From the NCBI GenBank assembly GCA_001179505.1, contig CDMY01000973.1, positions 62,001 to 126,000 on the forward strand: a DNA stretch of 64,000 nt. Direction: 5' to 3'. Shown piece after piece: positions 1 through 64,000 of the stretch; within the stretch, counting starts at the first letter, position 1, and the number at the start of each line of letters is the position of its first letter. The notes under the pieces were generated by a model, which saw nothing but the letters and a program-made list of their open reading frames with translations, was not told the DNA's origin and ran no database searches. The stretch is from Vitrella brassicaformis CCMP3155 (lineage: Eukaryota; Protista; Chromerida). The position numbers and the translations under genes were made by a program.

Positions 1-594
1 TACATGGCGTGCAAGCTTGGCTACCCAGCCCAACAGTCTTGGGCACTCAAAAAGGGAACGAACGGATGGATGCGCTCAGCAAGGAAGAAAAAGATCAGAC
101 GAGGGAGGGAGTGCCGTAGGGGAGAGAGAGCGTGTGCTTCCACACAGCAGTTTCTTGCTCTGCACAGGGTGATCGACCGGAATCAACCGACTGACTCGCT
201 CGACAAACAAACCAAACCAACAGACGCTGGCTGGTTGGGTGTCTGCCTGCCTGCATCTTCTCAATGACAGACACACCCGGTCGGCGTGGATGGATGGATG
301 CTCTCTTTACATGGCTGGCTGGCTAGTCTTGCTCGCCTCCTTCCTTCCACCCTAGCTACCTACGTAGCGTCGGTCGCTCTTTTTTCCCACATCCTCTCTC
401 CCCCTCCCTCCCAACCCGATGGATGAGTGGGTGGGTCATCGGGGGGTGGGGTGAGCTTCGCATGATGGATGATGGCATTTTTGACCGGGGGGATGGGATG
501 GGATGGGTGGATGCAGTGTGATGTGATGGACGCAGAGAGCCTGTAGGATCGGAGAGAGGAAGGAAAGAATGCAGAAAGCGAAGCGTGTGATGAG

Positions 595-658
595 TGAATT
601 GACAGAGGATTATGGCAAAAAGACGCATGAATTGACAGAGGATTATGGCAAAAAGACG
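595..658. repeat. Perfect tandem duplication, 31-nt unit TGAATTGACAGAGGATTATGGCAAAAAGACG x2, period 33
   Basis: Units read directly at 595-625 and 628-658. Confidence 0.9.
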
Positions 659-1092
659 ATCGATCAAGCTACGGTCAAACTAGACGTTCTGAAATACTCA
701 TCTCTGTGTCTGTCTCATCAGCTGATGAATGGAGGCATTGTCGCCTCCCTCGGCACACCGACAGCATCACCCGCACCCCCTCTTTATAAACAGCACGAAC
801 CGACACAACAGGCAAAAAGCGCTAAACAACACACACACAGAGACACCATCGGAGTACACTACCCCGACCCACTCCCACGGCACCCTACTAATCGCTCACC
901 GTACCAGACACCCGCACAATAAAAAGGCCCACAGGAATGAGGGTGCCATTGACACAACAAGGCACCAGCAATGAGTGCGATAAATCCGTCCATCCATGCG
1001 ATCAGAAGCCAGCCAAGGAAAAAGAGGAGTCTACAGCCACCCCACCCCAGCAGCCAGTCAGCTGCTGTGCACCCTCCCTCCCCTCCTCCCCC

Positions 1093-4079
1093 TCACCAGA
1101 CCTGGCACTCCTCCCCTCTTGCCTGTCGATTGACCACCGAGTCCGCCGGGCAGTCGAAGGCATCAGAAAACTCCACCAGGTTGGACACCGGACCCAGCGA
1201 GCGGAAGCGACCTGGCGAGTGCACGGCAGTGCCCAGCCGACTGATGACACACGCACAATACAACACACACCATCACAACACCTGCCAGCGGCCAGGTAGG
1301 TGCTCACCTTTTGGCGACCTTCGGTCGGACGATTTCGCACCAGTTCTGTCCCCAGGCCACCCAGAAGAGCTGCTCGACTGTGAGGTCTGACCCGTCGAGT
1401 GGGCGTGTTTGCAGGTCCTCCTCTGAGAGCGTCTTCCGGAGGGCCCTGCGGGCCAGCTTGACGCCGCCTGCAGAGGAAAAGGGAGGGACAGACGCGAGCT
1501 ATGCACCAAATGAATGCAATCACGGCATGGCAGGTTGACGCACCCACCCAGGTCAGCAACATTCTCGCCCAAGGTGAGCCGGCCGTTCATTTTGATGTCC
1601 TCCGTCTCCCCTGGGAGGTCTTCGGGGGTGAGGACGACGTATTCCGAGAACTGGTCGGCCACACACGTGGTGGCGGCCTCGAACTTGGTCTTGCTCTGGT
1701 CGCTCCACCAGTTGCGCAGCTTGGCGTCTGCGTCGTACTGCGCCCCTTGGTCGTCGAACCCATGTGTCAGCTGCAAGGCGCACACACACACACAGGGAAG
1801 CGAGCACATTCATGCCGGGATGGATGGATGGATGGATGGATGTGCGCGCTTGACCTCGTGGCCCATCACACCGCCAAGGCCGCCATAGTTCAATGCCTGC
1901 GACACACAAACAGAGATGCTCATCATATGCACACCCACACCCACACACATGCACAGCAGACCTTACCTTCTTTGCGAGGACTTCGTTCCGTGGGTCGTCT
2001 GGGTTGAACGAGTGGAAGTTTGGCTTCTGGAGGATGCCGGCCAGGAAGACCATTTCGTTGTAGTAGGGGCTGTAATAGGCATTTTGCTCGATGGGCGTGA
2101 CGTCCCACACCTCACGGTCGACAGCACGGCCGTAGAACGATGCCAAGTAGTTGAGCTGGCCGACAGACAACACGCACACGCAGACACACATGCCGTCCGT
2201 CGACACAGAAGTGCGTGTGTGCGTGCGTGTTGGGTGGACGGCTGACCCCTCTTCTGGCGAGGTAGAAGGAGGCGTTGAAGAGCTGTCCGTCGAGCTCCCT
2301 GGCGGCGTCCTCGGGGCCGTACAGCTTGGTGAGCTTTGTCTTGTAGTCGTCGGACAGCACCCACTCGGGATACGCAATCTTGTCCGTCATCTTCTCTAAC
2401 TTCTCGTACGCCACAGACCTACATGAACACACACACAGACGAACGGCCTGTCATTCGCTCTCTCTCTGTCTCTCTCTCTGTTGCTGTTGTTGTGTTGGCT
2501 CCCTGACTTGGTGGTGTCGCTCATCCAGGTGCTCTCATCCAGTGTGTCGTTGAAGGCGGCCTTGATGTTTGCGAGCATCTCCTCCGCCACAGCCTTGGCC
2601 TGTGGGTCGAAGTCAGTCAATATGGTCCGCGTCACCACCTGAGTGAACCACCCACGCAACAGACAGACAGATAGCAATTGCATGCGCGGCTCCCTGGCTG
2701 GCTAGCCTCTCCGCCCACCCACGCACGCACTCTCTCTCTCTCTCTCTCTCACCCAGTCCATGACAGCTCTCGATCCCGACTGACATTCGTCCCACCGCTG
2801 CTTGGGCTCCACGCCGTACACGTCACGACGAAAGGTGTACCATAGGTCAGCCCACTCACGCGTCAGGTAAGCACCCGCTCTGCACGCAAAGAGAGAGAGG
2901 ACATCATTTGACGGCCTTCTTCGTCTGTGTGCGAGCGTGTTGTGTTGGTGTCTTGGTCTTACGCGTTGAAGAGCTGTGACTGGAAGTAGGAAAGCAGCGC
3001 TTTGTCATCCCATTTCTCGGTGAGCAGCGTGTTCAGCTTGCGGAAGTAGTCCCGGTTGTGGATGACGATCTCGGTGTCATTCGTTATGGGGATCCCGTTC
3101 AGGTCGATCTCAGACTCTACACACAGCACGTGACACATCCATCCATCCAGCGGCCAATCAACATGCCCGTCTCGCCTCTTATTCATGCGTACCATAGACC
3201 TCAAAGAACCGGTCCCAGTCAAAATTCGGTGCCAGCTGCTTCATCTCTCCCAGGGTGACCGGCAGGGTGGTCTTGACCACATCGCGCTGCTCCTCCGGGC
3301 TCAGGAAGATGCCCTGCAGGTCCTTCTCGATGGCCAAAGACGCCTCGGCGCTCTCTGCAGGCGAGAGGCGGCCGGATGAGACGCCCCGCAGCGATGGTGA
3401 GGGTAGGGCGTCCTGGAACAGCTGCTGCGCGCCATTGAGGAAGGCCACGTAAGCTTCGGTGGTCTTGTTCTCGTTGTACTGTGTTTGAACCAACAGACGA
3501 AGAGCACGAACAGACGCATCATCATTCTGGTGCGTTTCCTTATCTGCCTTTCTCCCCTGTCCTGCGCACCTGAGTGTAGTCGAGGTTCAAGCCGCTCTGC
3601 AGGAGAGAAAAGGGGCGAGCAGTGTTTGTGTGTGTCCGGCCGGGATGGATGGAGGGGGAGTTGTCTGTCTGTCTCGTTAATTCACCTGGTACAGCTGTAT
3701 GACTGTGGTGTTCTCCGGCGTGATCGGATTCTGCTCAAAACTCAGACTGAGGAGCGACCGGATGCCGTTGGCCTGCAACTTGCCCAGCATCTCAGCAGCC
3801 ACTGAGCCCCGCTCTAATGTAACAGAAACGCACAGAAAGACAGACAACCATACACCCCATCGATAGGCACTTCGTGAGCAGACGGGGTCGGTGGGTACGG
3901 GTCGGTCACGTACGTACCTTTGGGCGTCATGTCGTCCCACCCCTCGATGGACGGCTGCAGCACGAAGGGCAGCGAATCCTGCAGAAAGTCGATCATCGGC
4001 TTGGTCCCCAGCTCGTCCTGCCGGTCACGATTCATGCACGCCTGCCCAGCCAAACATGCCACACCACACCCATCGTCTC

Positions 4080-4112
<33 letters not shown>

Positions 4113-4809
4113 ACTTGGAAGTAGCAGAAGAGGAGTGCCTCCCATCCGTCCTTTGGGGCTCTGGTGCGGTTCTCCTGGTCGGGCAGCGCCTCACAGATGC
4201 CGCTCTCCAACACTTCGAGAATCATGTACCTGTAAGGTGCAACACACACACACACACAGGCACAGGCAGGCACGTCAGATCGGCAGATCGGCAGATCTGG
4301 TTGCTCGCGCCACTTGACTCATTCACCATTCACCTCGTGTCGTTGTAGAGGTTATCGAACGACTTGGTCCAGCTGCCCTCTTCTGCGGGCAGCTCAAAGC
4401 TCTCCTTCCACGAACCACACGCAAAGGAGTCAGGGTCCTGAAGTGACGCAGCACTCACACAGAGAACGGCGCCCTCTGTGCCCGCCCGTTCGCGATCCTC
4501 ATCCATCTCTTCTCACGTAGCATGGGTCTGCAGAGAGGTCCATAGAGCTGAGGACGCCCTCTGTGAGGGGTGACAGCGGGGAGCCATTGACCTCTTCTGC
4601 CTCGCCATTGGTCGGGGGATCTCCTGACGTGACCTGCTAACCTCACACCACACACGGAAGCAGGCACACACCACACACATCCACCGATGGATGGATGAAT
4701 GCACACAGGCCGGCCGGCATCATGTTTCCGGGGATCTCTTCACCTGTGAGATTCCACGCTGCAAGATGACGCCGGCAAGCAAACACAAAAAGAGCTCACG
4801 AACAGCCAT
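1093..4809 (-). CDS. Secreted peptidase family M13 (neprilysin/endothelin-converting-enzyme-like) zinc metallopeptidase, multi-exon
   Basis: Spliced exons give signal peptide MAVRELFLCLLAGVILQRGISQ, MDLSADPC..SFACGSW, NAYYSPYYNEMVFLAGILQ, GGLGGVMGHE|LTHGFDDQG (HExxH split by an intron), ENVADLGG, LFWVAWGQNWC, HSPGRFR and terminal CQVW* (stop at 1093-1095). Confidence 0.93.
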
Positions 4810-5308
4810 GTGTGTCAGGGGGAAGAACTTGAAGGCAGAGAACTTGAAGACCCTCGAGATTCTGTCTGATGCAAGGCAGCATGTATGCAAGACACACAAG
4901 ACAGCTCTCCTTGTCCAGCCAGTCTCAGATCTTCCGCCTGGGGAAGGGGTTTCTCCCTCTGGGCTAGGGCTGAGGGCGCACAACAGTTTTCAAACAGCGT
5001 ACCAGTCTAGTCTGGCGCCCTGGCGCCCCTTGTGTTTTAGCGGAAAGGTGAGATCGGTGAAGGCTCCGAATGCCCAGGCACGAGCTCTTGTTCCTTCTGA
5101 TCCAGCAGCCGTTAGGGTCGAGGATGCGGCGTCCGATGCGCTGAGAATAGTGGGTAAGTGGCGGACACGCCGGCTCCTCAACGAGTATCGCAAGGACTGC
5201 CTGCTGTAGTGAAACCAGCACCTGTCGCCTCTGTCCGGGAAGGAAGCATTTACAGCGGAAGGAGAAGGGCAGGACGGCATTTTTCCTCGGCTGGGTGGCT
5301 GACGGGTG
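4810..5308. promoter_or_regulatory. Putative bidirectional promoter between the M13 peptidase and the PAN/apple gene
   Basis: Start codons diverge about 500 bp apart; no motif identified. Confidence 0.35.
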
Positions 5309-7704
5309 ATGGGGCTGCGGTTTCTGTGGGGCTGTGTTGGTGTTTTGTCATTGTACGTCACTCGTGTGGCGGGCCTTACATTTGACGTGTCGAGGCTGAA
5401 CGTCACGAAAGACCCCGAAACATGGGGCGTAGAGAGAGGTTCGTTCAAACACAACACACCACACCACGAGCGCAAAACACCTCTCCTGTGTGTCTGCCCT
5501 GCCTGTGTGTTTGTGTTTGTCGATCGCTCGTTCATTCAGAGTATGTATGCGCCGACTGGTGGCTTGATCATCAGTTTGATGACAGCCATGACCTCACTGT
5601 GAGGCCCTACACCAACCTCCCCACGGCCAAGGCTTGTCAGGAGGCCTGCAAGCTCGTCAAGGAATGCAAGTACTTCACGTGGCGACCACCAGACGTGCCG
5701 GAGGTTTTCGATGCGCCATCGGGCAACTGCATGCTCAAGGGTGGCCGCACGAGCGGGTACAAGGTGTCCAGGGGGGCCGTGAGCGGCGATGAGTCATGTG
5801 GGGATCTCATGGATATCACCGACGTAAGGGGCGACGGCATGCGGCTCTTCAATAAGACTCATAAGGAAGGTAAAACGGACCATCTCGTACAAACAGGGAG
5901 GGACACGCTCATATCATTCTGTGTGTCGATGGCTGCTGCAGGTCTGACCAAGTCGATATCTGGGTTTCTGTACGTCCCCCTGGACAAGTCAGGCCGCGTG
6001 ACGGCCGGCCAGTCGCCCTCTGCCAGCTTCGTGGAGCTGCCCAGGTCCCACCACATGATCGTCGACCCCAACACCACCGCCCACTTCACTCTCGCAGCCA
6101 TGCTCACCAACAGCACCGACGCAGCCGTGCCCCCAAGGTCCGGCGTCGTCCGCTACACGCTTCTGGACATCACCACCGACACCAAGAAGGTGCTTGTTGT
6201 CGACACCCTTTACCCCTGGACATTCACCGACGGCGTCGCCGAGGCGCCCGCCAGGCAAGAGGACTTCGAGGCCTGTCAGAACAAGAGCCTGGCCATGGGG
6301 GGCAAGCACGAGCAGTACGCCGACTACCGCTGCCGGACCTACGCGAGCGCCCTCCGCGATCTCGACCAGAAGTGGGCGCGCATCGGTCTGGCGTGGGGCG
6401 ACACCATTGTGCGCGAGAGGCGGCTAGCTCTTCGGGCTGAGTACATTCCCAAGGGTTCTGAGGGCGCCACGGGGCCCCCTGCGTTGGTCTATTTTGACTT
6501 GAGGGAGGGGAGTATGGTGCAGCCATATGAGGAGCTGGGGGCGGACTCGGAGGAGGGCATGTGCCCCGTGGCTTTCCCTGACTGGCTCAGGCGGCAGTGT
6601 GCGGGGGCGTCGGGCACCAAGAGTGACTGCCACGTGAGCTGAGCAAGTGGAGTTGAAACATGCTCATGAGGAGAGTCCACCTTTGTGGGTGTTGCTGTCT
6701 TGTGCTGTGTAGGCCACGTGTTGCTTTGGCGAGAGGGAGCCCGAGCGTGGCCACAGGGACGAATTCGACGCATCACTCAACTGCTACTATCCAGGTGGGT
6801 GTCCCTTACACACGAACACACACGCACACACACACTTCCCCCATCCCCGTTAACCCTCTTTGTGTCGTCTCAGTCTGCAGCGCCATGCAGCGACGCATGA
6901 ATCGGTGTCCAAACTGGGTGGAAAAGCGGGGTTTCCACGACAAGCCCCTCGAGCTGAGATGCCCCCCAGTGGCCTCCAACACCAGCAGCAGCAACACCAC
7001 CGCCTCCAAGACATCGGCCGTGACGTCTGTGCGGGTCAACACGCGCGGCACGACGCTTGAGCTGTCGGGCGAGGGGCGGGCGCGATCGCTGCAGCGTGGC
7101 CAGCAAGGGGATGACAGGCGGCCGCTCGTGGGCTACACCACCAGGGCGTGCGGGGCCGAACTCAGCTTCTTCCACCGAAGTCAGTGAGAAAGACACATAG
7201 CGACGTTACACATGACAAAAGGGATGGATGAGAGGTGTCTTCTTCTCTGTTTATGCGTGTGTGTCGATGGATGGATGGATGGAGCAGAGACAAGCCAGGC
7301 ATACATAAGGGTAGAGGTGCCGGGCGAGGAGGGTCACTTGCGTGAGATCGCTATGACGGCGACGCCCACGGACGCCACGCTCGACACGATGCTCGGCCTG
7401 GCGCCCTCTTGCTGCGGCGACGAGGGCTGCTTCGCATTCGCACACGCACGTACGCCAATCGCCATGCACACACACACACACACACATACAGAGAGAGAGA
7501 GAGAGAGAGGAATGAGGACAAAGGCTCCATTTTGCTGCCTGTCTGTGCGTGTGTGTGTCAGGTACTGTGTACGAGGGTGACTTGGTGTCTCCGCGTGTGG
7601 TGACGATTCGCACGAGCGTGCTGCCGGGGACGTACTTTGCCGTCCTGGGCAGCTGGGACGAGACGGCAGGCATCGCCGACCTCTCACTGTCATGTAGCCC
7701 ATGA
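5309..7704 (+). CDS. Secreted PAN/apple-domain protein with a long Cys-containing C-terminal region, multi-exon
   Basis: Signal-like MGLRFLWGCVGVLSLYVTRVAG; apple/PAN Cys pattern C..TAKACQEACKLVKECKYFTW..GNCMLK..GAVSG..C in ORF 5422-6642; later exons end LSLSCSP* at 7704; 72-nt stopless in-frame intron at 5870-5941. Confidence 0.8.
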
Positions 7705-8907
7705 TGACTTGATGGGGATGTGTTGATCATGTGTATGTAATTAAACAATGGAAAGACGGACGGACGGAGTGAGGGACAGACGGACGGAGGGAGGAAGTCA
7801 GGCCAGGAGGAGGGAGTAGGAGGAATATTTATGTATTTGATGTCTGTGCATAGCATAGTTGGTGCGGTCCCTGCCCGTGTAGGCGGGATCACCTGGTGGG
7901 GCAGGGGGAGGGATTCGCAACGTGCATCATGTGCCGGTTTTGTGTACGGCCCGGACAGATGGACGGTGATCCGAGCGAGCGACGGATCCTGGGTGTCGTT
8001 TTCTGCACATGCTTGCCCCCCTAGCTGCCTGCCTCCCTCTCCTGCACACAGACAGACAGACAGACAGCCAGTCGGATGGACAGTCAGACGGGCAGGAAGG
8101 AAATCGGCAAGTGTTTGTATGTATGTATTCTCTATCGATCGATCGTGCATATGTACACGTCCACGTGTACGTACGATAGATGTAAGTACGTTTTCCCGCA
8201 TTGCGTACTTCCATTCTTCTATCCACACAATGATGCGTATCTGAGAACCCCCTCTGCCATTCTCCCCCCCCCCCTCCCGCCTTTCATCTCCCTTCTCCCT
8301 TCTCCTCCGTCTCTGTCTCTCTCTGTCGATGCAGTGCGGGGCAGGCGCATCCTATCTATCGTGGGGGGTGGGGTGCCGTGAAAAATGCACGGGAATCGCT
8401 GCTGGATGGCTAACTCACTCACTCGCACAGACACACATACAGGGGATGAATGAATGGATGGATGGATGGAAGGTGTGTGTGTGTGAGTTTGTGTGAGTGT
8501 GTGTACGAGTGTCAGTGATGGACAGATAGCATTCAGTGGCGTTGCAATGGCTCATGTGTGACGTGATGTGACGTTTTCACTGGCGCTCACTAGCTGTGGT
8601 TGATTGATATGTCCACTCACTCACATCGCAAAAAGTCCGCCGATCCTTGACGTACAAACACCAGACACCACCTGTTGTGAGGGAGAAAAAACCTTCTCTC
8701 ACGCTCTCCTTCCGTCCGTCCCTTCGATTGCACACGTCCACGCCGCTCACACAAAGGCACACGCACAGGCACCACACGCACCAACACACAGCACCGATCG
8801 ATAAATACGTCAGTCAACACATCAACGTGCACAGAGCCGCCCCCCCACCCAGCAACGCCAAAAACAAAAAACCTGCCTCAGCCCCTCCACACCCACACAC
8901 AGATTGG

Positions 8908-10772
8908 CTACGACCCCTGCTCTCTGCCCCAGACATAGCCGAACGCCGTGGAAGCATACCGGAACACATCCACCTGGGCAAACAGCGACGCATCATCGGC
9001 GGCCGCCAGGTCCGCCTGCTTGGCCGCTGCGCCATGCGGGTGCGCGTGTGCCCTCCCGTCGATGCTGCCGCTGCTGCCATGGCCGTGGTCGGTGGCCACG
9101 TAGGCCTCCACTCGCTTCGCGAGAGCTGTGCCGATATCCTCATCACTGCACTCACACGCGCACACACGCGCACAGGGAGGTGCCGAAGAGCGTTGCATCC
9201 GACACAAATTGCTGCATTTCGTCTGACCTTTCGTCATCCAATGGCTGCCTGCCTCGGCTGGCCGAGTGGTTGTGGCCATGTGCTGGTGGGTTGGCGGGCT
9301 CCTCTGGTACGTGGAACCAGCGGTAGAGGCCGTATACGATGGTGACTGAGGCTACCATGGACGCCACCACCCGGGCGACGCCGTGAAGCAGACCCTGAAG
9401 CATAGCATACAAGCCTTGTTTCGTGTGGCACATGCACTTGTGAAGGCGGTGTGTATACCCACCTGGACGAGTGGCGTGAGGACGAAGAGCAACACACGGA
9501 TGATGGCCAGAGGGCTGCACACACAACACAACACATCACGACACGACAGTTGGTCCCTCTCGTCCATCAATCGCCTCTCTCCTCCTTTGTCTCCCTCCGT
9601 TCTCACATCATGATGGCGTATCTAATGAACACAAATATGGGCCTCTGCGGCATCCACTCCTCGCCATCGAAGCGAGCCATCGCGGCCTCCCTGCACCACC
9701 CAGCACACACACACGCAAGCTCTGCGTGGGTTGGATAGGTCGCTTTGTCGTGTGTGGCTTACAGGTCTGGAACGCGATGGGGAAACTCGGTGGCGATGAT
9801 GGCCGACAGGGCATTCATTCGCCGCGCATGGTCCCTCTGAGCCATCCAGTTCTACAAGCAGCACACAGACAGACAGGCGCCTGTCTGTCGTCAATCTCTG
9901 TGCACCCACCTATCCCGCCCGCCAGGCTCACCTGCGTCACGATGCCAACAAAAGCGAATACCACTATGGCAATCGTCATGGCCCACAGACACTCCCTGAC
10001 CGTCACGCCGCCGTGGCAATGGCCGTGCCCCTTGCCCCACTCCACCACAGCAGTGCCGGGGCCGGCCGTGGGGCTGTTGGGGTCGTGCACCTTCGTCCAG
10101 TCGTCATCCTGGTGGTCGGTGCTGCTGTTCATTAAAAGCCGTGGGCGCGCTGCTGCCGCTGCTGCTGCTGCTTGTGGTGAGGCGTCTGTGGGCATGCTTC
10201 GGCTCGACCTGGCACGCAGGCGGTCAAGCAGAGCTGTGGATACACAACACAACACAACATCAACGCATGTTGTGTGAACGCGGATGTCTGTTTTGCGTGT
10301 CGTTTGTCGTCTCACCATCGGCGTGTCGGAGCGCTGCCACAGTGCCAGAGGGGACCACCTCCAGCCCTCCCACAGCATCACGGTGGCCATCACCACTGCC
10401 TCCATCCTGTCCCTCCTGCTCCTGTTGCTCGTCCCGCTGTTGCTGCTGCGGTTCGTCGTCATCGTCCTGTTCATCCGACTCGGCCTCCCAAAACGACGTC
10501 TGCTTAGATGGCTGTCCCTGCGCCGACACGTACCCCTCCGAGTCGCCCACCTCGCTCCCACGCACCACGTTCTTGCCTTGCTGCTGCTTCTTGGCCCTGA
10601 CAGGCGGCAGAGGCGCCCGTCCGATGACCTTGTGCGGCGGGATGCGGCATACCACCTTGCCACGTCGGCCTTCGTCGTAATGCAGGTTGCCGCTGTGCGT
10701 GGCGGGAGGGTGCTGGTGACGGGGAGAGCGACGCAGGGGAGGGGGGGACGGACGCTGGGGGCTCTCAGCCAT
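8908..10772 (-). CDS. Hypothetical membrane protein: disordered N-terminus plus several hydrophobic helices, multi-exon
   Basis: Linked exons MAESPQRP..., CLWAMTIAIVVFAFVGIVTQ, IIRVLLFVLTPLVQVGIH, LHGVARVVASMVASVTIVYGLY, ending GREQGS*; no family recognised. Confidence 0.6.
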
Positions 10773-10891
10773 CGAAAATCCCTATGCTCCTCAAGCGCAA
10801 GCTTGCCTCGGCAGAAAGGTTACACGACATTTTTAGGGCGACGGACGCCGCTGTTGGGCATCGCAGTATCCCCGCATCCATCTATACCACC

Positions 10892-11499
10892 ATGTCGGTG
10901 GAGCAGTGCGAGCAGCTGCACAAGGACTACACGGCCTGCCTCAGCAAGAGCGGACGAGATCCATCCAAGTGCCGGGAGCTGGAGACGAAGGTCCGCACCT
11001 GCAGCAGAACGTGAGCAGAGAAACAACGGCTGTTGAACAAACCAGCTTTGCCCACCCTTGACTGCCTGTGTTGTCTGTCTGTCTGTCTGTCTGGTGCAGT
11101 TTGGGTTTGAATTTCTGCATCGATGAGGGTCTGAATCTGCTGTTCTGCGCCGCCCGTCCCGGCCCCGATGTGTGTGCCAAGGAGTTCATCCTTATGCGCG
11201 AGTGCAACAGACCTGGCGGGCCTGAGATCCTCCTTCAGGTACCTGCCACACACACATGTGGTGCAGGAGGGCAGCCAGGAGAGTCTGATGGTACTGTGTG
11301 TGTTGCTCTGTCTGTCTGTCAGGGTGACTCGATGGTTGTGTCGAAGGACAAGCAGCCCTACTACGTGTCGAGTGATCTGGGCAGCATTTCGCCGCCGCCC
11401 CGGCTGAACGTCAAGGGCATGCAGGACAAGTGCGACGAGATACGGCAGTCCATCGGCCTCCCGAAAGAGGCTGAGGCTTTCAGGCCAAAGCTGCGGTGA
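10892..11499 (+). CDS. ATPTG9: Mitochondrial ATP synthase-associated CHCH (twin CX9C) protein, Toxoplasma ATPTG9-like; 3 exons
   Basis: MSVEQCEQLHKDYTACLSKSGRDPSKCRELETKVRTC..FCIDEGLNLLFC..CAKEFILMRECNRPGGP closely resembles the T. gondii ATPTG9 sequence as I recall it (CEQLH..YCIDEG.NL..CAKEF..MRECNRP.GP). Recalled, not searched. Confidence 0.75.
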
Positions 11500-12166
11500 T
11501 ACTGAGCGATTTCCTACTCAATGAATGAATGATGCAATGGTGCATCATGTGTGTTGGCGAATGGCATGGCTTTTTGGAAGAGGGCGTGCATCGGTGTGTC
11601 GTTGTCACGGGAGTCCATCACTTGGTCGTCTCGTGGATGTCGAGTTTGTGTTGCTGACCATCGGGTTTGGCCTGCAGCCCTGTCTCGGGATGCCAGCAGA
11701 AGGTCAAGTAGTGGACCGACCGATGGACGAATTGAGTCAGGAGCCTGTGCGTGCATCTGTATTGGTTAAACAGTTGACCTTATCAACGAATGGATACACG
11801 GGTGGATGAAGAAGGGATAAAACATCCGTCAGTCAGTCAGTCAGTCAGCACTAGGGTGGGTAAATAAAGGACACACTACGCCTGCAGACATCTAAGCATT
11901 CACACACTCGATGATTGACGGACGCTCGGCACCACCACAACACCTTTGGCAAAACAGGCACCTGCGTATGGCACTCAGGGAGGCATCCACGCAACGCGAC
12001 AAAGACACTGACTGAAAACCACACCCGTCTTATTGTGTCCGCAGGAGCACTACACGGCATGGCCATCATCGATGGATGATAATGAAAAAAGACAGTTAAA
12101 CTCTTCCTTGGCAAACAAACAAATGACGCCAAGCAAAATCACGTCTGCTGTCTGTCTGTCTGTGTG

Positions 12167-13750
12167 TCACGGCAAGACGGCGTGTGAGGACTGCCTGGTG
12201 GAGGTCTCGTCCTCCCCGCCCCGCCTGTCCTTGACGGTGGCCATCCCCACCCCATGCGGCCCAGCGTGGGCCACAGGCCCGTAGCTGCCCATGACGCTCG
12301 ACGGCCACATGCTGCCCGAGGTGGCTGAGTAGAGGGGCTGCACTGACGCAGACGGCATCACGTTCCCGTACATCCCATGCTCCTGACAGACAACCATAGG
12401 CAGACGAAATAAGGCGAGTCATGTGGTCTGGCTTCCACTCGTTCTCACCATTTCAACGTCTTCAGGGTCCTTTGCAAGATGTCGATTGACCACGGGCTCG
12501 ATGGTGAAGGACCAGGCGACAGTGAGGATAATCGACAGCAGCACACTGACGGTGTACGCCAGCAGAAGGGGCGTCGCGAGGGTGAGAAACACGGGAAGGG
12601 GAAGGAAGTTGGTCACAAGGACTGATTGACCCACCCACCCACCCACACACACCAGTTCTCATCCATCCATCGAGGAATGTCGTTCCCTCGTGTCGCATAT
12701 GCGCACCTATGACGCCGCAAGCCGTCCATGAGTAGAAGAGCGTCCATGCCAGGCACGTGCTGCCGCCTTCAGGGTGGTACAGGTCCAGCAGCAGAAACGA
12801 CACCCCGTAAAGCAGCGACTGGAAACCGATCAGGCACTTGTAGGCGATGACGCTGGCAGGGTCAACACAAATAAACGAGGGAAGGAAGGAGGCATCCATC
12901 CATCCATCCACACACACAGCTAGGTGTGCTCGTCAGCGCTGTGTGTGCGCACCCGAAGGTGAAGAAGCCTCCCTGCAGAAAATGCGCGATGACCTCGTCC
13001 GGTGCTTTCAGATAATTGATCACACTCGTCCTGTCAAAAGAAACACACACACACACACGCACGCACACACCATGAAGCCAGCCAGCGGGACGGAGGCAGG
13101 TGAACACACATACCTACCATACTGCTAGGTTGATGAGGGTCCAGATGAAGTCCAACGTGGCGCCGGTATAGAGGAAATTGCCGCCGTACCGAAACAGCCG
13201 GTGCTGCGATGAGTACCACACGTCAGAAGTGATCTTCACCTGCGCGCACACACCAGACCCCACACAAACAGATGCCATGCTCCATGTCCTGTGACTTATT
13301 GATTGCCTACAGCAAAGCCGAGGATGAAGAGCGCCCCGAGCGCCCACATCAGCGCCGCAACATTGGATGCCATTCCGATGCTGCGCACCGCAGCAACGGC
13401 GAGTTTGATCTTCTCCTCGTAGGCCTTCTTGTCGACGGGCATGCCCCGCATGTCGGGCTGCTCGTGAAAGGCCTGGAAAATGGCGATGCCGCTGCTCGTC
13501 ATGAAGAGAAAGTTGGCCATGAAGCAGGCGCTGAGCTCGAGAAGGGCCCCGATGCGCAGGGTGTGCGCTGACAGCATGTCGATGAGGGCTATCATCACGC
13601 AAATCTGGCCAACACACAATCCAAAGGCTGCTTTGCTTGCTGGCTGCTTAGTGGTGGACACATATGTGTGTGGTCATTTGGTTGGCTTACGAAGGTGAGT
13701 CAGTCTTGCGCGCGTGTTGAAGGCTGAGTCTTCTGTGACTGCGCCGCTGC
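12167..13750 (-). CDS. Hypothetical multi-pass membrane protein; 5' end uncertain
   Basis: Five or more exons with consecutive hydrophobic helices (ICVMIALIDML, LLELSACFMANFLFM, VAALMWALGALFILGFA, LIGFQSLLYGVSFLLL, FLPLPVFLTLATPLLLAYTVSVLLSIILTVAW); polar tail ends SHAVLP*. Confidence 0.65.
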
Positions 13751-13864
13751 ACTACAGACGAAAGGCAGATACTGCTGTGCAAAGAAAGCTCAAAAATTGC
13801 GAGCTGGAAACACCTGCGAGCTTCAAGTTGTGAAGGGGCAGAGTTTCTGTGATGAATGTGATGA

Positions 13865-15619
13865 ATGGCGACTCAGGAGGCGACTCAGCAGCTTCTCTTC
13901 TCCCCCCGCAACATTCAAGGGCGAGAAGAAGGCATACCGACGATGACAGGGCAATGGTACGCTCATGAGGCCTGGCATGTGCATCAGTCCACAGGTTTGC
14001 ATGTCCTTGTGACGTTTGTGTGCAGGACTCCTCTCATCTTTTGCCTCCATCTTCACCGTCAGCCGGCCCTCGCTTGGCCCATGTGCAGGCCACCTCGACC
14101 ACGGCCGGCGCTCCCCCGGCGAACGTCGGGGAGCAGAAGACGAGGGCAGCAAAAAGGCTTATCAAACGGATGAAAATGGTATGTAACACACGACATGAAC
14201 CACTGCAGTGGGGCCCCACTTGCCTAAATATTATGTTCTCTCTGTGAACACAGGACATTCATCAGCTGGGTGTGTCATTGGGAGCGATTCCGAGGCCTCA
14301 TGCGCTGCCGCCCCCCTGCCCGCCGCCGTGTCCGCCCTCGCCGGTCCCATCCATGACAGCACCCTCTCCCCCGTCGTCCCTACCGTTCCCGTTCGATGAC
14401 GACGACGCATCGGAACAGGCGGAGCTACCAGCACCACAACCACCAGCACCTCCACTGCTGATTGGCGGCGCTGAGGGCTCCGAGAATGTCGCGCTGTTAC
14501 GGGCTGAGAGGGCCGCTGAGAGGTTCAGAGCCGCGAGTTCTGCGTCGTTCGAGAGTATGGGTGGCGGCCACGCTACTCAGATGCTGGATCTCGAGGTCGG
14601 CGTGGGCGTGACGGAGGGAGAGCAGGAGGCGGCGGGAGACGGTGGAGGGGTGCGGCGGGGCAGTGTGGGCGTGCAAACTGATGAGGACAGACCACAAAGC
14701 GATAGTGCGACTGACAGGTCGGCTCTCGTGATTGATTGTTTCATCGTGCCGGCATGTATGGTCTTGGATTTGCTGTTGCGTCTTCAGGCGGCTTTCGCGA
14801 GGGAGAGCCTCCACAGTGGAGGAGCTGCGAGGCCTTCTCATCAGGGTTAGGAGATCAAAATTGGATCATCCTTCAGGTGCTTGCTGTACATGTGCGGCCG
14901 TGTGACACACAGGTCAATCAGTGCCTGTCGCGGGGGCTGCCATGCCGTGGTGCCGATGATCTGACAGATCTGGTCAAGCGCCTTCATCGCACCACGTCCA
15001 CCATCCTAGACACAGCCCCCTCTCCCCTATCGCCCTACACAACCGCCCTCACCCCCTCTCTGAGCTACCGGATGGAGCCGCAGCAGTCGCCACAACACTC
15101 ACGTAAGACCGACCAGACGCACACAAGAGAGGCCTTAGCAGACTTTTCGTGTGTGTGCAGTCGTCCCGTTGGGTCGGTGGCTGGAGCGTGGGCGGGGCGC
15201 GAGGGAGGCCAGGCAGGTGGAGGAAGACGACATAGAGAGCCGGTCGGAGATCTCCATCGACTTCCTCGCAAACGACGATGCCAAGTCAGCACAAGAGAGA
15301 CGTACACACATACAGCCAGACGAGCGCATATCCTTCTTGTTCCTTCAGGGGCCTGCGGTCGCGCATTCACTCTTCCCCAGAGCGGCCCTCCTCGTCCCAC
15401 TCGTATGTGCCGGTGGCCCCGCCCAGCAGCTCTTTGGTCCGGGGCGGCTCCTTCGCTTCAGCAATGAGCGGCCCATCGGAATTGTCCGAGTCCCGCCGCA
15501 AGTGGGTAATGGGCGGTGTGAGCGGGGTGTGGTCGTGGGTGCGGACCAACATGCAATGCGCTAGACGGTACAGGGGCAATGCGATGGAGAGGGGAGAGAG
15601 CGCCGAGGGCAAGCCTTAG
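13865..15619 (+). CDS. Hypothetical low-complexity Pro/Ser/acidic protein, multi-exon
   Basis: ORF segments at 13865, 14272-14700, 14850-15110 and 15278-15619 bounded by plausible GT/AG sites; no domain recognised. Confidence 0.45.
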
Positions 15620-16035
15620 TTTGGGGTCGGCCGGTCGGTCGATGGGAGAGAGAGTCGTTTATTGCTTATTTGTCTTGCTTCCTTTCCTTCTGCTTGCTTC
15701 ATTCTCCATCCATCATTGCTGTCTGGTTGGGGATTGCTTGTGCATAGCCAGATGCATGTGTGTCGTGCGTGTCAGTGTGATGTTAACCAGATGGGTATGC
15801 ACGTCGGCACGTGTCTCTGTCTGTCTGTGTACAGTACAGTGAGTAGTCAGCCATGTTGACCATGTGGTGTACAGTGCATTCATTCCTCCGTCTTGCAGTC
15901 AGTATTGTCGAGCGATGTACGACCAAAAAGGATGCAGCCAACGACAGACAAAGAAGGGCCATTCACCCCAACTCCCAATCACTCCATGCACCCACGACAC
16001 ACTTCCGCACTTCCGCGCCATCCTGTGTCCACCCT

Positions 16036-16272
16036 TCAGCACCTTGCGCAACATGCAGGATCAGGGGGCCACTTCAAGCCGAGACAGATGCACCCGCGGC
16101 ATGCGCGAGCGGCCGTCGCGCGAAGGGCAGCGCCGGGAGTCTCTTGTGCTGGAGCGGAACCGAAGACGGAAGTGACGCGCGCCATCTCTTCGGTATCTTG
16201 CGATCTCTGGGCGTGCCCGAGAGCACTGATGGTGAGGAGAACCAGAACGAAGAGTGCCTTGCGACCTGACAT
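16036..16272 (-). CDS. Possible small secreted Cys-tailed peptide
   Basis: MSGRKALFVLVLLTISALGHA reads as a signal peptide; C-terminus ACRGCICLGLKWPPDPACCARC*. Confidence 0.3.
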   Translation of the reverse strand: MSGRKALFVLVLLTISALGHAQRSQDTEEMARVTSVFGSAPAQETPGAALRATAARACRGCICLGLKWPPDPACCARC

Positions 16273-16344
16273 GACGAACGGCGCTCTCCAAGTGGGGGCC
16301 GGATGGGGGTCTGCCGTCTCGGCAGATCTCTGACTGAGTGAGAG

Positions 16345-16566
16345 ATGTGCCTCCATACATCCATCGTCCTTGTCGCCGCGTTGGCCCTTGCTCCTGCCTC
16401 TGCGAACCGCATCCAGAGCAGTGAGACAAAGTCGTATACGACTGCCGCGCCCTTCCGCCTGAATCCTGTGACGCGGTCAGGCGAACACTCATCATGCCAG
16501 AGGGCAGGACGGGACGGGGCAGATGATCGATCATTGAATATACAAGCCTTTTCACAGCTCACATAA
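16345..16566 (+). CDS. Possible small secreted peptide
   Basis: MCLHTSIVLVAALALAPASA reads as a signal peptide with an ASA cleavage site; 73-aa ORF. Confidence 0.3.
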   Translation: MCLHTSIVLVAALALAPASANRIQSSETKSYTTAAPFRLNPVTRSGEHSSCQRAGRDGADDRSLNIQAFSQLT

Positions 16567-16676
16567 AATGAATTGACATGAGCCCGCTCACATCATGGCA
16601 CAGCCAGGAAAACTGCACAACTGACCACACACAAAGAAGCGACATTCCAGGTGTCATGCTACACACACAAACACGC

Positions 16677-17961
16677 CTAGAGCTTGCTGCATGGCCACGG
16701 CTGTCTGCAGTCCTCCTGCCATATCGTCTTCATATAGCGCGGCACCTCAGCGGCTGAAAACAAAGACTTGAGGCGCATTTTGGGGCTGGGGGACGTGTCA
16801 ACAGAAGCAGTGCCGCTCTCTTCCTCTGCCGGCACGGCGAGAGCCGCCAGCTGGAAGTGGATGTCGTCCTGATAGAAGAGGAGCATGTAGTGCTCGCGTG
16901 TCGTGTCGCTGTCGAGCCGGTAGTTGTATACCCGCCCCGTCTGCTGCGATAGAATGATGAAGCCGACATCCAGCACGTCCTCAAGCAGCTCTGCATGGAT
17001 GATGCAAACCACAAGACAGGCAGACACAAGAAAGCTGATGAGAATGCTCGCCCGAATTGTGTACCCACGTGTGTGCCTGGTCTCACCGAGGTCGACTGCC
17101 GTTCCCCAGTGGCTGTTGCCGCATTGGGACAGCTCATGTTCCACCGCATCTGCCTTCTGCGCCATCGTTGACGTATCCCATATCACGCCTGGCAACACAC
17201 CACACACAGAACACATACGTAGACAGATCAGCCGCTCACATGGCCTCGCGCACAGTTGTCTGCTTGTGTACCTTTGGTATCGACGTATGCGTCCTGTTCC
17301 ATGATCGCCGATGGACTCCATTCATCAGGCCACTGCTCGCCACTCGCCTCCAATGCCACGAAGGCGTCCATGCGCTCTCTGAAGAGCTTCTCGTCATACT
17401 CGCCACCTTCTCTGCGTCCCACAAACGCACGCGCGACGATGCGCCTCAATTTTGGGACCGTGTAGGGGCTGCCGTCGGTGTCAACAAGCCCGCCAGACGC
17501 CAGGCCTTCGGCGATAGAATAGAACAGACAATCACCACCTCCACCAGTCTCCTGAAACAACATCAAGAAGCAGACGCGGTGACATGAGAGATCAGGTGCA
17601 GGTGCAGACGAACACATGTGTTCGTCTGTTCTCTTCTCTGCCTGCGTGCATTCACCTTTCGACAGATGGTTTGGTCGTTGTCGGCATTCCTCTGGCGCCA
17701 CCGGGATGGCATCTCTTCCCACTCCCTACCAAACGACCTGCAGCCAGACGTTCTGCCTACACCAAGCACCTCGAGGGCGCTGCGCCATGATCCGACGCCG
17801 CCACCGCGCACGACGAAGACGTTGGCTCTCCGCAATGGATGGTTCATGTGGCTGATTACTGTGACCCTTCTGTCAGCCTCTCGCCGCCTCTGCGACAATG
17901 AAAGTGCGGCCGCAGAGAGGACATAAGCCATAATGGACGGGACCAGGCAGGATGGCGACAT
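16677..17961 (-). CDS. OTU-family cysteine protease/deubiquitinase with N-terminal extension, multi-exon
   Basis: Cys box ETGGGGDCLFYSIAEGL, KLRRIVARAF helix, GNSHWGT and His box LLFYQDDIHFQ; ends PCSKL* at 16677. Confidence 0.85.
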
Positions 17962-18474
17962 CGAGAGAGGAGGTTCCGAGAGGGTGTTTCACAAAAGCTC
18001 GCAGACTCATTCGGCGAGAATGACGAGACAGGCCAAAACGAGATGAAATCTTTCGCTTTTATCCTCGCGTCCTGCCTCCTCACACCTTCCCAGTCCTGCT
18101 CTCGTTTGGCTTATCCTCTCCTCTGCCTCCGCTGCCCTGTCTGTTACCGCCATGGCTGTCTCCACGGCAGAGCACGCAGACAACGACCACGAGGGAGAGC
18201 GGAGAGGAGTGCGACTGTCCCTGTCCCTTTGGCGGTGTGTTTAGGGAGGACGACCTCCTTTCCCTTCGCCGTCCTCTCTCTTACCTCTTACAGCGCGGTC
18301 ACGACGGAGACGGGAGCATTTCCAATTGAGCATTTCTTCTCTATCTGTTCTTCGAATTCGTCGTTTTTTCGTCTCCCTTCGTTCCCTTGCAGCATCCCCG
18401 GGTTCCCTTCTCCCGAAAGAACTGCCCAAAGTCAAAGAAGGCCTCCACAGTGCAAGAAACGTCTGTGAGGGACG

Positions 18475-19752
18475 ATGCCGTTTCACTACCCAAACCCACT
18501 GGGGCGGCTCCGCCTCGGCTGCAAGCGTTATGGTTTCGTGTCGACCAAGGGAGAGGGCAGCGACGGGCGTGCAGACATCGTCGAAGAAGCGGGCGGCCAG
18601 AACAACCCCATCCTGCTCAAGTGGACGAGAGACGGCGATGGGTGTGTGTTCCAAGAAGCCATCAAGACGGAGCGCATCTGCTCGGACGCCGCCGACACGG
18701 GCGTCGTCCCGAAGTTCCACGGCAAGACGGCCTTCCGTCTGCAGCCGGACGCCCAGAACCCCCACAACAAATGGGGTGTCGGCTTCGGCGTCGAGCTCGG
18801 CCAGGGATGCGCCGCAAGTCGGGTGCAAGACGCCGGGCAGTCCATGCGCGGCAACCTCCTCCTATACAGGGAAATGGTACGTACCTACTTACAAACACAC
18901 AGACACGGATGGATTCATTCATTGCATGCCTGAGCGAGCGAGTGGCGGGCGGGAGCCAAAGGCAGACAGACAGACAGGCAGACGTATACACATATTTATT
19001 ATCATAGGGTCTGTCTGTCTGTTTCTGTGTGTGTAGGTACATGCGTTGAAGACACTGCACAGCAGCGGATGGATGCACGGCGACTGCAAACTTACCAACG
19101 GTAATTGCGAGCGAAGTCCACTCATAAGGAAATAACACATGGCTGCATGGGGCTGGCATATACGCTGTGTTCCTTCTCTCTTTGTGTGTGTCTCTGTCTG
19201 TGTATTTGCTCAGCCGTGGTGCCCATGGATGGGCTGCTGCGTCTCATGCTCATCGATTTCAACAGAGCCAAGAGACTGCAGGAGATCGCAGCGGCCGCTA
19301 ACATCGAGCCGCAGACCGTCGGCCGGTCGGAGTCGATCACGGGAGCGTTCGCCTACTGCTCGTCGTGGGCGCGCTCAGGGGCAAGGAGACCGGCGCAACT
19401 AGAAGAAGTAAGCAAGGAACCGAGAGAGACGATGCTTACTCCACTTGGTTGGTTCAGGGATCGCTGCCTGCATTTTATATCTGACGACCTCTTACTTATC
19501 CGCCACTGCAGCAACACGACATTCAAGTACGATTGGAGAGCAACTCGTGACGTCTCTGCATTTCATTCCTCCCTGTCCTGTCAGATCGCCGTCGGCAGTC
19601 AACACCGCATGATAGCGAATTGGCTTCAGCAGGCGCCTCAGGTCAGCCTGCCACTGCAGCGGCTGCCGCTGAGCAAGTTGAGGCCGACGGAGCGGCCACA
19701 CAGGGGATGGATGTCATTGCGAGGCCGCGGCATCCCCTCATGCGATCTGTAG
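18475..19752 (+). CDS. Divergent CK1-like protein kinase domain (kinase A); C-lobe appears truncated; may be the 5' part of a longer gene
   Basis: Exons give ILLKW..FQE, LKTLHSSGWMHGDCKLTN (catalytic loop), LMLIDFNRA (DFG-like) and SITGAFAYCSSWA (compare CK1 LTGTARYAS). No clear subdomains IX-XI follow. Confidence 0.65.
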
Positions 19753-22040
19753 ATGATGATATGGACGACGGCACAGACGAAGAGGAGGATGACGGCCCTT
19801 TGGAGGGCGGCTTCTTCACGTTGCCAGAGCCGGCCATTCCGCCCATGGAGATTGCCCTGCACGTCGACCTCGCCTCGGCAGTGGAGCTTCCCGAGGACGA
19901 CCCCATGGTGCAGGCCAGCACCGAGGAACACGATCAGGTTGAAGACCCCGAGCGACGGTACGTTCACATCACTTGAACAAATAAGCTGATGCCGATTGAT
20001 ACAGAGAGCGCATGCATGCATCCATTCGCCATCTATATTATTGTGTGCCTGGGTGCTCTTTCTCTCTTTCTCTGACAGAGACAGCAGCTGCGTCCCGTTC
20101 AGCACTCAGTGCATTCAAACATCTCTCTCTCTCTCTCCCTCTCTCTCTCTCTCTCTGGCTCTCTTTAGGCATTACAAGCGACTGGGTCTGCCCCTCCCCG
20201 AGGAGGAGCAGGAGCAACTCGACTTCTTCACATGTGACACTCACCAAGACATCTGGCCTGACCAGCTGGATCGCATTCGACACATATTCGGTATGCACAC
20301 AAGGTCAAGCCCACAAAACGCTACGGACGGTTCGTTGTCAATGGTCCTGGCTGCTCTTCAAATCCTGTATTCCATTCAATGGCAGACACGTTGGAAGTCG
20401 TCGAGGAGGTCTCTGCCGAGGCCGTGGAGGAGCGGTTCAAGCCGGACTTCTTCACCAAGACCTACGACCACCCGGTCGAAGGCGTGCTGCAGGCCATGCA
20501 GAGGGGAGTGGAGAGGGGACGAGCACGATGCAATCATGACATCGAGGTACACACAAATCATTCAACACACATCCACAAATGCCCCCCTGTCTCTTCTCTC
20601 TCTCTCTGTGCTGTCTGTCTGTATGTGGGTGTCTGTCTGTGTGTGTCTGCAGGCTGGTCTGGTTTGCTGCGCATCGCTGCTGGAGGGCAAGGAGGAGTTC
20701 ATGAAGGTGGTGGGGCTCAGCGTCGCGCACAGGGAGGCCATATGGGAGTGGCCACTGAATACTTCTGAAGGCACGTGATGAAAGACACACGGCTCACCGG
20801 TGAAATCCACTTGGTTGGTTCAGGGATCGCTGCCTGCATTCTATATTCGACGGATTCTTACTTGTCGACTACTGCGCCAAGACGACCACTTCATTCGCGC
20901 CTTCACCAAGGGCTCTTCTTGTCATGACGGACACTTGACACATGTCCCTTTTGTCTGGTCTCTCAGCTCAGCGAGAGAAGCTGACGGGATCGTTGCCGGC
21001 CTTCGCCGCGAAGGTGCGTAAGGAAGATAGAACAAGGAGGATAATGCATCAATTTGTTCATGTCTCCCATGTGTTTCCTCTGTTCCTCTACGCATACTCG
21101 GCCGCGTCGACAGCCGTCTAGTGGTCGACCAACTGCAGACCCGCCACACCCTTACAGGGGCGAGAGACAGAGAGGGGGAGAGGGAGCCAGCTATGCACAC
21201 TGTGTGCAGTGTGTGTGGTTAGGCCAGCTACACTGCTGCCAACAGTGGTCGACGATGGCGCCGGAGCGCGTCGACGAGTTGCAGTACATCAAGCAGCGTC
21301 AAGCGGGCAGACGTCGGACGCATGGATTGCATGCAAACACGTGTGCGTGTCTGTATTCTGTCGCCCTGGCTGCCTGCAGGACCCAACTGCGCCTCAGTCT
21401 GTCCACCTCGACCACATTCAGCGCCCTCCTGGACGACTAGGCCCTGAAGGAGGGAAACACGCATGGCCACTGCAGGCACACGCCTGACTGCAGTGTTTGT
21501 TGGGTGCTCTCCCTGTGCTGTCTGTCTGCGTGTCTGGTCATGCAGAAGTTGGCGAGGACTGAGAGGCGCGCGGAGGAGAAGGCTCGAGCGGATGCTCTGA
21601 CCGCTGAGCTCAAGGCCGTCAAGGAGGCTGCCAAGACGCAGGCCACCCTGGTCAGTGACACAACAAGAACCTCCATCCGTCCACACACACACACACACAT
21701 CCATGCTGGCCTCCATCTATCTGTGTGTGTGCGGGTGTCGCCTTGACTCGTTGGTTTGTTCAGCTCAAGTCGGTTCGGGTGTGCGAAGCGAGGGCCAGCA
21801 GGGCCGCCAACGAACACGACCTGGACAAGTACAAACTGGAGCTGGCCAACCGGCTGCTTCAGGTATGTATGTATGTATGTTGTCAAGGCCACGCCAGGGC
21901 ACACACATGTTGTTTGTTCTGGGTCTGCTGGTGGGGTCTGTTGTCAGCCCCAGGGGCAGCAGCAGCCCCACCAGCATCGAGGCCAAGAGAACCAGCAGCC
22001 CCAACAACAGACCCTCACCAAAGACAACACAGCTAAAAGC
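19586..22040 (+). CDS. Exons encoding acidic and coiled-coil segments (module C) between kinase A and kinase K1
   Basis: DDDMDDGTDEEEDDG; MADTLEVVEEVSAEAVEERFKPDFF; heptad-rich KLARTERRAEEKARADALTAELKAVKEAAK and HDLDKYKLELANRLLQ. Confidence 0.5.
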
Positions 22041-23822
22041 GCAAGCGCGGCACGCGGCTCAAGGCCGAGGCCGATGCTCTCGCTGCCAAGGCCAAGGGAT
22101 ACCTCACGCGCCGCACCAACAACCGACAGCAATGGATGTGCCGACAGCCCCACCGGCTGGGCGAGGGCTCCCGTGCCATCGTCAGGGCGGGCCTGGTGAA
22201 TGGGGAATGGCGGGCATTCAAAATCGCCGTCTTTGACGGCACCAACACCAAGTGGCGCGTCGCCCTGAGGGAGATGGAGGTGGAGAGGCAGCGCATGGCC
22301 ATGGTCCAGGCCAACAGGGAGAGGGAGGGGAAGGAGCTGCAGCCCTTTCTGCGGCTGTATGACGCCGCCACCAGCCTCGAGGACAAGGCGGCCTACCAGG
22401 AGTCGGCTGGTGCGCCGCCGAAGCCCTGTGTGTACATAGAGATGCAGCCACTCAACGGTGAGCAGACAATGAGGGGAAATGCACTAGATGCACTCATTCA
22501 CGGCTGCTTTCTTTGTCTTGTCTTGATTCGTCAGAGCCCCTAGGGCCACAGAGGTACGTCAGCCTCAAGGAGCTGATTTGGGATATGGGGTGCAACACGG
22601 CGGCCATAGGCCGTAACCCGCGAGGCGGCCCCAAGCTCCGCCTTCTCTCGGTCAAGTACCTCGTGCGGGCGTTCGCGTGGGCGGCGAGCACCCTGCGCAC
22701 AGCCCTCGAGGAGGACGGGCTTAGTTTGCCTGGACCACTGCGCCAAGAACATCTACGTCAACAAATACAAGCTCGAAAGGCAGGAGCAGCCCGACGCCTT
22801 CCTCATCGACCTCGCCAACACGGCGCTCGTCAAGCCCCCTGGCCCCTGCATGCACTCTGCCGACGGCACCGTCCCCACCCCTCCCTGTCCCCACGCCGCA
22901 CTCATCCCCGTCCGCAAGGCCGCCCAAAGAGAGGAGCAGCAGCTGCCCACCTACACCTGCTTCCACGCTGCGCCAGAGCAGTTGCTGTTCAACACGGAGC
23001 AGCTCGTCAGAGACGGCACACAAGAGGACATCGCCAAGTGGGGCGGCGAGACCCTCGAGCAGGGGCCGGTCAAGTGGGGTCACATTTGGGACAGACAGGT
23101 GTTGCTGCGGGCAGGGCTGCGGGAGCAGCAGCAGCTGGTGGGCGAGGGGCCGATGCTGGGGCTCTGGATGACGGACAGGACGCCGTCATTCAAGCTCGGC
23201 TGCAGCCTGTACAATGCCCTGCGCGGCGAGCTGTTCATCGAGAAGCTCGAGCGGGAGGACGGCAACTGGCCAGCGGAGCCACAGCCGCCGAAGGAGCCGC
23301 CCCAGGACGCCGCCGAGGACGCCAAGGCCGCCTATCAGCAGCAGAGGGCCGCGTACGAGAAGGCCAGGAAGGCCTACCAGCAGCACAGGAATGTGCAGCA
23401 GGCCATCATCGGCTACTGGTGGGCAGACCAGCGGCTGCGCGTGATGGACAGCAACGGCCACCCCATTGGCGGCAAGGAGGGGCTGTGGGAATGCAGGGAG
23501 GAGAGGGGGGCTGGAGTGGGTAGAGGGTGCCTTGAAGCGGCTGGACAGGATTAGGGAGGCGGCGACTCGGCCACTGCCCCTCGACAGGTGCAGTCTGGCC
23601 GAGCAAGAGCAGCAGCTGCGTAGCGTGGTTGCTGATTTGGAGAGCGTCGCCAAGGCGAAGGCGTCCGGCAGCAGCCCAGCAGCGGCGGCGTCTTTGTCAT
23701 CCACAGCCGCATCGCCCCAGGGCGCCCACTGCCCCGCACCACCCGCGTCGCCCGACACATCGCCAGCACCCGTAGTGGCCGCAGGCCGCCCAGAAGGCCA
23801 GAGAGAAGGTGAGCAATCATGA
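22036..23822 (+). pseudogene. Divergent protein kinase K1 interrupted by +1 frameshifts (pseudogene, assembly error or recoding)
   Basis: RLGEGSRAIVRAG, AFKIA, EMEVE, VCLDHCAKNIYV, FLIDLAN, FHAAPEQL. Alignment to intact paralog K2 needs removal of one base at 22720-22726 and one at 23505-23510; joining to the upstream exon needs another at 22035-22038. Confidence 0.8.
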
Positions 23823-23939
23823 GCGACAAGTACGTAGCCCATTGTTCTCTCCCCCTTGTGTCACTCAGACGACTCGATCGCTGCTTACATTTTATATTTG
23901 TGGAGACCTATCAACCGTCAGCACATGATCTTCCCTCCC

Positions 23940-24440
23940 CAGAGGGAGAACCAGCATGCCGCCCCCGAGCAGGTTGCCCACCTGGTGAAGACAATCAAGG
24001 AGTGTGGCGATGCCCTCGAAAGGCCGGGTCTGAAGATGATTCAACAGGCCAAACTCGTCATTTAAGTTACCAGGCCGGGCGATGTGGATAGGGTGCTGAA
24101 GAGCGGCGCCGATGGTGCTGAAGAGTGCATCCATCAAGATGCTTGGGGAATCGACCAGCTCACCGTCACGAAGACATAAGACTTGAAGTGTCTCTGACGG
24201 TGCCGCGGGTGCCGAACATGCTCTGCTGCCCTAGTGTTTTTGGAGAGGGGGACTCCAGATTACCAAGGGAGTGAGACGTACACATGCAGAGCGAGACACA
24301 ACTCTCCCCCAACCATTCCTGTGTGTCCTTGGCGCATTCGAGGATGTGGGTGTCGTGTCTGCAGCAAATTCACCCGGCGGGGCTTCTGCATGGACTTCAC
24401 GAGTGCCAGTCGCTGCAGGATGAAGTACACGTACATATCA
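23940..24440 (+). pseudogene. Decayed kinase fragments: a K-type APE segment followed by an H-type catalytic-loop remnant
   Basis: HAAPEQVAHLVKTIKE..ALERPG matches K2 HAAPEQLAFLVQTLKE..AIERPG; FLERGTPDYQG/intron/QQIHPAGLLHG parallels 41430-41580. Confidence 0.55.
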
Positions 24441-25819
24441 GGCACTCAACATCAGCAGCTTGGCTCATTCAACTGTGTCTCCTCGCCTGCCTGCATTTTT
24501 AAGGATGCGACGGCTCCACGACAGCAAGGGCTCCTCTCGTCCACAAGATCGTTAAGACATATGCCAGACCAGCAATGCAGGCAGGTGCATATCCGGCTGG
24601 GAGCTGACTGGCGAGGAGACCAAGTGCGTCAGCTGCCATTCAGGACGTTCAGGACGCTGATTGATGACCGACTTTGCAGCACCAAGGGCGGATAGAGGCA
24701 GGGAAGGGGGGAGAGAATGCTGGCCGTTCTTGTGTGTGTGTGAGCTTTGAATAGGTATATGCGGGTGTCTGTTGGATGTGCGGACGCTGCTGTGAAGCAC
24801 TTCCGTGGCCAGTTTCCGTCTCTGTGAGTGGGTGCGTCGTGATCGATCTTGTCTTGAGGTGCATCGCTTCTCTGTGTATGAGTCAGACACTGACACGTAT
24901 GCATTCATGAATGCTTCTACACCCATCCCGGTTCAACACGCACGTATCCATCGATCCATCGATCCACCCATCAGTAAGTGTCTGTCCGTTCCGACAGCTT
25001 GCTACGGGCCTTTCTCGGCAACACACACGCACACACATTGAGCCAGGCGCGCCTTTCAATACGCGAAGGCGCCAGCTCATGTGTGTCTGCATGAGGCGTG
25101 TTCAAAAACAGCAACATGGAGGGGAATTTGTAGCCAAAAGAAGGCGACAGCAATTAAAAATCAGCCATCCATCCGTCCATCCATCCATGTGTGTGCCGGA
25201 ATCCGAGTGTGAAAGCTATGCGCCTTGAGTGCCGCCAATCCATACAGGCAAGGTTCAGATCTGAACCATGACTGCCTATATCGGATGACCAGCATTGAAA
25301 GGCGAGTCACTCGGCGGGCGGGACAAAGACAACAAAAGAGAAAAAAGGGGCGACGAGACAGTGAAAGTGCATTTGCCTTATGTGTGCACCGGCCTCTCTC
25401 TTCTCTTGGTTTGGGGACAAACAGAACACAATGGCAGAGAGAAAGAGGGATCTGTCTATGGCCACCAGGTAAGTCATCAGAACGGCTGAAGGACGGGGGA
25501 GAGAGAGACTGCGTACGTGCTGCGGTGCGGAATATATGTCATGCTCGCCCCTTGCCGCCACACGCGTGCATTCACCCTTCCAGCCACCCATCCATCCAGC
25601 AAGCACATGACAACCAGGGGGCAAACAAAGAGAGAGAGAGAGAGAGAGAGAGGCCGGCCAGAACTGTGTTCTAGAACATTTGTCCACGCCACTCACCACT
25701 CGCATACACGTACACATGCTGCCTTTAACACTCACTCATACACACACGAATGGGTGGGTGCAATGATGGATGAGTGAGATTGTTCTATCTAGCGTCTCTC
25801 TGTCTGCCAGTCGATGTAG

Positions 25820-28800
25820 CTAGTTGTGCCCGCCGGCCGGTCGCGACGCACCACTGCTGGGCTGCGGCGGTGTCGAAAGAGCAGCAGCGGCAGCAGCAGC
25901 ACCTGCCGCCCCCCCAGCCTGCTCGCCGTTGGTGCCGGTGCTGTCATCGGGAGGAGGCGGTGCCGGGCCGGGGCCGTTCGCTGGCTCCAACGCTGAAGGA
26001 GAATGAAGGCAGGAGACCAGGGGATGCAATGCAATGAAAGAAATGGACCACACCCTTTGCCTCCCCTCTCCTCTCCTCCCCTCTCCTCTCCTCTCCTCTG
26101 ATCTCATCTCACTCACCTCGGGGCTGGATGGCAGTGAGTGCGATGCGAATGGCGCGTGCGGCCACGTTGAGGTCCTCACTTGTCACCGTGGCGTTGCGAC
26201 CGGCGGCTTGGCCGAGGAGGCGGCGCTGCGCGGGAGGCGACTGCAGTCATGCAAACATGAATGAATGAGGGAGGAGCTTTCCACTTCCGTGTCATGATGG
26301 ATATGCGCACCTTGCCACGGAGATTAATGACGTTGTTGATGTCGACCTCCAGGGGAATGCGACACTGGAAGAGGATCGAGTTTACCACTGCAGACACAGA
26401 CAGACAGACAGACACAGAGACAGAGAGACAGACACACAGACACACAGACAGACAGAGAAACCAAGTGCGTGCGAGGTCGTGTGTAATGTGAGGTTGATCT
26501 GCGTACACAGGACAGTTTTGCGGTTGCCCTCCAGTGAGTTGTCGTGACCCTGGGTGTTGTTCTCTGCAACACAGACGAGGCAAGAGGAGTGGGATGTGTG
26601 TGTGGGTGTGTGGGTATGTGGGGTATGCTGGCCTCTCTGTCTCCCTCTCTCATGCGGCCTACACGACACGTACCGTGGACGTAGACGAGCAGACTCTCCC
26701 TGACCTCAGCAATGTCCTCCACGGATAGCTTGTCTGGAGACGGGAGCTTGATCTGATGGATGGATGGATGGATAAATGGATAAATGGATAAATGGACGGA
26801 GAATGACACGGATACATGGATATGGGGGCTGGCTGTACCTTGAGTTGGCCGAGCGTCGCTAGAGTCGTGGAGTCTATGTCGAGCGATGCCTACATAAATA
26901 CACGAAGAGAACCGGACTTGCATGTGTGTGTGTATGTGGGGGGTGGCTCCTGTCAATTGGTTCCTGCTCACCTTCTGTGTCGATGCATCCTCTGCCCCCT
27001 CACCATCAGCCCTATATCCGCAGAGCCATCACACACAGCCAGAGGTGGATGTGCGGGTGTGTGTGAGTGGGTGCATTCATGCCTGTGTTGGCTGCTCACC
27101 CTCCTGCCGCCGTGGTGGTGGAGTCTCTGGCCTTCATCTCGATGATGCACAGACACGCCCACGAGTCGACGATCTCCTGCTCATCGACCTGAGCCGACGC
27201 AGCAAACTGCACACGCCCAAGCACAAGCACAGAAGGGTTGGTCATTCAGATATCCAGAGTGTGGCTGGCTGACTGCACTCACCTTCAACTCAGAGTCCTC
27301 ATTGAACGCCTCTCGTTCTGCTTCTACTTGGCCCTCGCCGCCTCCCTGCCCCTCTGCAGATGTCTCACCGCCATTTGCTACCCCATCTCCCTCTCCGCCG
27401 TCCCCTGCCCCAACACCACCCCCACTCCCACCGGCAGCAGCAGCAGCAGCGCTGTCATCCACGTCCCACTCCGACCATGCCAGGTGGAGGCGGGTGGCAC
27501 CCACGGGATGGTTGAAGACGTGCTCTTTCCCGGCCCTCCTTCCCATGGGCCTGGCGGTGGGGCTGCTGGCCACCTCCTCGTTGTGGTTTATGTCCTTCTC
27601 TGTGCCGGGGAAGAAAGAGCCGGGCTGTGCGGTAGAGGAGGCTTGGAAGTATGAATCGATGGGCTCCTTGTCATCCTCGCTCTCCTCCTCGTCCTCGCCC
27701 TCCTCTTCTTCCTTGTCCTGCTCTGCCTGGTGGTCGCCCTCCTTGTGGTGCTCCGTATCGTGGCCGCCCTCCTTGTGCTGCTCTGTGTTGCGGTCGCCCT
27801 CCATGCCCTCACCCTCCTCGTAGATGAAGGTGATCTCCGCCCCATGAAGGGGGTGGATGCCCGACACGCGGAGGTTGCCGTGGGGCTCAGGCGCCTCCAG
27901 GTACCACTCGCACACACTCTCGCCGCGGGGGATGGTCTCGGCGCAGCTGTTGTTGGTCTGGATGGACGTTGCACGGCCGACGACTCTGATGGACTTGAGG
28001 GGTGCGGGAAAGCTGGTGAGCGGGGGAGTGTGGTCCACTCTAAGGACAACCGTCGCGCCATGCACCCTGAACAGACAGCACATGCAGAAAGGATAGATGG
28101 TCAGGATGGATGGTCAGATGGATGGATGGATGAAAAGGTGTGTGGGTTTGGACTCACTCAATTTCGGTCGTATTGAGTTCAAAACCGAGTATGAGGTCAA
28201 TGATGCGGCTCCCCTCGGCCAGCTTCGTCGCATCTGCCGAGGTCACCGACGCCCATGCATCTGGGAGAATGGTGAAAGTCTAATGCCCACACACAAACGC
28301 ACAGACAGACATGCGTCCAAGCGTGTGGACGTGTGTCTTTCGCTTCGGCCAACATCCATGCACCCACCTGAGTGAGTTGATCGTATTTGGTGACCTCGTA
28401 CAGGTGCCTGTCGGGGCTAAGGTCCATGAAGTGGTACTCTCTCCTACCGAAGTCGCCATGGATGGCTAGCCCCCCTCCTCCCCCCGCCCACGCTCCCGCC
28501 GCCGCCGTCGCCGCCCCCGATGTTGCTGGCCGCGCCACAAACTTAGCAGACGAGGGGGACTTGGTGACTCCCGGGAGCTTGAGGGGCTCTTCGAGGTCGA
28601 TGGCCCCCGCCCGTAGCCGGCATGTGGCTTTGACGCTGACGCTTTCGATGCCCCACCCCTTCTCAGCTATGAAGTCAAGCAGCTCGGTCCCGGTCCTCTC
28701 GTTGAGCCGCTTTCCTATTCCCTTCATCATTGTGAGCGGCTGGATGAAAACATCGTAGTCGAGCGCTATGGAGTCGAACTTTGTGTGTGGGTCAGCTGAT

Positions 28801-29990
28801 GGTGAAGGGTATGGGGGAGGGGGAGGCGTGATGCCGTGGACGTATGGGTGGGGCTTCATGGGGGCTGATGCGTTGGGGTTGCGGGTTGCAGGGGTGTGTG
28901 TGTGTGTGAGGGCTGCGCCGGGGTGCCAGTGGGGAGGTGGGGAGGGGGCGGAGGGGGCGGAGGGGGAGGGCGGGCAGCCATGGTCTGCACACCAACACAC
29001 ACACACACGCAAATGGGTACATAGGCTTTCTGGTGGGTATTGATTGCCCTTGCTGCCACACTTACCTGGTTGTGAGTGTATTGGTTGGGTGGTGCATAGG
29101 GATTGAATGCTGGCGGGCCCTGGTTGTTGGTCATCCACTGCACCAGCCAAAACAAGACACATCCATGTGCGTATGCGATTGGTCAGTGTTTGTGCATCTG
29201 ATGTGTGTGTGTCCGCCCACTGACCGCATTGGCAGGTCCAGGGAACATCGGCGGAGTGTACATCTGCAGGTGAAATGCGGCACACATAGGAAAAACACAC
29301 GACCATTCACACGATACAGGACAAGTCGCCTTCTATCGTTGCTCACCGTATTGGTCTGCGCGTGGGCGTTTTGGAACTGTAGCGACGTCTGCAGCCCTCG
29401 CTCTCGCCCTTGACCACCGCCGCCGGCGCCACCACCAACAATACCCTGACCACACAATACAACACCGCAACACGCCACATCCATCCATCCAAGGTCGCTC
29501 CCATCCACCTTTCCCCTTACCATCTGCCCCCGTCCATTGGCTATCTGCTGTCCGTGTTGTTGTTGTTGCAGTGGGGGTCCAGGAGGCCCCATCCCAGCTA
29601 TGCTCTGAGCAGAGACATGACAGAGAGCATCCCGCAGAAGCATCCCATCCCATCCCATCCCATCCATCCATCCATCCACCTTGCCCGCTCTCCTGTCATT
29701 GCATACCTGATTGCTGCCACTTGCTGCCACAGCGGCCGCCGTTTGCATCACCTGGTGCACCTGCTGCTGTGCCGCACCGGGTGTGGATGAATGCTGTGAG
29801 GAGAAAGAGATTGAGAGGATGGCTGATGGAGAAGATCCCTTTGCCTCATGGAGTGGGCGTTTCCTACCGATTGAGTGTTGCCCGCAGAGGCAGGCGTGAG
29901 CGGCCTTGTAGGGGCGCCGCCCTGCTGCGGGTTGGGGTACATCTTATCGAGGCCTTCAAAGTCGCTAAGGCGCCGCAAACGTTGGAACAC
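25820..29990 (-). CDS. Large hypothetical protein: Gln/Pro-rich N-terminus, globular middle, acidic insert; more than 10 exons
   Basis: Chain of open exons (MYPNPQQGG.., FDSIALDYDVFIQPL.., CEWYLEAPEPHG.., NSILFQCRIPLEVDINNVINLRGKVRISIM.., ends PAGGHN*); no family recognised. Confidence 0.6.
27715..27805 (-). repeat. Degenerate 30-nt coding tandem repeat (EGDRNTEQHK / EGGHDTEHHK / EGDHQAEQDK)
   Basis: Visible in ORF 27181-28083. Confidence 0.7.
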
Positions 29991-30275
29991 GTGCTACGCA
30001 CGTAGGGAAGGGGAATTTGCCCTCACGTCATTGTGTTGTCATCCGAAACACGTTCATTCAACGAAAGCTCCAAATGCGAGCTTGGTAAACTCTCTCTGCC
30101 TTCGATTCCCCCCCCGTCAAAGTGGCGTGCGACGCCCACAGCAGCAGCAACGACAGAAGAGCAGCAACAGCAACAGCGACACCCCGTCGGCGTGAAGCGG
30201 AGTGCGGCAGTCCCCCGGCTCCCCGCGCCATTCGTGACTTCTTATTCCCCTACGTGTTCCCGTAGCAGCGCCGCC

Positions 30276-33008
30276 ATGACAGAGGTCCCCATCCTCACCA
30301 CCCCGAGCGGCAGGCAGGTCCCACTGCCATATAAGTTGGGTAGAGGCTCGCGGGCCATCGTCAGGGGCGGATTTGTCGACAACTGCTATAGGGCCTTCAA
30401 GGTCGCCACGGAGCCCCAGCCGGACGACAGCACGGCCAATGGAGTGTGGAGGGTGGCCTGCGAGGAAATGACTGTGGAGGTGGAGAGGATGGCCACGATA
30501 CAGGCCATGAGGGAGGAGAGGAACGGCCAGCGCGCGTCGGTGAGGCCTTTTCTGCGGCTCTTTTCGGCCGCCACGCGCCCTGACGATGGCGCCACATACC
30601 AGGAGTCGCCCAGCAAGCCGCCAAGGCGGTGCGTGTACATAGAAATGCAGCCTCTCAACGGTGAGCATGAAAAGAGGGAGGACAACAAAGTTCCATCCCA
30701 TGGAATTTGTATTCAATGGCCTTTTTCTGTGTCCTCTTTGTCATCAGGCCCCGACACCCCCGCCACCACCGGCTACATCAGCCTGCACGACCTCATCTTC
30801 AAGAAGGGCTACAACCTGCCGGAGATCACGGCCAAGCACAAAGGCAACCCCGAGATCATCCTGCGGCGGGTCACCCGCCTCGCCCGAGCCCTCCAGTGGG
30901 CGGCCGCAACGCTCAAGCGTGCGCTGGAGGAGGACGGGTTGGTCTGCCCCGACCACGGGCTGAACAACGTCTTCGTCAACTCGGTAGCCCTCGACTGCAC
31001 CAACCGCACCGACACGTTCATCATAGACCTGGCCAACACGCTCCACACCAGCCCCCCAGGCCCCTCCATGTGCAGTGATGACGGCACCATCCCCAGCCCG
31101 CCCCCCTCCCACCGTCCAGCTGCACTCATTCCCACCAAGAGGGCTGCCAGGAAGGCGGAGAAGCAGCTGCCGACCTTCATTAAATTCCACGCCGCCCCAG
31201 AGCAGCTCGCCTTCCTGGTGCAGACCCTCAAGGAGAACCCGACGGGCCAGGACGTCCAGGAGTGGGGCGGCGATGCCATCGAGAGGCCGGGCATGTGGGA
31301 GTCCATCAACGGGCTCAGCAACGAAGCGCGGGCAGAGCTGCGCCAGCAGGGCCTGTGGGTGGGGGAGGGCAGCAGGGAGGGCATGTGGATGACGAGCCAC
31401 ACGCTGGCCTTCAACCTCGGGTGCACGGCACACAACGCCATCAGGGGGGAGCTATATAGCACCCCGCTGCTGGCCAAGAGGTGCCCCAAGCCGCCACAGA
31501 AGCCCCCCAAAAACGCCACCGAGGCCGAGAAGACGGCCTATGACCAGCAGCTGGAGGCATTCGGGCAGGAGGTCAACGTCCTGCAGGCCATGGTCTCCCT
31601 GGACTGGGACCGAGTGCGCCGCGCCATCATGGACCAGGAGGGCCACCCGAAGGGCGGCAAGCCGGGGCTGAAGGAGGCCAAGGACGAGCCGGGGCTGGAG
31701 TGGGCAGGGGAAGCTGTCAGGCGCCTGAACCACGCAGCAGAGAGAGCCCTGCGGACCAAGATTAGCGAGAGGGCGAGCCTGAGTGAGCTTGAGGGGGAGT
31801 TTGCCGGCGTGGTGGAATACCTGGAGGGGGTCAAGAAGGCCAAAGCGGGCGACAGCCCAGCAGCAGCGGCGTCGCTGCCGTCGACGGCCGCCTCGCCCGA
31901 GGGTGCCCACTGCACCACCCCACCCGCACCCCCACCCGCGAGCGCCTCACCGCCAGTCGCCAACGCCACCCCATCGCAAGGCCGTGCTGTGATTAGCCCC
32001 CAGCCCGCCAGTAGAGGTATGCAAGAAGGAGAATATGACAGACACGCGGGACAGGGTCGCCATTTCTCGGTCAGTGTCATACTTATCTTCTCTTCTCTTG
32101 TGCGTGTGTTGCGTTCACGCAGGTAGCGTGTTGTCGTTTGAAGAGAGGCAGGAGGCCGCCGTCACGCACGAGAGGGGGGAGGAGGACAGAAGCGGACGCC
32201 CACTCAACACACAGGAGCAGCATCCCCACGCACACACCCCTCCCATCCAGCAGCAGGAGACGGCCACAGCAGCGCCACCACCACCACCACAACCACCGAG
32301 GAGGAAGGACACGTCGCCAGCACCTTTAGCGGCCGCCATTCCATCGCAGGCCGGTGCTGTGAATAGCCGCCATGCTGACCAGGGTATGCCTCAGGGTAGC
32401 CAGTGGTCGGTCAGTGCAATCAGTGACATGCATCTGCTCTTATGCTCTATGTATGTGTGTTGCGTGCAGATGCCGGTCAGGTGGCTGTGTTTGAGCAGAC
32501 TGACGAGAGGGAGGAGGGCACCCCAGACGCCAGAGAGCCATCTGTCCCTGCTGCCCCAGACGTGCACCACACGCCCATCCCACCACGAGCCCCCGATGGC
32601 CACCACCGGCCAGCACCAGCGGCACCACCACCACAACCACCGAGGAGGAAGGCCACCCTGCTCAAGGACATCAAGGCCGCACAGAAGGCCAGAGCGGCAC
32701 CACGCCAACTTCCTCGAGCAAACGGCATTCCCGCCCACCACCTCCCCTATGTGGCCTACCATGCCAAGATCGTCCACTACGACGGGCACACGGAGGGGGG
32801 GTGGAAGTGGAATCCGTTGGTCGACGAGTGGGAGATGTGGCAGCCCAGTGGGGAGGGCGAGCACTTGTGGGAGGTCCGTGCAGCCACGCAGGACATGCGG
32901 GTGAGGTGGTGGGCCCTCTGCAGCGACGTGGGCGAGACGGCTGCGGCTGCAGGGCAGTGGGTAGCGGGTCGTTTGGGGCTGGGTTGCCGCACCGCCCGCC
33001 GCACTTGA
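30276..33008 (+). CDS. Intact divergent protein kinase K2 with Pro-rich duplicated tail exons and a Trp-rich C-terminus
   Basis: KLGRGSRAIVRGG (Gly loop), AFKVA (beta3 Lys), EEMTVE (alphaC), VCPDHGLNNVFV (catalytic D and N kept), FIIDLAN, FHAAPEQL; 87-nt stopless intron at 30661-30747; ends RTARRT* at 33008. Confidence 0.8.
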
Positions 33009-33544
33009 GAGACAGACAGACAGACAGACATGCATGTGTGTATGGGGAGTGCATGCGTGTTTCTGATGATGTGTCGTATTTTTTGTCATGGCTGCCGGGG
33101 GCGGGACGAGTGTTGGCGGGGCGTGTTTTCCTGGCGGAATGGGGGCGGATGGTGGTGTGCGTGAGGTTGCTGACGGGTCTGGGGGTGTGGGTGACGTTGA
33201 AGATGGCGACGAGTTCGACTTGGAGGGCAAAGGGCGAGCGGCAGCGGTGGCAGTCGCAGTAATCATCGTCGTTGTTGGGCTGCGGGGGCGGCCCTCGTCG
33301 ACCGATAGCTCTTCTTTGGCACGCTCTTGAGGGTACGCATGCACAGAGAGGCGACATGTATTCGGGCGTGGAGAAGTGTGTGTGTGTGTGTGTATACGCG
33401 TGTTGTGCGCGGTGCAGGTGTGTTTGGGTTACAGCTACCTGTGCATCTGCACGTTCATCGAGTCGTGCGTTTTCTTCCTAGCGTCCATCTTCCTCAAAAG
33501 ACACATCTGACGAACAAGGCGTTCTGCGTGCCGCCGACATTCCT

Positions 33545-34954
33545 TTGGTAGCCATTGACCCCCGAGAGCATCCAACAAACCCTCCACACGCTGGCCCTCC
33601 CCCCGGCCAGTCGCTCTCTTTCGATCCAGCCTTCTTCGGCATCCCGCAAGCCGTCCAGAACGCCCATGCAGCGCTGCTCTTGGCCCCCCCAGCACCACAG
33701 CCCGACCAATTGGCTCACACTGCCGCTGTCTTACCCTGCACCACAGTGATGGAGGAGGTCGAGGACATCAGCGGCCGACTCGCCCACCACGTGCCGGCCA
33801 GGCAGGCGCTCAACATCACCGATCCGACGGCATTCATCGACAGCGGCTGCTCAGCTAACGTCGTGCACAAGAGGGAGCTCTTCGACACGTCCACGCTGCG
33901 GCCTTCCACCCAACGCTTCCAGCTAGCCAAGGAGGGCAGCTCGGTCACGGCGGGCGGTGAGGGCATTGTCAAGATGACGGTGCGGGACGACCAGGGCAAC
34001 TGGATCAGGGTGTGGGTGTATGCTCATCTGGTGGAGGAGTGCCCCCTGACCCTTCTGTGGCAGAACTCGGGCATCGGCTTCCTCAGAAGCGCGAAGAGCG
34101 CGGAGCGGGCACTGCTGTGGTGGCAGAGCAGCACGCAGATCAAGAAAGTCATGGTCACCAAGCAGCTCAACACCTACTACCTGACCTTCCAGCCTGACAC
34201 GTCCACCACACCCCTGCCGCCTCCAGACAAGAAGACGCAGTACATCGTCGAGCGCGGCATCATTCCCATCACCCTTTCTCTGTCAACCAGCCCTCGCCTC
34301 ATCAACAGCCTCAAAGCCCTGCCTTCCCTCCCCCGTCTGCCACCCTCTGTGGCCACTCGTCATGACCCCAGCATGGACGACATCATGCTGACCATCAACA
34401 ATGCCATCGACAGAAATGCCGACGACCCTCCCCCACTCACCGGCCCTGACGCACCCATACCAGCACCGGGTGACCCAACACCACAACCAAGCCAGTCGTC
34501 TGGCGCGCCTGGATCCAGTGGGGATGGTCTGCTTGGTGGAGCACGTGACGCCGCTGGGGGCGGACTGACGGATGGATGTGATGCGGATGAGCGTGACGGT
34601 GGTGGAGACGATGACGATGGAGATGACGGCCATGGCGGCTGCGGAGTGAGCTTCAATGTCAACGGGGAGCTCCGTGTGTCGCTCAAGACTGAGCTCAACC
34701 ACCCCCTCAACCTCACCACACCCTTCTCCCTCCGTCCAGGCACCAACCTGCCCATGTCCGGCCCTCTGTCCATCGTCCGGCAGCTCAGCGACAAAAGCAC
34801 TCATCTGGGTGGGGGCGCCGCGCCCGGCAGCGAGCTCTTCTCACACTCGGGCGGAGGCAACGCCGTCCCGTCCTGTCGGGACACCTGTCAACCAGATCAC
34901 TCTTCAGGGTATGCGACCAGCCGGATGTTTCCTGTGCATGCGGTCACTGTGTGA
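33545..34954 (+). mobile_element. Intronless ORF with a Ty1/copia-type aspartic protease domain; no integrase, RT or LTRs seen
   Basis: AFIDSGCSANVVHKRELF..L....F.LA...SV...GEG.V matches the copia pol protease pattern (DSG[AC]S..M....LF..GxGxV); flanked by low-complexity Pro/Gly sequence. Confidence 0.7.
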
Positions 34955-35711
34955 TTGTGTGTTATGTGCAGGTGTTGTTGAATCTGCTGGCAGTCCACTC
35001 GATCGCCATCTACGTGGTCTTCTACCTCCCCCCGTCGCTGCTGCGAGTGACCTGCCCAGACCTCCCAGTGCGGATACTCAGATGGTCGAGCACACCCCCA
35101 GCCCACGCCCTCTCACTTGAATGGACGCGCTGAGCATCCCCCTGGTCATGCCCAACACAACAGCCACCATACCCCTGCACAGCATTGAGCCCGAGAGCAG
35201 CGACAGTGCGCCTGTGGTTCCCCACTGATTGCGAGTCGCGTTGCGTCTGCGGCGCACCTGTCATCCCTCGTCGACCCATGCCTCGTCGACCCCACGGGTG
35301 ATCCGCATCAGCACACTAGCCCTCAGGCGCATGCTCGAAGAGCAGAGGGGCCAGCGAAAGGCCTCTGGTGTGGTGGAGACACAAGGGGCGGGGGGGTGAG
35401 CAGCAAGGTGGGGCGCTGTGGACAGGGACTGCTACACCATCTGATGAAGAGCGAGTACATGATCTTCAGGGACACCTAACAGCACCACCACCAGCGCGTC
35501 CAGCCCCCCTTCGCTGCCCATTTCATCCCCAACCCAACTGGTATTACGCTAACGTCGGGCTCGAGACGGACCGACGCGGGCGGACAGCCGAGGAGTGGCC
35601 GCATGGTCAGACACACACACACACACACACACACACAGCCAGCAGAGAAAGACATATGGATAAAAGTCTCATGTGTCCGTGTTTGTGCCCCGTTCTCTCG
35701 GTCTGTGTAGG

Positions 35712-38700
35712 ATGTCGTGTGACCTGATAGAGCGTCCGCCGTACTGGTACTGGCACTTCTGCCAGACCAAGCAGGCCCTCCGGTTCATCGGTGCACGGAT
35801 CGACTTGCTCTTCTTCGCCGGCTCAGGCCGCGAGAACCGCCAACGAACACGCATCGCTGGCGAAAAGCACCGGCATCTCCTACAGATCGGTGCGCACTCA
35901 TTCATTGGGGCACACAACAACAGCAACAGCACCACCACCACTCCGTTTCTCCTCGCGCTGTCTGTCTGTCTGTCTATCTGTCTGGCTGGCTGGGGTGCAG
36001 ATGTTCACGACGCAGAAGCTCATCGACCGCTACCGTGAGCTGGTCAACGCCGGCGACATCGCGCCGCCCTACGGGTGGGTGCAGGATCCCTCCACCCTCC
36101 CACAGCAGCAGCAGCCGGCCATCACCGAGGCATCCGCTGACCTAGAGGACGTCACATCGCGACCCGACAGGGACGCTGACGCCACACCCACCACCCGCAC
36201 CCATCACACGTCGCTCCCCGTGGCACCCCGCCCGGCAGCCGATCATCAGACTGGGAATGGTGGGGGCGAGGGGGGCGGGCGGTGGCCTTGGGAGCAACAC
36301 CAGGGGCCCTTCGGACGTAACGACCAACTACGAGTGGAACAGCCGCGTGACTGGCCGCAGTGAGTCGGACTACGTGTATGCCCCCGACACACAATTCCAC
36401 GGCGATGTGCTCGTCTTAGAGGAGCGCAGCTCCCAGCGGTGCCGCGACGTCGACCAGCTCAGCAACCGCAGCGAGCACGCCGAGCGCCAGGTCGCCGAGC
36501 GCATCGATCACCACGCCATCGAGGGGTGGAGGAGGCGACTTGATGACGCTCAAGCAGGAGCAGGAGCATCCCCTGCCTAGGGGCACACTCAGTGGTCTTT
36601 CGGGTCGGGGAGGGGACCCCTGCCATCGGTGGCTGGACGCCAGCACTGCCCGACGCACACTCGACACCCTCGCTCCTCAACGGCGTCCCCGACTCGGCCG
36701 CAAACACGACCATGGCCCCTGGCGGCCCCATCCACCAGCGCACACCTGCCACCCGCTGCAGGCGACACCACCACCACCACCAATGGGACAACAACGAGTG
36801 TGGGCCATATGGCGAACCCGCCCAGAGCAGGGCTGGGCGACAAGAGGGACGCTGACGCCAATGCGGCTGACGTCAAGGGCGATGTTAGTGTTGGCGGCAA
36901 GGCGCCAGAAGAGCCCTCAACCGTCTCATCGGCCGGCACCAACGACAGGAGCGCCAGCGCGTCGTCCGTCACGTCCACAAGCGCCCACGCGATGGACTCT
37001 GACGGGGGCGAGGCCAAGCACGACGAGGGGCTCTGACTCGCACATCGATATGCACCCCTCATCATCATCAGCAGCAGCAGCAGCAGCAGATGCGTCGATG
37101 CGTCCGATGGAGACCGAGGACTCCTCACCAGACGACCAACAAGGAAAGGATGCCAGGATGGACCGCCCGCCCACCCACATACATACCCTCACCCACAGCC
37201 AGGCAAGCGCGACGAGACCATGGCCGACAAGAGCAGCCGGACGGAGGCTACCGAGGAGAGCGAGGCCAACCGAGGTGGTGGAGAAGCTGACCCGCAGTGA
37301 GGTGCGGCGTCGCGTGACGTTTTCGTACGACGTGTTCTCACGGAGGACGACGTGCGGCTTGACCCTCACAGGAGTTGATGGAGCGGCCCCTCAACACACG
37401 ATCTGTCACCAATTATCAGACTGTTCGACCCCATGCAGGTACGCATTGGGTGCATGGGTGCACCGACCGACCACACGGACAGAGACCACACCACCGTGTG
37501 TTGTGCCACTGTGCGTTTGCATCAGTTGTTGGGCGTCAGTTGTTGGCCTGGCGTCCCCGTACGGCCTCTCGTCCGGTGGTCCAGCCCCCAGGCGCAGCTC
37601 TCCTTCACGAGCCTCGCGAGCGGCGGAGACCTCTCTCTCTCACTCTCACTCTCGCCTTCACAACAAGACGCATCAGGTGCAAATGACAACCACGGACGGA
37701 ACGGGGCTCAGCGCAGCTGCCAATGGGTCCCAGCAGCAGCAGCAACAGCAGCAGCTGCCAATGGGTGCGGGTGGTGGTGGGGGTGGTGGTGGTGGTGGTG
37801 TGGGTGATCGGTCGTCTGACAGCCTCCTGGACAATGCCGGGGAGCGGGGCAGTGTCGACGAGGGTAATCTGCTGCTGGCTGCCAGTGGGTGATGGTCTTC
37901 GGGGGCTACCTTAAGAGGGTACGTGACGGAGCACTGGACGCACCCAGGCAATGCCCACCGGTGGGCTCACGTGTGTCTCGTGTGTGTGTGCCTTGGCAGG
38001 TGGGCCATGTCAGTCGTCCGAGCCAAGCCACGATGGGCGGGGGAAGGCCGTTTCGGCCGTATCCCGTCCATCACGGATGGCTCAGGCGATGTGTGTGGTG
38101 TGGGATGGAGGCGGAGTCGATTTGACGATCGTCTCGCCCACACACACACACATGCCCTCCCTCTGGTTGCCGACCAGCACTGTACCTCACTCTATGGCCA
38201 AGCCGTAAGCAACCACCAAAGCCCCATCCCCCCACAGCCACGTGTGTGTCTCGTCTCATGGCTTTCTGTCCATCTCTGTGTTTTGTTCGTCAGGTGCACG
38301 TTGTTTGTTTTTGTCTGACGCATTGGCCTCTGGTTGGGGCGGGTGCGTTCGCCGCGGAGCGGCCCGACACTGACATCGGCATCTCGGCATCGGGAGGAAT
38401 GTGAGCGACCCATAGGGAACTACCGCAGCAGCATCCAGTCCACACCCGAACCAGACGGATCATCCACCCAAACCGAGGCCGACCGACAGACACGCGCTGG
38501 CCTTCGTGCGGGCGCCGCCATCTCGGCCCCCACCGCCCCGCGTGTGGAGCTCGAGGACGCCACCCCTCCCGTCCATATCATCTCCGGTGTGACCCGTCGC
38601 AGCCGTACCACCGAGTCACCGCAGTATGGCCGCTACCCCCTTCCTGCCGCCCGTTCGTTTGTGTCGCTGGACGAGCAGGGCGAGCTGGAGCCGTCGGGTG

Positions 38701-38930
38701 AGCGCCGTTTGTGGCGCGCCGGCCGGTCATCTGGCCCGGTGGTGGTGACCATGGAGGCAGAGGAGGGCGACCAGGGCAACGGCGCAAAACTCGTGTGGGA
38801 GGAGAAAGGTACGAGACCTACACACACGTACATATGGCATGGCGGAGGTCATATCATCTCGTGTCATGTTCTCGTGGCTGTCACGTGTGTGTGTGTGCAG
38901 GTCTCGAGAGGCAGGCGGCTGCGTGGATAA
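35712..38930 (+). CDS. One or more orphan, possibly degenerate, low-complexity genes
   Basis: Exon-like segments (CDLIERPPYWYWHFCQTKQALRFIG; MFTTQKLIDRYRELV; long ORF 36540-37892; RYPLPAARSF..) separated by microsatellite introns; frames do not join cleanly. Confidence 0.3.
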
Positions 38931-39779
38931 ATGGGTGGTTGCAGGGGCCTTGGTGTGTATGGGTGCCTTATATATGCTCTCTCTGCTCTCCTTCCAACTG
39001 ACCTTTCTGTGTGAGATGGGTGTGGTGTGTGAGATGCGTGGAAAGGCGTGAGCGTAACGCCATGGCTGTGTGCATCCGTGTCGACTTACTACTACTGACT
39101 GACTGCGTATTTTTATTGTATTTTTGGTCCACGGTACGGTTCATTCGACTTACTCACTCCACTTTCCATGTCTTGTATATGGATGTGTAGGTTTACCTTA
39201 CTGCACTCACACACTCACTGCTCCTCTCTGCTTTGGCGGCTTTGGGTGCGGCCCGCTCCACACCACACCCGACCGCCAAGACACACATGCGCACCACGAG
39301 CACACTAAGGTCGATCCGGTGCATCCGCGGTGACTTACTACTGACTTGACGCCACATTTGTGGTCCACCATTCATCTACAGGCTTCCTTCTGTCATCCAG
39401 CGGTTTTGCTGAGCGGCCCGTGACACGCCCACCCACCCACTCAGGCACACACATACGCACCAGGAGCACACACTGCCTCTTCTGATTTGGAGTCGACCCC
39501 TTCTCCTACTGCGACACGATGCACAGCCTTCTCCTGCTGCGCAGGAGCACTGCTCTTTCCCCCGCTGTTTTTCGTCGCTGGCCGCCTTTTCCAGCCTCCG
39601 CCGGACACCGCCACTGCGCTTTCGGCCCATCCATCCCATCGACAACTCCTTGTACCGCCGCACACCTCATCTACATGTGTGAATGTACCTGCCTGCACTG
39701 GCCAGCTGGCCTAGTCAGAAACCCTCACATACGTATCCATGTGTCTATCGGGCAGAGAGAGCATCTCACTCACAACCAG

Positions 39780-39826
39780 CCACCTCCACACACAGACACA
39801 CACACACACATACACACACCACACAC

Positions 39827-39857
<31 letters not shown>

Positions 39858-40160
39858 TATGGTGTGTCCATCGGTGCGTATACATGTGTGTGTGTGTGCG
39901 TGCGTGCATCGTGCACTGATGTGTGGCACTTGCTTACACATACAATACACATACACATACACATTCACATACACTTACTTGCACCATCCACCCCCCACAC
40001 ACACCTCACCCCCTCTCTGTGTCTCCTATGCGTGCGTCTGTGCCGTGTGTGAACGTAAGGTCAGTGGACAGCTGCTTGTGAGTGTGTGTGTGTGTGTTTC
40101 TTTTCCGTGGGTTTGTTGCCGCCTCTGTGTGTTTCTTTTCCGTGTGTGTGTGTGTGTGTG
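39780..40160. repeat. Dense alternating (CA)n/(TG)n microsatellite block
   Basis: CA runs at 39790-39856 and 39950-40005 alternate with TG runs at 39886-39900, 40080-40097 and 40142-40161. Confidence 0.8.
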
Positions 40161-40839
40161 TTCCGCCTCTGTGCCGTGCCGCTTGGCACATAGCGGTTTC
40201 ATCGGCGTTGATTGAAAACATGCGGTTGTAATATTGAATGATTTAGATCAGTGAGTGATAAGTGCCTCCATAGCTCATGTCGCGGAAGATCTGGCCGGCG
40301 AGGGTCGCCGCCGCCGTTTCCAGTGACAACAGAAGAGCAATTTGTTCGATGAAAACATCGAACGGTGTTTGGATGCGCCTGTGGTACTCGAGCGACGCAC
40401 CTCCAAGATCTGATCTACCAACACCAGCCTGCAACAGCAAAGGCACAAGCATTATCTCCGGTCCATCCATCACGTAATCCATCCTTGTCTGTCGCCCGTC
40501 CACTTCCATCGCCAAGTCTGCCTTCCGCGCCCAGTGCTACCCTCGGGCGCCAGATCTTAGTAGATCATATCAGAGAGAGATCGTCAAATCGGATTTAAAT
40601 GGGGAGAATGGCGAGAATCCGAGACGCGGGAGACGGGGGCCTTTCCCGCCTAAAATCGCATCAAGGCCGGCATTCTCAGCTCCCTGAACCCGCCCGTGCT
40701 GCAGCGACGGGCGGTCGCACAGCAACGCAGCAACAGCAGCAACAGCAGAGTACCACCCGTCGGCGTCAAGAGGAGCGCAGCAGTCCCCTGGCTTCCCACG
40801 CCATACATTTAATTTAGTGCATCAGCGAGCAGCACCACG

Positions 40840-41360
40840 ATGGCCACCCACCCCATCCTCACCACACACGACGGCCAACAGGTGGAGCTGTCCCACCGGC
40901 TCGGCGAGGGCTCCCGTGCCATCGTCAGGGCAGGCCTGGTGAATGGGGAATGGCGGGCCTTCAAGATTGCGGTTTTCGACAACGACAGCCCTATATGGCG
41001 GGACTGCCCTGAGGGAGATGGAGGTCGAGAGGCAGCGCATGGCCATGGTGCAGGCCAAGAGGGAGAGGGAGGGGAAGGAGCTGAAGCCGTTTCTGCGGCT
41101 ATACGGATGCGCCACCAGCCTCCAAGACGGCGCCATGTATCGCGAGTCGGCTGACACAGCCCTGAAGCCCTGCCTGTACATAGAGATGCAGCCACTCAAC
41201 GGTGAGCATCAAAAGGAGGGGGGCTGCACTCCATCAGTGTACTCATTCACGGCGTCTTTCTTTGTCTTGTCTTGACGCTGTCAGACCCCACGCAGCCACC
41301 CGACTACGTCAGCCTGAGGGAGTTGATTTGGGATATGCACTATGCCGGTGTTGCTTATGA
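40840..41360 (+). pseudogene. Truncated, frameshifted paralog K3 of kinase K1
   Basis: MATHPILTT..HRLGEGSRAIVRAGLVNGEWRAFKIA is nearly identical to K1; an extra base near 41005 (TGGCGGGACTGCCCTG vs TGGCGCGTCGCCCTG) shifts the frame; same intron position (41202-41284); breaks off after YVSLRELIWDM. Confidence 0.85.
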
Positions 41361-41419
41361 CTAAGCTGCGGATGGACTTTGCCTCTGTTCTCTGTCCTGT
41401 TTGGGTATTGGGCAAACAC

Positions 41420-43815
41420 GCACGTGACGTTCTCTATGAAAGAGGCCCTCGAGATCTGCAAGGGAGTGGTACACATACATGCAGGCTGACAAACAACACT
41501 CCACCAACCACTCCTGTGTGTCCTTGCAGCAGTTTCACCTGGCGGGCCTTGGCGGGCTTTCTTCACCTGGATCTTAACCGAAACAACATATTGTTTCCTG
41601 AGAAGGCCCCGTTCCAGGTGATGCTCGTAGACCTGACGCGCACAAGGGCGATGACGAATGACCCTAGGCAGACGCAGCCCTGAATACTTCTAAAGGTAGG
41701 TGAAGAGACACACGGCTCACCGGTGAAATCCACTTGGTTGGTTCAGGGATCGCTGCCTGCATTCTATATTGGACGGATTCTTACTTGTCGACTACTGCAC
41801 CAAGACGACCACCTCATTCGCGCCTTCACCAAGGGCTCTTCTTATTATGACGGACACTCGACACATGTCCCTTTTGTCTGGTCCTTTCAGCTCAGTGAGA
41901 CAAATCTGGCCGCATCGTTACCGGCCTTCGCCGCGAAGGTGCGTAAAAAGATAGAATAAGGAGGATAATGCATCAATTTGTTCATGTCTCCCATGTGTTT
42001 CCTCTGTTCCTCTACGCATACTCGGCCGCATCGACGGCCGTCTAGTGGTCGACCAACTGCAGACGCGCCACACCCTTACAGGGGAGAGAGACAGAGAAAG
42101 AGGGAGGGAGCCGGCTATGCACACTGTGTGTAGTGTGTGTGGTTAGGCCAGCTACACTGGACGACAAGACGACGCACTCCGCCGCACTGAGGGGCGGCTG
42201 GAAGCCGAGCACAAGAAAGTCACCCGCCGCTGCCCACAGCTGGAGGCCCAGTTGGCCGTGGCCAGGCAAGAGGCCTCTGTGCTGCGGTGAGTGACTGACT
42301 GACGCAGGCAGACAGGCAGGCCGCCGGCCCGAGGGAAGGAGGGAGGGCCCAACCGATACACACAAGGGGACAGACAGACAAACAGACAGACAGACAGCGG
42401 GTACATATGTCCCTCACTCATGTCACGTTTCTTTTCCTCCTCCTTCCTGTCTGTCGATGAGTGGGTGCAGGGCTGACAGGGAGGTGCTCGAGAAGCGTGT
42501 GGCGGACGCGACACAGCAGCGGGACGACGCCCGGGGCCGCCTGAGGACCTTTGAGTCCGTCTACTGCGTCGACCTGGGCCGATTCAAGAAGATCGACACA
42601 GACGGTCTGCGGCAGCAGCTGGAGGGCGTCATCAAGGAGCGAGACCAAGTACAGGTGCGCTGCGCCACACACTCACTGACTGACTCACAGAGGGAGAGGG
42701 AGAGGGAGGGGTTGCTGTGTGTGTTGTGTGTGGTCAGACGAGTTACTTGGCCGCCGAGAGTGCCCGTCGCGACCTGGCAGCTGCGCGGCAGCAGCTCGAG
42801 CAGCAACACGCCAAGACGACGGAGCGCCTCAAGGGCGCCATCTCGCGTATCAACGAGGTGAGTCAGTCACGTCACAGACCCTCTGCCTCCCTCCCTCCCT
42901 CCCTCCATCCATCCCATCTCTGTCTGTCGTCTCTGTCTGTCTGTGTGTGTCCTGCCTGTATGTTATTCATTCATGTGTTCAGCTGCAGAGCAGTGAGTTG
43001 CCGAGTCAGAGGGACGGTCAGCTACTCGAGAGCCGGAACACCATTTTGGTGAGCGAACCGAACCCAGTTAACCCAAACCACCCCACCCCACCAAAAGGAG
43101 CCTTTGGTTCATTGGCTGTTTGGTGGTGTGTGTGTCTCTCAGCGGCTAGAGCAGGAAGCCGCACAGTTAAAGGCAAACGCCATCATAGCAAAGTGATTCT
43201 GACAGTGAGTGGGCCACACCAGGTGTCTGTCATCGATGGATGGATGGATGGATGACATACGACACGACACACGGTGATGGATGGCGTTGTCGTTCCTGTC
43301 CTTTTCCTGCCGTCAGACCCCGCCGTGCGGCCTCTGAGACCGCCGCCCGTTCCCCTTCGCTCTCGCCCGTCGCCATGGGCCCCCTCGCCCCACAGGAGCC
43401 ACCACTCAGCACACACGACGCCGCCCGCGACATGATGCTCCGTGGCGCCCCTCCTGCAGTGCCACCCCTCCCGTTGCCCTCACTGCTCACCCTCAACACC
43501 GACACACTCGGCAGCGACCGTCTGAGGCCGCCCCCGGCCGCCTGCGGGCGGAACAAGAGAGCGCGACCTAACGAAGAAGAGGGCAAGCAGGGCGAGGGAG
43601 GCGGGGTGGCCGATGCTGCTCATGCGTCGAATGGGGTGGAGCATGTCTCACCCACTCGAACAAGGAGGAAGAATGCCTTCGCGGGAGGAGATGCCATAGT
43701 CCCGTCTGTGCCGTCCGAGCCCTCGCCACACCCACACGTCGAGGAGCGACTGGCTGGAAGGCCGTCAAGGTCGGGGACAGCACTTCGGCGAGGAGCCGGC
43801 CGCGCAGATGGGTGA
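41420..43815 (+). pseudogene. H-type kinase catalytic fragment joined to a duplicate of module C (coiled-coil exons) and a Pro-rich terminal exon
   Basis: LAGFLHLDLNRNNILF..VMLVDLTR; then sequence duplicated from about 20755-21230; coiled-coil exons EVLEKRVADATQQRDDARGRL and RRDLAAARQQLEQQHAK; final exon ends AGRADG*. Confidence 0.55.
41680..42150 (+). repeat. Segmental duplicate of about 20755-21230, exons and introns included
   Basis: Long near-identical runs, e.g. CTGAATACTTCT.AAG..CACGGCTCACCGGTGAAATCCACTTGG.. and GGAGGATAATGCATCAATTTGTTCATGTCTCCCATGTGTTTCCTCTGTTCCTCTACGCATACTCGGCCGC in both copies. Confidence 0.9.
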
Positions 43816-44228
43816 CGAGGGGATGGAGAGGGGCGAGGGGGGGGGAAGGACCGATCGGTAGCCTGGCGGATTCGGGTGTTGGCGAGGGCGGCCGTGGCGG
43901 CATGGACAGGGGTGAGAACGTCCCTGCACCCCCCTCTGGCGAGGGGACTGAGTGTGTGTGTGTCGGGTTTGTGTGCCTCCAACGTGGAGGCACAGCCATC
44001 ACTGTCTACATTTTATATTGTGCTGTTCGTTGCACGTTTGATCGAAACTCGTGTTGACTGACAGGCCTTGGATTTGTACACGCGTCGCCTGACTCCCCAC
44101 CGGTCAATCGACACTACCCAACGAGCCATCGGCGTGGCCTGGTCATCCATCGATAATCCATCGGGGGGGTGCGTGGCTGTCGAGTATCTGCACACACACA
44201 CACACTCATACACACGGAGGGCGTGGCG

Positions 44229-44546
44229 ATGACCGTCCATAGTCGCCAGCTCGACCACCAGGATGTGGTGTCCGCGGCCGCGGCCTTTATCGCCGAGCGA
44301 CAGGCGATGGAGGCTGCGTGGGTGAGACAGATCGGGTCGCAGACGCCCGGTGAGCAGAGATGCAGAGACATAATATTCGAATGTGTCTCGATTGCAATGG
44401 TTGCCTTAATATGCAGACTGTATCAGGTCACAAGAGCGCCAGAGGGTCGAGGACCTGCTCCAGATGGTCGACTGGCTGCCGTTCGGCCACCTGGACAGCG
44501 ATGTGTACGACGGCATTAGAGACCGCATTGATCGCATCATAGAGCT
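44229..44546 (+). CDS. Small hypothetical helical protein; 2 exons seen, 3' end unresolved
   Basis: MTVHSRQLDHQDVVSAAAAFIAERQAMEAAWVRQIGSQTP / intron / SQERQRVEDLLQMVDWLPFGHLDSDVYDGIRDRIDRIIE / GTAAGT donor. Confidence 0.4.
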
Positions 44547-47169
44547 GTAAGTCAGGGGCAGATACATATCAAAGACACATCCATCAATCTCTTGTCGTTT
44601 GCCTAGTTCAGTATCGATGGCTGCGAGGACCAGAGCGACTCGCATACAGTGAATGGATGCGATGTGTGCATGAACGTGTATGCATATTGCATTGGGCGGC
44701 TCCAACTCGTCCCGTAACACACCTGACTCCTGAGTTGGAGTGATTGATACATCGCTGCTTGCATTTTATATTCGTGGTGCTTTTCCCGAATGAGTGAGCC
44801 GAGACACCTAGTGAGCAGGGCAGTAGCTGTCATGGCGTGTGTCCATCGAGCTGTCCATGTGTGCACACCAGTGACTCTATCTGTGAGACTCCTACGTGTG
44901 TTTGTTTGCTCGGAGCCCTACGTCAAGGCATCGATCGCTTAAACCAAGGACATGCAAACCTGCAAAATCTCTCAGAGCGTCACTTCGTCGATCAAGCACC
45001 ACGTGCACAGACAGGCCAACAGGCAGCCACTCATCGTCACTCACATACACACGCACACCAGCAAGCAACATGGAGAAAAGGGGATAGGATACAGAGAAGA
45101 ATGGGTGCCTTTCTCCATGAAAGCGGCTCTTAAACAACACTGTGTGTGACCTCTCTGACGAATCTGCGCTGTACAGACGAATCAGAAGAAGGCTCACGTA
45201 CACACGCCGACCAAACAAATGGGCGGGTCTCTCGCCGGCGAGAGACAAGTTGGCTCGCGATGTCATCAACGGCCTGACACACACAGCAGCACACACATGT
45301 TCATGACACATAATGATGGATTGGCGTACGGCATCCTCTCGCGTGCAGTTGCATACCCATTCCAATCAGAGTGAAGAGGACCTCTGCCGCCACCGCCGAC
45401 ACCACCGGATAGTGAACGCTCTTCGTACGCCCTGACGGATGGACGAATCGGTGCGCTTGCTGCCGTCGCCATCGTCAGCAGCAGCACATGCAACTATCCC
45501 GCCATGACTCAGCCGACTGAAGGCAGACACCCCTGACACACACACGGCAAATGACAGATCGACCTGACGGCGGTCTCTGCGGCTGCCTTCTGGCTCCCGC
45601 CCCTCCCCCATCCACACACATTCGTGCGTACCCATTCCAGCAGATGCATGGCCGCCCTTGTGCGATGCGCTGGCACACCTCCCTCACGCCAGATCCCGCC
45701 ACGCCGAGCTGCTCAGTGCACGAACCCGCCACGCCTCGTCAGATTCGACTCGATGGATGGTCGGTCTCACGTGTGGAAGAGATGGGCGGCCGGTCATCAC
45801 AATAGCAGCACTGTAGCGCATCGACAGACACGCAGACCATCGAACACACACATGCACACCCCACACGATCCGCAACGTCCGGACATCGACGTACACGTGT
45901 GTGGTACTTGCCAACACGGGGAAGAGGACGGAGGGAGGCCGATCGCGACGGCGCACACGTATACGTCTGATCGTACAATACACACACGCCTGCAGAGAGC
46001 AGTTCAACGCACACAGAGAGAACCGAGATGAGCACAGACGCTGTGAACGAGTGAGTGAATTCGTACACGTGTACAGTACACAGACACGCAGACGAGCGCA
46101 TCGCAGGCCAGTCGCATGCCCAACACGATGCAGTACACATACAGATACATCACTCACGTGTGCGCACCTCGTTTGTTCTCCTCGCCTTCGGTGACGAACG
46201 TGACGCACCCCTCGACGCGTAGACGAACCCTGTACACACACAACGAAGCAAAACACAGTGAAATCGTCTCGTGACGGATCTTGCGCATTGTTTACCGCTG
46301 ACCATTGTTTCCCCGGATCGGCGTTGGGTTGCTTCCATGTTTTTGACCATTGTGTCACTCTGACACCATCCTGTACACATCACCCAACACAATCACACCA
46401 CTCACAAGCACAATCAGACACTGCTTGGCCATGCTTTGCCGCCCTCTCACCTGTGTCTGTCTGCCACCCTCTCCGCCGCCATGTGAAGCAACAGCCGCCC
46501 CTCCCCTTCGCCGCCCGTCACTCTGCTTGGCCCAGCGATGCGTTTCGGCTCGTGAGCGTTGTTCCATCGGCCTGATACACACAGACAAAGCAGTGCAAGT
46601 GACGAGAAGGCTCTCGGGCGTGGAGATACACATCATACACATACAAACACACACCGTGAGAGCTCTTTGAGTGTCTGCCCGTCACGTTGCCCACCCTCCC
46701 GTACAGTGAAAGAGTGATTGAGTACCTTTGCAATGCAATGGCTCTCAGGAGCTTGCTGACGCCTCTGGCTTCACCCTCTGACAGCCTCCTCGTGCCGTGT
46801 TGGTAGTTGACAGTCACATTGCGAGTCTCGGCTGGCTTGAGCGGCCGATGTCAGCCGGTCGTCTGCTCGTCACTGTCGACTCATCCAATGCATCGCCGCC
46901 CCTCTGCACACGAGAGAGCCTATCAAACAGCGATGAACCAGCCTCACTCGTGCTGTGTTTGTTTGTTTGTTTGTTTGTTGGCCTCAGGTGATGGTCTCGA
47001 GACCAGCGCGTGACGATCTTGGCCGCGGCGCGCGTTGGATGCATCTGCAGCGAGTTGGATGCATCGTGTGCTGTGTCGTGTTCAGCATCTCAGTGTCTGA
47101 GCGACAGCCTCGTGATAAACAACATCTGCCAAGCCCCGCCCAGCCCCACCAACAACAAGGACGGCCGCG

Positions 47170-48648
47170 ATGGCACGTCAGCGCCACCCCCATGAGGAAC
47201 TGTGGGTAGAAGTGGCCATCAGGAAGCTCAAGACTGACGCCCGCCGCCACAAGAATCGCAAGCCGCGCCTCAAGCCCAATGCCCACAGCGCGTTCGACGG
47301 CTTCAAGTCGTACATGGAGGTGTTTGGCTACCTCCTTCACTTCAGTGTAAGAAACCATGAGACGAACAAACACGTAAGGCATGCATGGGGCACACAGCAA
47401 GTGATCCAATGGATGCGTTCATCATCTTGCTGCATTGTGGCATGTGTCAACAGGTGACGATTTTGCTCCAGTGTGTAATTCCCCGCACCCTCCGCTACCT
47501 AGAAATGACTAATGGGCAGTGTCGGATGAATAGATTCTGGAACATTCTGTGGCTGTACATAGACATCCTCATCATAATCTGGCAGTTGTGCCCCAAGTAA
47601 GGCGATAGGGAACACGCCTAGAGGGATGGATGGATGGGTGGATGGATGGATGGGTACATAATGGATGCATCCTAGCCATGGTGACACATGTGACGTATGT
47701 ACTGCGGTTCTCTTGTGTGCTTGTCAGGTTCCGGTGGTGCATCATCATCTGGTGCCGTGTCGTCGTGGTGCCCATCTGCCAGCTGATCAGGGCGACCGGC
47801 CGTCAGCCTCGTATCGTTGACGGCCGTGTCAACCTGTATCAGCAGCACGGCAGATGGTACATCGAGATGGAGTCCGGCGCCCCCTTCCTCATCCCTGAGC
47901 GCTTCGGCACTGCGGCCGAGATCCACGAGCTGGATCAGGATGGGGAGGAGGCGCTGCGCGGCTCCGATCGAGGTGACCGCGACGACACGGACGCTGCTGC
48001 TGCTGAGGAGGCCGGTTGGGTGGAGTGGGTCGACAGCGCCAAGGCCGCCATCATGCGCAGCCATGTCAACAAGGCCACCTACCGCCCCTTCCTGCTCAAC
48101 TTCCTGGATAGCTATGACGAGCTGCACCCGTAAGCAAGAGACACGACAGGAGACACACGACGTTCTCTTTCCACCATTGATCCATTCATGTGTCTTGTGC
48201 TGGTCTGTATTTCAGGTTCCAGTGGTCGGAGGAGGTCCAGGCCGAGTCGTACCTCATCACTGATCCTGACGAGTGTCTCGGCTTGCTGCCGGCGCTCTTC
48301 GGGATCAGTGATGACAGCGGCTCCGTGCCGGCTGGCTGGGACCTCTCGGCTGAGAACCTCCAGGCCATCATGGGCGAGTGGGAGCAGGAGAACCCCCTGC
48401 CCGACGATGACGAGGATGACGACGAGTGGGTGGATGAGCACGAGGAGGCCCGCGCCATCGAGAGGCGCATCCGCCACGCCATGCGGCACAACCGCAACAC
48501 CCACACGCGCGGCCACCTCCGACTCTCCGACACCACTCGTCGCATCCAGCAGGGCGCCCCTCGCAGCCGCTCCTCGTCAAGCCGCAGCGGCCGCAGCAGC
48601 CTCCAGAGCCGCATCAGCCGGGCGGGCAACAGCCACCGGAGTCGGTGA
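47170..48648 (+). CDS. Hypothetical protein: basic N-terminus, Trp/Ile/Cys-rich hydrophobic segment, acidic region, Arg/Ser tail; 4-5 exons
   Basis: MARQRHPHEELWVEVAIRKLK..; FWNILWLYIDILIIIWQLCPK/FRWCIIIWCRVVVVPIC; FQWSEEVQAESY..; ends NSHRSR*. Confidence 0.6.
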
Positions 48649-49075
48649 CCAGGGCAGCGGAGGGGGATTGTGTCGATGGAGCAGGACGAGGGAGGAGGAC
48701 TATCCTTCCTGCCCTTTGTCGAGGGACCGAGTGTGCGTGTTGGTGTTTGCGCGTCTGCGTGTGTGCGTGTCTGCGTGTGTGCATGTGGAAACTTTCTCGT
48801 TCGAGCGGCTACGTGACGGCACCACATTTTTTACAGAGATCTGTTTTCATACACACATCCGTACGCGCGCACACACACGAGCATAGCAAACACGCCGCGC
48901 TATCTGCACAGGTATTGACTGACACACCTTTTCATGAGGTGCATTTCTTCGACCGGCTCATCAATCCGACAATCCAGCCACCAACCAACATCATCCGCCT
49001 AATCCTCCATCCTCGCTCTTGACGCCCAGCAAAGCAAACACACGTACCCACATCACACCACCTAACCTGCCTCAT

Positions 49076-52000
49076 CTATCTGCGCTTGCCCTTTCCCTTT
49101 CTCTGGATAGCCCAGTGAGGCCGCTTCTTGATGTTGTCAGCCAGGCGAGCCAGCCTCTCCTTCCTTCTGCGAATCTTGGCCTCTTGCGCATCGACCTCAT
49201 CAGACGATCCTTCGGTGTCCTTGTCGGCCTTGTCGCCGTCCATACCTCCCTCCTGCGTTGATTTGAGTGAGGGGTAGATAGACACAGAGCGACGTGTGTG
49301 CGTGTGTGTGTGTGTGTGGATGGGTCGCCCACCCATTCACCTGTGAGCCGTCTGATCCGCTGTCGCTGTCGGGCTGTGCATCGCCCTCGTCAGACTCTTC
49401 TTCAGTCCCTGATCACACATATATACACACATGGCACATGCATCTGTGTGCCAGGCGTATGTCTTCCTCACCTCTGAGTTTCCGCTCGTATTCCTCGACT
49501 GAGATCTTGCCTTGCCGCAGCTTCTTGGCCAGACGCTCTGTACAAAAAAACAAGGCATCACGCATTGAGAATCGATGCGCCCATCGTTTGTGTGGAGGCT
49601 GCCCACCCTCCAGCGCGAGATCTTCCCACTCGGCGGCAGCACGCTTCCTGAGGAAGGAGGAACACGATGAATGGAGACGCATAGATACGCGCGTACGTGC
49701 CCTCTTGGTGAGTGGTGGCTATCTGGCCGGCTGTCTCAAACACCCACCTCTTGGCCCTTCTCTTCTCCCCGCGTGTTCGATACACCTTGCTCTCCTCACA
49801 CTTCTGTTCGTCTTTTGCCCGCTTCTCGACAGCCCTGACACACACACACACACACACACAGAGACAGACAGACAGACAGAGAGAGATTCTGTCAAGTGGC
49901 GCTTGAGAAAGGGATGGCAGTTGGCCTACTTCGCCTTTGTTCTGTCCTTTTTGGGGTCGGTCTGGCTGCTCTCCATCGCTTTCGCCTCTCGTTTCTTGCG
50001 CAGCTGCTCCTGCCGCTGGGCCTCACGGTGGGGGTCCTACTCACACACAAATGGAATGAAGGGCAGGTTGTGTGTGGGGCCATTGGTTGCACCGCCGCCT
50101 CGCAGATACCTTGAACGCAATGGTGCTGGGGTCGACGTCACTCTGGACGAAGTTGTCGATCGTGCGACCTGAGTGACACAGGCACCGAGAGAGCACATGG
50201 GTGGGTGCATGTTCGCGGTGTCGTGCCTGCATGTGTGGTCACCTACCGAGGATTTCCTTGACGCGTGGAATACGCAGGAGGGCGAACGAGGAAGCCAGGT
50301 GGCCGATCGACAAACTCTGCACAAGGCCAATTGAGGAAAAAGAATGCATTCAAATAAAACAGGCTGTGCGCAGCGCAGGCCGTGTGGTGTTTGTTGTACG
50401 TGCCTGGAATGGGAAGATGTAGGCGAGCTGGTGCTCCTTGTACGCCCGCACAAACGATACAAACGCCGCAGAGGCCTTCTCAAGCACCGCACGATCCTAA
50501 CCGACACACACACGCGCCACCATATGCATGCAACCCCTCCCTTCCTGAATGGATGGATGGATGTCCCACAAACCTCCATGAGCACTTGCTGCGCGTCTCT
50601 CAGCGTGCTGGCGGCCTCCTCGTCCTTGATCAGCTGCTGCTCGGATGAAAGAGAGGAGTCGTCTGGAGGTGCCTTGCGCTTCTTCCTGGCCGCCACCCCT
50701 GCAAAAGCGCTCTTGAGCCGACTGGACGCAAAGTCCGCAAGCTCCACCTATGTATATCCAAGGAAAGGACAGTGGCAGGGATGGAACCAGACGCATGAAC
50801 CCCCTGTGTCGTTTGGCCGACCTTTCTTCTCTGGAGGAATGGAATGTAGGCCGTCTCCTCGGGCAGGAGCATCACCAGCGACCGGCCTGACCGGCCCGCA
50901 CGCGCAGTGCGGCCGATCCGATGGATAAAGAACTCGGGATCCTGCATCCATCCAACCAACCATCCATGTATGCCCCAAGTGTCGCCCTCTAATTCTCACT
51001 CACCTGTGGAGCGTCATATTGGATGATCCAGTCAACGTCCGGCACATCGATGCCCCTGGCCGCCACGTCCGTGGCCAGCAGAATGCCACGGGAGCCGTCG
51101 ACGAACTGCTGGTATGTCTTCTGCCGACCCTTCTGGGCCATCTGGCCGTGCAGCCGATAGATTGGGTAGTTGGCAAGGGAGAAGGGGTGCTGTCCTGAGG
51201 TCTGTTCGCTTGGTATGGGTGCGGCGGAGTTGGTGTTGGCGTCATGTCGTTTGGTGAGCTCGAGGAGCATCTTGTGGAAGAAGTCGACACACGCGCATGT
51301 GAGGAAGAAGACGATGCACTTGCCCTTGCTCTCTGGCAAGATCGTCCTGACGGTAACGCCACACACTTACACCATTATACGGGCCCGCCCATATTCCCTC
51401 CATCCCATATCCACTCACCTGAAGAAGCGCATAAGGAATGCCAGCTTCTGATCGCTCCTCATGTAGCAGTAGTAGTTCTCAAGTGTCGTGGGCGTGCTGT
51501 GCGTCACTGCACCGCCGGCCGCATCCTCGCCGTCCTGCTTGTCGTCTTGCTGTTGGGCTTTGGGTCGGTCGACCTTGACGCAGATGTGCACGGGGTTCCT
51601 GAGGCCTGCCTTGATGAGCTGGTGGAGGGCGGTCGTCAGGGTGGCCGAGAAGAGACCCGTGCGGCGCTGTTTTGGCAAACGGCCTGAAACACGGCATGGA
51701 TGGCTGCTGTGTGCATCATCGATCCATCGTACCGAGAATGTCTGACAGGTGCCTCTCGAACCCCAGGTCGAGCAGCCGATCAGCCTCGTCCATCACCAAA
51801 ACCTCCAGCGACTTGAGAGTCCAATCCTGGCACACACACAGAGTAGGCACATGCATCCGTGTTTCTCGCCGCCGTCTGTAGGCCGGTCTGTACCCACGTC
51901 GGGGTCGCTGAGGATCGTCAGCAGATGGCTGAGCCGCCCAGGTGTGGCCACAATGATCTCAAGCGACCTGTCCGTCGCGGCCCCGCGGATCTGCTCGCAC

Positions 52001-52461
52001 TCTTGGTCCACCTCACGCCCACCGGTGACCAGCCACGCCCTCAAATGCCCGCCATACCCATGCCCGTCAGCCACGTGCCTCATTAAGGCAGACAGCACCT
52101 CATGAATCTGCCCCGCCAGCTCCCTTGTGGGCGCCAGAACGAGGGCACCAATGCGGAAGGTCGCCATCGCCACACCGCTGTGCGTTCGCTGCCGCTTGGG
52201 CGCGTCCGATGCCGCGAGAGTTTTGAGGAGCATCTCGACACACGGGATAAGGAAGGCGAGTGTCTTGCCGGAGCCGGTGATGGCCTCCACGCAGACATCT
52301 TTGTTGTCGAGGAAGAGAGGGATGGTGATGGCCTGCACGGGCGTCATCTTGATGAAGCCTTGGGCGGCGACGAAGCCGAGAGTGGCTGGACTGAGGCCTT
52401 TGACGTCCTCCCAGCGACGGGAGGCCTGCTGTGGCTGTGGACGGGATGAAGAGTCTGACAT
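49076..52461 (-). CDS. SPB4: DEAD-box RNA helicase DDX55/SPB4 (60S ribosome biogenesis), multi-exon
   Basis: [12 protein letters not shown] (Q motif), [65 protein letters not shown] (DDX55-typical), [30 protein letters not shown]; charged tail ends KGKRR*. Confidence 0.92.
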
Positions 52462-52718
52462 CGATGTATGTTGGATGGATCTCGATTTAGAGAATTGCCG
52501 ATGAGTACCTCGGTCCTCCTGCGCCGTAGATGCGACCTTTACTTGGCTGGGTGCGCACTGGCGCATGGCAGATTTTAGCTCGCAGATCGGCCGATTTTGC
52601 AGTCAGCAGAAGGAGGCTGAGGCCATTCTCAGAGGGCTCTTTGGAGCCAGAGAGGGAGATACAGCAAACCGCGTCTAAAAATGGCAAACTGATCTTGATC
52701 TTGACTGGCTGATCTGCG
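52462..52718. promoter_or_regulatory. Putative bidirectional promoter between SPB4 and the CAF16-like gene
   Basis: Divergent start codons 258 bp apart. Confidence 0.4.
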
Positions 52719-52919
52719 ATGAAGGACGCCTCAGACTCATCAATGGCCTGTGACGGTCAGGATGCGGAGCCAGCCATCGAGATCTGCAACCTCTCTTACC
52801 ACTACGAGAAGGTGCGGCAGACGTACCTCATCACCGAGCTCGACCAGCGCTACGCCGACTGCCTCACGGTGCGAAACAAACAGGCCCATGTGCCTCACGC
52901 CTGCAGTGAGTGACACTGA

Positions 52920-52965
<46 letters not shown>

Positions 52966-54278
52966 CGTGTGTTTGATGCAGGACATCAGTCTCAAGATAG
53001 CGAAGGGATCTCGTGTGTTGGTGGTGGGCGGCAATGGCGCTGGCAAATCGACCGTTAGTCGGCTTGGCTTGTGTTGAAGGAAATGCATCATGTTCATGTC
53101 ACGTCGGCTGTGTGTTTCCCTTCCCTCCCTATTGCTGTCCGTCTCTCTACAGCTGCTGAGCATCCTTGGAGGAAGAAAGGTACGCAAAGCAATCACGAGC
53201 TGGATTGGATGCATGTGATGTGATGGAGAACATCTGCTGCTATTGACCGACAGATGGTTCCGGAAAGGAGTGCTCTCGTGCTGGGTCGGCCTGCCTTCCA
53301 CGACTCAACGCTCAGCAACGACGTCATGTACCTCGGCGAATGGTGGAAGAACGGTCAGGGCAGTCAGTCAGCCATAGGCAAACAAAGGCCTGCTCACGAT
53401 ATCTCATTCTTGACATGTACTGTGTTGTGCTGTCTGTCCTGTTGGTTCAGAGTTCTTCATGGATGTGCCGATGCGCGACTGTGTGCGGGAGCATCTGGAT
53501 GACCCCCGCTTCCAGGTGCTGCGTCGGTGTCTGGATGTGGACCTCGACTGGCGCATCTCGCGCGTGTCCGACGGACAGAGGCGGAGATGCCAGCTGCTCG
53601 CACACCTCGCCACGTACGTCACGCCCGTAGCCATCGAATCGATGGACCGACTGTTGTTGTGTGTGTGATGGGTGGGGTGGGTGTGTTGTGGTGCGCATGG
53701 CATGGTGTGTGCAGGCGGAGGAAGGTGTACATAATGGACGAGGTGACGACCGATCTCGATGTGGTCGGGAGGGACTCGCTCATGAGGTAGGTGGGCTGGT
53801 GTGGCATATGAATCCGATGCGATACACACCGTATGTAAGTAATGACGTGTGTGTGTGTGTGTGTGTGTGTTTGTATGTCAGGATGTTGCGTCTTGAGAGC
53901 GAGCGTCGTGGCGTGACCATTCTGTACGCCACGCACATCTTCGATAACATGGAGGGCTGGCCCACACACATACTTTACCTCAGAAAGGGGCAGATCCACA
54001 CCTTCTGCAAAATGGAAGACTTCACACAGTAAGTAAAAGCATGAGAGCGACACCACACAAGGCAGGTGGACAGGCCAACATGCGTTGACTGACTGTGCCG
54101 TGTGTGTCGTGCCTTGTGTGTGAGTGGCAGGTATCACAGACTGCGCGCAGAGGGCTGTCTGATGCCCCTGTATACCGTAGTGCGTGAATGGCTCTATGAG
54201 GAGCTTCACGAGGGAAACAGCGGCAGAGATCTGACGCTGACAGACGATGAGCTCCTCGGCGGGTCTACGAGTGGCTGA
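52719..54278 (+). CDS. CAF16: Soluble single-domain ABC ATPase, CAF16 / plant ABCI19-21-like; multi-exon
   Basis: GSRVLVVGGNGAGKSTLLSILGG (Walker A), YLGEWW, LDVDLDWRISRVSDGQRRRCQL (SDGQ signature), IMDEVTTDLDVVGR, TILYATHIFD; no TM domain; stop at 54276-54278. Confidence 0.85.
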
Positions 54279-54889
54279 GATGATTGATATGAGTGAGGCT
54301 CTGACGGCTGTACAGTTGTTCTGGTCAGCTGTTTCTTGGTGCACTTGGATCTGTCCATGACATGCGCCTGCCTGCATGTGAGCGCAGCCTGCTTGTCGGC
54401 TGCATGCCAGTACTATAACCATTGCAACAATGAGGAAGATTCGTGTCGAAAAGACCTGCAAGGGGTACCCTTCTTGTCCCCCATGCCCCCAGCTGGTTCT
54501 GTCGATCGGCTGGAGAAAGGCGCAGATCTGGCCTGACTGATCTGGCCTGTCAAGCCTTCCAGCCTCCTCTCCGACGAGCGCGCCTTCGCGCCTTCTGGGA
54601 GCGAGCAGCCTCGACTTTGTTCTCCTCTCCGCTGCCTCGAGCTGATCTGTAGAGCCGGCCCTGGACAACGGACATGCCCAATGCCTGTCAGTCTGGTCGC
54701 GAGCTGGCTGTGAAGGACGCCAGTGAGTGGGAGTGGAGCGAGGGGCGGGGCGAGGCGCGGCCACATAGTGCATGCCATTAAGGTAGGGCAGGGAGGAAAT
54801 GGCAGCACAGTAAGACACAGCGTGAAGTCACCGCGTCGGGTGTGTGTGTCTGCATGTGCATGCGTGCAGGTAGCTCTTTGGCGGCTGAG

Positions 54890-57800
54890 ATGAAGGCTGA
54901 CGGTCGTCCCTCTGCATCATCATCGTCATCCCTCAGTGGCGTCGGGTCGGTGGTCGAGCAACTCGCAGAACTACTCAGAGAGAAGTCGCATCACAACAGC
55001 AGGTCTGTCCGTGGGCATGCACGCGCACGTGTGCATGCACCTCCTCTCTCCTTGTCTGTACCGTGTGTGTGTGTGTGCGTGTGTCTGTGTGTGTGTCTGT
55101 GTGTGGTCAGTGACCCCCCTCCCCCGCCCCCTCCCCCCTCCCTCGTAGTAGCCAACACGTCTACACCGGCGCACAACCACACTCACCCCTACCCATCCGC
55201 ATTTAACGTGTACGCACCGCCGCCACCGCCACCTGACGATGACCACCATGGCATCATCACGATGGGCAACAGAATCGTCAGACGCACGTACGAACGAATG
55301 GTCGCCCCACACCCACACCCACACCCCCACACATGTGTACCTATCTGTTGTGTGCTGTGCGCTGTCGTGTTCAGCGGCAGCAAGGTGTATGTGCCCAAGG
55401 GCCACCGCCAGCACCACCAGCATCACCATCACCATCAGCTCCATCCGTCACCGTCACCCCCACCCCCGCCCACACGCACCAACACACAGTACTACCAGCC
55501 CATGACGACACAGAGAACCGGAAGTAGCGGTCTTGGTGGTGGTGGTGGTGGTGGTGGGTGCAGCGCCAGCAGCAGCACCAGCAGCAAAGAAGCGCCGCCC
55601 TACTCGACGGCCATGAAGATGAGATATGCTGAGGTCTCACGGGCACTACAGGTGCGCCGTCCGTGCCAAGAAGGAAGGCCTTTACATGGAAAATGGATGC
55701 GCACATGTGTGTGTGTGTGTGTGGGGGGGGGTGTGTGCAGATGCTGCTCAAGGAGGTGGGGAAGGCCATATCGGTCGCGAGCCTGGAGCAGATGTTCATA
55801 CAACGATTCGACGTCACGTAAGCGACCTGAGCGAGCAGATGAAAGGTCATTGTCAACCTATAACTATGCCTTTCGTGTGTCCTTCCTGTCCGTGTGTGCA
55901 GTGTGGATCAGCTGGTGCGCATCCCGCTGCTCGAGTACCTACAGCGCAAGGCGAGCATCTTCATGCTCGAGATGGAGGCCGACCCCCCAATGGTGGCCCT
56001 CCACCCCAGCATCATGCAGGGACCCCCACTGGCGGACCTCAACGCGCCTAAGGTACGTTGCATTTCCTTCGTGTGCAAGTGCGTGTTGATGGTGTGTGGT
56101 GTGATGGGCGTGTGTGGCTGTAGGATGAGGCGTTTGTGGTAGAGGAGTTCGTCAAGCTCATCGACGACTCGGTGACGCACGGGAGTTTCATCTGCTACAT
56201 CTCCTCTCTCTGCGGCAAGTTCATCCAGCGCAACTCGCTCTCCGTCACAAGTACGGCAGCGACCCTGCACACACCACCACACACACCCCTGATGGACGGA
56301 TGGATGGATGGATGGATGGCTGTGTGCAGGCATCATTGGTGTCCGCCCGCTGGATCTGCTCAAGCGACACCCCGAGACCTTCCTGCTCGTCGGAGGGGGG
56401 TCAGTCAGCACACGCAGCACAGCACAGGGACAAGCGTCCATCCAAGTATGTGTGTGGATGTGTGTCAGGAACGTGACGCTGCGCAAGTACGAGTGCGAGA
56501 GGGAGGTGCAGGAGGTCATCAGTGCCGTCCGCGGCGCGTCCAAGGCTCAGAGAGTCGCCAAGGCCGTCGATGAAGCACAGTAGCCCAGCCAGCCACAAGA
56601 CACACACCAGGCCCTCCTCATATATAACGTCACTCTCCCTCCGTAGGTATCCCCCATTCAGCACTCGCCGCGAACACCGTCCAGATCGGCTGACGGTGCA
56701 GCACGTCGTTGACGAGTTCCGCCGTCTCATTCTACAGGACTGCGCAGAGGGCGTGCAAGTGGTCGGCCGGCCTTTCACCATTCACTCACACGCCACAATA
56801 AATTGTGTTCATGTTCATCTTGATCTTCATGTTTTTTTTGTGTGTGTGTGTGTGTGTGTTTTGTGTGTGTGTGTGTGGTCGTCCTGTGCAGGTTTACATC
56901 TCGTCGCTATGCGGTCGGTTTCTTCAGCGCTATGGCGTGCCGGTGACCAAGATCATCCAGTGCCGACCAGCAGACTTCCTCCGACAATACGACCACATAT
57001 TCGTCATGACCGGTGCATTCTCTCCCCTCCCACACACACATATCATCGCTCCTCCTTGTGTGTGCAGGGGGCGGCAATGTGGGTCTGCGTGAGGTCCTGG
57101 GCCACGACATTTCCTCGGTCCCCCCTCCCCCGCCACGCACCGGCATCATCGACACACCCGCAGCAACATCCAAGCAGCACGCCAGCACCACGCAGGGCGT
57201 CTACAGCCACGGTGACGACTACAGCTACATTGACGAGGGGTATGGTGGGTCAGGGGAGGCATCGGAGGAGCGTGAGATCGCCGCTTTGGAGCGGATCCAC
57301 CAGTGGTGCACCGAGCAAGCAGAGAAGGAGGAGCATTTCCACACGGTGAGGGAGGGAGGGATGTTGACACTCATACGGTTCCAATATCCTCGCTCTCTCT
57401 CGCTCTGTGTGTGTGTGTGTGTGTGTTTGTGTGTGTGCAGGGCGTCTCACCCCCACCACCCCCACCACCCCCGCCCCCACCCTCCACGGACAGTGATGGC
57501 CTCGGTGTGCAGTCCTTCACACCCGACGTGATGCGGCTGCAGCAGCCAGAGCAGCCACAGACGGCACAACAGACAGAGGGCGGGTGCAGTGATGGCGATG
57601 TCTTGACGGACGCTTCGTTGACGGAGCTGCATGACCGGCTGGTCAACGACAAATATACACACATGTATGGGAGGGAGAAAGAAGCAGAGGGAGGGCGAAA
57701 AGCGTCACATGCTCTGTCTGTCTGTCTGTCTCTCTCTGTCTCTCTGTCTCTCTGTCAGTGCTGCCCGAGCGGTGCGTGTGGTGTGCGAGGTGCTCAAGCG

Positions 57801-60582
57801 GCAAACCGCCCTCCCAGTGGCCGACATACTCCTCGGTGACACACCCACACATCCGCCCACACATTCGCCCACCCATCCATGCTCCCTCTCTCTCTCTCAT
57901 CTGTGCCTGCAGGTGGCTCGGTTGCCTGTGGCGTGACCTCGCTCGAGGCTACGGACGTCTCCCTGGTCCTCTGCGTCGACACCCTCTCCCGGCACAATCC
58001 CGGGGCGTGGCTCTCGCCCTCACTCGACACGATCAGGTCGGTCCTGGAGTTGGGCCTCCCGGCCCACCCACCGCACCACCTCATCCCCAGAGAATTCGAC
58101 ACACACTACTCCAAGGGCGCTGTGACGTTCGGTGCGCACACACGACAGACGAGAGGTGTTTATGATATGTGTGAAGGGGGTCTGACAATTGTGTGTGTGT
58201 GTGTGTGGTGTGGTGTGGGGTCAGTGCTGCATCCGATGCCGCTGGCGTTGGGGAGGGGCGATGTGGCTGTGGGCGAGCTGCAGGCGATTGCTGGCGGACG
58301 GGGGATGACGTTCAGGTGAGGAGAGAGGGGGAGGGAAAGCCACATGTATGTATGTGTGGCGGTGTGTTGGTGTGTGGCGGGGTCAGTGTGAGCGTGGTGC
58401 CCATGTTTCACGGCCTGGAGGATGTCTGGAGCTGTCTCGACGCCACACCGCCGTCGCTGCGCTTCTGCATCGAACACGCGCTCACCAGGGAGACCACCGA
58501 ACTCATTCTCAAACAGACACCAAAGGTAATGAACATATCGACAGAGAGAGATAGAGAGAGAGATACCTGCCGTCTTCATGGACTCGTGTATGTGCGTTGC
58601 CGTATTGTCTGTCGTCCGTCCGTCAGGTGAAAGCCGCGATGCGTCTGATGGAGTTCTGGCGGCTGCACCAGGCGTGGAGCTCCCCCCGCACCACCCCCTC
58701 CCCCTACACCACAGCCCTGCTCACCCTACACGCAGCCCACCTGCACCTCCTCGACACCCAGCCCCACGAGTCACCCCTCGCTCAGCAGCACACCACCAAC
58801 AGCAACGGCAGCAGCAACAGCAACAGCGTCGCCCACCTCGCCCCGCCCGGCTGTGGGCCGTGGGAGATGGTGAAGCGGACTTTTGGCGTGATGGAGGGGT
58901 TTGAGACGGTGCGCGTGGTGTGGGCGGATGTGGGATTGGCGGCTTACACGGTGAGGGAGGGAGGGAGGGATGGCGCGTTGGGGTGGGAATGTGTGTATGG
59001 TGGTGTGTGGTTTGGTGTGGTTAGTACCCGAGCATATGGCCGGCACTGATGGGTCATGAGCGCATCCTGATGGACCCCGTCAACCCCTACAAGAACCTAG
59101 CTGGTCCGTCCGTCAGCCGAAATGACACACACCACACGCCCCTCCATCGCTGCGGCCCACTCCATCTCTGTGTGGTGTGCAGATCCGTCAGTGTTTGACT
59201 GCACCGAGTTGGTAGCCTTCGCCCAGCCTTCACGGTGGATGGACTTCTTCCGCCGTCACGTCACTCTGACACTCCAGAAGAAACGGGGAGGAGCAGCGGC
59301 ACCCACACTGCCGGTAGGCGAAAGACACTCAGACAGACAGACAGACAGGCGGCTTCAGCCACACAGACACCATTCTCCCCCTCTCTCTCTCTGTGTCTGC
59401 ACAGGTGTCTTCTCTCACCGGTCTCAGTCTCATTCGCACCCACACGGCCACGACAGTCACGACGCAGCAGCAGCAGCAGCATGACGACTACTCGCCATCC
59501 TCATTTGTCATCCCCAAGCAGCAGAGTGACCCCACCCCGCACAACTCGGACTGCACCACCACCACACACGCGTCATCGGCAGCCACGGCAGCCGCATCTG
59601 GACAGCGTCAGGTGTCCTTCTTTGCCAACTTCATGGGGGAAGACACCATGACGGGCAGCAGTGAGGTCACACCGATGTCTGGCTTGCAGGTGAGATAGAT
59701 GAAGAGGAGAGCAAAAGGCAAGGCGGTCTGTGTGGGACGTCCATGTGCGTGTGTGTTGTGTGTGTTTGGTTGTGTCAGGGTGCGTGTTGTTCGTCTGGGT
59801 TCTACTTCCCCGATGCGTCACCGGTGGCCAATCGTGGCAGTGGCACGACGACCGACGTCTTCTCCACCACTCTCCCCTTCCCCAAGGACACCTACCCATC
59901 AGCCGACAGCACCCACGCCCCCACTCCAGCCATCGACCTTAACACCGCAGAGATCGACCAGTGGACGCCCCCCTCACCCAGACCACTGCTACCATCCCTC
60001 GGCGGCCGATCCGTCCCACTCGACGAGACTGCCGGGGGCAGCGGCAAGGCACCCGGCAGCACCAGCAGCAGCGTGACCTTCCCCATATTCGCCGAGCGCA
60101 TGTCGCCATTCGACGTGTCGTCACTCTCCCCATTGGAGAGGCGAGATGCCGGCGCGGCCGACAACAGTGCGCCATTCTCCCTGCCGGCGGCAGCAGCATC
60201 AGCAGCAGCGAGGGACGGCTCACACATGCTGGCAGGGTGTGGGTGGGGCGGCAGTGGGCTGTTCGGCATTCCGCTTGGTGCTGGTGGTGGTGGTGATGGT
60301 GAGGATGGTGAGGCGGACATCAAGAACGACGAGACCTTCTGCCCGCCCCCGAGCTTCAACCTCAAGCTGACACTGGGAGAGGAGGACGACATCGATGAGA
60401 CGAACGAGGCGAATGAGACGACGGCAGCACCCACCACGGCAGCAGCAGCAGCAGCAGCAGCACCGACGGCCACAAACGGGGAGAAGGACAAGAGGAAGGG
60501 CAGGGGGCATGGCAAGGGGAAAGGGGTGTCGTGGGCCATGCTGGTGCGCATGGGGGCGCTCGACCCGAAGCACCACAAGTGA
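54890..60582 (+). CDS. Multidomain protein: Pro/His-rich N-terminus, 3 LOTUS/OST-HTH-like repeats, OAS-like nucleotidyltransferase fold with degenerate catalytic triad, disordered tail; about 20 exons
   Basis: Repeats ISVASLEQMFIQRF..LLEYLQR, YISSLCGKFIQR..GVRPLDLLKRHPETF and YISSLCGRFLQRY..CRPADFLRQYDHIF; NTase LLGGSVACGVTSLEATDVSLVL; FSVSVVPMF; KVKAAMRLMEFW; SPYTTALLTL; ILMDPVNPYKNL; ends DPKHHK*. True start may lie upstream. Confidence 0.75.
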
Positions 60583-62577
60583 GTGACCAGGGTGAATGGG
60601 TGGGGGGGTGGTCCTTCTGCCTTAGTTAGTCGAGTCATCATCTCTATCATGCCTAGATAAATCAACACCAGTTCCTGACGGGCGGGGCGGGTCGGCTATG
60701 GGGTGGGTGGTGTTCGTGGATGGGCACAGTATACCCATCGGACTGAATGACATGGAGAGGTCATGCACCTCAGTCTTAGTAGCTACGTATCCGATGCTTT
60801 CTACAGAGCAGATATAGCGAGGGAGGGAAAAGAGTGGAACTAGCTTCCTCCACACCAGCCATTCAGTGCCAGTGTCTAGCTTTGCCTTCCTACATGCATG
60901 CCTTCATGCAATGTCACTGCCCTTGTACAGACGTGGTTTGTTTTGTCTCCTTTACGAGAGAGAGGTCTGTTGACGCATTGACGAAGGGCGGGACGCGTCA
61001 AGCGTGGCGTTGTTGGAATGGAATGTCAGAACGAACGAGAGAGAGAGAGAGAGAGGGAGGGAGGGAGGGAAAGCGGCTTTCCCCTCTATACGGCGCAGGA
61101 TGCGTGTGTGTGTGCAGAAAGACGCCTTGCCTTCGTGGTGTAGTAGTGCCAAGATGTGGTGTGGTGTGGTGTGGTGGCATGTGTAGCAAGCAACCTTATT
61201 CGGGCAGCCCATTTTCCTCCTCAAGAAGAGCTCATGCAGCTCATTCTGGGCGGGCTCTGGAAGGAGGAATGCAACGGCAGTGGTGGTTCCATACCTTATA
61301 CAGTATACAGGGGAACTAACTGGGTGTGTAGATATGTACGCGTCATTGGACGCATGGCATGGACGGAGCAGACAGACAGACAGACACTCTGAGTGTCTCG
61401 TTGTCGCGTCGCGCCTCTGTATGGGTGTATCTGCCCATGTGTACATACGCACGAAGGGACAACGGAGCGTTGGATTGGTATTGGTGTTGGTGTCGGTGTT
61501 GATGCCAGTGCGCACGGGGATTGACACCGCTGGGCTGTATTTGTTTGATGTCGGGATCCTGGCGGTTGATGTCGTCTCTGACATGTCAGGAGAGGCCATC
61601 AAGCGTCGTGATCGCGAAGATGCAAACAGACCAGTGGTGGCATCCCCGCGCGTACGCACCATGTCTGGTGCCACGTGTGATGTGTGTATCCGTACCATGT
61701 TTGTTTTCACTGGTGGAGCGCTGAGTTGGTGTTGATGGGCATGTCCACAAGTGGCTGACTGACACCGCACCGTCACGTTTGATTTCACACGTCAAGACAG
61801 AGCAGTGGTGCCATACAGACAGACAGATAATCTTGAAAGCGATGTTTGGTGCCACGTATGTATGTTTTTCCTCTGTGTTTTCCCCGCCGCCGTTTTCCCT
61901 TCCGAGGCGTTTTCGGCACCAACGAGCACCAACCCAATCAGCTGTCGATAACTCTGCTACTCCATACTGCCTGGTGCACTCATTGCGCGTGCATGTATGT
62001 GTGTGTTGGTTGGTAGCGCACCAGCAGCAGCCATTCCTCCCTCTTCCCTTCCTGCCATAGCTGTGTGTGTGTCTATGTGTGTCTCGTCCTGTGTGCTCCT
62101 CTGGCCGTGAGTGTTTTAACTGTCTGCCATCTCTCCACACGTACCCACCTACTCTAATGATACGCTCATGGACGAAGAAAATGATGGATGCCGCTGCGGG
62201 CCGCCAAGGCCATATGAATGCTGCCTGTCTGTCTGTCTGTCTGTCTTGGCTGGCCCAGTGCAGTGCGATTCATGCAATGCTCACTGCCCTTGTGCAGCCA
62301 GCCACAGAGTTGTGTGTCCGCCTTTGTGTGTGTGGATCGGCGCGACGAACCTGAGACACACACAGCAGCCCATCCCACATACACAGATGATCGTAACGAA
62401 AGCAGCGTGTGGTGACCCTCGTCACTGCAGATTCACAAAATCCCTGCGTGGTTGATCTGGCCGTCCTCAGTCGACGAGGGCACGTCACAGTGTAGCCCCT
62501 TAACACCGCGAGCTTTTTGGAAACCCTGCGAGCCAGCCCGGAGAGAGGAAAGAGGAAAAAAGCCCGCGCGTAAAGGG

Positions 62578-64000
62578 ATGGCTGAAGACCGCATCCTTAG
62601 TCGATGCCTCATCGTGAGGCCACTGGTCTCATCATCAATGGCACTGCTGATCTATCAGCTGATCTGCACTGCTGCTGCATTCCAACCACCGCCCTCATAC
62701 AGCAGACTGAGCGGCCTGCGGATGTCTTCACAGCGCGCAGACGCAGTAGCTGAAGCCAACACAGACAGGAGGAGTCTCGTCAAGGGCATTGCTGCTGCTG
62801 GTGTTGGTCTGGGGCTGGTGGGCGGCAAGCGGGTGATTGACGGGCCCGTCTACAGCAACGTCGTCGACTTGAGTGGGGAGAACATCGTTATCACTGGGGT
62901 GGGTGAGCACAGGACGGTGGTGATGAATCGCCTGCTGACCGGGGCGCACTTCGTTTGGTGTTGGTTGGTGCAGGGCAACACTGGGCTTGGGAAGGCCGCT
63001 GCTGTCCGCCTTGCAGCTCTCGGTGAGAAGCGATGGACCCCTCACTTCACACGATGTGTCGTGCTGTGCTGTGTGTGGATGTGCTGCCGGTGTTGTCACG
63101 TGCAGGTGCTGCGGTTACGATAGCCTGTCGGTCTCCATCCAAGGCCGAGGCGGCTGTCAAGGACATCCAGCAGGCCAGCGGGTCATCAGCTGTCGATGCC
63201 GTCCCCCTGGACCTCACGTAAGCATCAGCCACACCGCTCTGCTGCCGACTAGGATGCCATCAGGGCAGGGCTTCCCCCCTGTTTGTGGGTGTGCAGTGAT
63301 TCCTCGTCGATTGCGTCCTGTGCGAGAGAACTGTCTGGCCGTCTGGGCAAGATTGACGTGCTGATGAACAACGCTGGCGTGATGGCCATTCCCAACAGAG
63401 AGACCACCGCAGACGGATACGAGAAACAAATGGGGGTGAGTGAGTGAGTCTGTCAGCAAGGAGGCGACGCATAGCATCCGGCGTCATTGCATATTCTCTC
63501 TTGCCCGTCTGTCCGTCCGTTTTGAACAGATCAACCATCTGGGTCACTTTCGCCTCACCAGCCTGGTGCTGCCCCTGCTGGCCGCCGCCTCCACACCACG
63601 AGTCGTCAACGTGTCCTCCAAGGCACACACTCTCGTAAGCACCATGCCTGACCTGACAGACTGACGCATGGGCGAGCCACCGGGTGAGAATTCGGTCTCC
63701 CCTTTCCCCTTTCTCTCTATCAGGCCAAGCTTGACTTCAGCGACTTTTTTCTGACGAAGGACTATGACCCCTGGGTGGCTTACGGCAACAGTAAGCTGGC
63801 CAATATATTGTTTACCAAGCAGCTCAACCAATGGGCCGCAGAGGGCAGCCTCGGCAACGCCGCGGGCAACCTCCGGCAGCTCACGGCCGTGAGCTGCCAC
63901 CCTGGGCTGGTGAGAACTGAGCTGGGGCGGTACTTCTTCAACACGGACAACATTCCCCTGTTCCCGTTCGGCTGGCTGCTCACCCCACTGCTCATCCCTG
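62578..64000 (+). CDS. Classical short-chain dehydrogenase/reductase (RDH12/TIC32-like clade) with plastid-type leader; cut off by window end
   Basis: VITG|GNTGLG (TGxxxGxG), IACRS, IDVLMNNAGVMA, INHLGHF, VVNVSS, AYGNSKLAN (YxxxK), HPGLVRTEL; leader MALLIYQLICTAAAF. Confidence 0.9.

What the first reader, a model, noticed from the sequence alone, without database searches (positions are those of the whole stretch)
54890..60582. LOTUS x3 fused to an OAS-like nucleotidyltransferase: candidate dsRNA-sensing or RNA-granule system in an alveolate
Seen in sequence: after splicing, the C-terminal half carries a collinear series of motifs resembling the OAS fold, compared with human OAS1 from memory. 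LLGGSVACG..TDVSLVL ~ VKGGSSGKG..SDADLVV; SVSVVPMF ~ EFDVLPAF; KQTPKVKAAMRLMEFW ~ KQRPTKLKSLIRLVKHW; PSPYTTALLTLHA ~ PPQYALELLTVYA; WEMVKRTFGVMEGFETVRVVW ~ AQGFRTVLELVINYQQLCIYW; ILMDPVNPYKNL ~ ILDPADPTGNL. Upstream are three ~55-aa repeats with a LOTUS/OST-HTH-like pattern. Established: OAS/cGAS/CD-NTase enzymes are nucleic-acid-triggered immune sensors, and LOTUS domains bind RNA or DEAD-box helicases in germ-granule and piRNA proteins. Inference: this fusion could be an RNA-surveillance, antiviral or granule-scaffold system. I do not recall it being described, but could not search.
Basis: partly seen in the sequence, partly recalled or inferred. Interest (0 to 1): 0.85.

Follow-up and report, generated by a model that had tools for sequence, protein, structure and literature searches.

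The report
Triple LOTUS plus inactive OAS protein
This is a real, spliced gene of the alga-like protist Vitrella brassicaformis whose protein joins three LOTUS-type RNA-binding winged helices to an OAS-fold domain that has lost its catalytic residues, so it is probably an RNA-binding scaffold and not a 2'-5'-oligoadenylate-making virus sensor.

Summary
Window 54674-60582 (+) is one 22-exon gene. Its translation equals CEM38193.1 / A0A0G4H3A2, an "unnamed protein product" of Vitrella brassicaformis, 1352 aa. Spliced transcript contigs support it.

- **Distribution:** the same architecture occurs in about 85 protein clusters from dinoflagellates, Alphamonas and Digyalum, so the fusion is old.
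- **Lost chemistry:** none of 67 members keeps the three catalytic carboxylates. Vitrella has D-x-S and S where OAS1 has D75-x-D77 and D148. The K66, K213 and Q229 equivalents are also lost.

A non-catalytic RNA-binding or RNP scaffold is the best reading; this is inferred, not shown. The scan noted the same architecture on two other pieces of this genome (s1-248672, s1-194554), probably a paralogue. I found no paper that describes the fusion.

The parts
54674..60582 (+). Whole coding region, 22 exons, 1352 aa (CEM38193.1). Exons: 54674-54722, 54870-55002, 55111-55287, 55375-55651, 55741-55817, 55902-56052, 56124-56250, 56330-56399, 56469-56579, 56647-56761, 56892-57012, 57068-57345, 57441-57664, 57759-57835, 57913-58131, 58225-58315, 58387-58525, 58627-58950, 59025-59103, 59183-59313, 59405-59689, 59779-60582 (stop included).
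   Evidence: The translation is identical to P0001. All 21 introns are GT-AG, 55-147 nt. Exon lengths fit the spliced contigs.
54674..55624 (+). N-terminal low-complexity region (aa 1-203: Ser, Pro, His and Gly runs)
   Evidence: No Pfam match. Absent from the shorter orthologues of 700-790 aa.
55625..56016 (+). Repeat R1, LOTUS-like winged helix (aa 204-276), the most divergent copy
56127..56481 (+). Repeat R2, LOTUS-like / Egalitarian-type winged helix (aa 290-358), with motif YISSLCGKFIQR at strand 1 and helix 2
   Evidence: Pfam WH_Egal best stretch is aa 314-360, 25.6 bits. R2-R3 z 28.7. Motif residues are invariant or nearly so in 72 sequences.
56696..57099 (+). Repeat R3, LOTUS-like / Egalitarian-type winged helix (aa 408-480), motif YISSLCGRFLQR, ending GGGNVGLREVL
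   Evidence: 60% identical to the single repeat of the Alphamonas homologue. In orthologues this copy passes the Pfam WH_Egal threshold, 29.5-38.7 bits against 27.
57100..57608 (+). Low-complexity linker (aa 481-618, includes a poly-proline run)
   Evidence: Sequence reading. It holds the only stretch, 57476-57499, that no listed transcript contig bridges.
57609..59286 (+). OAS-fold pseudo-nucleotidyltransferase domain (aa 619-981)
57835..57932 (+). G-loop GGSVACG (aa 663-669; the first codon is split by an intron). It is the equivalent of OAS1 G61-G67 'GGSSGKG'. The Lys66 equivalent is Cys here.
   Evidence: Alignment columns. OAS1 numbering comes from the 4ig8 alignment.
57954..57962 (+). 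D677-V-S679, the equivalent of the OAS1 catalytic pair D75-A-D77. The second carboxylate is lost.
58314..58393 (+). S766-V-S768 in the strand 'TFSVSVVPMF' (the S766 codon is split by an intron), the equivalent of OAS1 'EFDVLPAF'. There is no acidic residue at either candidate position for D148.
58627..58950 (+). Exon encoding the OAS1_C-type helices (KAAMRLMEFW...PSPYTTALLTLHA...VRVVW), with a 31-aa low-complexity insert (aa 859-889, window 58765-58857)
   Evidence: phmmer of this exon alone recovered P0001 (1.3e-66) and the Alphamonas homologue (1.7e-08). The insert has low pLDDT.
59058..59199 (+). Motif ERILMDPVNPYKNLADPSVFD (aa 932-952), the equivalent of OAS1 'PVILDPADPTGNLGG'
   Evidence: D937 and P938 are invariant; N940, P941, N944, D947, F951 and D952 are nearly invariant. 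Aligned to OAS1/OAS2.
59287..60579 (+). C-terminal low-complexity tail (aa 982-1352)
   Evidence: No Pfam match. Absent from orthologues.
60583..60700 (+). Start of the 3' untranslated region. Transcript contig X8 record 25 runs 366 nt beyond 60700.
   Evidence: table 8.

Best explanation
The gene encodes a non-catalytic RNA-binding or RNP-scaffold protein of an old family in Myzozoa (dinoflagellates plus relatives of apicomplexans). Three LOTUS-type winged helices, closest by sequence to the 'Egl domains' of Egalitarian, are followed by an OAS-fold domain that is a pseudoenzyme.

Shown here:
- the gene structure and its transcription;
- the two folds;
- the family and its spread;
- the loss of the metal-binding and nucleotide-binding residues in every member examined.

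Inferred:
- the winged helices bind structured RNA or dock a DEAD-box helicase, as LOTUS and Egl domains do;
- the dead OAS-fold domain serves as a second RNA-binding or protein-docking surface. Known parallels are OASL, OAS3 domain I, the NF45/NF90 DZF domains, and the inactive exonuclease-like domain that completes Egalitarian's RNA pocket;
- the very strong conservation of the repeats points to a fixed cellular partner, not an arms race with viruses.
For: - **Gene and transcript:**
- **OAS by sequence:** the family profile hits only OAS chains, E 1.5e-31 to 1.8e-12. The Alphamonas homologue hits OAS1_C at 46.4 bits against a cutoff of 19.9 and is 31% identical to this protein over 410 aa, E 6e-56.
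- **Pseudoenzyme:** 0 of 67 members have three acidic residues at the triad. The S63 equivalent is Ala in 59 of 67 and the K213 equivalent is Thr in 39 of 67.
- **Conservation:** the repeat region is 49-59% identical between Vitrella and dinoflagellates, against 24-34% for the OAS domain.
- **Precedent:** Egalitarian has three LOTUS-like domains plus an inactive exonuclease-like domain that together clamp dsRNA stem-loops (PMC13186709).
Against: - No RNA-binding or partner data exist.
- The Vitrella protein on its own fails the Pfam thresholds for both domains: WH_Egal 19.9-25.6 bits against 27, OAS1_C 11 bits against 19.9. Its OAS domain alone finds nothing in the PDB by phmmer. Membership therefore rests on homology to the family and on the predicted fold.
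- Repeat profiles find no LOTUS or Egalitarian chain in the PDB by sequence. Pfam OST-HTH is only weakly matched: 11 of 72 members, best E 0.0053.
- The OAS1 dsRNA-contact residues K60, R195 and K199 (their role is recalled from memory) align to L, T and L here. OAS1-style dsRNA docking is therefore not supported.
- A conserved Glu at the D77 position in 58 of 67 members could mean some residual chemistry in the family, though not in this protein.
Confidence: 0.6

Rival explanations
1. A non-catalytic antiviral sensor or adaptor in the manner of vertebrate OASL. The dead OAS-fold domain and the winged helices would detect viral dsRNA or structured RNA and pass the signal on through protein contacts, not through 2-5A.
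Confidence: 0.2
2. A protein-protein adaptor with no direct RNA binding. The OAS-fold domain would act as a dimerisation module like the DZF domains of NF45/NF90. The LOTUS-like domains would only dock a DEAD-box helicase, as extended LOTUS domains dock Vasa.
Against: DZF scores well below OAS, and no Pfam DZF match was seen. By sequence the repeats are nearest to the Egl domains, which contact the RNA minor groove through helix 2. Helix 2 is also where the family's invariant motif sits.
Confidence: 0.15
3. An active, nucleic-acid-triggered nucleotidyltransferase (2-5A or another signal) with an unusual active site.
For: The two-lobed OAS fold is complete and confidently modelled. The first Asp (D677) and the Gly-Gly-Ser of the G-loop are kept in this protein.
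Against: The D77 and D148 equivalents are Ser. The K66, K213 and Q229 equivalents are Cys, Glu and Pro. No family member has a full triad.
Confidence: 0.05

Closest known systems
2'-5'-oligoadenylate synthetase family: OAS1, the inactive domains of OAS2/OAS3, and the OAS-like domain of OASL (Pfam OAS1_C, PF10421)
   Different: The catalytic triad and the nucleotide-binding residues are lost family-wide. The OAS1 dsRNA-contact residues are not kept. The domain is fused N-terminally to three winged helices. There are no ubiquitin-like domains as in OASL. The Vitrella copy has low-complexity inserts and tails.
Egalitarian (Drosophila mRNA-localisation adaptor): three N-terminal LOTUS-like 'Egl domains' plus an inactive 3'-5' exonuclease-homology domain (Pfam WH_Egal, PF23713; PMC13186709)
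   Different: The C-terminal module is an OAS fold, not an exonuclease fold. No BicD- or dynein-light-chain-binding parts are evident. Repeat profiles do not reach Drosophila Egl by sequence in the PDB. Homology of the whole three-domain array is a lead, not a result.
LOTUS / OST-HTH domains of Tejas, TDRD5, TDRD7, Oskar and MARF1 (Pfam PF12872)
   Different: The sequence match to PF12872 is weak and below threshold (best E 0.0053). The partners differ, with no Tudor or NYN domains. There are no data on Vasa or G-quadruplex binding.
Alveolate OAS-like proteins in the published OAS-superfamily survey (Culbertson and Levin 2023, PMC10732462)
   Same: Orthologues of this family are in that data set with an OAS1_C hit. 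Examples are Amphidinium massartii P038593, which is P0055 here, and a second Vitrella protein, EP00390_P012849.
   Different: In what I read, that study lists them only as OAS1_C proteins. The searched main text does not mention the winged-helix repeats, the fusion or the loss of the catalytic residues. The Vitrella entries I found there name only P012849, not this gene.

Membership tests
OAS family (2'-5'-oligoadenylate synthetases) | Sequence signature of the OAS1_C domain (Pfam PF10421 at its gathering score) in this protein itself | tested here: not met
   P0001 scores 11 bits, E 0.31, against a cutoff of 19.9. phmmer of aa 610-990 against the PDB finds nothing.
OAS family (2'-5'-oligoadenylate synthetases) | OAS1_C signature in the protein family to which this protein clearly belongs | tested here: met
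   Orthologues score 26.6-46.4 bits. P0001 against P0002 gives E 6e-56 and against P0025 gives 4.5e-124. The family profile with P0001 as first row finds OAS2 at 1.5e-31, OAS1 at 1.3e-20, OASL at 9.6e-16 and OAS3 at 1.8e-12.
OAS family (2'-5'-oligoadenylate synthetases) | Two-lobed OAS fold, closer to OAS than to other nucleotidyltransferases | tested here: met
OAS family (2'-5'-oligoadenylate synthetases) | Catalytic triad of three carboxylates (human OAS1 D75, D77, D148) | tested here: not met
   The residues here are D677, S679 and S766/S768. None of 67 family members has three acidic residues.
OAS family (2'-5'-oligoadenylate synthetases) | Nucleotide-binding residues (OAS1 S63, K66, K213, Q229; their roles are recalled from memory, their numbering is checked against the 4ig8 alignment) | tested here: not met
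   The residues here are S665, C668, E821 and P838. The family majority is A, K, T and D.
OAS family (2'-5'-oligoadenylate synthetases) | dsRNA-activated synthesis of 2'-5' oligoadenylates | not testable with these tools
   This needs an enzyme assay.
OASL-type protein | Inactive OAS-like domain followed by two ubiquitin-like domains | tested here: not met
   The inactive OAS-like domain is present. No ubiquitin family hit is found in P0001. Ubiquitin-OAS1_C fusions exist in other dinoflagellate proteins, with ubiquitin at the N-terminus.
LOTUS / OST-HTH domain | Winged helix-turn-helix fold with the LOTUS-type extra helix; LOTUS domains as nearest solved structures | tested here: met
LOTUS / OST-HTH domain | Sequence match to Pfam PF12872 | tested here: inconclusive
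   11 of 72 family members match at E up to 1, best 0.0053, all under the gathering score. The nearest named Atlas clusters carry OST-HTH or WHD_Egal, but at a score of only 0.83.
LOTUS / OST-HTH domain | Binding of a DEAD-box helicase (extended LOTUS) or of G-rich RNA (minimal LOTUS) | not testable with these tools
   This needs binding assays.
Egalitarian winged-helix domain (Pfam WH_Egal, PF23713) | Sequence match at the gathering score | tested here: inconclusive
   P0001 scores 19.9 bits as a whole and 25.6 bits for aa 195-485, against a cutoff of 27. Orthologues score 29.5-44.7 bits, and 71 of 72 members match.
Egalitarian winged-helix domain (Pfam WH_Egal, PF23713) | dsRNA minor-groove contact through helix 2; BicD binding by the first domain | not testable with these tools
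   Only a positional parallel can be drawn. The family's invariant motif YISSLCG[KR]F[IL]QR covers strand 1 and helix 2, and helix 2 is the RNA-contacting element in Egl.
DZF domain (NF45/NF90) | DZF sequence signature and best structural match | tested here: not met

The most novel reading that the evidence does not exclude
The three winged helices and the dead OAS-fold domain together form a composite clamp for bent or double-stranded RNA elements, built on the same plan as Egalitarian (three LOTUS-like domains plus a dead enzyme fold). On this reading a 'triple LOTUS-like array plus pseudoenzyme' RNA-selection module is ancient in eukaryotes. In dinoflagellates and their relatives, whose gene control is (from general knowledge, not tested here) held to be largely post-transcriptional, it would select mRNAs for localisation, storage or surveillance.
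Probability: 0.2. Interest if true: 0.75.

Novelty: new variant of a known kind. Interest (0 to 1): 0.5.

Why it matters
OAS proteins are a textbook antiviral enzyme family, now thought to date back to early eukaryotes.

This finding defines a widespread, unnamed branch in dinoflagellates and relatives of apicomplexans. In that branch the OAS fold lost its chemistry and was joined to three LOTUS/Egalitarian-type RNA-binding winged helices.

- It gives a testable candidate for an RNA-binding or RNP-scaffold factor in organisms whose RNA biology is poorly understood.
- It warns against reading 'OAS-like' hits in protists as evidence of 2-5A immunity.
- It offers a second natural example, beside Egalitarian, of a triple LOTUS-like array paired with a dead enzyme fold.

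It does not open a long-standing question by itself, and the function is still inferred.

Tried and rejected
- **First gene model, wrong in two places.** The 20-exon model started at 54890. It missed exon 55111-55287 and mis-split the exons at 56330-56579. The database protein, the depth arithmetic and the repeat homology (GGGNVTLRK against GGGNVGLRE) corrected it.
- **Brute-force exon enumeration.** It was too ambiguous or too slow.
- **Exon-by-exon Pfam searches.** They found nothing meaningful.
- **Repeat profiles against PDB sequences.** Neither the three-repeat profile nor the single-unit profile found a LOTUS or Egalitarian chain.
- **phmmer of the Vitrella OAS-like domain alone against the PDB.** It found nothing.
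- **Word-indexed search with the OAS-domain profile.** It returned only two proteins, so I could not place the family among stand-alone protist OAS proteins.
- **Search for long relatives with aa 195-990.** It found no Chromera, perkinsid or core apicomplexan orthologue. Given the candidate limits, this is not evidence of absence.
- **Look-up of the scan's notes by sequence.** It was blank.
- **Two separate genes.** Rejected.
- **Second Vitrella paralogue (EP00390_P012849).** I could not fetch it with the tools, so I did not compare the two copies.


Full report
**Gene model and transcription**

The region is GC-rich eukaryotic DNA with short introns full of GT/CA runs. I laid contigs of four public runs on window 54800-60700.

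Contigs of X8, X1 and X2 skip introns at GT-AG borders, so they derive from RNA.
- X8 record 23 (1476 nt) covers 55174-57475.
- X8 record 24 covers 57500-57664.
- X8 record 25 (2661 nt) covers 57637 to 366 nt beyond 60700.

My first hand-built model was open and fitted the contig lengths, but it was wrong in two places. A phmmer search with the clean 108-aa exon 58627-58950 against 1.84 billion representatives returned the annotated protein P0001 (E 1.3e-66). P0001 is 1352 aa, CEM38193.1 / A0A0G4H3A2, an 'unnamed protein product' of Vitrella brassicaformis CCMP3155.

A 22-exon model from 54674 to 60582 reproduces that protein exactly, and all introns are GT-AG. Three points support the annotated version where it differs from mine:
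- The extra exon 55111-55287 is confirmed by arithmetic. Contig depth 8.19 x 110/197 = 4.57, the reported depth of bin 55194-55390.
- The annotated split at 56399/56469 gives the same total length as my first split.
- It restores 'GGGNVTLRK', which parallels 'GGGNVGLRE' of repeat 3 and the family consensus.

The only stretch not bridged by a listed contig is 57476-57499. It is a poly-proline run inside one exon. Complete single transcripts from other species carry both halves.

**The three repeats**

R1 (aa 204-276), R2 (290-358) and R3 (408-480) are real repeats. Alignment z-scores against shuffles are 28.7 for R2-R3 and 7.3-7.6 for R1 against the others.

With an alignment of 72 homologous regions, AlphaFold gives a confident model (pLDDT 87.6). 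Each repeat is helix, short strand, helix, short helix, helix and beta-hairpin.

An exhaustive structural comparison with 48,161 chains gives these scores:

|---|---|---|
| Tejas LOTUS | 10.1 | rmsd 2.5, 73 of 75 residues |
| TDRD5 LOTUS | 9.5 | |
| TDRD7 LOTUS | 9.5 | |
| Egalitarian, two domains | 8.4 | 147 residues, 19% identity |
| MARF1 LOTUS | 8.3 | |
| Oskar LOTUS | 7.8 | |

By sequence the repeats match Pfam WH_Egal in 71 of 72 members (best E 3.5e-11). They match OST-HTH only weakly: 11 members, best E 0.0053. Orthologues pass the WH_Egal threshold at 29.5-44.7 bits against 27. The Vitrella protein falls just short at 25.6 bits.

The 2026 structure paper on Egl-BicD says that Egl's three N-terminal domains 'closely resemble the LOTUS domain'. 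It shows ED1 and ED2 inserting helix 2 into adjacent dsRNA minor grooves, while an inactive exonuclease-like domain completes the pocket (PMC13186709). In this family the invariant motif YISSLCG[KR]F[IL]QR covers strand 1 and helix 2. That is a positional parallel only.

Repeat profiles did not reach LOTUS or Egl chains by sequence in the PDB.

**The C-terminal domain**

On its own the Vitrella domain is too diverged for Pfam (OAS1_C 11 bits) or for phmmer against the PDB. It is, however, 31% identical over 410 residues (E 6e-56) to an Alphamonas edax protein. That protein hits OAS1_C at 46.4 bits and OAS2, OAS1 and OASL in the PDB.

A profile of 67 family domains, with the Vitrella sequence first, finds only OAS proteins in the PDB: OAS2 1.5e-31, OAS1 1.3e-20, OASL 9.6e-16 and OAS3 1.8e-12.

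|---|---|
| OAS3 domain I | 26.4 |
| OASL | 25.7 |
| OAS1 | 23.0-25.0 |
| OAS2 | 23.3 |
| CdnC | 19.8 |
| NF90/NF45 | 19.3 |
| Poly(A) polymerase | 18.8 |
| TUTases and cGAS | about 17 |

The nearest ESM Atlas clusters are chordate OAS1_C clusters with TM 0.69-0.70.

**Loss of the active site**

OAS1 numbering was read from the 4ig8 alignment. The equivalents here and in 67 family members are as follows:

| OAS1 residue | Vitrella | Family (67 members) |
|---|---|---|
| D75 | D677 | acidic in 12 |
| D77 | S679 | Glu in 58, Thr in 7 |
| D148 | S766 or S768 | acidic in 3 and 0 respectively; mostly Gln/His/Thr and Tyr/Phe |
| S63 | S665 | Ala in 59 |
| K66 | C668 | Lys in 64 |
| K213 | E821 | Thr in 39 |
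| Q229 | P838 | Asp in 40 |

No member has three acidic residues at the triad. This agrees with the separate first-stage note s1-212252.

OAS1 K60, R195 and K199 align to L, T and L in this protein. I recall these residues as dsRNA contacts. OAS1-style dsRNA docking is therefore not supported either.

**Family and distribution**

The architecture of three repeats plus an OAS-like domain, 700-800 aa, occurs in about 85 protein clusters. Named sources are:
- dinoflagellates: Symbiodinium species, Ceratium/Tripos, Pelagodinium, Amphidinium, Polykrikos, Biecheleria and Prorocentrum;
- the colpodellid Alphamonas edax;
- Digyalum oweni, which I recall as an apicomplexan-related 'squirmid' (its taxonomy was not checked here);
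- Vitrella.

The fusion therefore seems to predate the split of dinoflagellates and the apicomplexan lineage. I found no core apicomplexan, perkinsid or Chromera member, but the searches were capped, so absence is not shown.

The repeat region is far more conserved than the OAS-like domain: 49-59% against 24-34% identity between Vitrella and the others. The Vitrella copy is the longest and most degenerate member, with long low-complexity tails.

**What is already known**

Culbertson and Levin (2023, PMC10732462) showed that OAS-like proteins occur in 8 of 12 eukaryotic supergroups. Their supplementary domain table lists members of this family only as OAS1_C proteins. Examples are Amphidinium massartii P038593, which is P0055 here, and a second Vitrella protein, EP00390_P012849.

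In the text I searched they do not mention winged-helix repeats or the lost catalytic residues. A full-text search for OST-HTH together with oligoadenylate synthetase gave one unrelated paper. A search for OAS, LOTUS domain and dinoflagellate gave nothing relevant.

The scan itself noted the same architecture on two other pieces of this genome, s1-248672 and s1-194554. This is probably the paralogue named above. I could not fetch it, so I did not test this.

**Reading**

Settled: a transcribed gene; three LOTUS-type winged helices; an OAS-fold domain; a conserved family; and loss of the catalytic machinery.

Inferred: the protein acts without catalysis, as an RNA-binding or RNP-scaffold factor. 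The strong conservation of the repeats suggests a fixed cellular partner, either a structured RNA or a helicase.

Rivals: an OASL-like non-catalytic immune role and a purely protein-docking role remain open. An active enzyme is unlikely.

**Classification**

I file this as a new variant of a known kind. Both domain types are known, and the OAS-like half of the family is already in a published data set. The fusion and its pseudoenzyme nature appear undescribed.

Noticed in passing
window 53527-54032 (+): ORF pieces just upstream of the gene read like the Walker B and following region of an ABC-type ATPase ('KVYIMDEVTTDLDVVGRD', 'ILYATHIFDNMEGWPTHILYLRKG'). They probably belong to a separate upstream gene. 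Pfam scans of the two raw ORF pieces gave nothing.
   Followed up: partly
window 58950-59470 (introns after exons 58627-58950, 59025-59103 and 59183-59313): Depth rises to 1000-4800 in all four runs. Dozens of contigs break at 58953/58970 and 59330/59348 with unrelated loose ends. The (GGGA)n and (CAGA)n-like intron runs here are repeated across the genome and attract false 'joints'; these are not splice events.
   Followed up: partly
window 58132-58224: This 93-nt intron has no stop codon in frame, so retaining it would insert 31 residues into the N-lobe of the OAS-like domain without truncating the protein. X2 record 9 shows it spliced out.
   Followed up: no
P0091 (443 aa, Logan) and the dinoflagellate entries in supplement 26 of PMC10732462: Dinoflagellates also encode proteins with one or two N-terminal ubiquitin domains followed by an OAS1_C domain (Hematodinium, Gymnodinium, Azadinium, Crypthecodinium, Alexandrium). 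This recalls vertebrate OASL with the domain order reversed. P0091 also lacks the catalytic triad in alignment A1.
   Followed up: partly
another piece of the same genome (notes s1-248672 and s1-194554); EP00390_Vitrella_brassicaformis_P012849: Vitrella seems to have a second family member with OAS1_C hits at aa 661-715 and 818-860. In the published alignment its D77-equivalent position reads Leu ('ADALIVLM'). I could not fetch its sequence with the tools.
   Followed up: partly
P0067 (Digyalum oweni, 805 aa): Its best WH_Egal match lies at residues 7-72, upstream of the usual three repeats. This suggests a fourth winged-helix copy in this lineage.
   Followed up: no
P0092 (Prorocentrum cordatum, 1138 aa): An annotated protein joins kinase and EF-hand domains to an OAS1_C domain, and it matches this family at 60% identity over 20% of the query. 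It may be a merged gene model and not a true fusion.
   Followed up: no
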